Shown here: positions 1 through 64,000 of the stretch, one piece after another
Numbering within the stretch: the stretch's first letter is position 1
Layout of the letters: every line of letters begins with the position of its first letter
DNA from: an uncultured Acidobacteriota bacterium
GTDB taxonomy: Bacteria > Acidobacteriota > Thermoanaerobaculia > UBA5066 > DATFVB01
DNA: 64,000 nt
Direction of reading: 5' to 3'
Assembly (NCBI GenBank): GCA_963813155.1
Contig: CAWEYG010000002.1
Coordinates: 32,001-96,000, forward strand
The notes under the pieces: generated by a model
What the model was told of the DNA's origin: nothing
Databases searched by the model: none
Seen by the model: only the letters and a program-made list of their open reading frames with translations
Translations under genes and position numbers: made by a program

Positions 1-320
1 ACGTCTTCGACGAGCGGGCGCGAGCAGGTCATCGCCGTGCGGACGACGACATCTTTGCCCGCCTCTCGCAGGAGGCCCTCGACGCCTCGCGATTGTTCGT
101 CCGTCAGACGGCGGATCGGAGAACCGCCGCCGATCTTCTCGTACATCTTCTTCGACGTTCCGCTGCGCGTCACGGCAATCGCCGCCGCGATGGACTTTCG
201 CAGCACGTTCGACTTCACGCGAATCACTTCCGGGTCCGCGAACAGGCGGTACAGGAACCCGCGGACGTCCGAGAGCTTCTCCGGACCGCCGAGCTGGAGG
301 AAGAGGATCGCCCGCTTCAC
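1..320 (-). CDS. hemH: Ferrochelatase, N-terminal part (truncated by window edge)
   Basis: Manual translation MKRAILFLQLGGPEKLSDVRGFLYRLFADP...YEKIGGGSPI matches ferrochelatase N-terminal motifs; GTG start overlaps the hemN stop; not in ORF track. Confidence 0.9.
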   Translation of the reverse strand, partial: MKRAILFLQLGGPEKLSDVRGFLYRLFADPEVIRVKSNVLRKSIAAAIAVTRSGTSKKMYEKIGGGSPIRRLTDEQSRGVEGLLREAGKDVVVRTAMTCSRPLVED

Positions 321-1702
321 AGCGTGCGCGAGAACATCGGCTTTTCCGCCTTTTCGCCCGGAGAGACCAGGTGGGCGTCGAACGGCATCGCGAGGTTGCG
401 CAGGAACACGCGCCCGAGCGCCGTCGCGCGAATCTCGCCCGTCGAAAGCTCGACGAGCCCGTCTTCGCGGCACCCGGCGAGCCGTTCGATCGCGCCGGCG
501 AACGTCTCGTCGAATCGAATGCCGAACTCGTCCTCGATCTCTTTCTTGACGATGACCCCATGGCAGAGGAGGTTCTGGATCACGCGGCGCCGCAGCTCGT
601 CGTCCGCCGTCAGCCGGTAGCCCCGCATCGTCGCCGGGCCGCCCTCCGAAAGCGCCTTTGCATAGGCATGGAGATCGCGGTGGTTCTGCACGTACGCGGG
701 CCCGATGCCGCCGATCGAGCTCATCCCGAGCCCGAAAAGGTCCGTCCCGGCCTTCGTCGTGTACCCCTGGAAGTTCCGCCAGAGGGTCCGATTGGCCCGG
801 GCCCGCGCCAGCTCGTCCTCCGGCCGCGCGAAGTGGTCCATGCCGATGTACTCGTAGCCAGCGCCGGCAAACTGCTCGAGCGCCGTCTTGAAGATCTCGA
901 ATTTTTGCCGTTCGCCGGGAAGATGGGGCTCGAGAACCCGCTGGTGCTTCTTCATCCAGGGAACGTTCGCGTACGAATAGACCGCGAGCCGGTCGGGGCC
1001 GATCGAGAGGATCTGGTCGATCGTGACGCGAAACGAGCCGGGCGTCTGGTGCGGAAGCCCGAAGATCAGGTCCATGTTGATGCTGTCGAACCCGAGATCG
1101 CGCGCGGCGAGCGTCAGGTCGCGCGTGGCCTCGAACGGCTGAACCCGGTTGATCGCCTCCTGAACGCGCGGGTCGAAATCCTGGACCCCCATGGAGAGAC
1201 GGTTGAATCCGACTTTCCGGAGCACCCTCAGGTGGTCCAGCGTCGTCACGCGCGGGTCGACCTCGACCCCGATCTCGGCGTCCGGCGCGAGGCGGAACCG
1301 CTCCCGCAGCCTCGCCGCGAGCACTTCGAGCCGCTCGGGCGCGAAGTATGTCGGCGTGCCTCCGCCCAGGTGCAGCTGGACGACGTTTCGCTCCGGAGAA
1401 ATTCGCGACGACAACCAGTCGATCTCCGAAAGCAGGACCGACAGGTACGAATCCTCCTGTTGATGGTTCTTCCCCGTGATCATCACGGTGCAGCCGCAGA
1501 AGTAGCAGAGCCGCTCGCAGAAAGGAAGGTGAAGGTAGAGCGAGAGCGGCGCGGGATTCTTCGACCGGTTCGATTCGTCGATCACGCTCTCGTAGTCTCG
1601 CCCGCCGAAGCTCTCGCGGAAGGCCGGCGCGGGAGGGTACGACGTGTACCGGGGCCCGGGAACGTTGTACTTGTGGAGCAGCTCGTACGAGACGTCGCTC
1701 AT
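317..1702 (-). CDS. hemN: Oxygen-independent coproporphyrinogen III oxidase (radical SAM)
   Basis: MSDVSYELLHKYNVPGPRYTSYP start, CERLCYFC CxxxCxxC motif, GGGTPT, RNFQGY; ATG overlaps the hemE stop. Confidence 0.95.
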   Translation of the reverse strand: MSDVSYELLHKYNVPGPRYTSYPPAPAFRESFGGRDYESVIDESNRSKNPAPLSLYLHLPFCERLCYFCGCTVMITGKNHQQEDSYLSVLLSEIDWLSSRISPERNVVQLHLGGGTPTYFAPERLEVLAARLRERFRLAPDAEIGVEVDPRVTTLDHLRVLRKVGFNRLSMGVQDFDPRVQEAINRVQPFEATRDLTLAARDLGFDSINMDLIFGLPHQTPGSFRVTIDQILSIGPDRLAVYSYANVPWMKKHQRVLEPHLPGERQKFEIFKTALEQFAGAGYEYIGMDHFARPEDELARARANRTLWRNFQGYTTKAGTDLFGLGMSSIGGIGPAYVQNHRDLHAYAKALSEGGPATMRGYRLTADDELRRRVIQNLLCHGVIVKKEIEDEFGIRFDETFAGAIERLAGCREDGLVELSTGEIRATALGRVFLRNLAMPFDAHLVSPGEKAEKPMFSRTL

Positions 1703-2745
1703 GCGTCCGGCCTTCGAAAAGCCCGGACCGCCTCGTAGAACGCCTCGACGCTCTCGACGGGCGTCTCCGGCAGAATCCCGTGACCGAGGTTCAGAATGTG
1801 GCCCTCTCCCCCGGTCTCGGCGAGGATTTCCGCGACGCGGGCCCCCACGCTCTCGGGAGTTCCGAGCAGCAGGGCGGGATCGAGATTGCCCTGCAGCGGC
1901 CGCCCCGGCACGCGGCGGCGCACCTCGTCGAGACGGCAGCGCCAGTCGATCGACAGGACGTCCGCGCCCGTCTGCGCGGCCAGGTCGAGGATTCCCGACA
2001 CTCCGTTGACGAAGTAGATCACCGGCTTTCCCCGGCGGCGGATCCGCGCGATCGCGTCGCGGGCATACGGAAGGGCGAATTCCCGATACTCGGAGGGAGA
2101 GAGCTCCCCCGCCCAGGTGTCGAAGAGCTGCACGGCGTCGGCTCCCGCTTCGATCTGGGCCTCCAGGTATTCCTCCACCATTCGCGAAAGCTTCGTCAGC
2201 AGCGCCCGGAGCGCATGGGGATCGCGCGAGATCATCGCCTTGATCGCCGTGAAGTTCTTCGAGCCCCCTCCCTCGACCAGGTACGAGGCGAGCGTCCACG
2301 GGGCGCCCGCGAATCCGAGAAGGGCCGCGGAGTCTCCCACCGATCGCCGCAGCGAAGAGAGGATGTCGAGGACGAATCGCGTCTCCCGCGAGGGGTCGAA
2401 TTCGTGAAGCATCCCGACGTCCTTCGCCGAGCGCACGGGGCGTCCCAGCTTCGGGCCGGAATCTCCGATCTCGACCGGAGCGCCCATCGCCCGCACGGGC
2501 ACGAGGATGTCCGAAAAGAGGATCACGGCGTCGGGCCGAAAGCGCTCGAACGGCTGCAGCGAGACCTCGACGGCCGCGTCCACGTTCTCGCAGAGGCCGA
2601 AAAACGAGAATTTCTCGCGGATCTTTCGATATTCGGGGAGATAACGCCCCGCCTGCCGCATCATCCACGCGGGCGGGCGGTCGGTTTTCCGGCAGGCCGC
2701 GGCGTCCAGAAACCTCTGGCGCGACGGGCGATCGGGCGTCGTCAT
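1699..2745 (-). CDS. hemE: Uroporphyrinogen decarboxylase
   Basis: PAWMMRQAGRYLPEY, GFAGAPWT, QGNLDP and NLGHGI signatures. Confidence 0.95.
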   Translation of the reverse strand: MTTPDRPSRQRFLDAAACRKTDRPPAWMMRQAGRYLPEYRKIREKFSFFGLCENVDAAVEVSLQPFERFRPDAVILFSDILVPVRAMGAPVEIGDSGPKLGRPVRSAKDVGMLHEFDPSRETRFVLDILSSLRRSVGDSAALLGFAGAPWTLASYLVEGGGSKNFTAIKAMISRDPHALRALLTKLSRMVEEYLEAQIEAGADAVQLFDTWAGELSPSEYREFALPYARDAIARIRRRGKPVIYFVNGVSGILDLAAQTGADVLSIDWRCRLDEVRRRVPGRPLQGNLDPALLLGTPESVGARVAEILAETGGEGHILNLGHGILPETPVESVEAFYEAVRAFRRPDA

Positions 2746-2785
2746 CGCGCCCATTCTATGGGAGAGAACCTACAATACGGGCCGG

Positions 2786-3595
2786 ATGAACATCAGCCCG
2801 GTCGGCCTTCTGGCCCTGCTCGTTTACGTCGGCGCCGAGGCGCTCGCGATCGCCCACCTGCGAAAGAGCTCCCCGGCGTACGGGCGGGCCACGACCGCTC
2901 TGCTCGGGGCGGGAATGCTGCTGCACTTCGTCGCGCTCCAGATCCGTGCCCGCCACCTGCACTCGGTGCCGTATCGCGACCTGCCCGATTCGATGTCCCT
3001 GTTCGCCTGGATGCTGGCGGCCACGTACGGCATCCTCCTGATCCGCCACCGCGAGCGATCGACCGCGCCGTTCCTGCTGCCGCTCGTGATCCTGTTCCTC
3101 GCGGTCTCGTTTCTCACGCCGACGAGGCTCCGCCCGGCGAACCCGAAGCTCGCGGGCTCCCTCTTCGCGTTCCACGTGACGCTCGCGATCCTCGGCTACG
3201 CGGCCCTCTCGCTGTCCTTCGTCCTCGCCCTGCTCTACCTCGTGCAGACGCGGCAGCTCCGGCGCCGCAAAACGGGACTGCTCTTCTCGCGCCTTCCGGC
3301 GCTCGACGTGCTCGACGGGCTCCAGCGCACGACAATCGGAATCGGCGTCATCGCCCTGTCGGTCGCCTCGGTGCTCGGGGGCCTCTGGGCCCGGGAGGCG
3401 TGGGGCAGCGTGTGGGACGCGAAAGTCGTCTGGACCGTCCTGACGATTCTCGTGTACGCCGTCGTGCTGCTGGCCGGACCGCTCGGCCTGCGCGGGAAAA
3501 AGACCGCGTTCCTCTCGATTACCGGATTTTGCCTGATCCTCTTCTCCTACACGATCGTGAATCTCGTCTTCAGCCAGGAGCACGTGTTCCGGTGA
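2786..3595 (+). CDS. Cytochrome c assembly (CcsA/HemX-like) membrane protein
   Basis: About 8 hydrophobic helices, WAREAWGSVWDAK WWD-like motif, conserved His; directly upstream of hemA. Confidence 0.85.
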   Translation: MNISPVGLLALLVYVGAEALAIAHLRKSSPAYGRATTALLGAGMLLHFVALQIRARHLHSVPYRDLPDSMSLFAWMLAATYGILLIRHRERSTAPFLLPLVILFLAVSFLTPTRLRPANPKLAGSLFAFHVTLAILGYAALSLSFVLALLYLVQTRQLRRRKTGLLFSRLPALDVLDGLQRTTIGIGVIALSVASVLGGLWAREAWGSVWDAKVVWTVLTILVYAVVLLAGPLGLRGKKTAFLSITGFCLILFSYTIVNLVFSQEHVFR

Positions 3596-3602
3596 GGGCG
3601 CA

Positions 3603-4898
3603 ATGAGCCCGAGCTTCGACTCGTCCCTCGTCCTGATCGGGTGGGACTACCGCAACACTCCCGTGGCGCTGCGCGAGAGGCTCGCGTTTTCGCCCGACAA
3701 AGTCCGGGAAGCCCTCGGCCGCATCACCCGCGAGGGCGTGCTCGCCGAGGGCGTGATCGTCTCGACCTGCAACCGAAGCGAGATCTACGGAGTGGCGGGA
3801 GCGGCCGGAGACTCGGCGACCGACGCGCTGACCGATTTCGTGGCCGGCTTCCACGCTCTTCCCCGTCCCGAAATCGCCGGCGTGCGGTACGGGCTCTCCG
3901 GCGCCGACGCGGCGCGGCACCTCTTCCGCGTCGCGGCCGGGCTGGAATCGATGGTCGTCGGGGAGGACCAGATCCTCGGCCAGGTAAAAGAGGCGCTCCG
4001 ACTTGCGACGAGCGCCGGCTCGACGCGAGCGGTTCTTCACCGGCTGTTCGAGCGGGCGTTCGCGGCGGGCAAGCGCGTTCGCACGGAGACCGGCGTGGGC
4101 TCCCGGCCGACGTCGATTCCCGGCGTCGCGCTGGAGCTCGCCCGGAAGGTGTACGAGGACATCGACCGGAAAAAGTTCCTGATCGTCGGCGCGGGCGAGA
4201 CCGCCTCGATCTTCTACGACCTGCTCTGGAGCCGCGGCGCTCGGAAAATCGAGGTCGTGAACCGCACGCACGCGCGCGCGGAGCAGGTCGTCGCGCGGGG
4301 CGGAACGGCGCGGCGTTGGGACGAGCTTCGCAAGCGGCTGCCGCACGCCGACGTCGTCGTCTGCGCGGTTTCGAGCCCGGAGCCGGTCCTCTCGGCGAAA
4401 GACGTTGCGCTCGCGGTGTCGTCGCGGCGGGGATCTCCCGTGCTGTTCCTCGATCTCGGAATTCCCCGAAACATCGAGCCGGAGGCTCGGGCTGTCGCCG
4501 ACGCGTTCCTGTACGGCGTCGACGACCTGCAGGAGATCGCGAAGCGAAACCGCTCCGAGCGCGAGAGGGACATCCCGCGCGCCGAAAAGATCGTCGAAGA
4601 GGAAGTCTCCGATTTTCTCGCCTGGTACGGGTCGCTCGCCGTCGTTCCGACCGTCACTGCGCTGCGCGCCGAGTTCGAAAGGATCCGCAAAGAATCGTTC
4701 GACCGGGAGCTCGAGCGGCTGGAAGCCATTCCTCCCGACCAGAGGGAGAAAGTGCGGCTCCTCGCGCAGTCGATGGTTCGAAAGCTCCTGAGCCATCCGA
4801 CCTCCGCCCTGAAGGACGAAGAGGACCCCGCGCTGCGGATCGCGCGCGCGGAGGCGATCCGTCACCTCTTCCGTCTCGACGAAGAGCCTTCGGAATGA
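3603..4898 (+). CDS. hemA: Glutamyl-tRNA reductase
   Basis: STCNRSEIY, GLESMVVGEDQILGQ, GAGE, DLGIPRNI motifs. Confidence 0.95.
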   Translation: MSPSFDSSLVLIGWDYRNTPVALRERLAFSPDKVREALGRITREGVLAEGVIVSTCNRSEIYGVAGAAGDSATDALTDFVAGFHALPRPEIAGVRYGLSGADAARHLFRVAAGLESMVVGEDQILGQVKEALRLATSAGSTRAVLHRLFERAFAAGKRVRTETGVGSRPTSIPGVALELARKVYEDIDRKKFLIVGAGETASIFYDLLWSRGARKIEVVNRTHARAEQVVARGGTARRWDELRKRLPHADVVVCAVSSPEPVLSAKDVALAVSSRRGSPVLFLDLGIPRNIEPEARAVADAFLYGVDDLQEIAKRNRSERERDIPRAEKIVEEEVSDFLAWYGSLAVVPTVTALRAEFERIRKESFDRELERLEAIPPDQREKVRLLAQSMVRKLLSHPTSALKDEEDPALRIARAEAIRHLFRLDEEPSE

Positions 4899-4908
4899 AG
4901 CCCGGCAA

Positions 4909-5820
4909 GTGAAGCTTTCCCTCGGAACGCGAGGCTCCGCGCTTGCGAAGGCGCAGGCCGGCCTGATCGCGGACTGGATTCGCCGACAGGGTCACGACGT
5001 CGAGGTCAACGAGTTCAAGACCACGGGCGATTGGATCTCCGAGCTCCAGCAGCCGATCGAAGGGAAAGGGATCTTCACGAAGGAGCTGGACGAGGCCCTG
5101 ATCGACCGCCGCATCGACGTCGCCGTGCACAGCCTGAAAGACCTTCCCTCCGAGATCGCGCCCGGGCTCCGGCTCGCGGCCGTGCCCGTCCGAGAGGACC
5201 CCCGCGACGTCCTGATCTCGAAAAACGGCCTCCACCTGCGCGCGCTGCCGAGCGGCGCACGAATCGGAACCGGAAGCCCGCGCCGCGCCGGCCAGCTCTG
5301 CGCCGCGCGACCCGACATCGTGTGCGCCGAGGCGCGCGGAAACGTCGACACGCGGATCCGGAAGCTGCGCGAAGGCCAGTGGGACGCGATCGTGCTTGCA
5401 CGCGCCGGCCTCGTTCGGCTCGGGCGGCTCGACGAGGCAACCGAAACCCTCGAATTCGCGGACATGATCCCGGCTGTCGGGCAGGGCGCGCTCGCAATCC
5501 TGACGCGCGACGACGAGACCGCGGACGTCTTTGGCCCGCTCGACGACCCCGACTCGCGCGCCGCGATCCTCTGCGAGCGAAGGGTCCTGCGCGACCTCCA
5601 GGGGGGATGCCGCGCGCCGATCGCCGCCCATGCATGGAAAGAAAATGGAACGATGCGCGTGTTGGCCGCGGTCTTCTCCGTTGACGGCAAGGATTTTCTG
5701 CGCGAGGAACGAACCGGACCGGACGCGGAAGGGCTCGGGAAGGAAGTCGCTGAGGCTCTTCTCGCTCGCGGCGCCGCCGCGATCGTCGCGGCGGCGAGAG
5801 AGACCGGTGGCGGCGAATGA
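4909..5820 (+). CDS. hemC: Hydroxymethylbilane synthase (porphobilinogen deaminase)
   Basis: GTRGSALA, GKGIFTKEL, VHSLKD, RGNVDTR, LQGGCRAP. Confidence 0.95.
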   Translation: MKLSLGTRGSALAKAQAGLIADWIRRQGHDVEVNEFKTTGDWISELQQPIEGKGIFTKELDEALIDRRIDVAVHSLKDLPSEIAPGLRLAAVPVREDPRDVLISKNGLHLRALPSGARIGTGSPRRAGQLCAARPDIVCAEARGNVDTRIRKLREGQWDAIVLARAGLVRLGRLDEATETLEFADMIPAVGQGALAILTRDDETADVFGPLDDPDSRAAILCERRVLRDLQGGCRAPIAAHAWKENGTMRVLAAVFSVDGKDFLREERTGPDAEGLGKEVAEALLARGAAAIVAAARETGGGE

Positions 5821-5874
5821 CTAGCTGCGCATCCACCTGCCCCACCACCCCATCCAAACCGGGCAGCAAGCCCC

Positions 5875-6138
5875 TTACCGAGAAGGCGCCTTTCGAATGG
5901 CAGGGACTTCTTCCCGAATCACTTTGCGGAGAGTGTCCTCGAGCCGGCCGCCCCGGATGTGATCCCTCAAGGCGAGATTGATGAGGGTCTGATAGTTTCC
6001 GCCACCGGCCGCGTGGACCTGACGGCGAAACCAGGCCAGGATCTCGTCGTCGAGCCGAATCGTAATTCGAGTCTTCCCCGGACCGGTCCGAATGACCGGG
6101 CCCCGCTTTCCCTTTTGAAAATCGTATTCTGCTTTCAT
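5875..6138 (-). CDS. BrnA-family antitoxin
   Basis: EYDF...KTRITIRLDDEILAWFR...GNYQTLIN pattern; overlaps the brnT stop. Confidence 0.85.
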   Translation of the reverse strand: MKAEYDFQKGKRGPVIRTGPGKTRITIRLDDEILAWFRRQVHAAGGGNYQTLINLALRDHIRGGRLEDTLRKVIREEVPAIRKAPSR

Positions 6139-6404
6139 CGCGTTCTCTCATACTCCTTTCGTTCACCACGGGTCGCTTTCCGAGCCGAAATGATTCGAAT
6201 GTCGTCTTCGCGCCATGCGTAGACGACGACGAGAATTCTGCCTAGAGCATCAGTCCCCAACGTCACGAACCGCTCTTCTTCCGAGGACTCATCGGCAAGG
6301 GTGATCGCAAGTTCATCGAATAAGACGGAAGTCGCGTCGGCAAAATCGACGCGATGCTTGCGAAGATTCGAAGCAGCCTTGACCGCATCCCACTCGAAGC
6401 CCAC
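6135..6404 (-). CDS. BrnT-family ribonuclease toxin
   Basis: FEWDAVKAASNLRKHRVDF...EERFVTLG...RIISARKAT; GTG start chosen because it lies 7 nt after a -10 box. Confidence 0.88.
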   Translation of the reverse strand: MGFEWDAVKAASNLRKHRVDFADATSVLFDELAITLADESSEEERFVTLGTDALGRILVVVYAWREDDIRIISARKATRGERKEYERTR

Positions 6405-6411
6405 GCTTTCG

Positions 6412-6441
6412 AGTATATGCACATTTGTGCACCGTCGTCAA
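6412..6441 (-). promoter_or_regulatory. Sigma70-type promoter of brnTA with palindromic operator
   Basis: Minus strand TTGACG-18 nt-TATACT; perfect palindrome TGCACA-TT-TGTGCA (6418-6431) lies in the spacer. Confidence 0.7.
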
Positions 6442-6473
6442 ATCTTACGCTCGGTTCCGAGCGCGCGCTCGAG

Positions 6474-8228
6474 CTAGGGCGAAGCCGGGCTCGCCTTCTT
6501 CTCCGCCGCGATCCACTCGTCGATCTTCACTTCCAGCACGTCCATCGGCAGGGCGCCGCTCCCGAGGACGGCTTCGTGGAACTTCCGGATGTCGAATTTC
6601 TCGCCGAGCGCGGCGTGCGCCTTTTCCCGCAGCTCGAAGAATTTCCGCGCGCCCATCTTGTACGCGAGCGCCTGCCCCGGGATGTCGCACGAGTAGCGCA
6701 GCGTCTCGGTCGAGATCTGGAGATCGGTCTCGAACGTGTTCTCGCGCATGTACGCGATCGCGCGATCGCGCGTCCAGCCGAGCAGGTTCATACCCGTGTC
6801 CACGACGAGCCGGTTGCAGATGAACGCCTCCATCGCGAGCCGCCCGGCGCGGTCGTACGGATCGTCGTAGAGACCCATTTCGCCGGCGATCGCGGAGGAA
6901 TACTCGCCCCAGCCCTCGACGTACGCCGTCACGTCGGTCAGGTGGCGGCGCCACTCGGGAAGCTCCGTGTTCTCCTGCTGGAGATTGAGCTGGAAGTGGT
7001 GGCCGGGAATGAGCTCGTGGGCGATCAGCGCCGGCGCGTTCAGGAGCGAGCGCTCGGAAAGCCGCGAGGCGTTGAACATGTAGTCGCCCTCGGGCGACTG
7101 CGGCGTGGGCATCTGGTAGTAGCCGAACGTCATCGCCCCTTCCAGCGCCGGGTCCAGCCGCTTCACGCCGTACGGAGCCTTCGGCATTCGCGAGAAATAC
7201 GCGGGAATCTTCGGCTCGAGCTTGCGCACCGCCGCCATCAGGCGCTGCCCGATCTCCTCCGGAGTCTTCGGGAAGAACCGCGGGTCGGTCTTCAGGAAAT
7301 GGCGGAAGTCCGCGAGCGTTCCGGCGAAACCGACCTTCTTTCGAACCTCGTCGAGGTCCCGGTTGATGCGCTCCATCTCCGAAAGCCCGATGCGGTGGAT
7401 CTCCTCCGGGGCGAGCGAGCTCCCCGTGTGGTATCGGACGAGAAACCGGTAGCAGTCGGCGCCGCCCGGGTACTGCGACAGGCCCACGCCCGCGGGAGCC
7501 TGCCGCCGGTAGTCGGAGACCAGGTAGGTCATCAGACGAGCGAAGGCCGGCGCGATCTTCAGATCGATCTTCGCCGCCACGTCCTTCCGGAACTTGTCGG
7601 CTTTCAGGCCGCGCGCGGAGAGTCGCGAGGCGGCGACCTGGAACGGGCTCTCGCTGGAGGAATGGGTGAGCGGATCGATGGACGGGACGACGAGGTCGAT
7701 TTCGTCGCGCGCGAGGACGATCCCGCGGGCGGCCGAGCCGTGGAGCTTGGCTTCGACCGTCGCCTCCTGGCGGACGAGGTCGTCGAGCAGCTTGAGATAC
7801 CGCGTCTCGTCCTCGACGCTCGAGAACCGGTAGGCGCCGAGGATGCGCCGGACCCCCGAGAAAGGGCTCGAGTACGGCGTCACCGGAAGGAAGAACGAGG
7901 AATACCGCGCCGTGTCCTGCCACGTCGTGAGCTCCCGTCGCAGCACGAGGAGCGAGATCCGCTCCTCCAGCGGCAGCGACTCCGGCGAGATCGGCGCGAG
8001 CCGGGCGAGCATCGTCGTCGCCTTCGCCGCCAGGGCGTTCGCGTGGGTGTCGGAGAGGTCCGGCAGGGCCTCGATCGGAAGTCCGAGCTCCTCGCGCAGC
8101 GCGATGTCGTCGGCCAGCGCAAGGTCCCAGTACTGCTTCGCGACCTCGGTGACGACGGGATTTTCGGCCATCGCCGGCGTCGAAAGAGCGAAGAGGGCGG
8201 CCGCCACGCAGAACAGTTTCATTTTCAC
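6474..8228 (-). CDS. DUF885 family secreted putative metallopeptidase
   Basis: Signal peptide; HELIPGHH and EGWGEY motifs, RLVVDTG, PGQALAYKMG. Confidence 0.9.
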   Translation of the reverse strand: MKMKLFCVAAALFALSTPAMAENPVVTEVAKQYWDLALADDIALREELGLPIEALPDLSDTHANALAAKATTMLARLAPISPESLPLEERISLLVLRRELTTWQDTARYSSFFLPVTPYSSPFSGVRRILGAYRFSSVEDETRYLKLLDDLVRQEATVEAKLHGSAARGIVLARDEIDLVVPSIDPLTHSSSESPFQVAASRLSARGLKADKFRKDVAAKIDLKIAPAFARLMTYLVSDYRRQAPAGVGLSQYPGGADCYRFLVRYHTGSSLAPEEIHRIGLSEMERINRDLDEVRKKVGFAGTLADFRHFLKTDPRFFPKTPEEIGQRLMAAVRKLEPKIPAYFSRMPKAPYGVKRLDPALEGAMTFGYYQMPTPQSPEGDYMFNASRLSERSLLNAPALIAHELIPGHHFQLNLQQENTELPEWRRHLTDVTAYVEGWGEYSSAIAGEMGLYDDPYDRAGRLAMEAFICNRLVVDTGMNLLGWTRDRAIAYMRENTFETDLQISTETLRYSCDIPGQALAYKMGARKFFELREKAHAALGEKFDIRKFHEAVLGSGALPMDVLEVKIDEWIAAEKKASPASP

Positions 8229-8605
8229 AGCGAATACTCCAACACGTAAGAGTGTTTTCCGCCTTCGATCTGAATGTCCATCTTGCCCGCGATCCCGGAG
8301 AGCTCTCCCGTGCCGGAATCGGGCACGACCGTAATCGTCAGTTGCTGCGTGCCGCGCGTCATCGTGCCGCTGTGCTGCAAGACGAGGCTCCCCGACTTGC
8401 CATCGAGCTTCCCCGTGAATTTCTCGATCGCGACGTAGCCAGCCGAGCCGGATGCGACGTTGCCGGCCGTCAGCATCTCGCCCCGGCTCGTTCCCTCCAG
8501 GCCGCCCTGGTAGTGCTTGTCGAGGGACAGGCTCGAGGGAGTTTCCTGGCCAGTTCCCTGCGGCGTCAACTTGACCTCGAAGGTACCCGTGGCGCGATGA
8601 TTCAT
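8225..8605 (-). CDS. DUF3224 family protein
   Basis: ATGTFEVK...GSAGYVAIEKFTGKLDGKSGSLVLQH...VVPDSGTGEL. Confidence 0.85.
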   Translation of the reverse strand: MNHRATGTFEVKLTPQGTGQETPSSLSLDKHYQGGLEGTSRGEMLTAGNVASGSAGYVAIEKFTGKLDGKSGSLVLQHSGTMTRGTQQLTITVVPDSGTGELSGIAGKMDIQIEGGKHSYVLEYSL

Positions 8606-8670
8606 TTTCACTTCCTTTGTTATTGGAAGGATCGTAGCACCGACCGAGGCGGGGGTGGACCGGCTCGCCC

Positions 8671-9465
8671 TTACTTCACCTGCGCCGGCAACGCCTGGAT
8701 CTGCGGCACCAGAATGTCGCGGACGTAGTGCCAGTCGGGGACCGCGGCCAGGGCCCCGTCCGCATAGGCCCGAGCGACATCCCGGTTCTGGATCGCGCTG
8801 TGCGAATAGACGTACGCGAGTGTCATGAGGAGCTCGGGCGCTCCCCAGGCCGGGACCCAGTCCGCAGGCTTCTCCTTCCGCAACGACTCCGCGCGCGCAG
8901 CCTCGAGGCCTCGCCGGTAGGTGGCCGACGCCCCGACCGGATCGCTCCCTTTGGGCGACCACAGCTGGGTTCCTCCGACGAGCCACAGGGCGCGCGGATT
9001 CTCCGGTCCCCGCTCTTTCAGCTCCTTCATCAAGGGAATCATCTCTGCAAGGATCGTGGATTTCTGCTTCGCGTCGATGTCGAGGTACATCAATGCGGCC
9101 GAACAGCCGAACAGGCCGACTTTGGCCTCGATCCAGTCAGGCTTGTTTTCGAGCGACGCGCGGAAGCTCGCGACTCCGCTCTTCAAGTCGTCGCCCGCGT
9201 CGTTCGGAGTCGGGGTCTCGTTCATGCCGTTGAGCGCCCGGCGCCAGAACGCGAAACCTCGCCAGTACTCCCGGTAGCCGGCGAGCTTCGGATCCTTCAC
9301 GTCGTCCAGCGCCGGGGCGAGCCGCCGCAGCTCTTCCCGATCTCCGCGGTAGTCCGCGGCGCGGATCGAGCCCGCGAGCATCGAAAGCCGGGACTCGTCC
9401 TTCGATTGCGGAAAAGCGGGGGATGCCAGGGTCAGGGCCGCGAGCGTCAGCAATACCAGCTTCAT
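8671..9465 (-). CDS. Secreted hypothetical protein, helical/TPR-like
   Basis: MKLVLLTLAALTLASPAF signal peptide after GGAGG RBS; forms the C-terminal part of the false 844-aa ORF. Confidence 0.7.
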   Translation of the reverse strand: MKLVLLTLAALTLASPAFPQSKDESRLSMLAGSIRAADYRGDREELRRLAPALDDVKDPKLAGYREYWRGFAFWRRALNGMNETPTPNDAGDDLKSGVASFRASLENKPDWIEAKVGLFGCSAALMYLDIDAKQKSTILAEMIPLMKELKERGPENPRALWLVGGTQLWSPKGSDPVGASATYRRGLEAARAESLRKEKPADWVPAWGAPELLMTLAYVYSHSAIQNRDVARAYADGALAAVPDWHYVRDILVPQIQALPAQVK

Positions 9466-9479
9466 CGTCCGACCTCCTC

Positions 9480-10073
9480 CTACTCCAGCGCCGATCTGTA
9501 GATCGAATTCTTCGGCTGCGCGAAGACGTTCCGGAGCATCGGCTCGAAGAACGCGAGCGGAAGCGTCTCTCCCTTCGGGTCGAACGCGGGGCCGTCGTAG
9601 CGCGCGCAGAACTCCTCCGTCTGCCCGTACCAGGGGGAGCCCTTCAGCGCGTCGCGCATGTCGCGATTCATGCCGATGTGGTGGAAGAAGTAGTAACCCT
9701 GGAAGATCCCGTGCTTCTCGACCATCCAGTGGTTCGCTTCGGAGACGAACGGCTTCAGGATCGCGGCCGCGATGTCCGGGTGGTTGTACGTCCCGAGCGT
9801 GTCGCCGATGTCGTGCAGAAGCGCGCACACCGTGTACTCCTCGTCGCGCCCGTCCCGATGAGCGCGTGTCGCCGTCTGCAGCGAGTGCGTCAGCCGGTCG
9901 ACGGGAAATCCCCCGAAATCGCCGTCGAGCAGGCGCAGGTGGGACAGCACGCGGTCCGGAAGCGCCTTCGCGAACGGCGCGAAGTGCGACACGATGATCT
10001 TCCAGTCGTCCTGGCTGCTCGCCTCCATCGTCGTGAAGGCGGCTCGAACGGCGGAATCGGCTTCGGTCTTCAT
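9480..10073 (-). CDS. HD-domain metal-dependent phosphohydrolase
   Basis: HSLQTA...LLHDIG...NH motifs; GGAGG RBS. Confidence 0.85.
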   Translation of the reverse strand: MKTEADSAVRAAFTTMEASSQDDWKIIVSHFAPFAKALPDRVLSHLRLLDGDFGGFPVDRLTHSLQTATRAHRDGRDEEYTVCALLHDIGDTLGTYNHPDIAAAILKPFVSEANHWMVEKHGIFQGYYFFHHIGMNRDMRDALKGSPWYGQTEEFCARYDGPAFDPKGETLPLAFFEPMLRNVFAQPKNSIYRSALE

Positions 10074-12131
10074 GGCCTTCCTCCGTGGCGAAGGCGGATG
10101 GTAGCGGCGCCGGCTTGCCGAGAACGTAATGCTCGAGCCAATCCACCTCCGAGCGGATCTTCGTTTTCTTGTGCGACGGCTTCGCGAAGATGTGGCTTTC
10201 GCCCGGGAACAGCAGCAGCTCCGCCGGCACGCCGCGCCACAGAAGGTTGTTGTACATCTCTTTCGCCTGAGCGGGCGAAACGCCGTCGCGTTCCCCGGCC
10301 ACGATCAGCGTGGGCGTCTTCGCGGTCTGGACGCTTCCGATCGGCGTCTCGTTCCACCAGTGCTGGAAATCCTCCCAGGGGGCCTTGCCGCCGAAAAAGA
10401 CGTCGGCCCAGAACCTTCCCCTGCCCGTTGCGCAGAGCGAAATGCCGTCCCACACGCCCGCTCCGGTCACGATCGCCTGAAAAATGTTCGTTCGCCCGAC
10501 GAGGCACTTCGTGAGGCCGCCTCCGCCGCTGTAGCCAATCACGCCGACGCGCTTCGGGTCCGCCCAGCCGCGCGCGACGAGGCTCTCGACGCCGCGGATC
10601 ACGTCTTCGGAAGGAAGAGAGCAGAAGTGATCCTGGATCCCGCGCGTGAATTCGTCGCCGCGCCCGCCGCTGCCGCGGTAGTTCGCGTTGAGCACGAGAA
10701 AGCCGCGCGCGGCCAGGAGCGACGGATAGGACGTGTACGAGCTATAGAGATCGAGGGCTTCGATCCGCGCCACGCCGAACGGACCGCCGTGGAGATCGAC
10801 GATCAGCGGCAGCCCGCGCTCTCCCTTGTGACCCGGCGGCCAGTCGAGGACGCCTTCGACGGTCGCGCCGTCTTCACTCTTCCAGGAGACGGTCTCGATC
10901 TCCGGCAGAGGGCTTTTCGAGAGGACGGCGTTGAACGCGGTGACGGCCTTCGCCGTCGCGGCGCCGGCAGGCCCCTCGGCGACGTAGAGCTCCGCGAAAT
11001 GACCGGGATCGCCCGCGACGAACGCGATGCGCTTTCCGTCCCGGGAAGCCGAGAGATTCGAGACCCAGCCCCGCTGATCGCGCAGGTGCCGCGTCTTTCC
11101 GGTCGCGGGATCGATCAGGAACACTCGCATGCGGGTGGAAACGCTCGCGCTCGTGAGGAGAGTGCCGTCCGCGAGCGGGACGACCTCGCCGAGGCTGCCC
11201 TCCATCGCGGGCGCGACGCGAGAAAGACCCAGTTCTCCCGCCCGGGCGTTCGGCGTCCGCTCGGAACAGGCGCGGCTCCGTCACCACGAATCGCCCGTCC
11301 CGGGCCTCGCCCATGCCGGACACGAAGAGGTTGTCCCCCACCCAGAAGACGTGATCCTCCAGAATCGAGGTTGTGGGTCCGCCGCACCGAGGAGGCCGGA
11401 TCGCCCCCGGCCAGCGGCAGAAGCGCCACCTCCGAGCTCTCGATCGATTCGCTCGCGCCGCTTCCGAGGACAGCGACCGAGCGCCCGTCGGGAGAAACCG
11501 CGAGCGCCTCGAGCTCGTCGAAGGGCGCCGCGAAAAGGCGCTCGACGCGGCCGTCGGCCAGGGCAATTTTCGAGAGAGACGATCCGAGCCGGCGGCGCCG
11601 GAAGCCGCATCGACGTCGCCGTCGGGATTCTTCGTCCCCGGCGAGGTTTCCGGCGCCGGGTCCGCGGCCGAGACGACGAAGCCCGATCCGTCCGGGAAGC
11701 CAGTCGTAGAGATCGATTCCATCCGGAAAACGATCGGCGCTCGTGACCGCTCGCGGCTTGCTTTCCGGAGAAGGCGCGATCGTGACGACCTGAGCGCCCG
11801 CGCCCGGAGCGGAAGACTCGAGATACGACAGAAGCTTGCCGTCGGGAGACCAATGAATGTTCGAAGAGCGTCCCGTCTCCGCGATCCGAACGGGAGGTCC
11901 CGTCCGGCCTCCCCCCGGGAAATCGATCCGCCACAGCGTGAACACCTCGCGATCCTTCCCGAAATCGTTTTCGCGAAGCAGAAAGGCGAGCCGCGAACCG
12001 TCGGGCGAAACCTGGACTTCGTCGAACGATTTCTCGCCGAGAAACGTCTCGATGTCCGAAAGGTCCGCGGCGGCGGCCGAGAGAGCGCGCAGACACACGA
12101 GGACGGCGAAGCACAACGCGGCCTTTTTCAT
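10070..12131 (-). CDS. S9 family peptidase (acylaminoacyl/dipeptidyl type), secreted; several apparent frameshifts, 3' end approximate
   Basis: Signal peptide MKKAALCFAVLVC; SPDG propeller repeats; HGGP, GYSGGG nucleophile motif, GESH; pieces lie in three frames. Confidence 0.8.
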
Positions 12132-12186
12132 GTTCGAACCTCGAGACAACTCTACAAGAGGAAGGTGGCCGGCGTCCGGGGCACCG

Positions 12187-12671
12187 TATTTCAAATAGGG
12201 CAGCAGATCCGTGTGGTGGCCGATCATCTTCCACTTCCCGCTTTCCTTGCGGAAGACGTTCGTCGCGCGGATGGAGAGCTTCTGCCGCTCCCCTTTCGCG
12301 TTCGTGTTTTCGCCGTTTTCGAAGTTGCTCGTCACCGCGATGTCGCGGCCGACGGTGACCCGCATGTCCGCCGCCTCGACGGAGCCCCCGAGCTTCATCG
12401 CGGCCTGCGCCTTCCAGTTTTCGAGAACCTTCGGCCACCCGACCTGGAACCCGCCGCCGGGCCCCATGTACGTCACGTCGTCCGCGTGCGACCAGACTTC
12501 CGTCATCGGGCCCAGGTCTCCCGTGAACATCCGGTTCAACGCGGCGTAGAACTGCGCGGCGGCCGCCCGCACCGCTTTTTCGTCGCCTGCCGCCGCTTTC
12601 GGAGAGGCGGAGGCGACGCTCCCGCATGCGAGGAGAAACAGCGAAACCCAGACCGCCAACCTATTCTTCAT
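12187..12671 (-). CDS. SnoaL/NTF2-like (DUF4440-type) secreted protein; stop codon apparently lost, end approximate
   Basis: Signal peptide; AVRAAAAQFYAAL...RATNVFRKESGKWKMIGHHTD NTF2-type ending; runs in-frame into the S9 gene. Confidence 0.75.
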
Positions 12672-12701
12672 GTGATACCTCATTTGAATTCTCCCACTTC
12701 G

Positions 12702-12745
12702 CCCTCTCCATCTGGAGAGGGGGGACCGCGCAGCGGTGGGTGAGG
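12702..12745 (-). repeat. REP-like palindromic repeat, CCTCACCC/CCCTCTCC family, copy 1
   Basis: Minus strand CCTCACCC-hairpin-CCCTCTCCAGATGGAGAGGG. Confidence 0.75.
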
Positions 12746-12762
12746 TCGAGGCCACCCGGAGC

Positions 12763-12787
12763 GATTCCCGCGTTCGCGGGAATGACG
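12763..12787 (-). repeat. CGTC-tagged REP / dRS3-like palindrome
   Basis: Minus strand CGTCATTCCCGCGAACGCGGGAATC, i.e. ATTCCC-N8-GGGAAT. Confidence 0.7.
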
Positions 12788-12800
12788 GGGCGCCGAGCCT

Positions 12801-13109
12801 TTACGGCAGCAGCGTCCCCATTGTTTTCGCGATTTCTTCCGCGGCCATACGATCGAAGACCCCGCTCAACGGGACTTCCGGGTAGCCCTTCGCGTCGTAC
12901 CACATGAACCAGAAGGCTTCCCGATCCGGGTTCTTGCGGTCGCGCACGTGCTCGAGCCACAGGCTGCGGTCGGTGTCGGCGTAGAGAGACCCGGCGAAGA
13001 CGCTTCCCTTGAACGTTCCCTTCCCATGGGCATGCCCCTCGGGCTTCGTCTCGAAAAAGCGGTTCTGACAGGTGAATGGGATTGCGTTGATGCGATGGTC
13101 GACTGGCAT
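12801..13109 (-). CDS. Hypothetical protein (102 aa)
   Basis: GGAGG RBS upstream of ATG; protein-like composition with an aromatic-rich core (FWFMWYD). Confidence 0.65.
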   Translation of the reverse strand: MPVDHRINAIPFTCQNRFFETKPEGHAHGKGTFKGSVFAGSLYADTDRSLWLEHVRDRKNPDREAFWFMWYDAKGYPEVPLSGVFDRMAAEEIAKTMGTLLP

Positions 13110-13224
13110 GTCGCCTCCGTTCCGGACTCGTTTGGCAGACCCAGTCTACTCTTCTGCGGATGTTGCCTCTCTCACCCGGCCAACGACATCCCTTTCGCGG
13201 GAACCTGGGCTACGCTTCGACGGA

Positions 13225-13593
13225 ATGCCACGATTGCCAAAATTCAAATCCGTTCTCGCAAACGCAAGAAGCCTCCGGGTCTCCCAGACGAGAGCGGAAA
13301 CGAGGCTCTGGCGCGAACTTCGAGGACGCCGCTTCGATGGCTTCAAATTCCGCCGTCAACAGCCGATCGGTCCGTACATCGCGGATTTTTGCTGTTTCGA
13401 GGCAAAACTGACGATTGAGCTCGATGGAGGAGGGCACTCCGACAAAGACGTCGCCGCCTATGACCGGCAGCGAACGGAATACATGACGAGCCTCGGCCTC
13501 CGCGAGCTCCGTTTCTGGAACAGTTACGTGTCGGACAATCTTGAGGAGACGCTGCGGGTGATCGAGCGAGCGTTGGAAGAGGCACGCACCTGA
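13225..13593 (+). CDS. DUF559 (Vsr-like PD-(D/E)xK) endonuclease domain protein
   Basis: ARSLR..T.AE..LW..LR.RRFDGFKFRRQQPIGPYIADF...IELDGGGH...LRFWN. Confidence 0.92.
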   Translation: MPRLPKFKSVLANARSLRVSQTRAETRLWRELRGRRFDGFKFRRQQPIGPYIADFCCFEAKLTIELDGGGHSDKDVAAYDRQRTEYMTSLGLRELRFWNSYVSDNLEETLRVIERALEEART

Positions 13594-13594
13594 G

Positions 13595-13711
13595 CCCACC
13601 CTCACCCGCGCACCTTACGGTGCTTGCCCTCTCCCATCGAGGGAGAGGGCGGAAGAACCCCTCTCCCCCTGTGGGAGAGGGAAGAGCGCCGCAGGCGCGA
13701 AGGGTGAGGGG
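13595..13711. repeat. Inverted pair of CCTCACCC/CCCTCTCCC REP-like repeats (copies 2 and 3)
   Basis: 13595-13649 forward and 13658-13711 reverse, each with a CCCTCTCCC...GGGAGAGGG hairpin. Confidence 0.85.
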
Positions 13712-13724
13712 TAGGCGCCCGGGG

Positions 13725-14270
13725 TTACTTCTCTTTCGGCATCGACCAGGGCGGCACGACGCCGTTCATCCGGGCGTAGGCGATCGACTGCCCCAGGTGC
13801 TCGTGGAGGTGGCTCATGGTGACGGAGTAGACCCCCCGGACGGTCGTGTCGTTGCCGAACAGCTTCGCCGGCTTCTCGAGGTCCGCGTCCGACGCGTTCG
13901 TGATCGCCTGCCGCAGGTTCGCGAAAGAGGCTTTCAGGGCTTCCGCGACCTTCGCCTTGTCGGTGATCTTCTCCATGTCGGGGGAAAGACCGGCCGGCTT
14001 CGGAACGCCTGCGAACCCGAGCAGGAAGTAGTTCGCGCCCGCGATGTGCATGTACACCTCGGAGATGGAGCGCACGCCCTCCGCGGGACGCCACGTGTAC
14101 TTTGCCTCGGGCACCGCGGCCGCGAGGCCTTCGATCTTCTTTTCGACGTCGTCGAGCTGCCAGAGGTACTCGCCGCGGTAGCCTTTCGGCATGTCCGCCG
14201 CGCGGAGGCGCGGTGCGGCGAGGGTCGCGGTCATCGTCAGCAGGAGGAAGGCCAGGATCGTTCGTTTCAT
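13725..14270 (-). CDS. DinB family secreted protein
   Basis: Signal peptide; WRPAEGVRSISEVYMHIA, HLHEHLGQSIAYARMNGVVPPW. Confidence 0.88.
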   Translation of the reverse strand: MKRTILAFLLLTMTATLAAPRLRAADMPKGYRGEYLWQLDDVEKKIEGLAAAVPEAKYTWRPAEGVRSISEVYMHIAGANYFLLGFAGVPKPAGLSPDMEKITDKAKVAEALKASFANLRQAITNASDADLEKPAKLFGNDTTVRGVYSVTMSHLHEHLGQSIAYARMNGVVPPWSMPKEK

Positions 14271-14306
14271 TTTTTCTCCTTTTCGAACTTGAGAATCTTA
14301 CCCTTA

Positions 14307-14421
14307 CCCTCTCCCCTTGTGGGAGAGGATAGAGCGAAGCGAGGGTGAGGGGTAGCCGCCGGAACACCCCACCCTCACCCGCGCACCTTCGGTGCTTGCC
14401 CTCTCCCATCGAGGGAGAGGG
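14307..14421. repeat. Inverted pair of CCTCACCC/CCCTCTCCC REP-like repeats (copies 4 and 5)
   Basis: 14307-14352 reverse; 14368-14421 forward and nearly identical to 13595-13649. Confidence 0.85.
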
Positions 14422-15145
14422 AGACTCTCCCCTTCTCCCGCAGCCGCAGCACGGCTTCCCGCGACGCGTTCAGGAGCTCATCGCGGTCCGCGACGGTTTT
14501 TCCCGCGGTCGCGATCGGGTCACCGATCTCGATTGCGACGGGACCGGGCGTCAGGAAGAACGAGCCCTTCTTCAGGATCGGGAACGTCCCGGCGAGGCCG
14601 ACCGGCACGATCGGGTGGCCCGTCTTCAGCGCGATCAGCACTCCTCCCTTTTTGAACGGCAGCAGCTCACCGGTCTGCGTGCGCGTCTGCTCCGGAAAGA
14701 TGATCAGCGATTTCCCCCGCTTCAGCTTCTTCGCGGCCTTCTCCAGCGATGCGGCCGCGTTCCTGCGGTCGAAGCGGTCGACCGGCACGAAGCCTGCCGC
14801 GGCCATCGACCAGCCCAGGATCGGAAGGTAGAAGAGCCCCTGTTTCGCGAGGAAGCGGATCTGGCCCGGGAGATACGCGAACAACACGAGGATGTCGTAG
14901 AACGATTCGTGGTTCGCGAAGTAGATGTAGCTCGCGGACGGATCGATCCTGTCCCCTCCGGCCGCTTTGACCTTCACGCCCGTCGCGAACAGGAGGGTCC
15001 GCGCCCAGCCGCGCGCGAACATGAGGTACCAGTCGCCCCGCGGCGGCACGAACGCGGCGAAAATCGAAGGAATTCCGAACAAGATCGTCGCTCCGACGAT
15101 GACGAACCACGCGAACAGCGAGCGGAAGAACCGCAATCGCTTCAT
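14375..15145 (-). CDS. plsC: 1-acyl-sn-glycerol-3-phosphate acyltransferase
   Basis: NHESFYD (NHxxxxD) and IFPEQTR motifs. Confidence 0.88.
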   Translation of the reverse strand: MKRLRFFRSLFAWFVIVGATILFGIPSIFAAFVPPRGDWYLMFARGWARTLLFATGVKVKAAGGDRIDPSASYIYFANHESFYDILVLFAYLPGQIRFLAKQGLFYLPILGWSMAAAGFVPVDRFDRRNAAASLEKAAKKLKRGKSLIIFPEQTRTQTGELLPFKKGGVLIALKTGHPIVPVGLAGTFPILKKGSFFLTPGPVAIEIGDPIATAGKTVADRDELLNASREAVLRLREKGRVSLSLDGRGQAPKVRG

Positions 15146-15182
15146 CTTAACGCGGCCCCTTCATTTGATACGATCGGCCGGA

Positions 15183-16004
15183 ATGGGCGAACAGGGCGAG
15201 ACGACCGTTTTCTACCGCAATTTGCGGTGGTTCCGCTTCATCGACCGCTTCGGGCGGAAGGGGTCGTCGATGCTCGACTACCTCGGCGGGATCACCGAGT
15301 TGACGGGCGCCGCGATCGCGGGCGCGTTTCGCCGCCCGTTCTACCAGCAGGAAATCCTCCACCAGATGGACGAAAACGGCGTCAAGTCCTTGGGAATCAC
15401 GAACATCACCGCTCTCTTCACGGGGATGGTGCTGGCCCTGCAAACCGCTTATTCGCTGGCGGCGTTCGGCGGAAAGCTGTTCATCGGGAGGGTCGTCTCC
15501 CTGTCGCTCGTGCGCGAGCTCGGGCCGGTGCTGACCGCGCTGATGGTCGGCGGCCGCGTGGGGGCGGGCATCACCGCGGAGCTCGGCTCGATGACCGTGA
15601 CGGAGCAGGTCGACGCTCTGCGCGCCATGGCCGTTTCTCCGGTGAAGCGGCTCGTGACGCCGCGCGTCATCGCCGTGTTCTTCATGCTGCCGCTGCTGAC
15701 GGCGCTCGCCGATCTGCTCGGCATCCTGGGCGGCCTCGCGATCGCGGTCTGGGAGCTGTCGATGACGGCATCCTTCTACTTCAACAGCATCTGGAACCAG
15801 CTGCGGATCTCCGACATCGCGAGCGGCCTCGGGAAGTCGTTCTTCTTCGCTCTGGAGATCGCGTTGATCGGCTGCTACAACGGCCTGAACGTCAAAGGCG
15901 GCGCTGCCTCGGTCGGGCGCGCCACGACGCAGACGGTCGTCGCGGCGTCGATCTCGATTCTCGTGTCGGACTTCTTCCTCACGAAGCTGTTCCTCGCCCT
16001 ATGA
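15183..16004 (+). CDS. mlaE: MlaE family ABC permease
   Basis: RELGPVLTALMVGGRVGAGITAELGSMTVTEQVDAL; SVGRATTQTVV. Confidence 0.92.
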   Translation: MGEQGETTVFYRNLRWFRFIDRFGRKGSSMLDYLGGITELTGAAIAGAFRRPFYQQEILHQMDENGVKSLGITNITALFTGMVLALQTAYSLAAFGGKLFIGRVVSLSLVRELGPVLTALMVGGRVGAGITAELGSMTVTEQVDALRAMAVSPVKRLVTPRVIAVFFMLPLLTALADLLGILGGLAIAVWELSMTASFYFNSIWNQLRISDIASGLGKSFFFALEIALIGCYNGLNVKGGAASVGRATTQTVVAASISILVSDFFLTKLFLAL

Positions 16005-16903
16005 GCAGCGCGACAGAAACCTCCGCGCGGCCCGCCGCCGAATCCCCGGTTTCGCCGGACGACGCCGTCGTGCTCCGGAACGTCCGCAAGACGTACGAGG
16101 GAAAGTCGGTCCTCTCCGGCGCGACGCTCGCGATCCGGCGGGGCGAAACGATGGTCGTGCTGGGACCGTCGGGAACGGGCAAGAGCGTGCTGCTGCGCCA
16201 TATCAACGGGCTCACGAAGCCCGACTCGGGAAACGTGTTCGTCTGCGGCGAGGACATCGTTCCGCTCGCCGAGGAAGACATGGCGCACGTGCGGCTTCGC
16301 GTTTCGATGCTCTTCCAGGGGGGCGCGCTTTTCGATTCGATGAACGTTCTCGAGAACGTCGCGTTCCCGATGCGGGAACACACGCAGATGAGCAACCAGG
16401 AGATCGCCGAACGCGTCGCCGAGAAGCTCGCGATGGTGGGCCTCCCGGGCACGCAGCGAAAGATGCCGTCGGAGCTCTCGGGCGGCATGCGCAAGCGCGT
16501 CGCGCTCGCACGCTCGATCGCGCTCGACCCGGAGATCATCCTGTTCGACGAGCCGACGACCGGGCTCGACCCGATCAACTCCGAGAAGATCAACGAGCTG
16601 ATCGCCGACCTGAACTCGCGGCTGAAGGCGACATTCGTCGTCGTCACGCACGACATCGTCTCCGCGAGAGCGATCGCGGACCGCGTCGCGTTCCTGCACG
16701 GCGGAACGTTCGAGTTCGTCGGAAGCTTCGACGAAGCCGCCCTCGGAGCCCACCCCATCCTGTCCGACTTCTTCCGGTCCCAGGGCTTTCCCTGCAAGAC
16801 CGAGACGGCGGCGATGTCCGCCGCCGCGCTGCGCGCGCTTTCGGCCGCGCCGCACCCGTCCGAAGCGGGGTCTGTCCGAAAACCGAAATCCGAGGGGGCG
16901 TAA
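16001..16903 (+). CDS. mlaF: MlaF family ABC ATP-binding protein
   Basis: GPSGTGKS, FQGGALFDSM, LSGGMRKR, DEPTTGLDP. Confidence 0.92.
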   Translation: MSSATETSARPAAESPVSPDDAVVLRNVRKTYEGKSVLSGATLAIRRGETMVVLGPSGTGKSVLLRHINGLTKPDSGNVFVCGEDIVPLAEEDMAHVRLRVSMLFQGGALFDSMNVLENVAFPMREHTQMSNQEIAERVAEKLAMVGLPGTQRKMPSELSGGMRKRVALARSIALDPEIILFDEPTTGLDPINSEKINELIADLNSRLKATFVVVTHDIVSARAIADRVAFLHGGTFEFVGSFDEAALGAHPILSDFFRSQGFPCKTETAAMSAAALRALSAAPHPSEAGSVRKPKSEGA

Positions 16904-18090
16904 TGCGCGGCAGTGAGATCGTTCAACGGCGTTTTCGGGTCGGCCTCGTCGTCCTCGTCGCGCTCTTCGCGTTCGCGATCGGGGTCTTCATGGTCGGCAA
17001 GCGGGCGAGCCTCTTCACCCGGAAGGTCGACTACCAGATCCGCTTCGCGAGCGCGTCCGGGCTCACCGCCGGCAACGCCGTGCGGCTCGCCGGCGTCACG
17101 GTCGGCACGGTGACCGACGTCGCGCTGTCGGAGAAGCCGGGAGACACGACCGTCACCGTACAGGTCAACGTCGAGCGGCGCATGACGTCGCGCATCCGGG
17201 CAGACACGCGGGCGTCGATCAAGACGATCGGCCTGCTTGGCGACAAGTACATCGAGCTCGAAGGCGGGTCCGACGCCTCGCCGGAAATCCCCCCGGGCGG
17301 CGAGATCGCCGCCGCGCAGGAAGCGGGGATCGAGAAGCTGCTCGCCGGCGGAGAAGGCTTGCTCGGCGATCTCACGGAGATCGCCCGCTCGCTCAAGATC
17401 ATTCTCGCGCGCACCGAAAAAGGAAAGGGGCTCGTCGGGGAGCTCACGAGCGATTCCGAGCGCGGAAAGCAGATCGGCTCGAACCTCAACCAGACGTTGA
17501 AACAGCTTTCGGTGACGCTCGAAAAGATCAACTCGGGCAAGAGCCTCGCCGGCAAGCTCATTGCGGACGAAAAGTACGGCCGCGATAACGGGCAGGCGCT
17601 TTCGAGCGCGATTACTTCGGCGTCGAAGCTGTTTGGAAAGCTCTCGACCGCGATGGACAAGCGCGACGGCGCCCTCCCCGCGCTCATCGCCGATCCCGAC
17701 GGAAAAAAGAAAATCTACGCGCTGATCGACAACCTCTCGCAGGCCGGCGTTTCCCTCGCGCGGGTCTCATCGGAGCTCGACCGGGGCAAGGGGCTGCTTC
17801 CGGTGCTGCTGCACGACGAGTCCTTCTCCCGCGACTTCCGGCAGCACCTCTCGAACCTCGCGGAACACCTCGACGCCGTTTCAGCGAAGCTCGACAGCCG
17901 GGACGGAACGCTCGGAAAGTTCCTGACCGACCCGTCGCTCTACGACGCCGCCAACGACATCGTCGTGGGCGTCAACGAGTCCAAGCTCCTGAAGTGGCTG
18001 ATTCGCGACCGCCAGAAGCGGGGCATCAAGGAACGCTACGACAAAGAACACGCGAAATCCGCGGGGAAGGCGGACGCCGAGCCGCAATGA
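16903..18090 (+). CDS. mlaD: MlaD/MCE family protein with long helical extension
   Basis: N-terminal TM; [28 protein letters not shown]; repeated G.G..G.L..D helical units. Confidence 0.88.
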
Positions 18091-19034
18091 ACGTTCTCAT
18101 CACGGGGGGAGCCGGTTTCATCGGATCGCACCTCGCGGACCGCCGTCTGGCGCGGGGGGATTCGGTCACGGTCCTCGACGACTTCAACGACTACTACGAC
18201 CCGGCCGTCAAGCGCCGCAACGTGGCCCCGCATCTCGGCAATCCGTGCTACCGGCTGGTCGAAGGGGACATCCGCGACCGGGCGCTCGTGCTCGGCCTGT
18301 TCGAAACGGGACGATTCGACGCGGTCGTTCACCTCGCCGCGCGCGCCGGCGTGCGCCCGTCGCTCAAAGACCCCGTTCTCTACGAAGAGGTCAACTGCGT
18401 CGCGAGCCTGCACCTCCTGGACGCGGCGGTGAAGTTCGGAAAGCCGAGGTTCGTCTTCGCGTCGTCCTCGTCGGTGTACGGCGTGAACTCGAAGCTGCCG
18501 TTTTCCGAGGACGACCCGATCGACCGCCCCGTCTCGCCCTACGCGACGACGAAGCGCAGCGGCGAGCTGCTCGCGTTCAACTACCACCACCTCTACGGCC
18601 TCGACGTGTTCTGCCTGCGCTTCTTCACCGTCTACGGCCCGCGGCAGCGTCCCGAAATGGCGATCGCCCGGTTCACCGAGGCGATCGAGCGGGGGAAGGA
18701 ATTCCCGTTCTACGGAGACGGCGGATCGCGCCGCGACTACACGTTCATCGAAGACATCCTCGACGGCGTCGAGGCCTCCCTCGACCGGTGCCGCGGGTTC
18801 GAGATCGTCAACCTGGGCGGCTCGCACCCGGTCACGCTGTCGGAGCTCGTCGCCGCGCTCGAGGCCGCGACCGGAAAGAAGGCGAAGCTCTCGCGCCAAC
18901 CGGAGCAGCCGGGGGACGTCCCGGTCACGTTCGCGGACGTGAGCAAGGCGAAACGAGTCCTCGGCTACGAGGCGAAGGTCCCGCTCGAAGAGGGCCTGCG
19001 GCGCTACGTCGAGTGGTATCGGAGGGAAGCTTGA
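18087..19034 (+). CDS. NAD-dependent epimerase, UDP-glucuronate 4-epimerase-like
   Basis: [41 protein letters not shown]. Confidence 0.9.
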
Positions 19035-20330
19035 ACATCTGCATGGTGGGCACCGGCTACGTGGGCCTCGTGACCGGAACGTGCCTGGCGGACTTCGGCA
19101 TGCACGTCGTCTGCGTCGACATCGACGAGGAGAAGATCCGCTCGCTCCAGGCGGGCAGAGATCCCGATCTACGAGCCCGGCCTCGAGGAGCTCGTCGCGA
19201 AGAACGAGCGCGCGGGAAGGCTGCGCTTCTCGACGGACCTGAAGTCCGCCGTCGAGGGTTCGCTGGCGATCTTCATCGCGGTCGGAACTCCCCCGCTGCC
19301 CGACGGGTCCGCGGACCTCACCTACGTCCGGCAGGTCGCGGAATCGATCGCCGGCCACGCGAACGGCTACAAGGTCGTCGTCACGAAGTCGACGGTCCCG
19401 ACCGGCACCGGCAAGATGATCGAGGAGATCCTGAAGGCCGGCATCGGCTCGCACGAGTTCTCCGTCGTGTCGAACCCGGAATTCCTGCGCGAAGGGTCCG
19501 CGATCTCCGATTTCCTGCGCCCGGACCGCGTCGTCATCGGCGCCCGGGACGAAAGGGCGATCGCCGTGATGCGCGAGATCTATTCGCCTCTCTACCTCAT
19601 CGAAACGCCGTTCATCGTCACGGACGTGGAATCGGCCGAGATGATCAAGTACGCGTCCAACGGGTTCCTCTCGGTGAAAATCTCTTTCATCAACGAGATC
19701 GCGCGGATCTGCGAGCTCGTGGGGGCGGACGTCCACGCCGTCGCGAGGGGGATGGGCCTCGACAAGCGGATCGGGTCGAAATTCCTGCATCCCGGCCCGG
19801 GCTTCGGCGGCTCCTGCTTCCCGAAGGACACGCAAGCCGTCGCGGACCTGGCGAGAAGACACGACTACCGGTTCGAGATCATCGAGGCGGCGATCTCCGC
19901 CAACGAGGCCACGAAGGCGCGGATGATCGAAAAGATCGAAAAGGCCGTTGGCGGGGTGGGGGGAAAGACGATCGGAATCCTCGGGATCTCGTTCAAGCCC
20001 GAAACGGACGACATCCGCGAGTCGGCCGCGCTGAAGATCATCGCGGACCTGCAGCAGCGCGGCGCGGCCGTCCGGGCGTTCGACCCCGCCGCGATCGAGA
20101 ACGCCCGGAAGGTCCTGGGAGGCGTCGAGTACGCGAAGGACGCGTATGATTGCGCCCGCGGTTGCGACGCGCTCGTGATCGTGACGGAGTGGAACGAGTT
20201 CCGCGCGCTCGATTTCGGCGTCCTGGCGGCGTCCATGCGCTCGAAAGCGCTCGTGGACCTTCGAAACATTTACGACCCGGACGAGGTCCGGGCGCTCGGC
20301 TGGACTTATGAGGGGGTGGGACGTGGCTAG
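19031..20330 (+). CDS. ugd: UDP-glucose 6-dehydrogenase (apparent frameshift near 19155)
   Basis: [39 protein letters not shown]. Confidence 0.9.
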
Positions 20331-21690
20331 ATTCTCTCGGTATTTCGCGGCGGCGGCCGCGCTCTCGGCGGCGGTGAGGCTCGGCGCGGCGGAATTCCGC
20401 GTGCCGGTCGAGCAGTTCACTCTCGACAACGGCCTTCGAGTCGCGTTCTCGCAGGACCACGCGAGCCCGGTGGTCGCCGTCGCTTTGTACTACCACGTGG
20501 GGTCACGCGACGAGGAGAAGGGGCGCAGCGGATTCGCCCACCTTTTCGAACACATGATGTTTCAGGGCTCGGCCCACGTGAAAAAGGCCGAGATCAACTC
20601 CCTCGTCGAAAACAACGGCGGGATCCTGAACGGGTCCACCCACGCCGAGTACACGAACTATTTCGAGATGATGCCCTCCGACCGGCTCGAGCTCGCGCTG
20701 TGGCTCGAGGCGGACCGGATGCGCTCCCTCGCGGTGACCGCCGAGAATCTCAAGAACCAGCAGGAAGTCGTGAAGGAGGAAAAACGCCTCCGGATCGACA
20801 ACCAGCCGTACGTGCCGTCCTTCCTCGAAATGGACGAAATGCTCTTCCGCAACTGGTCCAACGCCCACTCGGCGATCGGCTCGATGGAGGACCTCGACGC
20901 GGCGAAGCTCGAGGACGTGCAGAACTTCTTCCGGATCCACTACGCGCCGAACAACGCCGTCCTCGTCATCGCGGGCGATTTCGAGCCGAAGCAGGCGCGT
21001 GCGTGGGTCGAAAAGCACTTCGGGCCCATTCCCCGGCAGGCGGCGCCCGCCCGCCCCGACCTCGCGGATCCCGACGGCGCCGCGACCGCGGAACGAACGA
21101 CGCAGGACAAGCTCGCGAAGGTCCCGGCTGTGCTGATCGGCTGGAAGGTCCCGGGCAAGCTCGATCGTTCCGCGGCGGCGATCGACCTTCTCTCGAATCT
21201 CCTCGGCGACGGCGAGTCGTCGATGCTCTACCAGACGCTCGTCAAGCAGAAGCAGATCGCGGTTTCGGCGCGCGCCGGCTACGACGAGAGCGCCGGGCCG
21301 TCTACGTTCACGGCGTTCGTCGTCGAGAGGCCGGGGACGGACGCAAAGAAGACGGTCGCGGAAGTCGAAGCCTTGATTCACCGGATCCAGGAAAAAGGCG
21401 TCACGCCGGAAGAGCTCGCCCGCGCGAGAGCCATGTACAAGTCGGAACGCTTCAGCTCCGGATTCGAGAGCCTCCAGACGCCGCTCGGCCGCGCGGAAGC
21501 GATCGGGTGGTCGGCGCTCTTCGACCCGGACGGCGCCGAAGGGGTCAACAGCGACGTCGCGCGCTACGACGCGGTCGTGCCCGCCGACATCCAGGAGGCG
21601 GCGCGAAAATCCTTCGTGTTGGCGAACCGATCGGTCATCGAAATCGTTCCGGCCGCGAAAGCAGCGGCCGCTCCCGGAGGTGCAAAATGA
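20323..21690 (+). CDS. M16 (pitrilysin/PqqL-like) zinc peptidase, catalytic subunit
   Basis: Signal peptide; inverted HLFEH (HxxEH) motif; YAPNNAVL. Confidence 0.9.
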   Translation: MARFSRYFAAAAALSAAVRLGAAEFRVPVEQFTLDNGLRVAFSQDHASPVVAVALYYHVGSRDEEKGRSGFAHLFEHMMFQGSAHVKKAEINSLVENNGGILNGSTHAEYTNYFEMMPSDRLELALWLEADRMRSLAVTAENLKNQQEVVKEEKRLRIDNQPYVPSFLEMDEMLFRNWSNAHSAIGSMEDLDAAKLEDVQNFFRIHYAPNNAVLVIAGDFEPKQARAWVEKHFGPIPRQAAPARPDLADPDGAATAERTTQDKLAKVPAVLIGWKVPGKLDRSAAAIDLLSNLLGDGESSMLYQTLVKQKQIAVSARAGYDESAGPSTFTAFVVERPGTDAKKTVAEVEALIHRIQEKGVTPEELARARAMYKSERFSSGFESLQTPLGRAEAIGWSALFDPDGAEGVNSDVARYDAVVPADIQEAARKSFVLANRSVIEIVPAAKAAAAPGGAK

Positions 21691-23124
21691 AGACCGCGCT
21701 CGCCCTGCTCGTCTCGCTCTCGGCCGCTTCGGTAGGGTTCGCCGCGTCCCCCGCGCCCGACGCCGACGCGACGCCCCCGCCCGCTTCCGCGCCCCGAAGA
21801 CTCGAGCTCCCGAAAATCTCGAAGTCGCGACTCGCCAACGGCCTCGCGCTCGAAATCGTCGAAGATCACCGGATCCCTCTCGTGACGGTCCGCCTCGGCC
21901 TCCCCGCCGGATCCGTGCGAGACGCGAGCGGCGAAGAGGGAACGGCCGAAGCGGTTGCCGCGTCCCTGACGGACGGAGTTCCGGGGTTGACTTCCGCCCA
22001 GATCGCCGAAAAGGTGGCCGCGCTCGGCGCCTCGCTCGACGCTTCGGCCAGCTCGGATGCGGCCACGATTTCGGGCTCCGTGCTGTCGGAGAACTTCGAG
22101 GACGTTCTTCCGCCTCTTCTCCCGCGTCGTCGTCGAGCCCTCGTTCCCCGCGGACGAGCTCGAAATCTACCGCGACAACGCGGTTCAAAGGCTCACCCTC
22201 GCGCACACGCAGCCGGCGTTCCTGGGGCAGGAGCGCCTCTCCGCGATCCTGTTCGGCGCGCACCCCTATGCGCGGGTGGCGACGGAGACTTCCCTGAAGT
22301 CGCTGACCCGCGAACGCCTCGAGAAGTTCTATCGCGCCTGCTACAAGCCATCCGGCGCGGTCCTCGTCCTCTACGGCGACGTCACGCCCGCGGCGGCGCG
22401 CGCACTCGCCGAGAAGTCCTTCGCGGAATGGAAGGGCGCGCCCCCGGCCAGCGGGACTTTTCCGCCCCTGCCTCGCCGATCGGGCCGCACCGTCGCCCTC
22501 GTCGACCGGCCCGGCAGCGTTCAGGCGCGAATCGTGATCGGATCGGTCGCTCCGACGGAGAAGAGCCCCGTGTATTTCCCCCTCCAGCTCGCGAACAACG
22601 TTTTCGGCGGGGGAAGCGCTTCGCGCCTCTTCATGGACATCCGCGAAAAGAAGGGCTACACGTACGATCCCGACTCCTCGTTTTCGACGCGAAAACAGTA
22701 CGGAACGTTCGTCGCCGACTGCACCGTGCGCAACGACGTCGCGATCCCGGCGGTCGGGGTCTTCTTCGACTTGTTCGATTCGTCCGCGAAGACCCCTCCT
22801 TCGGCCGAGGAGCTGGACCACTCGAAAACGTTTCTGAACGGAATCTTCGCGCTGCGGCTCGCGACGCAATCCGGAGTCGCGAACCAGCTGCTCCGCATCG
22901 AGCTGTTCGGGCTCCCCGCCGACTGGCTCGAGACGTACCGGGCGAAGATCGCCAAGGTGACGCCCGCGGAAGCCGCGTCGGCAACGAAGACCTACATCGA
23001 CGCGCCGAACCCCGTTCTCGTCGTGGTCGGAGACGCGAAACTCCTGAAAGAAGGGCTCGCGAAGTACGGGAAAGTCGCCGTGTACGACACGGAAGGAAAG
23101 ACGATCGGGACCCCAAAGAAATAA
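21687..23124 (+). CDS. M16 family non-catalytic partner subunit (apparent frameshift near 22110)
   Basis: Signal peptide; LANGL, FGAHPY, SRLFMDIREKKGYTY; no HxxEH. Confidence 0.85.
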
Positions 23125-23189
23125 CGGTGTCGCGTCTCTGACAAGCCGCAAGGCGTCAGTCAGATAGCCGCGAGAAAGGGTCAGTCAGC

Positions 23190-24125
23190 ATGCGGGTACT
23201 CGTCACCGGAGGGGCCGGTTTCCTGGGGAGCCATCTCTGCGACCGGCTCCTGCGCGAGGGGCACGACGTCGTCGCGATGGACAACCTGATCACCGGAAAC
23301 ACGCGCAACATCTCGCATCTGGCGGGGAACCCGCGGTTCAAGTTCATCCACCACGACATCACGGAATACATCTACGTCGACGGAGCGCTCGACGCGATCC
23401 TCCACTTCGCTTCGCCCGCTTCGCCGATCGACTACCTGGAGCTGCCGATCCAGACGATGAAGGTCGGCGCGCTCGGAACGCACAAAGCCCTCGGCGTCGC
23501 GAAGGAAAAGAAGGCGCGAATTCTCCTCGCCTCGACTTCGGAGGTGTACGGCGACCCGCTCGTCCACCCGCAGCCCGAAACGTACTGGGGCAACGTGAAC
23601 CCGATCGGGCCGCGCGGCGTCTACGACGAGGCGAAGCGCTTCGCCGAGGCCCTCACGATGGCCTACCGGCGAAGCCACGGCGTCGACACCCGAATCGTGC
23701 GCATCTTCAACACGTACGGCCCGCGCATGCGGCCCAACGACGGCCGAGTCGTGCCGGCGCTCATCGGTCAGGCGATCGGCGGGAAGCCGATGACGGTTTT
23801 CGGCGATGGATCGCAGACCCGGTCGTTCTGCTACGTCGACGACCTGATCGACGGGATCTACCGCCTGCTCCTCTCCAACGAGCCCGATCCGACGAACGTC
23901 GGGAACCCCGCCGAGATGACGGTCCTGCAGTTCGCAAAGGTGATCCAGAAGCTGACCGGAACGAAGTCGGAGATCGTCTTCCAGTCGCTGCCGACCGACG
24001 ACCCGAAAGTCCGACAGCCGGACATCTCGAAGGCGCGGCGCGTGCTCGGCTGGGAGCCGAAAGTGCCGCTCGAGGAAGGGCTCGTCCAGACGATCGCGTA
24101 TTTCCGGGAGCTCGCGAAGAGCTAG
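23190..24125 (+). CDS. UDP-glucuronate decarboxylase (UDP-xylose synthase) family SDR
   Basis: [34 protein letters not shown]. Confidence 0.92.
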
Positions 24126-24514
24126 GCTTCGCTCGATCCGCTCGGGCTTAGCCCCAGCGCCGGTCTCGGCAAGTCTCTTCGACCCTCGGCCGCAGTTCGC
24201 TTTCCCTCGGGATCTCAGAGACCAGCCTGCGCCGGCGCGTTGGCCCGGACCCTCGCGGATCTTCGCTCAGGGATGGGGCCCCAACCCTTGAGCGAAACCG
24301 GGGCAGCGGTCGGGGCTGAAGGCGGGTCGAAGGTGCCTCGCAAGAGGAGCGTATGTTTTTTCGCTGGTACAGCCTGCACGCCAAGCAGAAGTCCTCTTGC
24401 GAAAAAACTTGCCCGAGGAGCGCGCACGGACAGATGCCACCGCCAGGCGCGCTGCGTCTCCTCGAGGGAGGCACCGAGGATCCGCCTGGGGCTGGCCGCG
24501 AATCAGGCTGAGCG
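24126..24514. repeat. Structured MITE-like intergenic element, copy A
   Basis: 24149-24209 identical to 40223-40283; 24222-24246 identical to 40407-40431; multiple nested inverted repeats. Confidence 0.8.
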
Positions 24515-25432
24515 CTACGCCTTTTCGACCCTCGTCCCGGAGATCCTGTCCGCGAGGCCGCGCCCTTCGCGGTTGAAGGCGGCCGTCAGGAACAGCAGCC
24601 CCGCCGTCGCGACGTAAAGAAGCAGGCCGAGAAGCCGCGTCAGCACGGCGCCGCTCCGCGGACTCCCCCCCTCCTCGGTCACGACGCGCAGATGGAAAAT
24701 CTTCTCTCCGAGCGTGGACCCGCTTCCCGCGAGGGTCGCAAGGAAGTAGACGCAGACCGCCGCGACCGCGACCGTTCCGCAGAAGACGAGAAGAGTCCAG
24801 AAAACCGGCTCCCCTCCCGAGTGCTCGCGAAGGCTCGAGTGCGTCACGATCCCGACGAGCGCGGGCGCAAAGCAGAGGGTCGCGATCGCGCCGGACACGA
24901 CGAGGTCGACGACGCCCGAGAGCCATCGGGAAACGACTCCCGGGACTTCTGCGACGACCGCGGTGACCCGCGACGGCATCACAGGCTCTTCCACTTCCGG
25001 CCGGATGATGACGTCTTCGGCGGATCGAGTCGGAGAGGCGGGGCGGACGAGCACTTCGGGCTCGGGCCGGATGAACTGCGTGACGCTGTGGCTCGGGCGG
25101 ACCGGGATGCTGATCATCGCGGTTTTCGCCTCCACGTCAGGAGGCGGAATCGCGACGAACGAGAGCAGCGCGCTTCCGAGCGAAACGGTGTCGCCGTTTT
25201 TCAGCGGCGTCTCCTTGCTGACCCTCCGGCCGTTGACGAACAGACCGTTCGAAGAGCCGAGGTCACGCACCTGGGCTTCTTCGCCGTGGATCGAAAGCAG
25301 AGCGTGGGAGCGGGAGACGCATTCCTCGTCGACCCGAACTCCGCAGCCCCGGCTCCTGCCGAGGACGGTGTCGCCTTCGGCCAGAGGGATCTCACGTCCG
25401 CCGTGGCGAAGCAGGAAAGTCCATTCGGGCAT
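24515..25432 (-). CDS. FHA domain plus RDD membrane domain fusion protein
   Basis: LGRSRGC...VSRSHA...DLGSSNGLFVNG FHA motifs; RWLSGVVD...STLGEKIF...GLADRISGTRV RDD motifs. Confidence 0.85.
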   Translation of the reverse strand: MPEWTFLLRHGGREIPLAEGDTVLGRSRGCGVRVDEECVSRSHALLSIHGEEAQVRDLGSSNGLFVNGRRVSKETPLKNGDTVSLGSALLSFVAIPPPDVEAKTAMISIPVRPSHSVTQFIRPEPEVLVRPASPTRSAEDVIIRPEVEEPVMPSRVTAVVAEVPGVVSRWLSGVVDLVVSGAIATLCFAPALVGIVTHSSLREHSGGEPVFWTLLVFCGTVAVAAVCVYFLATLAGSGSTLGEKIFHLRVVTEEGGSPRSGAVLTRLLGLLLYVATAGLLFLTAAFNREGRGLADRISGTRVEKA

Positions 25433-25454
25433 CTGCCTGATTTTACCGTGATTT

Positions 25455-25699
25455 GAGGGGGCTCGCTCGGCCCGTTCGGGTCCAGCCCCGGCGCGGGCTC
25501 GGCGAGCGGGTCCTGTCGCGGGACTCGCTCCTCTTTTCCGCTCGCCGCGAGCCTGAGGACTTTGCTACACCCGCGTCGCGAGCGGCAAAAGGGAGTCTCG
25601 CCCCGCGCCACCCGGCCTCTATTGCGCCAGCGCGTTGGCCCCGACCCTCATGGGCCTTCGCTCGGGGGTAGGCTGCGACCGCGGGCCGAGCGAGCCCCT
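25455..25699. repeat. Structured MITE-like intergenic element, copy C
   Basis: Terminal inverted repeats GGGGCTCGCTCGGCCCG / CGGGCCGAGCGAGCCCC; left and right modules homologous to copy A. Confidence 0.75.
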
Positions 25700-28548
25700 A
25701 CCCCGGTGCGACCGTTCCCGCGCTGCCGGCCAGCACGATCTCGCCCGCGCGCTCGGCGAGATAGCGCCCGGTCACGCTGCGGGAGAACTTCGGCAGCTCC
25801 GACGGCGGCCCCTCGGCCACGATCTCTCCCCCGCGGTCTCCGCCGCCCGGACCGAGGTCGATGACCCAGTCCGAAGCCGCGATGAAGTCGAGGTGGTGCT
25901 CGATCGCGACGACCGAGTGTCCTCGCGAGATCAGTCGGCGGAGCGTGCGGAGCAGGACCTCGACGTCGCTCGAATGGAGGCCGGTCGTCGGCTCGTCGAA
26001 GAGGAACAGGCTCCCGCGCGGGGAGGTTCTCTCCTCGAGAAAGGACGCGAGCTTCAGGCGCTGAGCCTCGCCCCCCGAAAGCGTCGCCGTCGGCTGTCCC
26101 AGCGGCAGGTACGAAAGGCCCACTTCCGCGAGCGGCGAGAGGCGCCGGACGATCTTCGGAGCGTCGGCGAAGAACGAGAGCGCTTCCGCGACCGTCATCC
26201 GGAGAATGTCGTCCACGTTCTTTCCACGGTACCGCACGCCGAGGACCTTCGGGCTGAAGCGCCGGCCGTCGCAGCGGTCGCACGTCACGACCACGTCCGC
26301 CAGGAACTGCATGTCGATCGTGAGGACGCCCGTTCCCTGGCAGGCCTCGCAGCGGCCTCCGGACGTGTTGAAGGAGAAATCGCGCGCGCCGACGCGAAAC
26401 GCCCGGGCCCTCGCGGTCTTCGCGAGCAGCGCGCGAACTTCCTCGTAGGCTTTCGTGTACGTCACCGGGTTCGACCGCGCGGAACGGCCCAGGGGGCTCT
26501 GGTCGACGAACAGGAGATCTCCGACGTTCTCGAGCCCGCGGATCTCGTCGACCTGGCCGACGTCGACGTTGGCGACCCCTTTGACCTTCCTCTGAAAGAC
26601 GTTGAAAAAGCAGTCGCGCAGAAGCGTCGACTTTCCGGAGCCCGACACGCCGGTGACGCAGACCAGGCGGCCGAGCGGAATGCGTGCCGTGACGCCCCGC
26701 AGGTTGTGCTCGCGCGCGTTGACGATCGCGACCGCGGCCTCGGCGCCCCGGCGAAACGACACGACCTGTCCGCCGGAAATCGGTCCCCGCCGGCGGCGAA
26801 TCGCCGCCGCGGTCTTGTTGTGGGGGAGCCTTCGAATGGCGGCCGGCGTTCCGGCGAAGAGCAGCTCGCCCCCGCGCGCTCCTGCCTCGGGCCCGAGATC
26901 GATCACCCGATCGGCCGCGGCAATGACGTCCGGGTCGTGCTCCACGACGACGACCGTATTGCCGCGCTGAGCCAGCTTGCGAAGGATCGCGAGGAGGAGA
27001 CCCGTGTCCCGGGGATGAAGACCGATCGTCGGCTCATCGAGAACGTACAGCGTGCTCGTCAACGCCCCTCCGAGCGCGCAGGCGAGCCCGATCCTCTGCG
27101 CCTCTCCCCCGGAGAGTGTCCGCGCGGAGCGGGACAGAGTCAGGTAATCGAGACCGACGTCGTTCAGGTACCTCAGCCGCGACCGGATCTCGCCGAACAC
27201 CGACGAGAGGCGCGCCTGCTCGGCCGCGGAGAGCTCGACGCGATCGAACCAGGCGTTGAGCTCCCCGACCGGCATCTCGCTCAGCTCGGAGATCGTCTGG
27301 CCGCGAAAGACGACGTTGGCCGCGTCGGGAGCGAGGCGGCTTCCGCCGCACGCCGAGCAGCGCGTGTACGCGCGATAGCGCGAGAGAAGGACGCGCACGT
27401 GAACCTTGTACCGCTTCGTCTCGAGCCACTCGAAGAAACCCGCGATTCCGTAGAAGTCTTTCGTGCCCCTGTCCACGACGGCCCGCTCCGCGACGGTCAA
27501 CCGCGAATACGGCACGCTCTTTCGAACGCCGGCCTTGCGGCACGCCTTGAAGAGATCGTCGTACGCCGACTCGTACGCGGGGGTGTTCCAGGGAGCGATC
27601 GGCCGTTCCTCCAGCGTGAGGTCGCGGTTGGGCACGACCTTTTCCCAGTCGATCCCGATCACGCGCCCGAATCCCTGGCACGTCGCGCACGCCCCGAGCG
27701 GGGAGTTGAACGCAAAGGTGGCCGGCGTCGGCTCGCGGAACTCGCGGCCGCAGCGCGGGCAGAAAAGGCCGCGGCGGAAGATTCTCTCCTCGATCGCCCG
27801 ACTCGGAATGGATCAGCGCTCGCAGCTCGCCGGAGAGCCGGAACGCGGCCGCGACCGCCGTCTCCATCTCCGGCCGGGCCTCCGGCGAAACGGAAAAGCG
27901 CCCCACGAGCACCGGAAGGCGGCCGTCCGCGCCGAGGAGGGCCGAAAGCGCTTTCGGATCGGAAGGAATCTCGACAGGCGCGTTTTCCGAATCGAGCGCC
28001 CGAAAGAATCCCGCCCGCGACAGCTCCGCCAGGAATCCTTCCCGCCCCCGGTCGCCTTCGTCGGGAAGGGCAACGGGAGCGGCGAGAGTCACCCGCGTGC
28101 GGGAGGGAAGCATCGCGAGCGAGTCGAGCGCGAAGTCGACGCCCCCGCGGCGGGCCGGCGTGCCGTCGTCGGGACAGATCGTCTCGCCGCCGTGGGCGAA
28201 GAGCAGCCGCAACGAGTCGGCGATCTCGGTCTGCGTGCCGACGGTGGAGCGGGCGTTCGTGACGCCGTTTTTCTGTTCGAGCGCAATGGCGGGCGGAACC
28301 GGCTCGATCGAATCGACGTCCGGCCGGTCGAGCCTCTCCAGGAACTGGCGCGCGTACGTCGACATCGATTCCGCGTAGCGCCGCTGCCCCTCCGCGTACA
28401 GCGTGTCGAACGCGAGCGACGATTTGCCGGAGCCGGAGACGCCCGTGATCACCGTGAGCTTCCCCTGCGGGATGTCCACGGAGACGTTCTTCAGGTTGTG
28501 GGTCCGGGCCCCCACGATATGGATCGCGTTGGAACGTTTCTTTGCCAA
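25698..28548 (-). CDS. uvrA: Excinuclease ABC subunit A (apparent frameshift near 27770)
   Basis: [33 protein letters not shown], two LSGGEAQR motifs, zinc-finger cysteines. Confidence 0.92.
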
Positions 28549-28557
28549 ACCCCCATT

Positions 28558-31500
28558 CTACTCGTCCTCGTCCTTCTTTTCCTTCTCCTTGCCGAACTCC
28601 GGCAGGACTTCCTTGACCGGCGAGATCGCGCCCATTCCCTTCGCTTCCATCGTCTTGTTGAACTCCGGAACGCCCTCGTCGTAGAGCGACCGGAATTTTT
28701 TCTTCGTCTCGTCGAGCTGGCGGTCGAGCAGCTCGAACACGTCGCGCTCCGGCTGGGTCGGCCCGAGGTCGGCGTTTCCGGAGACGTCGGCCGCCCCCGT
28801 CGCGGCCTCGGAGTTGAGCCACACGAACTTCAGGTAGAGGCCGAGCGGCCCCCGGAACGACTTCTGGTCCTCCTCCGCGATCGTCGGCTGAAGCAGGACC
28901 GCCTCCACGTCCTCGGCCCTCTTGCGCAGGTCTGCGACCGCCGCGAGCAGCGAGTCGTCTCCCTTCGAAGCCGAGAGCCGCCTCTTCAGCTGTTCCAGCT
29001 GGACGCGCGTCCATTCGAGCTCTCCGATCATCTCCGCCGAAACGCTCGCGTCGAGGTAGATCGAATACGCGAGCCTCGAGGCCGCCGTGATGTCGGCGGG
29101 CGTGCCGGCCGAATTCGGGTCCTTCCGGACTTCGACGGTCGTCGTGGACTCGTGGTCACCCGCCTGGAGCTTCACCGTGTACGTGCCGGGAGGCACGAGC
29201 GGCCCCCTCGTCGCGTCTTCGATGCCGTAGTAGAGCACCGGCCGGCGATCCTTCCCGACGAAACGCTTCTCCTCCCAGACGTGGGGGTTCCCTTTCGGGG
29301 TCGCGCGGAGGCGGACTTCGCGGATCGAGTCGTAGCGCAGGTCCCAGACGACCCGGTTCATGCCGGCCTCGTTGCTCCCCCGCAGCGACCGCACCTTCGC
29401 GCCGGTGGAATCGAAGATCCGGATGGCCACGAGCGGAGGCTTCGCCGCCGTTTCGTCTTCCTCGGCCGCCTTCTTCTTCTTCGGTTTCGCGACTTCCTTC
29501 TTCAGCCAGTAGCTCAGGAGAGCTCCCTCGGGCGCATTCTTGCCTTCCGCCGTCCCGGTCGGAGCGTAGGCGGGCTGAGAGACCGAACGGAAGCGATACG
29601 CCGGGACCGGCGCGAACAGGTGATCCGCCGACTCGCGGACGCTCTCGCTCCATTCCTCGAGGGGCGTCACGTCGTCCAGGATGTAGAAGCCGCGCCCGTA
29701 GGTCCCGACGACGAGATCGTGGAAACGCGGCTCGACGGTCAGCCAGTAGACGGGGGTGTGCGGCAGCTTCGCCTGCAGGGGGCGCCAGCGGCCTCCGTCG
29801 TCGAACGAGACGTACAGGCCGTTCTCCGTCCCGGCGTACAGCATCCCGTTGCGGAACGGATCTTCGCGGACGACGTGGACGTAAGAGAACGCGCTCTTCG
29901 GAATCCCCCCGCCGATCGCCTTCCAGGTCTTGCCGTAGTCGGTCGTCTTGAAGATGAACGGATTGCGGTTGTCGACCTGGTGGAGGTCGACGGAGACGTA
30001 GCAGGTCCCCTTCTCGCGGCTCGAAGGCTCGACCGATTCGACCGTTCCCTTCGCCGGGAGGATCGCCTTTCCGGGCGTGACGTTCGACCAGTGCGCGCCG
30101 CCGTCCCGCGTCACCTGCACGAGGCCGTCGTTGGTGCCCGCCCAGATCTCGCCTTTCTCCAGGGGAGACTCGGCGATCGAGAACACGACGCCCGCGTACT
30201 CGACCGAGAGGTTGTCGATCGTCAGGCCCCCCGAGTCTCCCATCATCGACGGGTCGTTCAGCGTCAGGTCGGGGCTGATCTCTTTCCAGTGCTCGCCGCC
30301 GTCGGTCGTCTCGTGGACGTGCTGGCTCCCGACGTACACGGTGTTGTGGTCGTGCGGCGAGATCGCGATCGGGAACGTCCAGTTCATCCGGTACTTCACC
30401 TGGCCGGCGTTGGCGCCCATCGTGCGCTCCGGCCAGACGGAGACCGAACGCGACATCCGCGTGCGCGCGTCGTAGCGCTCGACGACGCCGGCGTAGCAGC
30501 CTCCCCAGACGATGTTCGGATCGACCGGGTCGGGCGTGTTCCAGCCGGTTTCGCACCCGGCCGTCGTCGTCCAGAGCGCCGGCAGGATCGTGTCGCCTCC
30601 CGGGTTGCGGCTGGGCCCGCGCATCGAGCCGCCGTCCTGCATCTGCCCGTAGACGTTGTACGGAATGCGCGTGTCCGTCGCGACGTGGTACATCTGCGCG
30701 ATCGGAAGGCGGATCCAGCTCCACTTCTTTCCGCGCGTCGTCGAGATCACGACGCCGATGTCGCTGCCGATCATCATGCGGCTCGGGTTCATCGGATCGG
30801 CCCACATGTCGTGGTTGTCGCCCGCCCAGTCCACCTGGTCGGTCGTTTCGCCGCCGTCGTACGTCGCGCCCATCGAATTCGAGGGGAAGTAGATCTCGTT
30901 CGCGTTGTCGGGCATGACGAGCATTCGCGAGTAGTAGTGCGGGCGCTCGTTCAGGAGCCGGCTGTGGCTCACGAGCTTCCACTTCTTTCCGCCGTTGTCG
31001 GATCGCCAGAGGGAGCCCTTGTCTCCTGTTTCGATCAGCGCGTAGACCCGGTCGCGGTCGCTCGGGGCGACGGCCACGGCGATCTTTCCGAGAGGCGATT
31101 CGGGGAGCCCGTCGTCCTCCGTCAGGCGCTTCCACTTCGCGCCTCCGTCGTGGGTGACCCAGACGCCGCTTCCGGGGCCGCCGCTCTTTCTCCCCCACGT
31201 CTTGATGTCGATCTGCCACGTGCCCGCGAAGAGCGTGCGCGAATCCGTCGGATCCATCGTCAGGTCGGAAGCGCCCGTGTTTTCGTCGACGAAGAGCACG
31301 CGCTCCCAGTTCTTCCCGCCGTCCCGGGTCCGGTAGACGCCCCGCTCCGGCTGCGGGCCGTAGCAGGTTCCGAGCGCGGCCGCGTAAACGACGTTCGGGT
31401 CGCTCGGGTCGATGATCATGCGGCCGATGCGGCCGGTCTTTTCGAGGCCCATGTGCTTCCACGTCCGCCCGGCGTCGGTCGACTTGTACACGCCGTCCCC

Positions 31501-31960
31501 GATCGAGACGTTGCTGCGGATGAACGTCTCGCCCGTGCCGACCCACACGATCGAGTGGTCGGACGGCGCGATCGCGATCGAGCCGATCGACTGCGCCGGC
31601 ATCTCGTCGAACACCGGCTTCCATTCCGTTCCGCCGTCGATCGACTTCCAGACTCCTCCGGATGCCGCGCCCGCGTAATAGACGTTCGGGTCGCCCGGGC
31701 ACGCCGACGACGGCCGAGACGCGGTTGCCGGGAGGGCCGATGAATCGGAACTTCAACCCGGCGAACGGGCCCTTCCCCTCTTCGCCTTCTTCCTCTCCGG
31801 GCGACGGGGCCTCCGGCTTCTTGACGTCGCCAACACCCGTCCGGGGCGTCGGCTTCTCCTTTTTCTGCGCCGGTTCGTCCGCGGCGATCGCGATCGAGCC
31901 GAGGGCCATCGCGCCGAGGAGAGCCGCTCCGAGCCAGAGGATTCCCGCATTCCGCTTCAT
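28558..31960 (-). CDS. Secreted BNR/Asp-box beta-propeller protein, sortilin/GH74-like (apparent frameshift near 31697)
   Basis: Signal peptide; many S/TxDxGxxW Asp-box repeats; C-terminal FlgD-like region and helical tail. Confidence 0.85.
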
Positions 31961-32073
31961 TCGATCTCCTTCATGATTGAAAAAAGGATTCTAGCGCGGA
32001 AGTCCCGGCCCCGCGGGCGAACAGAAGCGCTTGTCCGCCGAAAAAAAGCCTCCGGCGTCGTCGCGCTCCCGCT

Positions 32074-33012
32074 CTAGAACGCTCCGCTGACGGCCTTGCT
32101 GGGCGTTCCGTCGTGGGTCGTGTTGTCGATCTGATCGATGACCGCGTCGATGGCCGAACTCCCCGAGACGACGTTGATCGTGAGGAGCACAGTATCTTCG
32201 CTCGCCGGAATCCCGAGCTGGGAGAAGACCGCCACGACGACGGTGGCTCCCGGCGCAAGGCCCGTGATTTTGAACGGGGTGCCCACGGGGTTCCCGCTCG
32301 AGTTCGAGAAAGCGGAAACCAGGATGTCCACGGCGGAAGCCGTGCCCGATCCCGTCGGCGTGAGACCGGTGTTGTTGACGAAAAGGTTCGAATAGAGCTG
32401 CGGGCCCGCCTTGCCGACCGTGTCCCTCGCGGTACAGACGAGCTTCGTCGGCTCGCTCGTGGTGATCTCGCGCCCGTTGATCGCCTGGCCGACCGTCCCG
32501 CCGAAAGCGCTGTTGTAGAAACGCGCGGTGGCGCTGCCCTCGCCGCTCTTGAAAAACCCGTTGAAAATGAAGAGCGTCGAGCCGAGAATCCCGTTCGTTT
32601 CGACGCTCGAAGGCAGGAGGCCCGCGGCGACGAGGGCATCCACGAAATCGTCATAGTGCGCGTTCATGTGGCCGCGGACGGCGCCGCCGGTCCCCTGAGC
32701 GACGAGCGCGCCGGAGCTCGAAATGCTGCCCTTCGCGGAAAATGGGGAACCGCCGCTCGTCCCGTCGAAATAGAAATCGATCTGGGTCGCCGACGCCGCG
32801 TTGTTGCCGACGTCGACGGCAGTTTTGAAGAGGGTATTCCCGCTGCCGACCAGTCTTCCGACCGCGGCCAGATTCACGCCGAGCCCCGTCGCGATCCCCG
32901 CGAGCCTGACTTGCGAGGTCTCCCAGTCGGCGACGGTCCCGCGAACGCCCGCGGCCGCGGGCAGGGCGAGCAGGAGGAGGAAACCGGGAAGAACCGCGCT
33001 TTTTTTCGTCAT
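32074..33012 (-). CDS. Secreted hypothetical beta-rich protein
   Basis: Signal peptide MTKKSAVLPGFLLLLALPAAA; [23 protein letters not shown] resembles the N-terminal domain of 47355-49334. Confidence 0.75.
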   Translation of the reverse strand: MTKKSAVLPGFLLLLALPAAAGVRGTVADWETSQVRLAGIATGLGVNLAAVGRLVGSGNTLFKTAVDVGNNAASATQIDFYFDGTSGGSPFSAKGSISSSGALVAQGTGGAVRGHMNAHYDDFVDALVAAGLLPSSVETNGILGSTLFIFNGFFKSGEGSATARFYNSAFGGTVGQAINGREITTSEPTKLVCTARDTVGKAGPQLYSNLFVNNTGLTPTGSGTASAVDILVSAFSNSSGNPVGTPFKITGLAPGATVVVAVFSQLGIPASEDTVLLTINVVSGSSAIDAVIDQIDNTTHDGTPSKAVSGAF

Positions 33013-33055
33013 CAGCGTCTCCCTTTCGCGTCGTTGCATCCAACCTCGGCGGCCT

Positions 33056-34114
33056 TCACGGCCGCGTTCCCGTCGTCCGAATCGTCCCGCCCGGGATTCG
33101 AAGCACGCACCCGCGCCCCGGCGAAACGCACCCGCCGGAAGCGGCCGGAACGAGTTTGCCGATCTTGTTGGCGTGTTGCTCGGTGAACCAGAGCGCACCG
33201 TCCGATCCCGAAGTGATGCCGACCGGCCCGCTCGCGGCCGTGGGAATGTTGAATTCCGTGATCGCGCCGGCCGTGGAGATCCGCCCGATCTTGTTGCCGC
33301 TCTGCTCAGTAAACCAAAGCGCACCGTCCGATCCCGAAGCGATGCCGTTAGGAATGCTCGAAGCCGTGGGAACATTGAATTCCGTGATCGCGCCGGCCGT
33401 GGTGATCCGCCCGATCTTGCTGACGAAGTTCTCTGTAAACCAGAGCGAGCCATCCGGTCCCGAAGCGATGGCTTGAGACCCGCTGCCGGCTGTGGGAACA
33501 GCGAATTCGGTGACGGCGCCCGCGGTGGTAATCCGCCCGATCTTGCTACCGTTCGACTCAGTGAACCAGAGCGCGCCGTCCGGTCCGGGAGCAATATCCC
33601 AGGGCGAGCTGGCGGCCGTGGGAACAATGAATTCGGTGACCGCGCCGCCGGTCGTGATCCGCCCGATCTTGCCGGCGTGCTGCTCCGTAAACCACAGCGC
33701 TCCGTCAGGTCCCGAAGTGATGCCGTGAGGCGAGCTTGAGCCAGTGGGAACAGTGAATTCGGTGACCGCGCCGCCGGTCGTGATCCGCCCGATCTTGCCG
33801 ACGAAACTCTCGCTGAACCACAGCGCTCCGTCCGGTCCTGAGACGATGTGCCAGGGAAAACTGCCGGCCGTGGGAATATTGAATTCGGTGATCGCGCCGG
33901 CGGTCGTGATCCGCCCGATCTTGTCGCTGATCTGCTCCGTAAACCAGAGCGCTCCATCCGGTCCCGAAGTGATGTCCCAGACGAAGCTCCCGGCTGTGGG
34001 AACATCGAATTCGCTGAACGTCGGCGTCTGCCCGCTCGCGGTCCCTTCACCGACCAGGTTGATCGCGCCGACGACCATCACGACCGCGAGGATGACCCGC
34101 CGCGGGAAATGCAT
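33056..34114 (-). CDS. Vgb (virginiamycin B lyase)-like seven-bladed beta-propeller, secreted
   Basis: Signal peptide; seven 42-aa repeats [10 protein letters not shown]...[13 protein letters not shown] (126-bp DNA repeats). Confidence 0.88.
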
Positions 34115-34188
34115 TCTGCCTCCAACATACCCTTGAGACTCGCGACCCGCAACCCTTTCGCGCCGAACGATGCAATAAACTAGGATCG

Positions 34189-36979
34189 ATGAACAAAGAG
34201 ACGCCTTCGCTCGACAGTTTCCACACCCGAACCTCGATCTCCTCCGGCGGAAAGACCTACGAAGTCTCATCTCTTCCTCTTCTGGAAAAAGCCGGGTTCC
34301 CGGAAATCTCGAGGCTTCCGGTGTCGCTTCGCATCCTGCTCGAGAACCTGCTGCGGCTCGAAGACGGCCGCGTCGTCAAGAAAGCGGATATCGAAGCGCT
34401 CGCGCGCTGGGACGCGAAGGCCGAGCCGTCCCGGGAGATCCAGTTCACTCCCGCGCGCGTGCTGTTGCAGGACTTCACGGGCGTTCCATGCGTCGTCGAC
34501 CTCGCGGCCATGAGGGATCAGATTCAACAGTGGGGCGGCGACCCGGCGCGGATCAACCCGCTGCGCCCGGCCGACCTCGTCATCGACCACTCCGTGCAGG
34601 TCGATTCGTACGGGACCCCGCAGTCGTTCGCCGCGAACGCGAAGATCGAGTTCGAGCGCAACCGCGAGCGCTACGCGTTCCTGAAGTGGGGACAGACGGC
34701 GTTCGACCGGTTCCGGGTCGTTCCGCCGGACACCGGCATCGTGCACCAGGTCAACCTCGAGTACCTCGCGTCGGTCACGTTCGCCGAGAGCGCGAACGGC
34801 GGCCACCGCGCGTTCTTCGACACGCTCGTCGGGACGGACTCGCACACGACGATGATCAACGGGCTTGGCGTCCTCGGCTGGGGCGTCGGCGGCATCGAGG
34901 CAGAAGCGGCGCTGCTCGGCCAGCCGATCTCCATGCTCATTCCGCAGGTCGTCGGATTTCGGCTCTCCGGAAAGCTGCCGGCCGGGGCGACGGCGACCGA
35001 CCTCGTGCTCACGGTCACCCAGATGCTGCGCGCCCGGGGGGTCGTCGGGAAGTTCGTCGAGTTCTTCGGACCGGGCGTCCCGGCGCTCGCGCTCGCGGAC
35101 CGCGCGACGATCGCGAACATGTCGCCCGAGTACGGGGCGACGGTCGGCTTCTTCCCGGTCGACGAGGAGACCCTGCGGTACCTGCGCCTCTCCGGCCGGA
35201 GCGACGAACAGGTCGCGCTGACGGAGGCCTACTTCCGCGCGCAGGGCGTCTTCGGAGCCGCGCACGAGCCGGTGTATTCCGACCGGCTGGAGCTCGACCT
35301 CGGGAACGTGGAGCCGTCGATCGCGGGCCCGAAGCGGCCCCAGGACCGCATCGCCCTTCGCGACTCCCAGCGCTCCTTCCGCAAAGCGCTCGTCCAGCTG
35401 CTCGAGAAGAGCACGAACCGGGTGAGCCCCAACGCGATCGAAAGGTTCGTCGGCGAGGGCGGCAACCCGAAGAAAGTTCCGACGTCGATGCAGCGGCCGG
35501 AAGAGCTCGGCCACCTCGGCACGACGGCGGAAGTCCAGCTCGAGCAGGAGCGCGTGACGATCGGCCACGGCTCGATCGTGATCGCCGCGATCACGTCGTG
35601 CACGAACACGTCGAATCCCTCCGTGATGATCGCCGCGGGCCTCCTCGCGAAGAAAGCGGCGGACAGGGGCATGAAAGTCCCGAGCTGGGTCAAGACGAGC
35701 CTCGCGCCCGGCTCGAAGGTCGTCACGGAGTATCTCCAGGCGGCGGGACTCCAGGATTCGCTCGACCGGCTCGGCTTCAACCTCGTCGGATACGGCTGCA
35801 CGACGTGCATCGGAAACAGCGGCCCGCTGCCGGAGGCGATCGGCCAGGCCGTCAAGGAGAGCGACCTCGTCGTCGCGGCGGTGCTCTCGGGAAACCGCAA
35901 CTTCGAGGGGCGGATCAATCCCCTCGTTCGCGCAAACTACCTCATGTCGCCGCCGCTCGTCGTCGCCTACGCGCTCGCGGGAGACATGTGCGTCGACGTC
36001 GCGACGGAGCCCCTGGGCTGCGGCGCGGACGGCCGCGACGTGTACCTCCGGGACATCTGGCCCTCGCCGCAGGAAGTCGAGGAGGCCGTTGCGCGGGCCG
36101 TCACCTCGGAACAGTTCCACAAGGCCTATTCACAAGTCTTCGAAGGGGAAGAGACGTGGAACTCCATCCCCGTTCCGCAGGGAAAGGTCTACGCGTGGCC
36201 AGATTCGACCTACATCAAGTCCCCGAGCTTCCTCCACGACCTCCCGAAGACCCCCGCCCCGCTCTCGGACATTCGCGGGGCGCGCGTGCTCGCGCTGCTC
36301 GGAGATTCGGTGACGACCGATCACATCTCGCCCGCCGGGTCGATCGCCGCCGACGGGCCCGGCCGGCAAGTACCTCCTGGAGCAGGGCGTCGAGGCGAAG
36401 CAGTTCAACTCGTACGGCTCGCGACGCGGAAACCACGAGGTGATGGTCCGGGGCACGTTCGCGAACGTCCGTCTGCGCAACCGGCTCGCGCCCGGCACCG
36501 AGGGCGGGATCACGATTCATTTTCCCGGCCGGGAGCAGCTGTCCATTTTCGATGCCGCGATGAAATACGAGGAGGAAGGCGTCCCGCTCGTGGTCCTCGC
36601 GGGGAAAGAGTATGGCTCCGGCTCGTCACGCGACTGGGCGGCGAAGGGCACGCGTCTCCTCGGCGTCCGGGCGGTCATCGCCGAGTCGTTCGAGCGGATC
36701 CACCGAAGCAACCTCATCGGCATGGGAGTGCTGCCGCTCGAGTTTCGGCCCGGCGAGAGCGTCGAGTCGCTCGGGCTCACGGGCGAGGAAGTGTTCGAGA
36801 TCGAAGGCGCGGCGGAAGGTTTTCACCCGGGAAAGAGGATGCTCGTGCGGGCGACGGCGCCCGGCGGCGTCGCGCGGGAGTTCTCAGCGGTCGCGCGGGT
36901 CGATACGCCGAACGAAGGGGATTACTTCCGACACGGCGGAATCCTCCCCTTCGTCCTGCGGTCGATGATGGGGCGCTAG
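34189..36979 (+). CDS. acnA: Aconitate hydratase A (apparent frameshift near 36360)
   Basis: [43 protein letters not shown]. Confidence 0.95.
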
Positions 36980-37224
36980 GGCTTCGAGGAGACCTTTCGA
37001 ACGATCCACGTCAGCAGGATCGCCCCGATGACCGCCACGATGATCGTGTAGATCATCCCCCCTTCGGCGCTGAAGCCGAGGAGCCTCATGAGGAACCCGC
37101 CGGCGAGCGCCCCGATCAGACCGATGATGATGTCCATCAACGCGCCCTTGCCGGGGCCTCCCATGATCTTCCCCGTGAGCCATCCCGCGATCAGCCCGAC
37201 GATGAGCCACCAAATGATTCCCAT
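36976..37224 (-). CDS. GlsB/YeaQ/YmgE (transglycosylase-associated) stress membrane protein
   Basis: [14 protein letters not shown]...[13 protein letters not shown]...AVIGAILL. Confidence 0.88.
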
Positions 37225-37226
37225 GC

Positions 37227-37745
37227 TCACCTCCTCGCCTGCGAAATCCTCGACATCAGAAGCGCGAGCGCTCCGGCGCCGATGGCTTTCACCAGCGTCG
37301 GATGCTGCGCGTAGAAACCCGAGGCGACGTCCACGATCGAGGGGTCCTTCTTTTCGGCATGCTGGGCAAGGACCTGAACCTGGTCCGGCGTGACCTGGCT
37401 TGCCTGCGCGGGGGTGACGTTCCCGCTCTGCAGCGCTCCGCCGAGAGCACCGAGCCCGCCCGCCCCCGCCAGCACCGAGGACAGCCCGCCGGGCCCGAGC
37501 GCCGAAGCGATCTGATTCAACAGGCCGGCCTTCTGCTCCGGGGTCGACTGGTTGAAGAGCTGGGAGAGCATCTGCGCGAACGGAGGCGTCTGGTCGGAAT
37601 TGAACACGTGGGAAATCCCGTCCGCAAGCGTCCCCTGCGGCACCGCCTGCGCGACCTTGTCAAAGGTCGAGTGGACGTCCGCGGCGGGCAGGGTTCCGCT
37701 CGCCATCTGCTTCGCCAGATCGCCGAGAGAATCGAGCAGTCCCAT
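37227..37745 (-). CDS. Hypothetical protein, YidB/DUF937-like
   Basis: MGLLDSLG start after AGGAGG RBS; QVTPDQVQ...[10 protein letters not shown]. Confidence 0.7.
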
Positions 37746-37758
37746 GGTGCTGACCTCC

Positions 37759-38657
37759 TTACTGCTTCTTGGGTTTTTCCTTCGACTCGTGATTGCCCGC
37801 GGCGACGGCGTCGGCCTCCGTCATGAACTTGCCGTGCTTCGTCTTGCCGTACCAGGGATCGCCTTCGCGGTGAAACACCTTCGTCGAAGTGTTGACCCAG
37901 ACCATTCCTTTGGACGGAGGAGTCTGCGCGACGACGTCGGAGGCGGGCGCGGCAGCGGCCGCCTTCGCGGGAGCCGGGGCGGGCGCGGGGTACGAAGGCG
38001 CGGAGGCGCGCGCAGGCGCGGGGGCGGGCGCGGCTTTCGCGGCGGGGGCTGCCGCGGCGGCGGCACCGACCGTCACGAGCGGCGAGATCTTCTCGATCGT
38101 CTTCGCGGAGACTCCCGCCTTCGAAAGATCGCCGACCGAGGTGTACGGCCGTCCCGCGACGATCTTCTTCGCCGTCGCGGCTCCGACGGCCGGCAGGGCT
38201 TCCAGCTCCTTCTCGGAGGCGCTGTTGAGGTCGACCGGTCCGGCCGCGGAGGAAGACGCGGCGGAAGCCGCCGAAGACTTCTTCTCCGCCTTCGACGCCT
38301 TCGCCTCGGGCGCGGCCTTCTTCGCCGCCTCGGGAGCCGCCGCAGACGCGCTCACCGTCACGAGCGGCTTCAGCTTGTCGATCGTCTTTGCAGAGACGCC
38401 GGCCTTCGACAGGTCGGCGACCGACGAGTAGGGGCGGCCGGCGACGATCTTCTTCGCCGTCGCGGCACCAACGCCGGGCAGGGCTTCGAGGTCCTTCGCC
38501 GAGGCCGTGTTCAGGTCCACCGGCGCGGCGGCGAGGCTTTCGGGGCGGCCTTTTCCTTCTCTTTGGCCTTCGCGGCGAGCAGGCCCGCCGGCGACAGGAA
38601 CAGAAAGACTGCGGCGGCGGCGACGAGATACCGGGAAACCTTCGTGGAAAATCGCAT
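37759..38657 (-). CDS. Secreted ComEA-like protein with two helix-hairpin-helix domains and a C-terminal VWVN domain (apparent frameshift near 38530)
   Basis: Two DLN.AS...[20 protein letters not shown] repeats, Ala/Pro linkers, [27 protein letters not shown]; signal peptide lies in the adjacent frame. Confidence 0.8.
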
Positions 38658-38665
38658 CGTTCTCC

Positions 38666-38888
38666 TCACTTCTTCAAAATGTCGGGCAACTTGTCGGTGA
38701 GCCGCTTCTTCTGCTCGTCGACAAGCACGTTGATCTTCTGGGTGGCCTGCTCCTGCAGCTGGCCGGCCTTCTCCGCGAGCTTCTGTTTTCCCTGTTCCAG
38801 CAGGTCTTGCCCCTGCTTTTTCGGCGAGCTCCTTTCCCTGTTCCGCGAGCTCCTGGGCTTCTTCCTTGAGCTTGTCCATGATTCCCAT
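38666..38888 (-). CDS. Small LEA-like amphipathic helical protein, about 73 aa (one extra G in a G-run)
   Basis: AGGAGG RBS; corrected sequence [73 protein letters not shown]. Confidence 0.65.
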
Positions 38889-38980
38889 CGGGGTCAGCCC
38901 TCCTTCCTTGTGAACCTTCGACTTGCAAAAGGTGCCGGATCGTTGGAACAAGACTATAGTATTTGGAAGAGAGGGCCGCC

Positions 38981-39394
38981 ATGATCAAGGATTTCAAGGA
39001 CTTCCTGCTGAAGCAAAACGCGATCGCGCTGGCGATCGGCGTCATCATCGGCGCATCGATCGGCAAGGTCGTCAGTTCGATCGCGGACGACGTGATCAAC
39101 CCCGTGATCGGGCTTCTCCTGCCGGCGGGCGACTGGCGAAACGCAAAGATCGTGCTTTCGCGAGCGACCGATGCCGCCGGCAAGGTGACGGAGAACGCGA
39201 TCGCCTACGGCGACCTGATCGGCCGCCTCGTGGACTTCGTGATCATCGCGCTGGTCGTCTACCTCATCACGAAGACATTCCTCCCGAAGCCCGGGGCGCC
39301 GACGACGAAAGAGTGCCCGGAATGCCGCGAGGCGATTCCGGTCCTCGCGAAGCGGTGCAAGGCCTGCGGCCAGCCGCAACCGGTCGCCGGGTAG
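38981..39394 (+). CDS. mscL: Large-conductance mechanosensitive channel with C-terminal CxxC..CxxC ribbon
   Basis: MIKDFKDFL..NAIALAIGVIIG...YGDLI...DFVII; CPEC...CKAC tail. Confidence 0.88.
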   Translation: MIKDFKDFLLKQNAIALAIGVIIGASIGKVVSSIADDVINPVIGLLLPAGDWRNAKIVLSRATDAAGKVTENAIAYGDLIGRLVDFVIIALVVYLITKTFLPKPGAPTTKECPECREAIPVLAKRCKACGQPQPVAG

Positions 39395-39422
39395 GGGCAC
39401 TCCGCTCGCCACCGGCGCTCGA

Positions 39423-39438
39423 GGGCACGACTCTTGCT
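39423..39438 (+). promoter_or_regulatory. Sigma54 -24/-12 promoter
   Basis: GGGCACGACTCTTGCT (GG-N10-GC) about 30 nt upstream of the DUF481 ATG. Confidence 0.65.
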
Positions 39439-39467
39439 TCCGTGCGAGCCTCGGGAAGGAGTCCTAA

Positions 39468-40197
39468 ATGAAACGAGGGATTTTCACCGGGCTGGCCATC
39501 CTTGCAGGGTCGTGGGCCGCGGCCGAGGAGCCGCCCGCCGGGCCGCCTCCCGTCTGGTCGGGAAAAGCGGAGGCTTCGTACGTCTCGACGTCGGGCAATA
39601 CGAGCGTTCAGACGATCGGGGCGGGCATCGAAGCCGACTACAAGAAGGACATCTGGGACGGCCTCGCGAAGGGGGCGTTCGTCCAGGGAAAGACCGACGG
39701 CGAGACGACCGCGCGAACGATCGCGGCCGAGCTGCGCGGCGGGCGCCATTTCACGCCGCGGTTCGAGCTCTTCGCGCAGGGCGACTATTTCAAGAATGAG
39801 TTCGCCGGAATCGAGCACCGGATCTCCGGAGTGGGAGGCGTCGCCTATTCGGCCGTCAAGACGCCCGCGCAGGAGCTCAAGCTCCAGGCGGGGGTCGGGT
39901 ACACGAAAGAAGCACGCCTGGAAGGCGGGAGACCGCTCCTTCGCGACAGGGCTCGCCGGCTTCCTCTATAAAATCAAGCTCTCCTCGACGACCGATCTGT
40001 CCGACGAGTTCTCCTACGTCGAGAGCTTCAAGGACTCGAGCGACTGGCGGATCGCGAACGCCTTTTCCATTTCGGTCGCGATCAACAAAACGTTCTCGCT
40101 CAAGGCGTCGCACACGCTCGCGTTCCTGAACGAGCCGGTGCCGGGCTTCGGGAAGACCGACACGATCACGTCGGTCGCGCTCGTCGCGAAGTTCTAG
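39468..40197 (+). CDS. DUF481 outer-membrane beta-barrel protein (apparent frameshift near 39925)
   Basis: Signal peptide; WSGKAEASYVSTSGNT start; alternating beta strands; terminal Phe. Confidence 0.82.
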
Positions 40198-40453
40198 GGG
40201 CTTGCTCGCCCCGATTCGCGGCTAGCCCCAGCGCCGGTCTCGGCAAGTCTCTTCGACCCTCGGCCGCAGTTCGCTTTCCCTCGAACCCCCTCACCCGGCC
40301 TTCGGCCACCCTCTCCCTCAAGGTGAGAGGGGAGTTCGAGGGGAAACATCCCCTCGGTTTGACATGCGCGGCCGCCGGGCCTTCGCGCGCGAAGCGCGCG
40401 GCCGCGCCAGCCTGCGCCGGCGCGTTGGCCCCGCCGCTCCCGGGGCTCGCTCG
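40198..40453. repeat. Structured MITE-like intergenic element, copy B, with an embedded CCTCACCC/CCCTCTCCC repeat (40286-40332)
   Basis: 61-bp and 25-bp identities to copy A; left end matches the reverse complement of the right end of copy A. Confidence 0.8.
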
Positions 40454-41146
40454 CTACGGGGTCGCGCTCGACCGCGTCGCCATCAGCAATCCGAGCACGA
40501 CGCCGAGAACGGCGAGCAGCAGCAGGATCACGACCGCGAGCGGAATGAGCATCGCCGCAGCCGCGCGGCCCGGCGTCGTGCGGTGCATGCGAACGGCGCC
40601 CCGGAGGTTCAGGTAGAAGCCCCACACGAGCGCGATCAACCCTCCCATGAACGGCACAACGTTCGCGAGCATCGACACCGATGAATACGAGACGGTCCGG
40701 AACGTTCCCTCGAAGCGCGACGGGGAGTTCTTCAACCCGCCCACGAGCATCAGGCAGAGGTGAAAGATCGCCGACGCGATGAAGAGTCCGACCGTCACGC
40801 CAATCGCCGTCGCGATCGGCCAGAGGACGAGGGCGCAGCCGGTCGCCCGGTGAGGCCAGCCCGCCAGCCACCGGTTCCGGACCGCGAACGGAATGAACCG
40901 CATCCAGATCGGCGCGAACATCAACCCGTAGACCGCGCGAAAGAGCGAGCCGACGACGGCCGAGGCGATCCCGAAGAGGAGCGGGTCCTCGAGCCCGCCG
41001 CTCTCGCGCGTCCGGGCCCACGCGGCGTCGGGGTTCGAAAGGAACTGGGTCACGGTCTCGATGTACGCGCGCGCGACGCCGATCTGCGAGCGGTTCTCCC
41101 AGGGCAGAGCATCCGGGACCGAACCCGGCGGCGGAACTGCCGACAT
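40454..41146 (-). CDS. YIP1 family membrane protein
   Basis: LPWE motif, about 5 TM helices, FEGTFRTVSYS; AAGGAGG RBS. Confidence 0.78.
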   Translation of the reverse strand: MSAVPPPGSVPDALPWENRSQIGVARAYIETVTQFLSNPDAAWARTRESGGLEDPLLFGIASAVVGSLFRAVYGLMFAPIWMRFIPFAVRNRWLAGWPHRATGCALVLWPIATAIGVTVGLFIASAIFHLCLMLVGGLKNSPSRFEGTFRTVSYSSVSMLANVVPFMGGLIALVWGFYLNLRGAVRMHRTTPGRAAAAMLIPLAVVILLLLAVLGVVLGLLMATRSSATP

Positions 41147-41198
41147 CACGTCCTCCTTATGGAAACCTTCCGGAATTGTACTCCCGGCCCCGGGGGAA

Positions 41199-42537
41199 TC
41201 AGCGGCCGGCCGGGGAGGAAGACGCGTTGCGCCGGATCGTCGCGCGCAAGCCGTCCCGCGGCTCGGGCGGCGTCTTGTGGAAGTCGGTCTCGAAGCTCTG
41301 CGCCGGGAGCTGCCACGAATAGTCCCGCAGCAGGGCGATCGCGAAGACCTCCATGAAGAGCGTCGCGAAGTCGAGACCGGGGCAGCGGTGGCCCGAAGCC
41401 GGCCCGGCGCCCTGCGGCACGAACGCGTGCTCGTGGCGCTTGTCTTCGGCCCTTTCGGGCGAGAAGCGGTCCGGATCGAATTTCTCGGGATCGGTGAAGA
41501 CGCCGCGGGCCACGTGGCTGGGCCGCAGCGCCCACATCACCATCCAGCCCGCCGGAACCGACACGCCGTCGAAATCGAACGCTTTCCGGGCCTTCCCGAA
41601 AACCGCCGGAATGATCGGACAGAGCCGCTTCACCTCGTTGACGACCTGGAGGAGGTACGGCATTCTCGCGAGCTTCTCCGGCTTCAGCTCGCCCGAAGGA
41701 GACGCCTCGCGGATCTCCTCCGCGAGCCGCTCCCGGACGCCGGGGTTCTCCGTCAGGTGGCGCACCATCTCGCCGAGCTCCGCGTACACGATGAAGCCCG
41801 CGATCACGATGTGGTGGAGCTCCAGCGCGGCCTGGTCGTCCGTCAGCGGACGCGTCGGCGGCGAGAATGCGCGAGAGACCCTCGTCGCCGGGAGTCCGCC
41901 GTTTTTCCCGGATCCGGCCGAGCAGCGTTGCCAGAATTCGGTCGCGCGCGCGCAGCGCCTTCCAGTACCGGGTGCCGGGCGCGCGGATCGGCAGGGCCGC
42001 GAAGGCGCGCGTGACGACGCCGTAGTCCTGGCGAAGGCGGTCCATTTCCTCGCCCGCCGGCATTCCGATCACGGTCGAGCAGATCACCTCGATCGACAGG
42101 CGCTTCATGTCGTCGAGCCAGCGGATTTCTCCCTCTTCCGACCAGGACCGCAGGTAGCGCTCGACGCTTCCCTGGATCGCGGGAAGGTACGAGGCGAGCG
42201 CCTCGCGCGAGAAGCCCTGCAGCACGGCCCTTTTTCTCGCGGCATGCACCTCGCCGTCGAGCAGCGGCAGGCTTCGCCCGCCGAAGAGCTCCTGCACGTG
42301 CGGCGGCATCGCCCCCTCGCGCATCACGATGCCGGCGTCGATGAAAAGCCCCGCGGCGTCCGCGCCCGCGAGGACGACTGTTTTCCTCCCGAGGATCCGC
42401 GATCGGAAGATGCGGCCGTGGGTCGCGAGGCGATCGTCGATGAATCCGAACGGGTTCTTCGCGAACGAGAGCGTCTCGCCGACGAGAGGAAGCCCTTCGC
42501 TTCCCGGGGGAAGCCGGGGACCGGGTGTCGAGCTCAT
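41199..42537 (-). CDS. Cytochrome P450 (apparent frameshift near 41850)
   Basis: LPPGSEGLPLVGETL, EVKR (ExxR), FDPDRF, PQGAGPASGHRCPG heme motif. Confidence 0.88.
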
Positions 42538-42616
42538 TTCTGTCCTCCGAGTTCTGTGTCAGACAGCATACGCCCGCGGAGAGGGAGCGGATTCCGCGAG
42601 TTTTCCCCGCGGATTT

Positions 42617-42632
42617 TGGCGTCGGGTTTGCA
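42617..42632 (+). promoter_or_regulatory. Candidate sigma54 promoter of mscS
   Basis: TGGCGTCGGGTTTGCA (GG-N10-GC) 25 nt upstream of GTG. Confidence 0.55.
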
Positions 42633-42657
42633 GCCCCGAAGCCCGGGAGCGACGAAC

Positions 42658-43758
42658 GTGTCTTCAGCAGCCGGCAGCCCGGACGAACCGCAGATCGAGG
42701 AACAGCGGCCCGAGGAGACCCCTCCCGAGGCCATTCGCCATCGGGAGGACGTCCGCGAGGCTCTGCGCCAGGCGGGAACGGAGGAGCCCTCCGCCTCCCG
42801 GCTGACGCGGCGAGACCGGTTCTTTTTTGCCGGCCTCACCCTCGCGGCGCTTCTCTTCGGGGCAATCTATCTGCTCGGCGACAACGACATCGGAGGTTTC
42901 GAGAAGCTTGACGAGCCGCTCGCTCTCCACATCTTGCTCGCGGGCCTCCTCATTTCGGGCGTGCTCATCGCCGATCGCCTCGTCGACGCTCTCATCGTCT
43001 CAAAAATCGAGAATCGCGCGTCGCAGTACAACGTTCGCCGGGTCCGGCGTCTTGTGACCGCCCTCGCGGTCGTGGCGCTCGTCGTGACATCGTTTTTCGC
43101 GAACTGGCGGGCGACGCTCGCCTCCCTCGGAATCCTTTCGATCGTGTTCGGGCTCGCCCTGCAGGCCCCCCTGAGCAGCTTCTTCGGCTGGATCTACATC
43201 CTCGTCAAACGCCCCTACCGCGTCGGCGACCGGATCGAGATCAACGATGCGACGGGCGACGTCATCGACGTGGGATACCTCGACACGACGCTATGGGAGT
43301 TCGGAGGAAAGTACATCTCGGGCGACCACCCGAGCGGGCGCGTCATCAAGTTTCCCAACTCGCGCGTGTTCAGCAACGAGGTCTACAACTACTCCTGGCC
43401 CCTGTTCCCGTACATCTGGAACGAAATTCGCTTCCCCGTCGGCTACGACGCCGACTTCCCGTTCGTCTCCCGCGTCCTTCAGGAGGAAACGGCGCGCGAG
43501 GTCGGTCGGAACATGAAGAGCCGCGTCGAGGTCTTCCGCGAGCTGTTGTCGAGAACCCCGGTCGACCGGCTTCCCGTGCAGGAGGAGCCGACCGTCTTTT
43601 TCCGCGTGAACGAGAACTCGTGGATCGACGCGACGGTCCGCTACCTCGTCTCGCCGAGAAACGCGGGCAACGTGAAGAGCGGTCTCATGCGCGCGCTGCT
43701 CGAAAAGATCCAGGAGCATCCCGAGAAGTTCCGTTTTCCGAAGGGGGACTCGCGGTAA
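42658..43758 (+). CDS. Small-conductance mechanosensitive channel family protein
   Basis: GLALQAPLSSFFG, PYRVGDRIEI...GDVIDVG, IKFPNS...NYS. Confidence 0.88.
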   Translation: MSSAAGSPDEPQIEEQRPEETPPEAIRHREDVREALRQAGTEEPSASRLTRRDRFFFAGLTLAALLFGAIYLLGDNDIGGFEKLDEPLALHILLAGLLISGVLIADRLVDALIVSKIENRASQYNVRRVRRLVTALAVVALVVTSFFANWRATLASLGILSIVFGLALQAPLSSFFGWIYILVKRPYRVGDRIEINDATGDVIDVGYLDTTLWEFGGKYISGDHPSGRVIKFPNSRVFSNEVYNYSWPLFPYIWNEIRFPVGYDADFPFVSRVLQEETAREVGRNMKSRVEVFRELLSRTPVDRLPVQEEPTVFFRVNENSWIDATVRYLVSPRNAGNVKSGLMRALLEKIQEHPEKFRFPKGDSR

Positions 43759-43782
43759 TCCCGCGGTCCGGACGCGAAGCCG

Positions 43783-44508
43783 TCAGGCCGTCACGCTCCG
43801 GCGCGACCCTTTCTTCTCGTACAGGTCCTTGTCCGCCCGCGCGAGGATCTCCTCGAGCTTTTCCGTCGACGGGTCGATCGAGACGGTCCCGATGCTGAGC
43901 GAGACGTCGAACGGCTGCCGCGAGCGCGCGTTCCAGAAGTCGAGGTTCTTCTGAAGCCGACCGAGAATGCCGGCGCCGCCGTCCCGGGAGTCGACGAGCG
44001 CGAGCACGGCGAACTCGTCGCCCCCCAATCGCGCGAGGATGTCGGAGCTGCGAAACGTCAGCTGGAGCGCGCGGGCCGCGCCCGCGAGGGCCAGGTCTCC
44101 GGACGCGTGGCCGAATCGGTCGTTGATCCGCTTCAGACCGTCCACGTCCGCGAGGAAGACGATCGCCGGCCGCTCGATCCGGTGGGCCAGGCCCAGGACG
44201 CCGGTCGCATGGGCGACGAAGCCGCGGCGGTTGTAGAGCCCCGTCAGGTCGTCGACCATCGCAAGCGCCGTCAGCGTCCGCTGCGCGCGTCCGCGGGCTG
44301 CGAGCTCCCGGCCGATCGTCGCGCCCGAGAACACGATCAGCGAGAGTCCCAGGGCGCCGCCGGCCGCGAGCCCGGCCGCGAGCCCCGGGTCGATGCCCGA
44401 GAGGCGAATCGAGGCGAATCCGAGCAGCGCCGCGAGCAGGGAGACGCCGGTGATGCCGGCGCTCATCTTTCCAGCCGCCGAGCGGCGGGCCTTCGAACGA
44501 ATCTTCAT
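43783..44508 (-). CDS. Membrane-anchored diguanylate cyclase (GGDEF)
   Basis: Two TM helices; DDLTGLYNRR, NDRFGHASGD, RLGGDEF with RSSD I-site. Confidence 0.9.
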   Translation of the reverse strand: MKIRSKARRSAAGKMSAGITGVSLLAALLGFASIRLSGIDPGLAAGLAAGGALGLSLIVFSGATIGRELAARGRAQRTLTALAMVDDLTGLYNRRGFVAHATGVLGLAHRIERPAIVFLADVDGLKRINDRFGHASGDLALAGAARALQLTFRSSDILARLGGDEFAVLALVDSRDGGAGILGRLQKNLDFWNARSRQPFDVSLSIGTVSIDPSTEKLEEILARADKDLYEKKGSRRSVTA

Positions 44509-44561
44509 GGGGCTGTTTCGGCCGGGATACTAGCAGATTTTTCGGCCGGCGCCGAACGGGG

Positions 44562-45029
44562 TTAGCCCGCGCGCTCAATCCGGAACATGTAGCACCCCTC
44601 CGCCACGTTGCGTGCGTGGAGGTAGGCGGCGCGAGGGTCGCCGAGCAATTCCTCGATCACGGATTCCACGCGGCGGTCGCCGACAGCCTGCGCCGCCAGC
44701 ATGGAATCGCCGGAATCGTACGCGCGGATCACGGCGGATCGCTTCGGAAATTGCGCCGGATATTCGAGCTCGAGCGCGTATCGCGCGCATTCCCGTTCGT
44801 GGACGAAGACCGGCCCGCGCTCGGCGTACGGCTGATCGGAGGAGAACGGGCAGTAAGAAGCGAGCAGGACGGTCTCGCCGGGCTCCGAGAGCGTCAGGCA
44901 ATGCCGGCACTGATGCGGCTCCACGTCCCGGCGGGGGACCACGGACGAGCCGCCGTTCCGGGCGGTAGCCCGCGCGGAATCGGCGAATTCGGACGGGATC
45001 GCGACGAAGCGATATTTCTTCTCATTCAT
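44562..45029 (-). CDS. DUF1203 family protein
   Basis: CRHCL...YAERGPVFVH...C, IRAYD, YLHARN...GCY. Confidence 0.85.
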   Translation of the reverse strand: MNEKKYRFVAIPSEFADSARATARNGGSSVVPRRDVEPHQCRHCLTLSEPGETVLLASYCPFSSDQPYAERGPVFVHERECARYALELEYPAQFPKRSAVIRAYDSGDSMLAAQAVGDRRVESVIEELLGDPRAAYLHARNVAEGCYMFRIERAG

Positions 45030-45090
45030 GGGACGCAGACTACCGGACGCCGGCGACCGCGTCTGGCGGTTTTCGGACGCGGCGTCCCGG

Positions 45091-46200
45091 TCAGCTGACG
45101 AGCGCGAGCGGGGCGTATCTCCCGGGCTCGCTCTCCCGCGTTTCAATCGAAATCCGGTCGCGCCCGAGGCGCTTCGCGGAATAGAGCGCGAGGTCCGCCC
45201 GGGCAAGCGCGGACTCCGCGGTGTCCCCCGGGAGGACGTCGCAGATCCCGAACGTCGCGGTTGCGTGAAACGCGACGCCCCGCGAACCGAGAAACAGGTG
45301 CGAGCCCAGGCGCTTTCGGATCCGTTCGAGCACCGCGACCGCATCGGCGGCCGAGGACCGCGAAAAGAGAATGCAGAATTCGTCTCCGCCGTAGCGCGCG
45401 GCGACGTCGTCGGAGCGCAGCTCGGCGAGCATCAGGCTTCCGAACGCGCGGAGCACTTCGTCGCCGGCCGCGTGGCCGTGCTCGTCGTTGACGGTCTTGA
45501 AGAAGTCCAGATCGGCCATACAGAGACTCAGCGGATCCCCGTGGCGGCGCGCGGACGAGACCGCGGGGCCGAGGCGACCCAGGAAGTGCCGCCGGTTGAA
45601 AAGCCCGGTCCCCTCGTCGCGGCTCGACTCGTGGCGGAGCCGGTCTTCGAGGAGCTTGATCTGCGTGATGTCGGTCTGCGCGCCGGCCATGCGCACCGGC
45701 CGCCCGCTCGCGTCGCGGATCGCGCGGCCGCGGCTCAACATCCAGCGGTAGGAGCCGTCCTTGTGCCGCATCCGGACCTCCATCTCGAACTGAGAAGTCT
45801 CTCCGCGGAAATGCGCGCCTTTCGCCGCCTGGTAGAGCGGAAGGTCGTCCGGATGCCCCATTCCGAGGATCGCTTCGGGAGTGTCTCCGATCTCTCCGGG
45901 CTCGTAGCCGAGCATTTCCTTCCAGCGGTTCGAGACGAAGACGCGGCCGGCGTCGAGATCCCAGTCGAGGATGCCGTCGTTGGACCCGTCCACGGCGAAC
46001 GCGTAGCGTTCCTGGCTGAGGCGAAGCGCGTCTTCGACTTGCTTGCCGCCCGGGTGCAGAGGCGCTGCTTCCAGAGCAGGATGAGAAGGCCGAGAGCGAC
46101 GGCTACCAGTCGGTGCCCGTTCGGCGGGAAGCAGGACGACCGCGAGGCCGATCAGGAGGAGTCCGCCGTCGGCGAATTTCGGCTTCCAGAGTCTCTTCAT
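45091..46200 (-). CDS. PAS/PAC-GGDEF diguanylate cyclase with N-terminal TM helices (compensating frameshifts near 46060-46110)
   Basis: GSNDGILDWD, HPDD, HKDGSYRW PAC; RYGGDEF. Confidence 0.85.
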   Translation of the reverse strand: MKRLWKPKFADGGLLLIGLAVVLLPAERAPTGSRRSRPSHPALEAAPLHPGGKQVEDALRLSQERYAFAVDGSNDGILDWDLDAGRVFVSNRWKEMLGYEPGEIGDTPEAILGMGHPDDLPLYQAAKGAHFRGETSQFEMEVRMRHKDGSYRWMLSRGRAIRDASGRPVRMAGAQTDITQIKLLEDRLRHESSRDEGTGLFNRRHFLGRLGPAVSSARRHGDPLSLCMADLDFFKTVNDEHGHAAGDEVLRAFGSLMLAELRSDDVAARYGGDEFCILFSRSSAADAVAVLERIRKRLGSHLFLGSRGVAFHATATFGICDVLPGDTAESALARADLALYSAKRLGRDRISIETRESEPGRYAPLALVS

Positions 46201-46213
46201 ACCGAGGGGTACT

Positions 46214-46229
46214 TGCATCCGGGCGGCCA
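46214..46229 (-). promoter_or_regulatory. Candidate sigma54 promoter
   Basis: Minus strand TGGCCGCCCGGATGCA (GG-N10-GC) 13 nt before ATG. Confidence 0.4.
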
Positions 46230-46358
46230 GCTTTTCCACCCCTGGATCCGCCTCGATCCCATTGAAAACAAGTGGTCCTGACGATCTCCAGGTGGCCAAA
46301 TTCCGTGGGAATCTCCGCGGGGGAGGCCAATTCTGGAATCCGGAGAATTCCGGCGCCC

Positions 46359-47346
46359 TCATTTTCGGGGTTCGTAGACTCCGACGACGACGATCTCGTA
46401 GGGGAGACTCCGGGTGAGCAAGCCGGGCTGCTCCGGCGACCGCTCGGCCCGGGATGCGACTTCCGAAAGGCTGATTCTTGGCAGGCCGCAAACGTGAAGG
46501 CGGCTTCCGGGCGGGAGGTCTCGCACGATCCTTTCGGGAGGGGAATTCGCGACGAAGGCCATCCGGATCTTCGGCGCCAGGAGATTTCCCTTCAGGTCGA
46601 GGACCGCCGCGTCGACGAATCTTCCGTCGCTGACGACCTGCTGCGGTCCCGGCCCGGTCTCCAGCAGGAACTCCGCGTCGTTGAGCCTCGTGCTCGGCGT
46701 TTCGATCGTCGTCGTCGTCTCTCCCCTCGAAATGCGGCAGGGAATCTTCTCGAGGCCGCGGAAAACGAGGTCGGCGCTCCCCGGGCGATACCCCTTGACG
46801 GGGCGGAGCGATTCGAGAAGGTCGAGCTTTCCCGCGCGGACGACCGGGTGAATCTCGAAGACGTGGTCGGGGTTCGTGCTCTCCGCGGAAGCCGTCTCTC
46901 CGCCCTGAATTTCTTCCGACTCGCCGGGATGCTCGATCCAGAGGCGCCACGCGCCGGCCATGTCGAGCGTCCGGCCCGTTCCGACGACTCCCCGAACGAG
47001 GTCGAAGGCCCCCTTCTCCTTCGCCGAGTTCTGGATCTCCGCGACGAACGTCAGGCCGATCCCGGGCGAAGTGCCGGCGATATGGAAGTCTCCGTCGACG
47101 ATCGCGGGATGCGGCCTCGTGTCCGCCCGGTCCACCGCCATCGGAACCTCGATCGTGACCCTGTTCTTGTAAGCCTCGATGAATATCCGGTCGAGCGTGA
47201 TCGCGACGTCCGCCGAAGAGCCGATCGCGCGCACGCGGATCAGGTCCTGTTTCGCGCCCCGGAAGAGCGCCGCGCAGCCGCCGAGAAGAACGGCGAGGAA
47301 CGGCAGCGCGATCCGCGAGAAACGAGCCGGTCGGGGCGCGCGACAT
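46359..47346 (-). CDS. Hypothetical lipoprotein, possibly OB-fold (apparent frameshift near 47315)
   Basis: Corrected N-terminus contains an LLGGC lipobox; DGDFHI, WIEHP and VFEIHPV motifs. Confidence 0.7.
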
Positions 47347-47354
47347 CGCCGACG

Positions 47355-49334
47355 TCAGGGCGAGGGAACGTACGACAGCGTCGCGCTGAACGACAGCTGC
47401 GTGATGTCGGAGGCCGACGCGTCGGTGCTCTGGAGCGTCCGAATGCGGACTCCGACGCGGTCGCCGGCGTTCACCACGATCGATCCCGTGTTGATGTTCG
47501 TCGCCGCTCGAAACGTCCCGGCCGTGATTGTGTTACTGGGAAAACCGAATCGGACAGAAGTCGTCAACGGGGTCGTCACATAGGACGAGGCGAGATGATC
47601 GATGCCGCTGTTCGGGCTCGACGGAGCGACGAAGACCGTAAAGTCGTACTGCAGGCCCAGGGTGTTGATCGAGGTGATGGAGGCGACGAGCAGATCCGCG
47701 CTGACCTGGAGATTCTGTATCGTCCCGGCGAAGGGAACCGGGAAGGAGAAGCCCGCTGCCTCCGGAGGCATCGTGGATTCCCCGCTCCCGTTGATGATTT
47801 CCACCGTGCTGCTTCCAAAACCCATGAGTATGGGCGCGGCCGAAACGACCGTCGCTCCCGAGAGGATCTGCCCGCTCGAGAAGACGATCACGCCCCCGCC
47901 GGGGCCCGTGGGACCCGTCGGACCCGGGACTCCCGACGGGCCGGTCGCGCCCGCGACTCCCGTGGGTCCCGTCGGTCCCGTCCCGCCGGTGGGTCCGGTC
48001 GGCCCCGTCGCTCCAGTGACGCCGGCCGGGCCAGTCGCACCCGTGGTTCCGGTCGGTCCGGTCAGACCGGTCGGCCCGGTGGGTCCCGTCGGCCCCGTGG
48101 GCCCCGGGGTCCTGTGGGTCCCGTCGCTCCGGTGACGCCCGTGGGTCCTGTCGGCCCGTGCCGCCTTCGAGCGCGATGACGTCCCAATCGGCCGTGTCGG
48201 CGGCGGGGTCGCCGCCGTTGCAACCCGCGACGTTCTTGCAGAAGTAGCTCGAGCCCAGGTACTGGACGGCATCGCGATAGTTGTACGCGACGTTCGTCCA
48301 CGTTCCCTGCCAGTTGATGCCGACGGGCCCCGTGGGTCCCGTCGGCCCCGTCGGCCCCGTCGGCCCGTGACTCCCGGGATACCGGAAATTCCCGGGTTCC
48401 CCTGCGGTCCCGGGTTTCCCCTTGTCACCCGGAGGTCCGTCGGTTTCCCGGTGCGCCTTTCGGACCCGTCGGGCCGGTCGGGCCGGTTGCCCCGAGCGCC
48501 GAGCCCGCTCGCAAAGAGCATCTCGAAACCGGAGGCGTCCTGGCTCTCGTTCGCAATCTGGGCTCCCGCGAAGATCACGCTGCCGGATCGGCTCGCGCCC
48601 GCGGCCCCGATCGTCGAGTCGACGGGAGCGAGCACCGTGCCGACCAGCCGGGCGTTCGTCGTCGAGAGGTTCGGAACGATGTCCGCGACGTTCGTCTGAA
48701 GGTGTTCAAAGCCGCCAAGCGAGTAGATCTTCGAACCGAGCAGGTGTCCGAGATTGTCGAGGACGCTCACCTGGAACGCCGCCGGATTGCCCGTCGTCTC
48801 GACCATCGCAAAGTTGTAGCGGAAATTTTCGTTTCCTCCCTGGTCGACTCCCTGGATCGTGGACGTCTCGCCCGGCGCGAGAGCGAAGATCGACGGAACG
48901 CCGGCGAAGAACAGCCCGGTGCTCTGCGCCCAGGTCCTGTCCCGGGGCAGAGGTTGAAGATTCTCGAGGAAACGAACACGTCCCCGCTGGAAGAGACGAT
49001 GTGGCCGGCGCCGAGCGCGGCCGTGAGGCCGAACCTGCTCAGGATGACGTCTTCGTACATTTTCGTCTCGCCGGGGGCAAGCGTGTCGGAAAAGGACGCG
49101 GGGTTCGGATTCGCCTGCCCGGAGGCGAGGAAGAAGAAACCGAAACTGGCCGGCTGGGTCGACGAAAGGTTCGTGATCCAGACCGTCGTCGAGAATTGCG
49201 CGCCTCGAAGCCCCCGCCACGCGGCCGATCGAAGCCAGGTAGAGGTCGCTCGAGGCAAAACCCGCATCGGCCGCAGGTGACACCGCCAGTGACGCCAGGA
49301 TTGCAATCACACACGACGCGAGGCGACCCTTCAT
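47355..49334 (-). CDS. Secreted collagen-like surface protein with CBM5/12-like module and BclB-type C-terminal domain (multiple apparent frameshifts)
   Basis: Signal peptide; GPT/GAT/GVT triplet repeats at about 47900-48140 and 48320-48490; WQGTW...[10 protein letters not shown]...DW module; VFSSG...GFGSS...[14 protein letters not shown] tail. Confidence 0.78.
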
Positions 49335-49407
49335 TGATATCCCCCTTCCCGAGTATGCCAGATTCGGAGCCTTCGGTTCCCGGAGTCTGAGATATTCTTC
49401 CTCTCCG

Positions 49408-50325
49408 ATGCCCGACCAGATCGCCGTGCGGGGGCTGCGAAAGCAGTTCCCGAAAGTCCTCGCGGTCGCGGGAGTCGACCTGAACGTCTCCGCCGGCGAG
49501 GTCTTCGGCCTGCTCGGCCCGAACGGCGCGGGCAAGACGACGACGCTCGAGATGATCGAGGGGCTCACCGCTCCCGACGCGGGAGAGATCGAGATCTGCG
49601 GATTGCGGTGGCGCGACAACGGCCCGGAGATCCGCTCCCGGATCGGCGTGCAGCTCCAGGCAACGAGCCTGTACAACAAGATCACCCCGAAGGAGGCGCT
49701 CGACCTCTTCGGAAGCTACTACCCGAAGCGGCGTTCCACGGCGGACCTTCTCGAGCTCGTTCAGCTGAAGGACAAGGCCGACTCGTACCACGTCACGCTC
49801 TCCGGCGGACAGGCGCAGCGCCTCGCGCTCGCGCTCGCGCTCGTCAACGATCCCGACGTCGTCTTTCTCGACGAGCCGACCGCGGGCCTCGACCCGCAGG
49901 GCCGCCGGTCGCTGTGGGAGGTCGTTCGCGCGATGAAGGGCGAGGGCCGCACGGTCGTCTTGACGACGCACTACATGGACGAAGCGGAGCAGCTCTGCGA
50001 CCGGCTCGCGATCCTCGACCACGGCACGATTCTCCGTTCCGGCACTCCCGCCGGGCTCATCGAGTCGCTCGGAATTCCGAGCGTCGTCGAGCTCGCGTTC
50101 GAGGGCGCCGCTCCCGATCCGTCGTCGCTCTCGTCGCGCCTTGGGGAACCCGTCGAGGCGCGCGGGGACTTCTGGGAGATCCCGACGCGCGACCCGAAGA
50201 AGCTGCTCCCGCGGCTGCTCACGGCGATCGAGGAAGAGCGGCTCGAATACGACCAGATCCACGTTCGCCGGGCGACCCTCGAAGACGTCTTCCTGCAGCT
50301 GACCGGAAGGAGCCTGCGTGACTGA
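49408..50325 (+). CDS. ABC-2 type exporter ATP-binding protein
   Basis: [36 protein letters not shown]. Confidence 0.92.
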
Positions 50326-51410
50326 CGGAAGGAAGCTTCCGAGCCCGTTCCGGCTCCTCGGGCAGCAGTTCCGCGTCGAGTGGCGGCTCTACGCGCGCGA
50401 CCGCGGCGCCATGTTCTGGACGTTTCTCTTTCCGCTGCTCATGCTCTTCGGCATGGGCGCGATTTTTCGCTCGGGCGGCGGCCCCGCCCTGACACTCGTC
50501 CGCGTCGCGCCGGAGCACGAAACGGCGCTCGACCGCGCGTTCGTGAAGACCCTCGAAGAAGCCCGCCTGAGGGTCCTCACGGTTCCTTCCGCTGACGCGG
50601 AGAAGCGGTGGCAAAGAGGGGAAACGACGGCGCAGCTCGAGAGCGTCGCCGGAGGGTACCGGCTTCGGGTCAACAGCTACCTCCTCGCGCAGGGGCAGGT
50701 CGCGGCGCAGGCGGCGAGCCAGGCGTTCCTCGTCGCGCAGGCGCGCGTCAACGGCTCTCCGGAGCCGCAGCGCATTCCGATGGTCGTCGAGAGCCCGGGA
50801 CACGCGCACGCGAACAACTACGCGGCCTTCCTTCTGCCCGGCCTGATCGGGTTGAACCTCTTGACGATGGGCCTCTTCACGGTCGGAATGGTCACCGTCT
50901 CGTACCGCGAGAAGGGAAAGTACCGGCGCCTCGCCGTCACTCCCCTGCCGAAATGGGTATTCCTGATGGGGCAGATCCTCCAGCGCATCACGGTCGTGGC
51001 GGTGCAGACGATCCTGCTGCTCCTCGCGGCGAAGCTCGGGTTCCAGGTCGTCAACGAGGGCTCGTACGCGCTGTTCGCGTTCCTTCTCGTTTTCGGCACG
51101 GCGGCGTTCATCGCGATGGGTTTCGCGCTCTCGAGCTTCGCGTCGACGATCGAGACGTACGGGGCGATCTCGAACCTCGTGTTCTTCCCGCTGATGCTGC
51201 TGTCCGGCGTCTACTTCCGGATCGACGGCGCTCCGAAGTGGATGCAGAAGCGCCGTGTACGTCCTGCCGCTGGCGCCGTTCCTGCGCGCGCTGCGCGCCG
51301 TGTTCAACGACGGCGCGACGCTCGTGGGCCACGGAACGGGGCTCGCGATCCTCGGCGCCTGGGGCGCGGCCTCGTTCCTCCTCGCGGTCCGTCGCTTCCG
51401 CTGGGTCTAG
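50318..51410 (+). CDS. ABC-2 type exporter permease (apparent frameshift near 51250)
   Basis: FWTFLFPL, FLLPGLIG, REKG.YRRL..TP, LSGVYF; corrected end RRFRWV. Confidence 0.88.
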
Positions 51411-51428
51411 TTCACTCGTTGAACGGCG

Positions 51429-52385
51429 CTACTGCGGGTTCTCGCTGATCGAGACGAGGACGAGGCGGCTGCCGCACGAGTTGAAGTGGTAATAGTTCGC
51501 AAACTTCTTTCCCTTCGAGTTCACGCCTTCCGTCCGGACGTACGCGGTCCCCGGGCGGGCCGTGAACTCGCCGGGCGTGGGAGTGCCGGGCTGGAGAAAT
51601 CGATCGGCGTAAACGGCGAGATCGGCGTCGATCCCGTCGAGGCCCCGGATCGCCGCGATCGCCTTCTCGCCGAAACCCTGGGCAGCGAGGACTCCTTTCG
51701 CGTTTTTCGCGAGCGCGGCTTCTCTCACGGCGAGATACGCCGCCGTCACGGGGCCTTCCGAGGGGCGAGGAGCGGTCTCGTCCGACCTGCGGCCGTCGGA
51801 GCGGTTCATCTCGCTCACCTCGCGGACTTCCGGAAGGGCGACGGGAAGGTCGAACTGGAAACTTCCGTCGCTGCGATGGACCGCCGTGCCGACGATCCGG
51901 TTCGGGGGCGAAGGGCGGCGATAGACCCGGAATTCGCGGCCGCCCGGGCTCTTGTCGAACGAGCTCCCGTCGAACGCCGTGCCGTATCCGAAGTATTTCG
52001 ATTTTCCCTTCGCGTCGACGGTGACCTCGGCCCACGAGGCATTTCGGAGAGTCTTCAACGACCGGGCTTCGGTCATCGGGCAGGGAGAATCCGCGAGCAT
52101 CGGGGACGCGATTTGTTTGCTCGACGCGAAGACGACCGTCCCCGCTCCGTCGCCGGCCGTGAAGGCCACGCCGTCGACGAGGTCGAATCGGCCGATGTTG
52201 GTCTCGTGGATGCTTCCCTTGACGGGAGCCGGGTACTTGTACGGGGCGGGCCTCTCCGGGACGGCCGCCCGGGGCGCCGCGGGCTCGGGCCTTCCTCCCG
52301 AGGCGGCAGGCTCTCGCTTGCCGCACCCGGCGGTCCAAATCGCCAACGCGGCAGCGGCGAACGGGAGGAATCGAAATCGCGGCAT
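51429..52385 (-). CDS. Hypothetical lipoprotein
   Basis: LAIWTAGC lipobox followed by a Pro/Ala linker; AGGA RBS. Confidence 0.72.
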   Translation of the reverse strand: MPRFRFLPFAAAALAIWTAGCGKREPAASGGRPEPAAPRAAVPERPAPYKYPAPVKGSIHETNIGRFDLVDGVAFTAGDGAGTVVFASSKQIASPMLADSPCPMTEARSLKTLRNASWAEVTVDAKGKSKYFGYGTAFDGSSFDKSPGGREFRVYRRPSPPNRIVGTAVHRSDGSFQFDLPVALPEVREVSEMNRSDGRRSDETAPRPSEGPVTAAYLAVREAALAKNAKGVLAAQGFGEKAIAAIRGLDGIDADLAVYADRFLQPGTPTPGEFTARPGTAYVRTEGVNSKGKKFANYYHFNSCGSRLVLVSISENPQ

Positions 52386-52460
52386 TCGTTAATTTCCTGT
52401 CCGGAAAATCATATCCGGATACGGGCGCGCTACAATCCTTTTCCCCACAAAGGAGGCCCA

Positions 52461-54629
52461 ATGCTTTTGTCCCGACGCCCCGTCCTCGCGCTCTGGCTCT
52501 GTGTCGCAGGCATGCCGGTCATCTCGGCGGTTTCGTTCGCGCAAGCCGTGACGGCCCCGGCGGCGCCCGCCGCGGCAAAACATTCGTATCAGGTGCCCTC
52601 GCCGAACGGCTCGAGAGAGGACGACTATTTCTGGGTCCGAGACGACACGCGAAAGAACGCCGAGATGCTCGCCTACCTGAACGCCGAGAACGCCTACACC
52701 GACGCGGTCATGGCGCACACGAAGCCCGCGCAGGACGTGCTGTACCAAGAGCTCCTCGGCCGCATCAAGCAGGACGATTCGACGGTTCCCGTCCGCAAGA
52801 ACGGCTGGTGGTATTCCATTCGATACGAGACCGGGAAGGAGTATCCCGTCTACGTACGCCGGAAGGACTCGCCGCCGGGCTCGCCAGAGGCGCCCGTCCA
52901 GGTGATGCTCGACGGCAATGCCATGGCCGCCGGCCACGACTTCTTCCAGATCGGCGACTCCCAAGTCAGCCGCGACGGAAAGATCCTCGTCTACGGGCTC
53001 GACCTCGTCGGCCGCCGGCAATACACGATGCGCTTCAAGAACCTCGAGACGGGGCAGGACCTCCCCGACCGGATCGAGAACGTCAATCCGAATTTCGCCT
53101 GGGCCAACGACAACCGGACCGTTCTCTACGTCGAGAAAGACCCCGTCACGCTTCTCGGCGAGCGGGTGCGCAAACACGTTCTCGGGAGCGATCCGAAGAA
53201 TGACCCTCTCGTCTACGAGGAAAAGGACCACTCCTTCTACCTGGGAGTCGACAAGAGCGCCTCCGACCGCTACGTCTGGATCGACCTCAGGAGCACCGTC
53301 TCGACCGAGCATTGGATCGCCGACGCATCCGACCCCGATCTGAAGTTCCACGTTCTCGTGCCGCGTGAGCGCGATCACGAGTACGACGCCCAGGACCTCG
53401 GCGGCGACTTCATCGTGCGCACGAACTGGAAGGCCAAGAATTTCCGCATCGTACGCGTGCCGATGGACAGGGTCGCGGATCGTGAAGCCTGGCGCGACGT
53501 GATTCCGGCGCGGGACGACGCCTTCGTGCACGGCTTCGTGGCCTTGAAGGACTATCTGGCGGTCAACGAGCGCTCTGGAGGACTGCGAAAGATCAGGATC
53601 AAGCGCTGGAGCGACGGACGGGAAACGAGCCTTGCCGCCGACGAGCCCGCCTACACGGCGTCGCTCGGCGACAATCCCGAACAGGACTCCGGAACGCTTC
53701 GCTACGTGTACAGCTCGCTTTCCACCCCGCGCTCGACCTACGACGTCGATCTCGCGACGAGCTCCCGAACGCTCAGGAAGCGGGACGAGGTGCCCGGCGG
53801 ATTCGATTCGGGCAAGTACGCGACCGAATTCGTCTGGGCAACGGCGCGCGATGGAAAGAAGATCCCCATCTCGATCCTCTATCGGAAGGGATTCGTCCGG
53901 GGCGCCGGCGCTCCGCTCCTGCAGTACGGATACGGCTCGTACGGTTTTTCGACCGACCCCAGCTTCAACGTCAACGTCTTCTCGCTCGTCGACCGCGGGT
54001 TCGTTTACGCGATCGCCCACATCCGCGGCGGACAGGAGCTCGGCCGCGCCTGGTACGAGGACGGAAAGCTCCTGAACAAGAAGAACACCTTCAACGATTT
54101 CGTCGACGTGACCCGATTCCTCGTCGCTCAGGGTTATGCGGCGCCCGACAAGGTCTTCGCGATGGGAGAATCGGCCGGCGGGTTGCTGATGGGCGCGGTC
54201 GTCAACCAGTGCCCCGAGTGCTACCGCGGCGTCGTTGCGCTCGTTCCCTTCGTCGATGTCGTGACCACGATGCTCGACGAAAGCATTCCGTTGACCGCCA
54301 ATGAGTTCGACGAGTGGGGAAACCCGAAAGAGAAGAAGTATTACGACTACATGCTCTCCTACTCGCCGTACGACAATGTCGCGCGCAAAGCGTATCCCGC
54401 GATGCTCGTCTCGACCGGCCTCTGGGACAGTCAGGTTCAGTACTACGAGCCGACGAAGTGGGTAGCGAAGCTGCGCGCGATGAAGACCGATCGGCGGCCG
54501 CTCGTTTTCCACGTCAACATGGAAGCCGGTCACGGAGGGAAGTCGGGCCGGTTTCAGAGATTGCGCGAAACGGCCCTCTTCTATGCGTTCATGCTGGACC
54601 AGATCGGCATCGACGCCGCCCGGCGTTAA
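52461..54629 (+). CDS. ptrB: Oligopeptidase B (S9A), with signal peptide
   Basis: REDDYFW, YLNAEN, YGYGSYG, GESAGGLL, DSQVQYYEP.KW, AGHGG. Confidence 0.93.
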   Translation: MLLSRRPVLALWLCVAGMPVISAVSFAQAVTAPAAPAAAKHSYQVPSPNGSREDDYFWVRDDTRKNAEMLAYLNAENAYTDAVMAHTKPAQDVLYQELLGRIKQDDSTVPVRKNGWWYSIRYETGKEYPVYVRRKDSPPGSPEAPVQVMLDGNAMAAGHDFFQIGDSQVSRDGKILVYGLDLVGRRQYTMRFKNLETGQDLPDRIENVNPNFAWANDNRTVLYVEKDPVTLLGERVRKHVLGSDPKNDPLVYEEKDHSFYLGVDKSASDRYVWIDLRSTVSTEHWIADASDPDLKFHVLVPRERDHEYDAQDLGGDFIVRTNWKAKNFRIVRVPMDRVADREAWRDVIPARDDAFVHGFVALKDYLAVNERSGGLRKIRIKRWSDGRETSLAADEPAYTASLGDNPEQDSGTLRYVYSSLSTPRSTYDVDLATSSRTLRKRDEVPGGFDSGKYATEFVWATARDGKKIPISILYRKGFVRGAGAPLLQYGYGSYGFSTDPSFNVNVFSLVDRGFVYAIAHIRGGQELGRAWYEDGKLLNKKNTFNDFVDVTRFLVAQGYAAPDKVFAMGESAGGLLMGAVVNQCPECYRGVVALVPFVDVVTTMLDESIPLTANEFDEWGNPKEKKYYDYMLSYSPYDNVARKAYPAMLVSTGLWDSQVQYYEPTKWVAKLRAMKTDRRPLVFHVNMEAGHGGKSGRFQRLRETALFYAFMLDQIGIDAARR

Positions 54630-56179
54630 GTTCGAAGCGCGCGCGAGTCGAGGTACGACGCCAGGGCCGCGGGACTCGCCTCCGCCGACGCGAGGGCCAC
54701 GTACCCGTCCGGCCGCACGAGATAGAGCGCGTCCCGCCGCAGGCCAGTCTGCCGCATTTCCGGACGCCAGAAGAACACCCGGAGCGCCAGTTTCCGCGCG
54801 TCGCACGCGTCCCGGATCCCGGCCGAGGGCTCGCCGTACACGTGGACCTGCCAGTCGGTCGAATTCAACGAGGAGAAGTTGTCCTCCCCGCCGCCGCTCG
54901 GCGCGGCCACCCATGGCAGGCGATCGCCGCCCCGGATCCTTCCCGCGCGGCCCTCGCTCAGGCCGCTTCCGCGGTAGTTCACATCCGTCTGCGAGACCGC
55001 GCGGAACAAGAACCGCCGCGTCGCACGGAGACGAAAGAGCGGGGGGATCGCAAGGGGAACGAGGCGGAGTCGGACGAAACGCGCGATCGCGCCGGGGCTC
55101 GTCACCGCGGTGAAGGCGCGGTCGGTCGTCGCGACGAGTCGCCGCGCGAAAGCGATCCGTTCCGGCTCGTAGGTGTCGAGGACCGAAGCATCCGCCCGGC
55201 CGCGCACCACGGCCGCGAGCTTCCAGGCGAGGTTCACCGCGTCGCCGATGCCCGTGTTCATGCCCTGGCCGCCGACGGGGCTGTGGACGTGCGCGGCGTC
55301 ACCGGCCAGAAATGCCCGGCCCTTCCGGAAGGAGTCCGCGACCCGGTGGTGCACCCGGTACGTCGAGAACCAGTTGACCTTCCGGACCTCGACGCGCATC
55401 CGCTCGATCACGTCCTTGCTCACGTCGTCCCACGACATCTCCCGGCGTCGGAGCTCGGATTCCTCGCGAACGCTGCCGATCAGCCGCGCGCGCCCCTCTC
55501 CCTTCAACGGAAAGACGGCGAGGAAGTCGGCCGCGTCGAGAGCGACGTGCAGCTCGCCGTCCATCGGGTCTCCGCCCGCTTCCACGTCCGCGACGTAGAA
55601 GATGTGCGCGTACGTCCCGCCCGGGAAGCCGATCTTCAGGCCCTCCCGGACGGCGGAATGGGCGCCGTCGCATCCCGCGATGTAAGCGGCTTCGCAGGTC
55701 TCCGTCGAGCCGTCCGGGCGCTTCAGCCGAACGCGCACCCGCTCCGCGCTCTCCTCGAAGCCGAGAAGCTCCGTCCGGCGCTCGACGGCAACGCCCGCCT
55801 TCGCGAGGCGGTCGATCAGAAGGCGCTCGTGCTCGTCCTGCGGATACGTCAGGGCGAACGGAAACGGGCTGATGCCCGCGCCCAGCTCTCCGAACACGGC
55901 GTGCGCGACCCGCCTGCCGAAAGCCCACAGGTTCACGGCCGCGACGCGATGGCCGCCGGAGACGACCGCATCCGCGAGGCCGGCCTGGCGGTAGAGCTCC
56001 AGTGTCCGCGCCTGCACCGCGAGAGCGCGCGACGTCGTGCCCGGCTCCGCCGTTTTGTCGACGATCCGCACGCGCGCGCCCATCCGCGTCAGCCAGAGCG
56101 CCAGCACGAGCCCCGTCGGCCCGGCTCCGACGATCAAGACGTCCAGGAGTCCGGCTTCGCGATCCGAAGAGGCGTTCAT
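54626..56179 (-). CDS. FAD-dependent monooxygenase (PheA/TfdB class)
   Basis: GAGPTG, CDGAHSAVR, GDAAHVHSPVGGQGMNTGI, RPDGYV. Confidence 0.92.
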   Translation of the reverse strand: MNASSDREAGLLDVLIVGAGPTGLVLALWLTRMGARVRIVDKTAEPGTTSRALAVQARTLELYRQAGLADAVVSGGHRVAAVNLWAFGRRVAHAVFGELGAGISPFPFALTYPQDEHERLLIDRLAKAGVAVERRTELLGFEESAERVRVRLKRPDGSTETCEAAYIAGCDGAHSAVREGLKIGFPGGTYAHIFYVADVEAGGDPMDGELHVALDAADFLAVFPLKGEGRARLIGSVREESELRRREMSWDDVSKDVIERMRVEVRKVNWFSTYRVHHRVADSFRKGRAFLAGDAAHVHSPVGGQGMNTGIGDAVNLAWKLAAVVRGRADASVLDTYEPERIAFARRLVATTDRAFTAVTSPGAIARFVRLRLVPLAIPPLFRLRATRRFLFRAVSQTDVNYRGSGLSEGRAGRIRGGDRLPWVAAPSGGGEDNFSSLNSTDWQVHVYGEPSAGIRDACDARKLALRVFFWRPEMRQTGLRRDALYLVRPDGYVALASAEASPAALASYLDSRALRT

Positions 56180-56258
56180 CGTCGGGTCATTCTCTCCCGA
56201 TTCTTAAGGAAAGCGCCGCCGCGGTTCCGGCTCGCGAGCCGGACCTATAATCCCGAGC

Positions 56259-56786
56259 ATGAAGAAAAATTGTCTTTTTACGCTCTTTGCGGCAATCTTC
56301 GCGCTCGCCATTTTCCGTTCCCTCGCGGCAGCGGTCCCGTCCGAGCCGCTGAAAGTCGGCGATGCCGCTCCGAATGCCGCGTCGGTCGACCAGGACGGCA
56401 AGCCCGTCCAGCTGTCGGACCTCTACGGCGGGGGGTGGACGCTCGTCTATTTCTACCCGAAGGCGGACACGCCGGGTTGCACCGCGGAAGCGTGCAGCCT
56501 GCGCGACGCGTTCGCGGACCTCACGAAAAAGGGCGTCACCGTCGTCGGAGTCAGCGCCGACAAGCCGGCCGAGCAGAATGCGTTCAAGCAGAAGTATCAG
56601 ATCCCGTTCACTCTGCTCGCCGACTCCGACAAAAAGGTCATCGCCGCGTTCGGCGTGCCGACGACGATGGGCTTTGCGAGCCGGCAGTCGTTCCTCATCA
56701 AGGGCGGCAGGGTCGCCTGGCGCGACCTGCACGCTTCGACGAAGGAACAGGCCGCGGACATCCTGAAAGTCGTCTCGGCGCAGTAG
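56259..56786 (+). CDS. Peroxiredoxin (BCP/PrxQ) with signal peptide
   Basis: YFYPKADTPGCTAEACSLRD motif; hydrophobic N-terminus. Confidence 0.9.
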   Translation: MKKNCLFTLFAAIFALAIFRSLAAAVPSEPLKVGDAAPNAASVDQDGKPVQLSDLYGGGWTLVYFYPKADTPGCTAEACSLRDAFADLTKKGVTVVGVSADKPAEQNAFKQKYQIPFTLLADSDKKVIAAFGVPTTMGFASRQSFLIKGGRVAWRDLHASTKEQAADILKVVSAQ

Positions 56787-56804
56787 GAGTCTGAGCCTCG
56801 AGTT

Positions 56805-57377
56805 TCAGACCTGGACCAGCTCCGCTGTCTCCGCGACCGGAGCCGGCACTCCGAGAAGCTCTTCGAAAAGGGTTCGGTCGTGGACGAGAGCCTGGCGGAG
56901 ATCTTCCGTCGAGGCTTTGCCATCGCGGTTTCGAACCGCGATTTCTCTCGCGGCGCGATAATTCTGGACGACATCGGCATGGTCCACGGAAAGGTCGGCC
57001 GCTCGCTGCTCGAAGTCGCCGACGGGATAACCTCGCGCTTTCATGACTTCCTGAATGAGCGAATCGCCCTCGGAGACTGCCCCCGCGGGTTCGTCCACGA
57101 AACGCGCCTGCACGCGGACCCACGCCTGCGCGAACCGATCCCGGTCCGCCGCGGAAACCTCGCGGAGCTGCAGCTTCTCCACGCGCTTCGCTCGATCGGC
57201 CAGTCCCGCTTCGGCTCGCCTCGAGTCCCCGGCGGCCGCCACGGCGCGGTCGTACTCCGGCCCGAACTGGTCGCGAAGCTTCGCCGTGCGCTTTTTCCGC
57301 AAGAGCATCCAGCCGACAACGGCGATCGCGGCGACGACAACCGCCACGCCGATCAGAATTGTGGTTTGAGAATCCAT
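56805..57377 (-). CDS. Conserved hypothetical single-TM protein
   Basis: N-terminal TM; LRDQFGPEYDR, FVDEP, RGYP, TEDLRQA; GGAGG RBS. Confidence 0.78.
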   Translation of the reverse strand: MDSQTTILIGVAVVVAAIAVVGWMLLRKKRTAKLRDQFGPEYDRAVAAAGDSRRAEAGLADRAKRVEKLQLREVSAADRDRFAQAWVRVQARFVDEPAGAVSEGDSLIQEVMKARGYPVGDFEQRAADLSVDHADVVQNYRAAREIAVRNRDGKASTEDLRQALVHDRTLFEELLGVPAPVAETAELVQV

Positions 57378-57419
57378 CTGTAGCCTCCATGGGTCGTGAG
57401 GACGGCCCAAGACGGGGAA

Positions 57420-57435
57420 TGCAAGATTCGTTCCG
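57420..57435 (-). promoter_or_regulatory. Candidate sigma54 promoter
   Basis: Minus strand CGGAACGAATCTTGCA (GG-N10-GC) 42 nt before ATG. Confidence 0.5.
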
Positions 57436-57459
57436 AAGAACGATAGACTCCTGACGATC

Positions 57460-58200
57460 GTGAATTCCGATGTCGTCATACTCTTCGACTGCGACAACAC
57501 GCTGCTCGACAATGACCGCGTTCAAGCCGATCTGAGCGATCGCCTCGATCGCGATTTCGGAACGCCGACCCGGGACCGGTACTGGACGATCTTCGAGCAG
57601 TTGCGCGCGGAGCTGGGCTACGCGGACTACCTGAGCGCCCTGCAGCGCCTCCGGCTCGAAGAGCCCGAAGACAACCGGCTGCCGCTGATTTCTTCGTTTC
57701 TTCTCGAGTATCCGTTCGCCGACCGGTTGTATCCGCGAGCGCTCGACTCTCTGCGACATCTCGGAAGCATCGGCCGGACGGCCATTCTGACGGACGGCGA
57801 CATCGTCTTTCAGCCGCGCAAACTCCAGCGCTCGGGGTTATGGGCGGCGGTCGAGGGGCGCGTGTTGATTTATGCCCACAAGGAAAGGATGCTCGACGAC
57901 GTCGCCCGCCGCTACCCGGCCCGGCACTACGTCATGGTGGACGACAAATTGAGCATCCTGTCGGCGATGAAGAAAATCTGGACGGATCGATTGACGACCG
58001 TTTTTCCCCGACAGGGACATTACGCGCTCGATCCCAAAATCCTCGCCGCGTATCCTCCCGCAGACCTCACGATCGAGCACATCGGAGATCTCGTCGATTT
58101 CTCCCCTCGCTCGTTCGGCCTCAATGATGAGGCCGGGGCCCTGGAGACCCCGACCGTTCATTCAAGAAACCTTACTGGTGGTCGTCGTGGAGATGGATGA
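57460..58200 (+). CDS. HAD family hydrolase
   Basis: LFDCDNTL motif I, LTDGD, MVDDK. Confidence 0.85.
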   Translation: MNSDVVILFDCDNTLLDNDRVQADLSDRLDRDFGTPTRDRYWTIFEQLRAELGYADYLSALQRLRLEEPEDNRLPLISSFLLEYPFADRLYPRALDSLRHLGSIGRTAILTDGDIVFQPRKLQRSGLWAAVEGRVLIYAHKERMLDDVARRYPARHYVMVDDKLSILSAMKKIWTDRLTTVFPRQGHYALDPKILAAYPPADLTIEHIGDLVDFSPRSFGLNDEAGALETPTVHSRNLTGGRRGDG

Positions 58201-58585
58201 CGGACTTGACGCGATACTGGCTGTCGATCAACCCGACATGGCCTCCAATGGTCACATAGCGGTGGTGATGCGGCGGCGGCGGCAGAAGCGTCGTCAGCTC
58301 GCGAGGGGCGGCATGCACCTTGCGGCGAAGGTGCTTGTCGAGAACGACTCCCTCGTGGAGACGGGACTCCTCGTCCGCCGACAAGCGGTCTTCGTTCCGC
58401 AAGCCCGCCGGCGCATGATCCCGGTTCTTGCTGTACCAGTCGCGCGTCACCTGCTGGTCATGATCGTCGAACTGCGTGTGGCCGCGCTGATCGTCATGTC
58501 GTTCCTGGGCAAGAGCGACGCCGCCGGAAAGAGCGAGCAGCAACGCCGCGGCCGCTACTCCGATTGCCAATTTCTGTGTTTTCAT
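58172..58585 (-). CDS. Secreted His/Asp-rich RcnB-like small protein
   Basis: Signal peptide; LPPPPHHHRYVTIGGHVGLID RcnB-like tail. Confidence 0.65.
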   Translation of the reverse strand: MKTQKLAIGVAAAALLLALSGGVALAQERHDDQRGHTQFDDHDQQVTRDWYSKNRDHAPAGLRNEDRLSADEESRLHEGVVLDKHLRRKVHAAPRELTTLLPPPPHHHRYVTIGGHVGLIDSQYRVKSVIHLHDDHQ

Positions 58586-58696
58586 CGGAATCTCCCTGGT
58601 CTCTGAGTACCAATAGTCATTTCGCCATCAAACCAGGCCGCCCGGGATTCGAGGGTCCGCTGGTGGCGCTCTTCAACTCAACGAGAGACAAGTGGG

Positions 58697-58712
58697 AGCA
58701 AGGGCTGTGCCA
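58697..58712 (-). promoter_or_regulatory. Sigma54 -24/-12 promoter
   Basis: Minus strand TGGCACAGCCCTTGCT, near consensus. Confidence 0.75.
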
Positions 58713-58733
58713 CGGGGAGGAGGGTTCGTCGGG

Positions 58734-58766
58734 AAAAGAAAAAGGGGCGGGCTCGACGCCCGCCCC
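58734..58766 (-). terminator. Rho-independent terminator
   Basis: GGGGCGGGC-GTCGA-GCCCGCCCC followed by TTTTTCTTTT, just after the stop at 58788. Confidence 0.85.
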
Positions 58767-58787
58767 GATCCTCGAATCGTTGGTGTT

Positions 58788-59360
58788 TTAGCGACCGATT
58801 CTCACGTGGAGACGCGGCAGCGGAATGTGGATCCGCGGCACCGGAATGCGGATGTTCAGGCCGGGGCGATACGCGTAGCGCGGGTAAACCCGGGGCGCCG
58901 CGTAAGGCACGGCGTAGCCGGGCGCATACCCGTCATAGCCGTCGGCGTAGCCGTCATAGGCATACGGGTCGGCGTAGCCGTCGTAAACCGGGTACGGGGC
59001 GGCGTAACCCTCATACCCGTAATACGGGGAGGCGTACGGGACGGCGTAGCCCCGAGATCCGCGGAACTCCCGGCCTCGAAAACCCTCGCCGCGAAATCCT
59101 TCGCTGCGAAAGCCGTCCCCCCGGCGTTGGAAGCTTCCCCCGCCGCGGCGTTCGACGCCTCCGCGGAAGTCTTCCCTGCGAGAGTCTCCCCTCCGGGAGT
59201 CTCCCCCGCGGCTGCGCCAGCCGGAGTCGCGCGAGCCGGATCGGCCGTCACCGCGGCCTCCATCACGAAAATCCTGGGCTGCGGACGGACGCGCGATCGA
59301 AAGAAAAGCAGCGACCGCAGCCACCGCGAGAATGCCCTTGGTCAGGTTTGGGTACCTCAT
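58788..59360 (-). CDS. Secreted low-complexity Arg/Gly- and Tyr/Pro-rich protein
   Basis: GGAGG RBS; signal peptide; RGG/FRG repeats then YDGYAD repeats; own promoter and terminator. Confidence 0.75.
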   Translation of the reverse strand: MRYPNLTKGILAVAAVAAFLSIARPSAAQDFRDGGRGDGRSGSRDSGWRSRGGDSRRGDSRREDFRGGVERRGGGSFQRRGDGFRSEGFRGEGFRGREFRGSRGYAVPYASPYYGYEGYAAPYPVYDGYADPYAYDGYADGYDGYAPGYAVPYAAPRVYPRYAYRPGLNIRIPVPRIHIPLPRLHVRIGR

Positions 59361-59387
59361 GATTGTTTCCTCCGCCTGCAACAGATC

Positions 59388-59402
59388 GCAATCACTATGC
59401 CA
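59388..59402 (-). promoter_or_regulatory. Sigma54 -24/-12 promoter
   Basis: Minus strand TGGCATAGTGATTGC, 27 nt before ATG. Confidence 0.72.
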
Positions 59403-59491
59403 TTCCACCGTGCTGGAACCAAGGAACTTCCGGACATCGGCCCGTCCAACCTGTTCGAAATAGCGGAGAACTGTCACCCGCCGAGGGCGGT

Positions 59492-59854
59492 CTACTTCCT
59501 CAGGAGCAGCTCCAGCTCGGCGCGGACGTCCTCCATCTTCACTCCGTGGTCCGCCTGCTTCCAGAGGACCTTCCCGTCGGCTGACCGGATGACCAGGCCG
59601 TGGCTCTCGAATCCGAGCGCCTTCACGATCTTCTCGTTCTCCGGCGTCGTCGCGTCCACGTTCTGCCCGCGGACTTTCCCCTTGTACTCCTGCTCGAGCC
59701 CGCTCACGGCAGGCTTCACTTTCGCGCAGATCGGTCAGCCGGGCATGTAGTAGTACGTCACCTCGAGGGGAGTTCGCTTCTCGTGTTGTGCGGCGCCGAG
59801 AGCCGCGGAGAAAAGAACCAGGGCTGCCAGGAACAGGTTGCGTCGAGTCGTCAT
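59492..59854 (-). CDS. Secreted thioredoxin-fold selenoprotein (UxxC), 120 aa
   Basis: GGAGG RBS, signal peptide, VTYYYMPG-[TGA at 59735-59737]-PIC-AKVKPAV..LEQEYKGKV; frame continuous into the 75-aa ORF of the track. Confidence 0.82.
59697..59715 (-). promoter_or_regulatory. Candidate bacterial SECIS hairpin
   Basis: AGCCUGC-CGUGA-GCGGGCU; loop starts 26 nt after UGA, with G at loop position 2. Confidence 0.65.
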
Positions 59855-59885
59855 GAAACCTCCGTATTCGCCGAGCATACGCTCC

Positions 59886-60314
59886 TCACTCTCCCGCGGC
59901 GGCGGTTCCGCGCGCAGTTATTTCGGAAATCGCGAAGTCGGCGTCCGGGTGCAGCTCGAGGAACGGGCCGTCGATGTCCACGACGACCGGGCCGCCGAAG
60001 GAAAGCGCGGCGCCGGCTGCCATCGGATCACGCTCGCAAACATCGTGCGCGCGAGTCCCGGGCTCGATTTCGAGTCGGAGGAACCGGGGAAGCTCTGCGG
60101 AGGCGATGCCGATCCGAAACGCGTCCAGCTCCACGTCGATCGTCCAGAAGCCGTCCGTCGAGTGTTGGGCTTCTCGGACCGGACTCCCGGATCCCTCCGC
60201 CGCGCAGCCCGTGTCGGTCCAGCCGGAGATGCCGAGGAACTTGAACGGGGTCGTGAGGAACGCGATCCAGCGCGAGAACCACCCGAGGCTCTCCTGCGGC
60301 TCGCGGGACAGCAT
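59886..60314 (-). CDS. Hypothetical protein, possibly OB-fold
   Basis: MLSREPQES...STDGFWTIDV...LRLEIEP...GPVVVD...LELHP; C-terminal part of the false 744-aa ORF. Confidence 0.6.
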   Translation of the reverse strand: MLSREPQESLGWFSRWIAFLTTPFKFLGISGWTDTGCAAEGSGSPVREAQHSTDGFWTIDVELDAFRIGIASAELPRFLRLEIEPGTRAHDVCERDPMAAGAALSFGGPVVVDIDGPFLELHPDADFAISEITARGTAAAGE

Positions 60315-60420
60315 CGCGATCGTGCGATTTGCGTCGCACGACTGAGGCGCGAGGAGCGCGCGGCCGGTGCGCGCCGTGCGGCGCTTTCCGGCGTGGTACC
60401 ACAGGTGACGGGCGGTCACG

Positions 60421-60640
60421 AGGGCCTCGCTCGGCAGGCACGCGGCCCGGACCCCGGGCCAGGCGCTCGTCCGCAGGCCATGAGTGAGGCGCACGAGGAA
60501 CTTCGGTGTCAGCGGAGAGGCGAGATCTCGCGCCGAACGCTGAGGAGCGGGAGTCGATCCATCCGATCGATCGCGCCGTGCCAGCGGACGAGTGCCGAGC
60601 TCCGCGGCGGGCAGGCGCGAACGGGCCGAGCGAATCCCCT
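60421..60640. repeat. Structured MITE-like intergenic element, copy D
   Basis: Ends AGGGCCTCGCTCGGC / GGGCCGAGCGAATCCCCT resemble the termini of copy C; internal GGCGCTCGTCCGC...GCGGACGAGTGCC stem. Confidence 0.6.
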
Positions 60641-61658
60641 CACGGACCCCCACCGCCTTCCACGCGTCCCGGACCGCCTTCTGCTCCGCCTTCCCCGGCC
60701 CGTAGAGCTCGGCGGAGATGGATATCGTCGCGGCCGCGGCTTCTTTGAACGTCGAGGTGTGCGTCAGTCTCTGCGTCAGCGCGACGTACCAGATCTGCCC
60801 CGCCTTCTCCCAGGAGTTCCCCCCGATCGCGATCGCGGCGAGCGCGAACGCCCGGTTCGGGATCCCGGAGTTGATGTGCACGCCCCCGTTGTCGTCGTAC
60901 CCGTCGTAGAAGCCCCTCATGTTCGCCGGCTGTGGGTCTTTCCCGAGGACGGGGTCGTCGTAGGCGGTGCCAGGCTCCGTCATCGAGCGCAGCGCGACCC
61001 CCTTCACCTTTTTCGTGAAGAGCCCCGCGCCGATCAGCCAATCGGCCTTCGCCGCCGCCTGCTTCCCCCTCCACTGCTTGACCATCGACCCGAAGACGTC
61101 GGAGAAGCTTTCGTTCAGGGCGCCCGGCTGCCCCTCGTAGTCGAAGTTCGCTTCCGTCCCGGTCACGCCGTGCGTCAGCTCGTGCCCGATGACGTCGACC
61201 GCCAGGGTGAACCGGTTGAAGATCGTTCCGTCGCCGTCGCCGTACACCATCTGCGAACCGTTCCAGAACGCGTTGTCGTACTTGTGTCCGTAGTGCACGG
61301 AGGAGTCGAGCCGCATTCCCCTTCCGTCGATCGAGTTGCGGCAGAAGATCTTCTCGTAAAAATCGTACGTCGTGCCGGCGCCGTCGTAGGCCTCGTTGAC
61401 CGCGGCGTCCTTCGATTTCGCGCCGTCCTCGCCGCGGACGAGGTTGCCCGGCAGGACCTCGCTTCCGTGCTCGTCGTAGACCGTTCGGCGCTCCTCCCCC
61501 GCCGGGACCGCCGGACACGTTGCGCCGAGGACATCGCGGTGGCCGCGCAGCCGGGCGGTGAGGAGTCTCGTCGCGTCGGCGCACGCGCGCTCGGCGGGAG
61601 TCCCGTTCTTCGAGATCCGGTCGAGGATGTACGGCGGGACGATGAATCGCACCGTCAT
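60640..61658 (-). CDS. Protealysin-like M4 metalloprotease (probable stop at 60640, out of frame by an apparent indel)
   Basis: IVPPYIL propeptide motif, NAFWNG, HELTH, GALNES, GGVHINSGIPN; no signal peptide. Confidence 0.9.
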
Positions 61659-62128
61659 TTCGACGTCTCCACCTTCAGCTCGACACGGCGCAGCCCGCTC
61701 GCGAGCCCGGTCTGTGAGTCGAACTCGATCGCGTAGAGCCCGGGCGACAGCTCTTCCGGAGAAGCGAGCACGCCCTTGAACGCGGCGGCCGCCCGGCCGA
61801 GCCCGCCGACGGCTGTCAGGATCTCGGCGGCTCCATTCGTCCGGGAATCGCCGATCGAGGTCAGGTTCCAACCCTGGTCCAGCGTCGCTTTCGCGTCGAC
61901 CCCGTTGAAGCCGGCCCGCACCCGAAACGCATACTCCTCGTTCGTCTTCGGCAGGTAGATGACCGTCGTCTCGATCGATCCCTTCGCGTCGGTCACGAGC
62001 AGGTACGGCTGGGGCCGGTAGAACCGGGCTCCTCCCTTGTAGTCCGCGTCCGACGCAACCCTTTGAATGGAAACGCCCGCGCACCCGGCGAGGCAGAACA
62101 GAACGGGGAAAAACCGACAAATCTTCAT
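61655..62128 (-). CDS. Hypothetical lipoprotein
   Basis: CLAGC lipobox; RFYRPQPYLLV...IYLP...GWNLTS; stop overlaps the protease ATG. Confidence 0.75.
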   Translation of the reverse strand: MKICRFFPVLFCLAGCAGVSIQRVASDADYKGGARFYRPQPYLLVTDAKGSIETTVIYLPKTNEEYAFRVRAGFNGVDAKATLDQGWNLTSIGDSRTNGAAEILTAVGGLGRAAAAFKGVLASPEELSPGLYAIEFDSQTGLASGLRRVELKVETSK

Positions 62129-62241
62129 CGCCATTGGAGCTCTCCTTGGCCTACCCATCGCGCCCCCGTGGAAATGGGGACACGGAAAACGGAGAAGCGT
62201 CCGTCCTAAACAACTTCCGGGGGCGTACGTACCTCAAAGGG

Positions 62242-63255
62242 ATGAGCTCCCGGCCAATCCCCGTCTCTCCGGCGCCTCCCTCCCGCGGGACCGTGGAAGG
62301 CATCGCGATCCAGTGGCTCTTCGACAGCTCGACCATTCGGATTACGCGCTGGGATTGCGTCGTCGGAAAAGGCGGATTGACGCCGGAGCGGCATCAGCTG
62401 TGGAACGTGATCGGGTTCGCGCACCGCGGCGCCTACCGCGTGCATTCCCCCGGTGGGGCGAGCCTGATCGACTCGACGCGGACCGCCCTGTTCAACCCGT
62501 ACGCCGCATACCAGACGTCCCACCCGTGCGGCTTCGGCGACCGCGGCAGCTCGCTTGTCGTTCGCACGGACGTCCTGCTCGAGGCGATCGAGCGTTTCGA
62601 TCCGTCCGTCCGCGAGCGGCCCGAAACGCCGTTCCTCTCTTCGAGCGCGCCGTGTTCGCCCCGAAACTACCTCCTTCAGAGGATGCTCGTCCGGCAACTG
62701 GAGCGGGCGCGGACGCTCGACCCGGTCCGGCGCGAGGAGGTCGGGATCGATCCGATCTCGGTCGAGGAGACGGCCCTGGAGCTCGTGGGCGAAGTCGCGC
62801 GGGCGGGCTTCTCCTCGGCCCGCCGGCCGGCGCGGGCGTCGACGCGGTTCCAGCGGGAGGCCGTCGAGAGAGCCCGCGACGCGCTCGCCGGCAGCTTCCG
62901 CCGGGCCCACCGTCTCGACGACGTGGCGCGGGCCGCCGGCAGCTCCCCGTTCTACCTGTGCCGCAGCTTCAAGGAAGAAACGGGACGCCCCCTTCGCAGC
63001 TACCTTACGGCGCTGAGGCTGCGGGCTTCGCTCGACCGCGTGCCCGACCGCTCCGCCGATCTCACCGACGTCGCGCTCGACCTCGGGTTCCCGAGCCACA
63101 GCTATTTCACGGAGTGCTTCCGCCGCGAGTTCGGAATCACGCCGACGACCCTGCGCCGCACCGCCACCCTCGGGCGGCTCCGGGAGCTCGCCGCGGCCCT
63201 CGACGGCCGGGCCGCACGGGCTGCTCGCGGGGGGCGCCGAGCACGTTTCCGATAG
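62242..63255 (+). CDS. AraC family transcriptional regulator
   Basis: LDDVARAAGSSPFYLCRSFKEETG and LTDVALDLGFPSHSYFTECFRREFGITP double HTH. Confidence 0.92.
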   Translation: MSSRPIPVSPAPPSRGTVEGIAIQWLFDSSTIRITRWDCVVGKGGLTPERHQLWNVIGFAHRGAYRVHSPGGASLIDSTRTALFNPYAAYQTSHPCGFGDRGSSLVVRTDVLLEAIERFDPSVRERPETPFLSSSAPCSPRNYLLQRMLVRQLERARTLDPVRREEVGIDPISVEETALELVGEVARAGFSSARRPARASTRFQREAVERARDALAGSFRRAHRLDDVARAAGSSPFYLCRSFKEETGRPLRSYLTALRLRASLDRVPDRSADLTDVALDLGFPSHSYFTECFRREFGITPTTLRRTATLGRLRELAAALDGRAARAARGGRRARFR

Positions 63256-63289
63256 CGGTTTCGCGCGCCGCCGCGGTCTACTCCTCGCC

Positions 63290-64000
63290 ATGAGCGACCG
63301 ACTCTTTCTGCTGGCGCTCCTGATCGCCGGAGGGGTCCGCGCGGCGGCCACGCAGATCCCCGAGATCCCGCCGCGGGAAAAGGAGGTGCGCATGGCGCTC
63401 TCCGCCGCGCCGGAGCACCTGCGCGAACGGGCCGGCGTTTACGCGCTGGAGAAAGACGGCTTCGTGAAGGTCCGCGACTCGCAGAACGGCTTCACCTGCA
63501 TCGTCAACCGCGACCATCCCCTGAACATCAAGCCGACCTGCTACGACGCGGAGGGGACGGCGACGATCCTTCCGAAGGTCCTCTTCGTCGGGGAGATGCT
63601 CATGAAGGGAACGCCCCTGGCGGAGATCAGCGACGCCGTCCGAAAGGGATTCGAGACCGGAAAGTTCATCTCGCCGCGGCGGGCCGGCATCGCGTACATG
63701 CTGTCGGGAGACATCCGCAACTTCAACCCGAGGACCGGCCAGACCGGGTCGTTTCCGCCGCACGTGATGTTCTACGCCCCGAACCTGACGAACGAGGACA
63801 TCGGCTCGAAAGGCGATGGCGAAGGCGGCCTGCCGTTCATCGCGTACCAGGGGCCGCAGGGCTACATGATCATGATGCCTTCGGAACCGATGGCGGAAGG
63901 ACCGAAGGAGAAGGACACCCCGCACGGAGGCCCCGCGCGTCTCGCAGTGGGAGACCCCGCCGTTACGGGATCGCAATTGAAACCCTACACGAACCTCTGG
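63290..64000 (+). CDS. Secreted hypothetical protein (open to window end)
   Basis: Manual translation: signal peptide, ALSAAPEHLR, NGFTC, PTCYD, GIAYMLS, FPPHVMFYAP; not in ORF track. Confidence 0.75.
   Translation, partial: MSDRLFLLALLIAGGVRAAATQIPEIPPREKEVRMALSAAPEHLRERAGVYALEKDGFVKVRDSQNGFTCIVNRDHPLNIKPTCYDAEGTATILPKVLFVGEMLMKGTPLAEISDAVRKGFETGKFISPRRAGIAYMLSGDIRNFNPRTGQTGSFPPHVMFYAPNLTNEDIGSKGDGEGGLPFIAYQGPQGYMIMMPSEPMAEGPKEKDTPHGGPARLAVGDPAVTGSQLKPYTNLW

Follow-up and report, generated by a model that had tools for sequence, protein, structure and literature searches.

The question raised by this locus is whether a TGA codon that interrupts a thioredoxin-like reading frame on the minus strand of the window (the whole 64,000-nucleotide stretch analysed here) terminates a short peptide or encodes selenocysteine (Sec) within a single exported protein and, in the latter case, what such a protein would do. 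The frame runs from 59854 to 59492 and comprises 39 codons, the TGA and then 80 codons up to a TAG at 59492. The residues V-T-Y-Y-Y-M-P-G directly precede the TGA (59737–59735), and P-I-C directly follows it. An earlier note on this DNA had described a GGAGG sequence, an ATG at 59854 and a signal peptide, as well as an in-frame TGA at codon 40 followed by PIC and an open frame; all of these were found in the sequence. Another in-frame ATG is situated 8 codons 5′ of that at 59854, and for most of the close homologs the start corresponds to 59854. The features of the locus are as follows.

59492..59854, minus strand: coding sequence, 120 aa if the TGA is selenocysteine, comprising a signal peptide and a thioredoxin-fold domain
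59859..59863, minus strand: GGAGG, Shine-Dalgarno-like, 4 nt 5′ of the ATG, as seen in the sequence
59789..59854, minus strand: predicted signal peptide, about codons 1–22, with a twin-arginine-like n-region (Tat-type pattern in homologs; tatC present)
59735..59737, minus strand: TGA codon 40, inferred selenocysteine, first position of U-P-I-C (TGA in 145/148 loci, TGC in 3/148)
59726..59728, minus strand: Cys43, second residue of the UxxC motif (Cys in 148/148 loci)
59697..59715, minus strand: putative SECIS hairpin, 7-bp stem, loop CGUGA at 59708–59704 (covariation, frozen codons)
59597..59602, minus strand: His85-Gly86, predicted to lie at the Ile/Val-cisPro site of thioredoxins (conservation and profile alignment)
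59546..59548, minus strand: His103, predicted to lie where E. coli thioredoxin has Ala93, at the far side of the active-site groove (conservation and profile alignment)
59492..59719, minus strand: 75-aa fragment called with translation table 11 from an internal GTG start

The last of these entries is the truncated product that gene callers had been expected to report. A protein search with the gene product returned 809 matches, and 117 of the best 120 are pieces of 71–81 aa; N-terminal pieces of 38–45 aa are also recorded in the databases as proteins of their own. The codon at 59735–59737 is spanned by one contig from run X1, a possible source sample, and by one contig from run X2, with no difference at that position. 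Given the agreement of these contigs, an assembly error at the TGA is unlikely.

The host genome contains the machinery that selenocysteine insertion requires, as the earlier note had proposed to check. The genes selA (456 bits), selB (351) and selD (332), as well as tRNA-Sec (71), all score above curated cut-offs; the tRNA has the anticodon TCA, and selD itself carries one TGA. TGA is the commonest stop codon of this genome (217 of 373 long ORFs), which excludes its global reassignment. When genomic TGAs were filtered for coding-like codon use on both sides, the family TGA ranked first of the 19 that passed and a peroxiredoxin with T-x-x-U ranked second; the filter is not a census, since selD was missed by it. 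The co-occurrence of the gene with selA was also considered as evidence and set aside as uninformative, since selA scores above cut-off in 148 of the 151 genomes of the class, including all 17 that carry the gene.

A BCP-type peroxiredoxin gene containing T-P-G-U-T, with a 9-bp hairpin 17 nt 3′ of its TGA, lies on the minus strand near position 460782 of G000:C3 (locus L212) and is another selenoprotein of the host genome. A Cys paralog of that peroxiredoxin is situated within the window, at 56259–56786.

Searches at the DNA level matched 130 loci. Removal of one locus without column 40 (L040) and of 21 exact duplicates left 108 distinct close homologs, with the window locus counted, and TGA is present in all 108. 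The named members of this set are mostly Thermoanaerobaculia or other Acidobacteriota, and the rest are metagenome contigs. In searches of whole genomes, the gene was found in 17/151 genomes of the class and in 21/401 genomes of the phylum, with TGA every time, and in 26/301 genomes of the phylum of Cystobacter, which we take to be the Myxococcota. It was found in 0/101 genomes of the phylum of G515, a set without a positive control, and a plasmid search gave no match. Over the family as a whole, TGA is present in 145 of 148 distinct loci, TGC in 3, and Cys43 in all 148. One partial locus (L209) and one ordinary thioredoxin with Pro (L210) were dropped from this tally and from the Myxococcota comparison, and an unpublished genome (G004) enters the locus counts as a single row, with no claim resting on it alone. 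Of the two protein alignments, A2 is A1 minus P0003, P0122, P0139, P0177, P0207, P0213 and P0241.

At the column of the TGA, 41 database representatives have Cys in 32 cases and W in 4, and the motif has been lost in 5. One of the W rows (P0009) hardly differs from a TGA locus (L062), which makes it probable that the W residues represent TGA codons translated as Trp by the databases. The placement of the TGA at the first Cys of a CxxC motif, as originally claimed, is thus borne out by homologs of both kinds: Cys occurs at the column in these 32 representatives and in the three TGC loci, and TGA recurs in independent genomes. A quick tree of the family, with 50 of its 90 inner branches open, suggests that the Cys forms of the Myxococcota were derived from Sec forms.

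Two further groups of members were observed. Five full-length exported members (P0128, P0139, P0166, P0180 and P0189) are without both Cys, and in some of these a trace of the P-A-V-x-G peptide specified by the hairpin survives, which hints that they descend from a Sec gene. In one branch of the Myxococcota (L187, L189, L190 and L192–L206) an additional Cys close to the C-terminus is conserved, and Gly39 is replaced by an aromatic residue; the additional Cys might act as a resolving cysteine or as one more ligand.

The earlier note had also pointed to a 7-bp hairpin with a CGUGA loop, 26 nt downstream of the TGA. All of these elements are present (59715–59697; 7 pairs; –10.5 kcal/mol), but the hairpin alone was no evidence until covariation had been shown. 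Its stability was rejected as an argument: the fold of the 68-nt stretch is no better than that of shuffled sequences (z –0.22), and such hairpins are common in this GC-rich genome, where an equally qualifying one occurs at 218 of 1921 sites that combine a TGA with a Cys motif. A search of Rfam over 801 bases gave 0 matches at E ≤ 1.

Comparison of the homologs is more informative. At the four fourfold-degenerate codons within the hairpin, a single codon is used in 91–100% of the 108 loci, vs 41–83% at 16 comparable codons elsewhere in the gene. Codons 48–52 are frozen, with P-A-V-S-G encoded there in 104/104 close homologs bar one Ala-to-Thr change, and nearly all hairpin variants among the 108 loci keep the pairing. 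In the 32 distinct variants, 94.2% of cells are paired, compared with 25–45% in slid controls, and 5 of the 7 pairs have changed on both sides. Shuffle counts for this covariation are not to be read as probabilities, since the structure was taken from the window sequence and the relatives are not independent. RNAalifold, unaided, returned the same 7 pairs, and in L191, L205 and L208 double changes in the stem alter the amino acids on both sides. In the three TGC loci few stem pairs are left, and the two genomes from which these loci derive still have selA. Thus it is comparison across homologs, not stability, that indicates that the hairpin is a real SECIS element.

PMC13188914 gives as the bacterial SECIS consensus a loop of 3–9 nt, a stem of 4–16 bp, a G in the first two loop positions, a spacing of 16–37 nt and an energy of –7.5 or lower. 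The hairpin agrees with each of these constraints, having a loop of 5 nt, a stem of 7 bp, G and U at loop positions 2 and 3, a spacing of 26 nt and an energy of –10.5. It does not differ in kind from that consensus, and it visibly dictates the protein sequence at 48–52. A variant was seen in the Myxococcota. In 7 of the 22 Myxococcota Sec loci (L198–L200, L202–L204 and L206), the loop is CGUGC and just 3 of 5 inner positions pair in register, and these loci may use a bulged stem. For them, a rival hairpin further upstream has the higher predicted stability; a non-canonical SECIS is possible there.

The presence of TGA in 145 of 148 loci, the frozen synonymous codons, the compensatory changes and the top rank among 19 genomic TGAs place recoding beyond chance, and these comparisons indicate that UGA40 is almost certainly read as selenocysteine through ordinary bacterial Sec insertion. 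That the TGA is instead a true stop, or a Trp or Cys codon, yielding a 39-aa peptide and a separately started protein of 71–75 aa, or a pseudogene, is very improbable: both pieces are entered in databases as proteins, a GTG codon lies within the conserved hairpin loop and W occupies the column in four representatives, but a stop would part strand 1 from the rest of a single domain in the AlphaFold2 model, homologs with Cys are undivided proteins of full length, covariation of the stem extends to cases in which the amino acids change on both sides, GTC replaces the loop GTG in two Sec loci, the TGC forms are without the hairpin, the anticodon of tRNA-Sec is TCA, and W row P0009 has its near-identical TGA counterpart.

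An AlphaFold2 model of the protein has a mean pLDDT of 91.5, and its best structural matches are thioredoxins (Foldseek E about 1e–5). Alignments to thioredoxins with VIA-align gave Z values of 12–13.6 and rmsd values of 1.7–2.2 over 85–89 residues, the top match having a Z of 13.6 and an rmsd of 1.7 over 87. The predicted structure has the four-stranded sheet and three helices of the thioredoxin fold class, with UxxC at the start of helix 1.

An export signal is found in every family member, and that of the window protein begins T-R-R-N-L-F. A crude Tat-type pattern is matched by 53 of the 104 close homologs for which a start was found, vs 4 of 122 signal-like ORFs of the genome, although these kin are not independent. 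In two other groups of the family, the Tat-type pattern is present in 1/15 and 1/25 members and a lipobox, also by crude patterns, in 7/15 and 15/25; many relatives have one Arg. The host genome contains tatC. Export to the cell envelope is very likely, to judge from the signal peptide, possibly by the Tat route in the lineage of the window and by lipoprotein or ordinary signals in other lineages. Recoding and export, taken together, are highly probable on these sequence data. The earlier note's reading of an exported 120-aa selenoprotein is therefore supported, the tests of the codon, the sel genes and the Cys homologs all having been favourable.

The active site departs from that of thioredoxins. 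Each of His85, Gly86 and His103 is present in 140 of 141 distinct Sec proteins from two phyla, and the exception is consistent with the frameshifted L034. In a profile alignment to the host's own thioredoxin (probability 98.8; per-column confidence 4–6 in the C-terminal half), Gly86 corresponds to the cis-proline, His85 to the preceding Ile and His103 to the Ala of the Gly-Ala loop. In E. coli numbering these are Pro76, Ile75 and Ala93, respectively, the mapping of His103 being of lower confidence than that of the N-terminal half. HMMER alignments agree on the placement of His85-Gly86 to within one residue. Among the 41 representatives, Gly is found at the cis-Pro site in all 41 and His103 in 32. 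It had been noticed earlier that the usual cis-proline is missing, and this stands, with Gly86 aligned to the thioredoxin Pro, but the near-invariant pair of His residues had been overlooked. From these alignments, the signature of the family is U/C-x-x-C, His85-Gly86 at the Ile-cisPro site and His103 at the Ala93 site. Both His are retained in 29 of the 36 representatives with an intact CxxC-type pair vs 1 of the 5 without one (P=0.014, a value that overstates the association since 4 of the 5 CxxC-less rows fall in one branch).

It was of interest to compare the family with those already catalogued. The suggestion that it is uncharacterized agrees with searches of Pfam and NCBIfam (June 2026), in which the window protein reached the cut-off of no curated model. 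With Cys scored for Sec, PF00085 gave 19.6 bits (cut-off 23.5) and TIGR01068 gave 14.5 (cut-off 96.8). Among 45 aligned members, matches to thioredoxin-type models are weak, except in outliers that are ordinary disulfide isomerases; the strong matches to metal-domain models each come from a single member, an HMA fusion; and no NCBIfam selenoprotein thioredoxin model matches better than E=7e–4. The Sec-containing thioredoxins and glutaredoxins (UxxC; PF00085, PF00462; PMC13188914) share with the family the fold, the UxxC at the start of helix 1, and the UGA with a 3′ SECIS inside the coding sequence. The family differs from them in being exported, in having no Trp before the motif, and in its Gly at the cis-Pro site and two near-invariant His.

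HUIPC (NF047660), SaoT (NF040730) and VPGUxxT (NF041383) are likewise small thioredoxin-like selenoproteins that are often truncated in annotation. The locus is not matched by NF047660 (cut-off 105 bits), whose sole match in the genome is an ordinary thioredoxin at 14.7 bits; NF040730 matches 3 of the 45 members, with a best E value of 7e–4; and NF041383, which has UxxT, gave no match at E ≤ 1. ArsF (NF040494) has the same small thioredoxin fold and matches residues 40–103 weakly (E=0.0017; 18.7 bits, or 16.5 in a second scoring, below the cut-off of 60); 2 of the 45 members match it, and no arsenic operon adjoins the family gene. The SCO1/SenC copper chaperones are exported proteins of thioredoxin fold in which a metal is held by two Cys and a His, with a CxxxC motif and one His in a peroxiredoxin-like insertion. 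By comparison with that general description, the family has a U/CxxC motif and a second His, and the insertion is absent.

None of the 119 families in Table 1 of PMC13188914 corresponds to it in motif or model, although the thioredoxin rows of that table, at Pfam and CDD level, are broad. BSepDB (PMC13326102) contains 111 families, and its loose tblastn could have filed members of the family under thioredoxin. No description of the family was found in a search of the literature outside subscription papers. It is apparently an uncatalogued thioredoxin-fold family, set apart by motif and models from those in Table 1 of PMC13188914; its recoding mechanism is ordinary, and thioredoxin is the commonest selenoprotein fold.

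No conserved operon was detected around the gene. Neighbours vary freely in the 108 close loci, the largest neighbour cluster comprising 13 of the 108, and 96 neighbouring ORFs that were scanned, of 223 listed, are heterogeneous and include no recurrent metal genes. The gene stands alone, its surroundings changing from locus to locus. In the window, it is flanked by a small gene in the same orientation, which four other loci share, and by an unrelated Arg/Gly-rich ORF; no sigma-70 promoter was found for it, nor any terminator directly 3′ of it. The following were also observed near the gene. On the minus strand of the window (61658–59886), a thermolysin-family (M4) protease frame is without a stop at its usual end, and a 110-codon, repeat-containing linker follows that runs into a separate conserved 142-aa gene (60314–59886), also situated beside the selenoprotein gene in L034, L108, L109 and L114; this run-on likely reflects a lost stop or an assembly slip. 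In L171 (G464) and L172 (G265), an exported AhpC/TSA-family gene split at its active site lies directly upstream on the same strand, with W-U-P-Y-C seen in the G265 gene; this is a two-selenoprotein pair in one genus. A gene with a receiver domain and a pyridine nucleotide-disulfide oxidoreductase domain converges on the family gene in L110 (3821–4960). The PF13557 barrel encoded upstream of the gene in three close relatives (L013, L024 and L089) was judged incidental, being an ordinary barrel with a signal peptide and without an in-frame TGA pair at its start.

What, then, would the protein do? In the proposed scheme, the hairpin 26 nt 3′ of the UGA would recruit SelB with Sec-tRNA, UGA40 would be read as selenocysteine and the resulting 120-aa precursor would be exported to the cell envelope. 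There, Sec40, Cys43, His85 and His103 would form a site for a soft metal of the Cu, Zn or Hg type, and the role of the protein in the periplasm would be to bind this metal, to buffer it or to pass it on, the selenolate serving as a ligand; oxidation of the UxxC pair might serve as a switch for metal release. To this reading as a whole, that of an exported selenoprotein with a predicted Sec-Cys-His-His soft-metal site rather than an ordinary protein-disulfide reductase, we assign a probability of roughly 0.4.

An ordinary periplasmic protein-disulfide oxidoreductase, thioredoxin- or Dsb-like, from which the cis-proline has merely been lost would accord with best structural matches that are all thioredoxins and with the likeness of U-P-I-C to C-P-x-C active sites. 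It is nevertheless unlikely, as PMC2757866 describes conservation of the cis-proline among thioredoxin-fold groups as exceeding even that of CxxC, yet Gly replaces it in all of the representatives and His residues stand at both of the substrate-contact positions. In E. coli thioredoxin, Ile75 and Ala93 touch the partner in 4 of the 4 complexes tabulated in PMC10812433.

The predicted metal site is favoured by the replacement of the cis-proline with Gly and by the near-invariant His on both walls of the groove. PMC2757866 and PMC6210436, with reference to Su et al. (2007), report that metal binding is hindered by the cis-proline and that mutation of this residue enables human Trx1 to bind an iron–sulfur cluster; this rule is not absolute, since certain thioredoxins bind a cluster despite their cis-proline (PMC6210436). 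The joint retention of His and Cys in the representatives, whose rows are not independent, also supports the metal reading, as do fusions in distant members, one to a heavy-metal-associated domain (P0207) and two to the Cys-rich DUF6370, and the His-rich tail of P0217. Several observations count against it. Just 3 representatives among the 150 listed are fused, and these belong to distant Cys branches rather than to the Sec branch; searches of longer proteins, which are weak tests, found no fused forms, although the search for representatives did reveal them. No metal transporter, chaperone or resistance gene recurs beside the gene, Tat-type signals are rare in the other groups, and a peroxiredoxin-like selenoprotein lies upstream in two related genomes. 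In addition, UxxC selenoproteins are mostly thought to be redox catalysts, according to PMC13188914.

Nearly as likely as the metal reading is that the same selenoprotein is a metal-free, histidine-assisted reductase of the envelope, its two His acting as a proton relay or as binding residues for a small oxidized substrate. That substrate could be a peroxide, a sulfoxide, or a halogenated or metalloid compound, and Sec40-Cys43 would be re-reduced by a DsbD/CcdA-type system. That UxxC opens helix 1, as in redox thioredoxins, agrees with such a role, as do the weak match to ArsF, a nitroreductase subunit, and the peroxiredoxin-like selenoprotein upstream in L171 and L172. Histidine-assisted catalysis beside a Cys or Sec is also known from AhpD and the deiodinases. 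Peroxiredoxins, too, replace the cis-proline, in their case by a catalytic Arg (PMC2757866). Arguing against the reductase are the lack of a linked gene for a dedicated reductant among the 108 close loci and 96 neighbouring ORFs, and fusion partners that are of metal type rather than reductase type. Two His and two chalcogen ligands, moreover, make up a classic tetrahedral ligand set. Tentatively, then, the data suggest a widespread envelope family of the Acidobacteriota and Myxococcota in which a thioredoxin may have been turned into a Sec-Cys-His-His metal chaperone or redox-gated buffer.

These results correct a systematic annotation error, in that hundreds of database entries are pieces of one gene, and they add to the catalogue of bacterial selenoproteins a family from abundant, mostly uncultured bacteria. 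They also provide an unusually clean comparative case for a SECIS: compensatory changes are seen in two phyla, and the hairpin is gone from sister Cys forms in genomes that keep selA. The natural Cys counterparts allow a direct comparison of Sec with Cys. If the histidines bind no metal, the protein would be one further redox selenoprotein. If they do, the family would offer a natural model of 100 residues for what the cis-proline of thioredoxins prevents, and for what selenocysteine gains over cysteine as a metal ligand.
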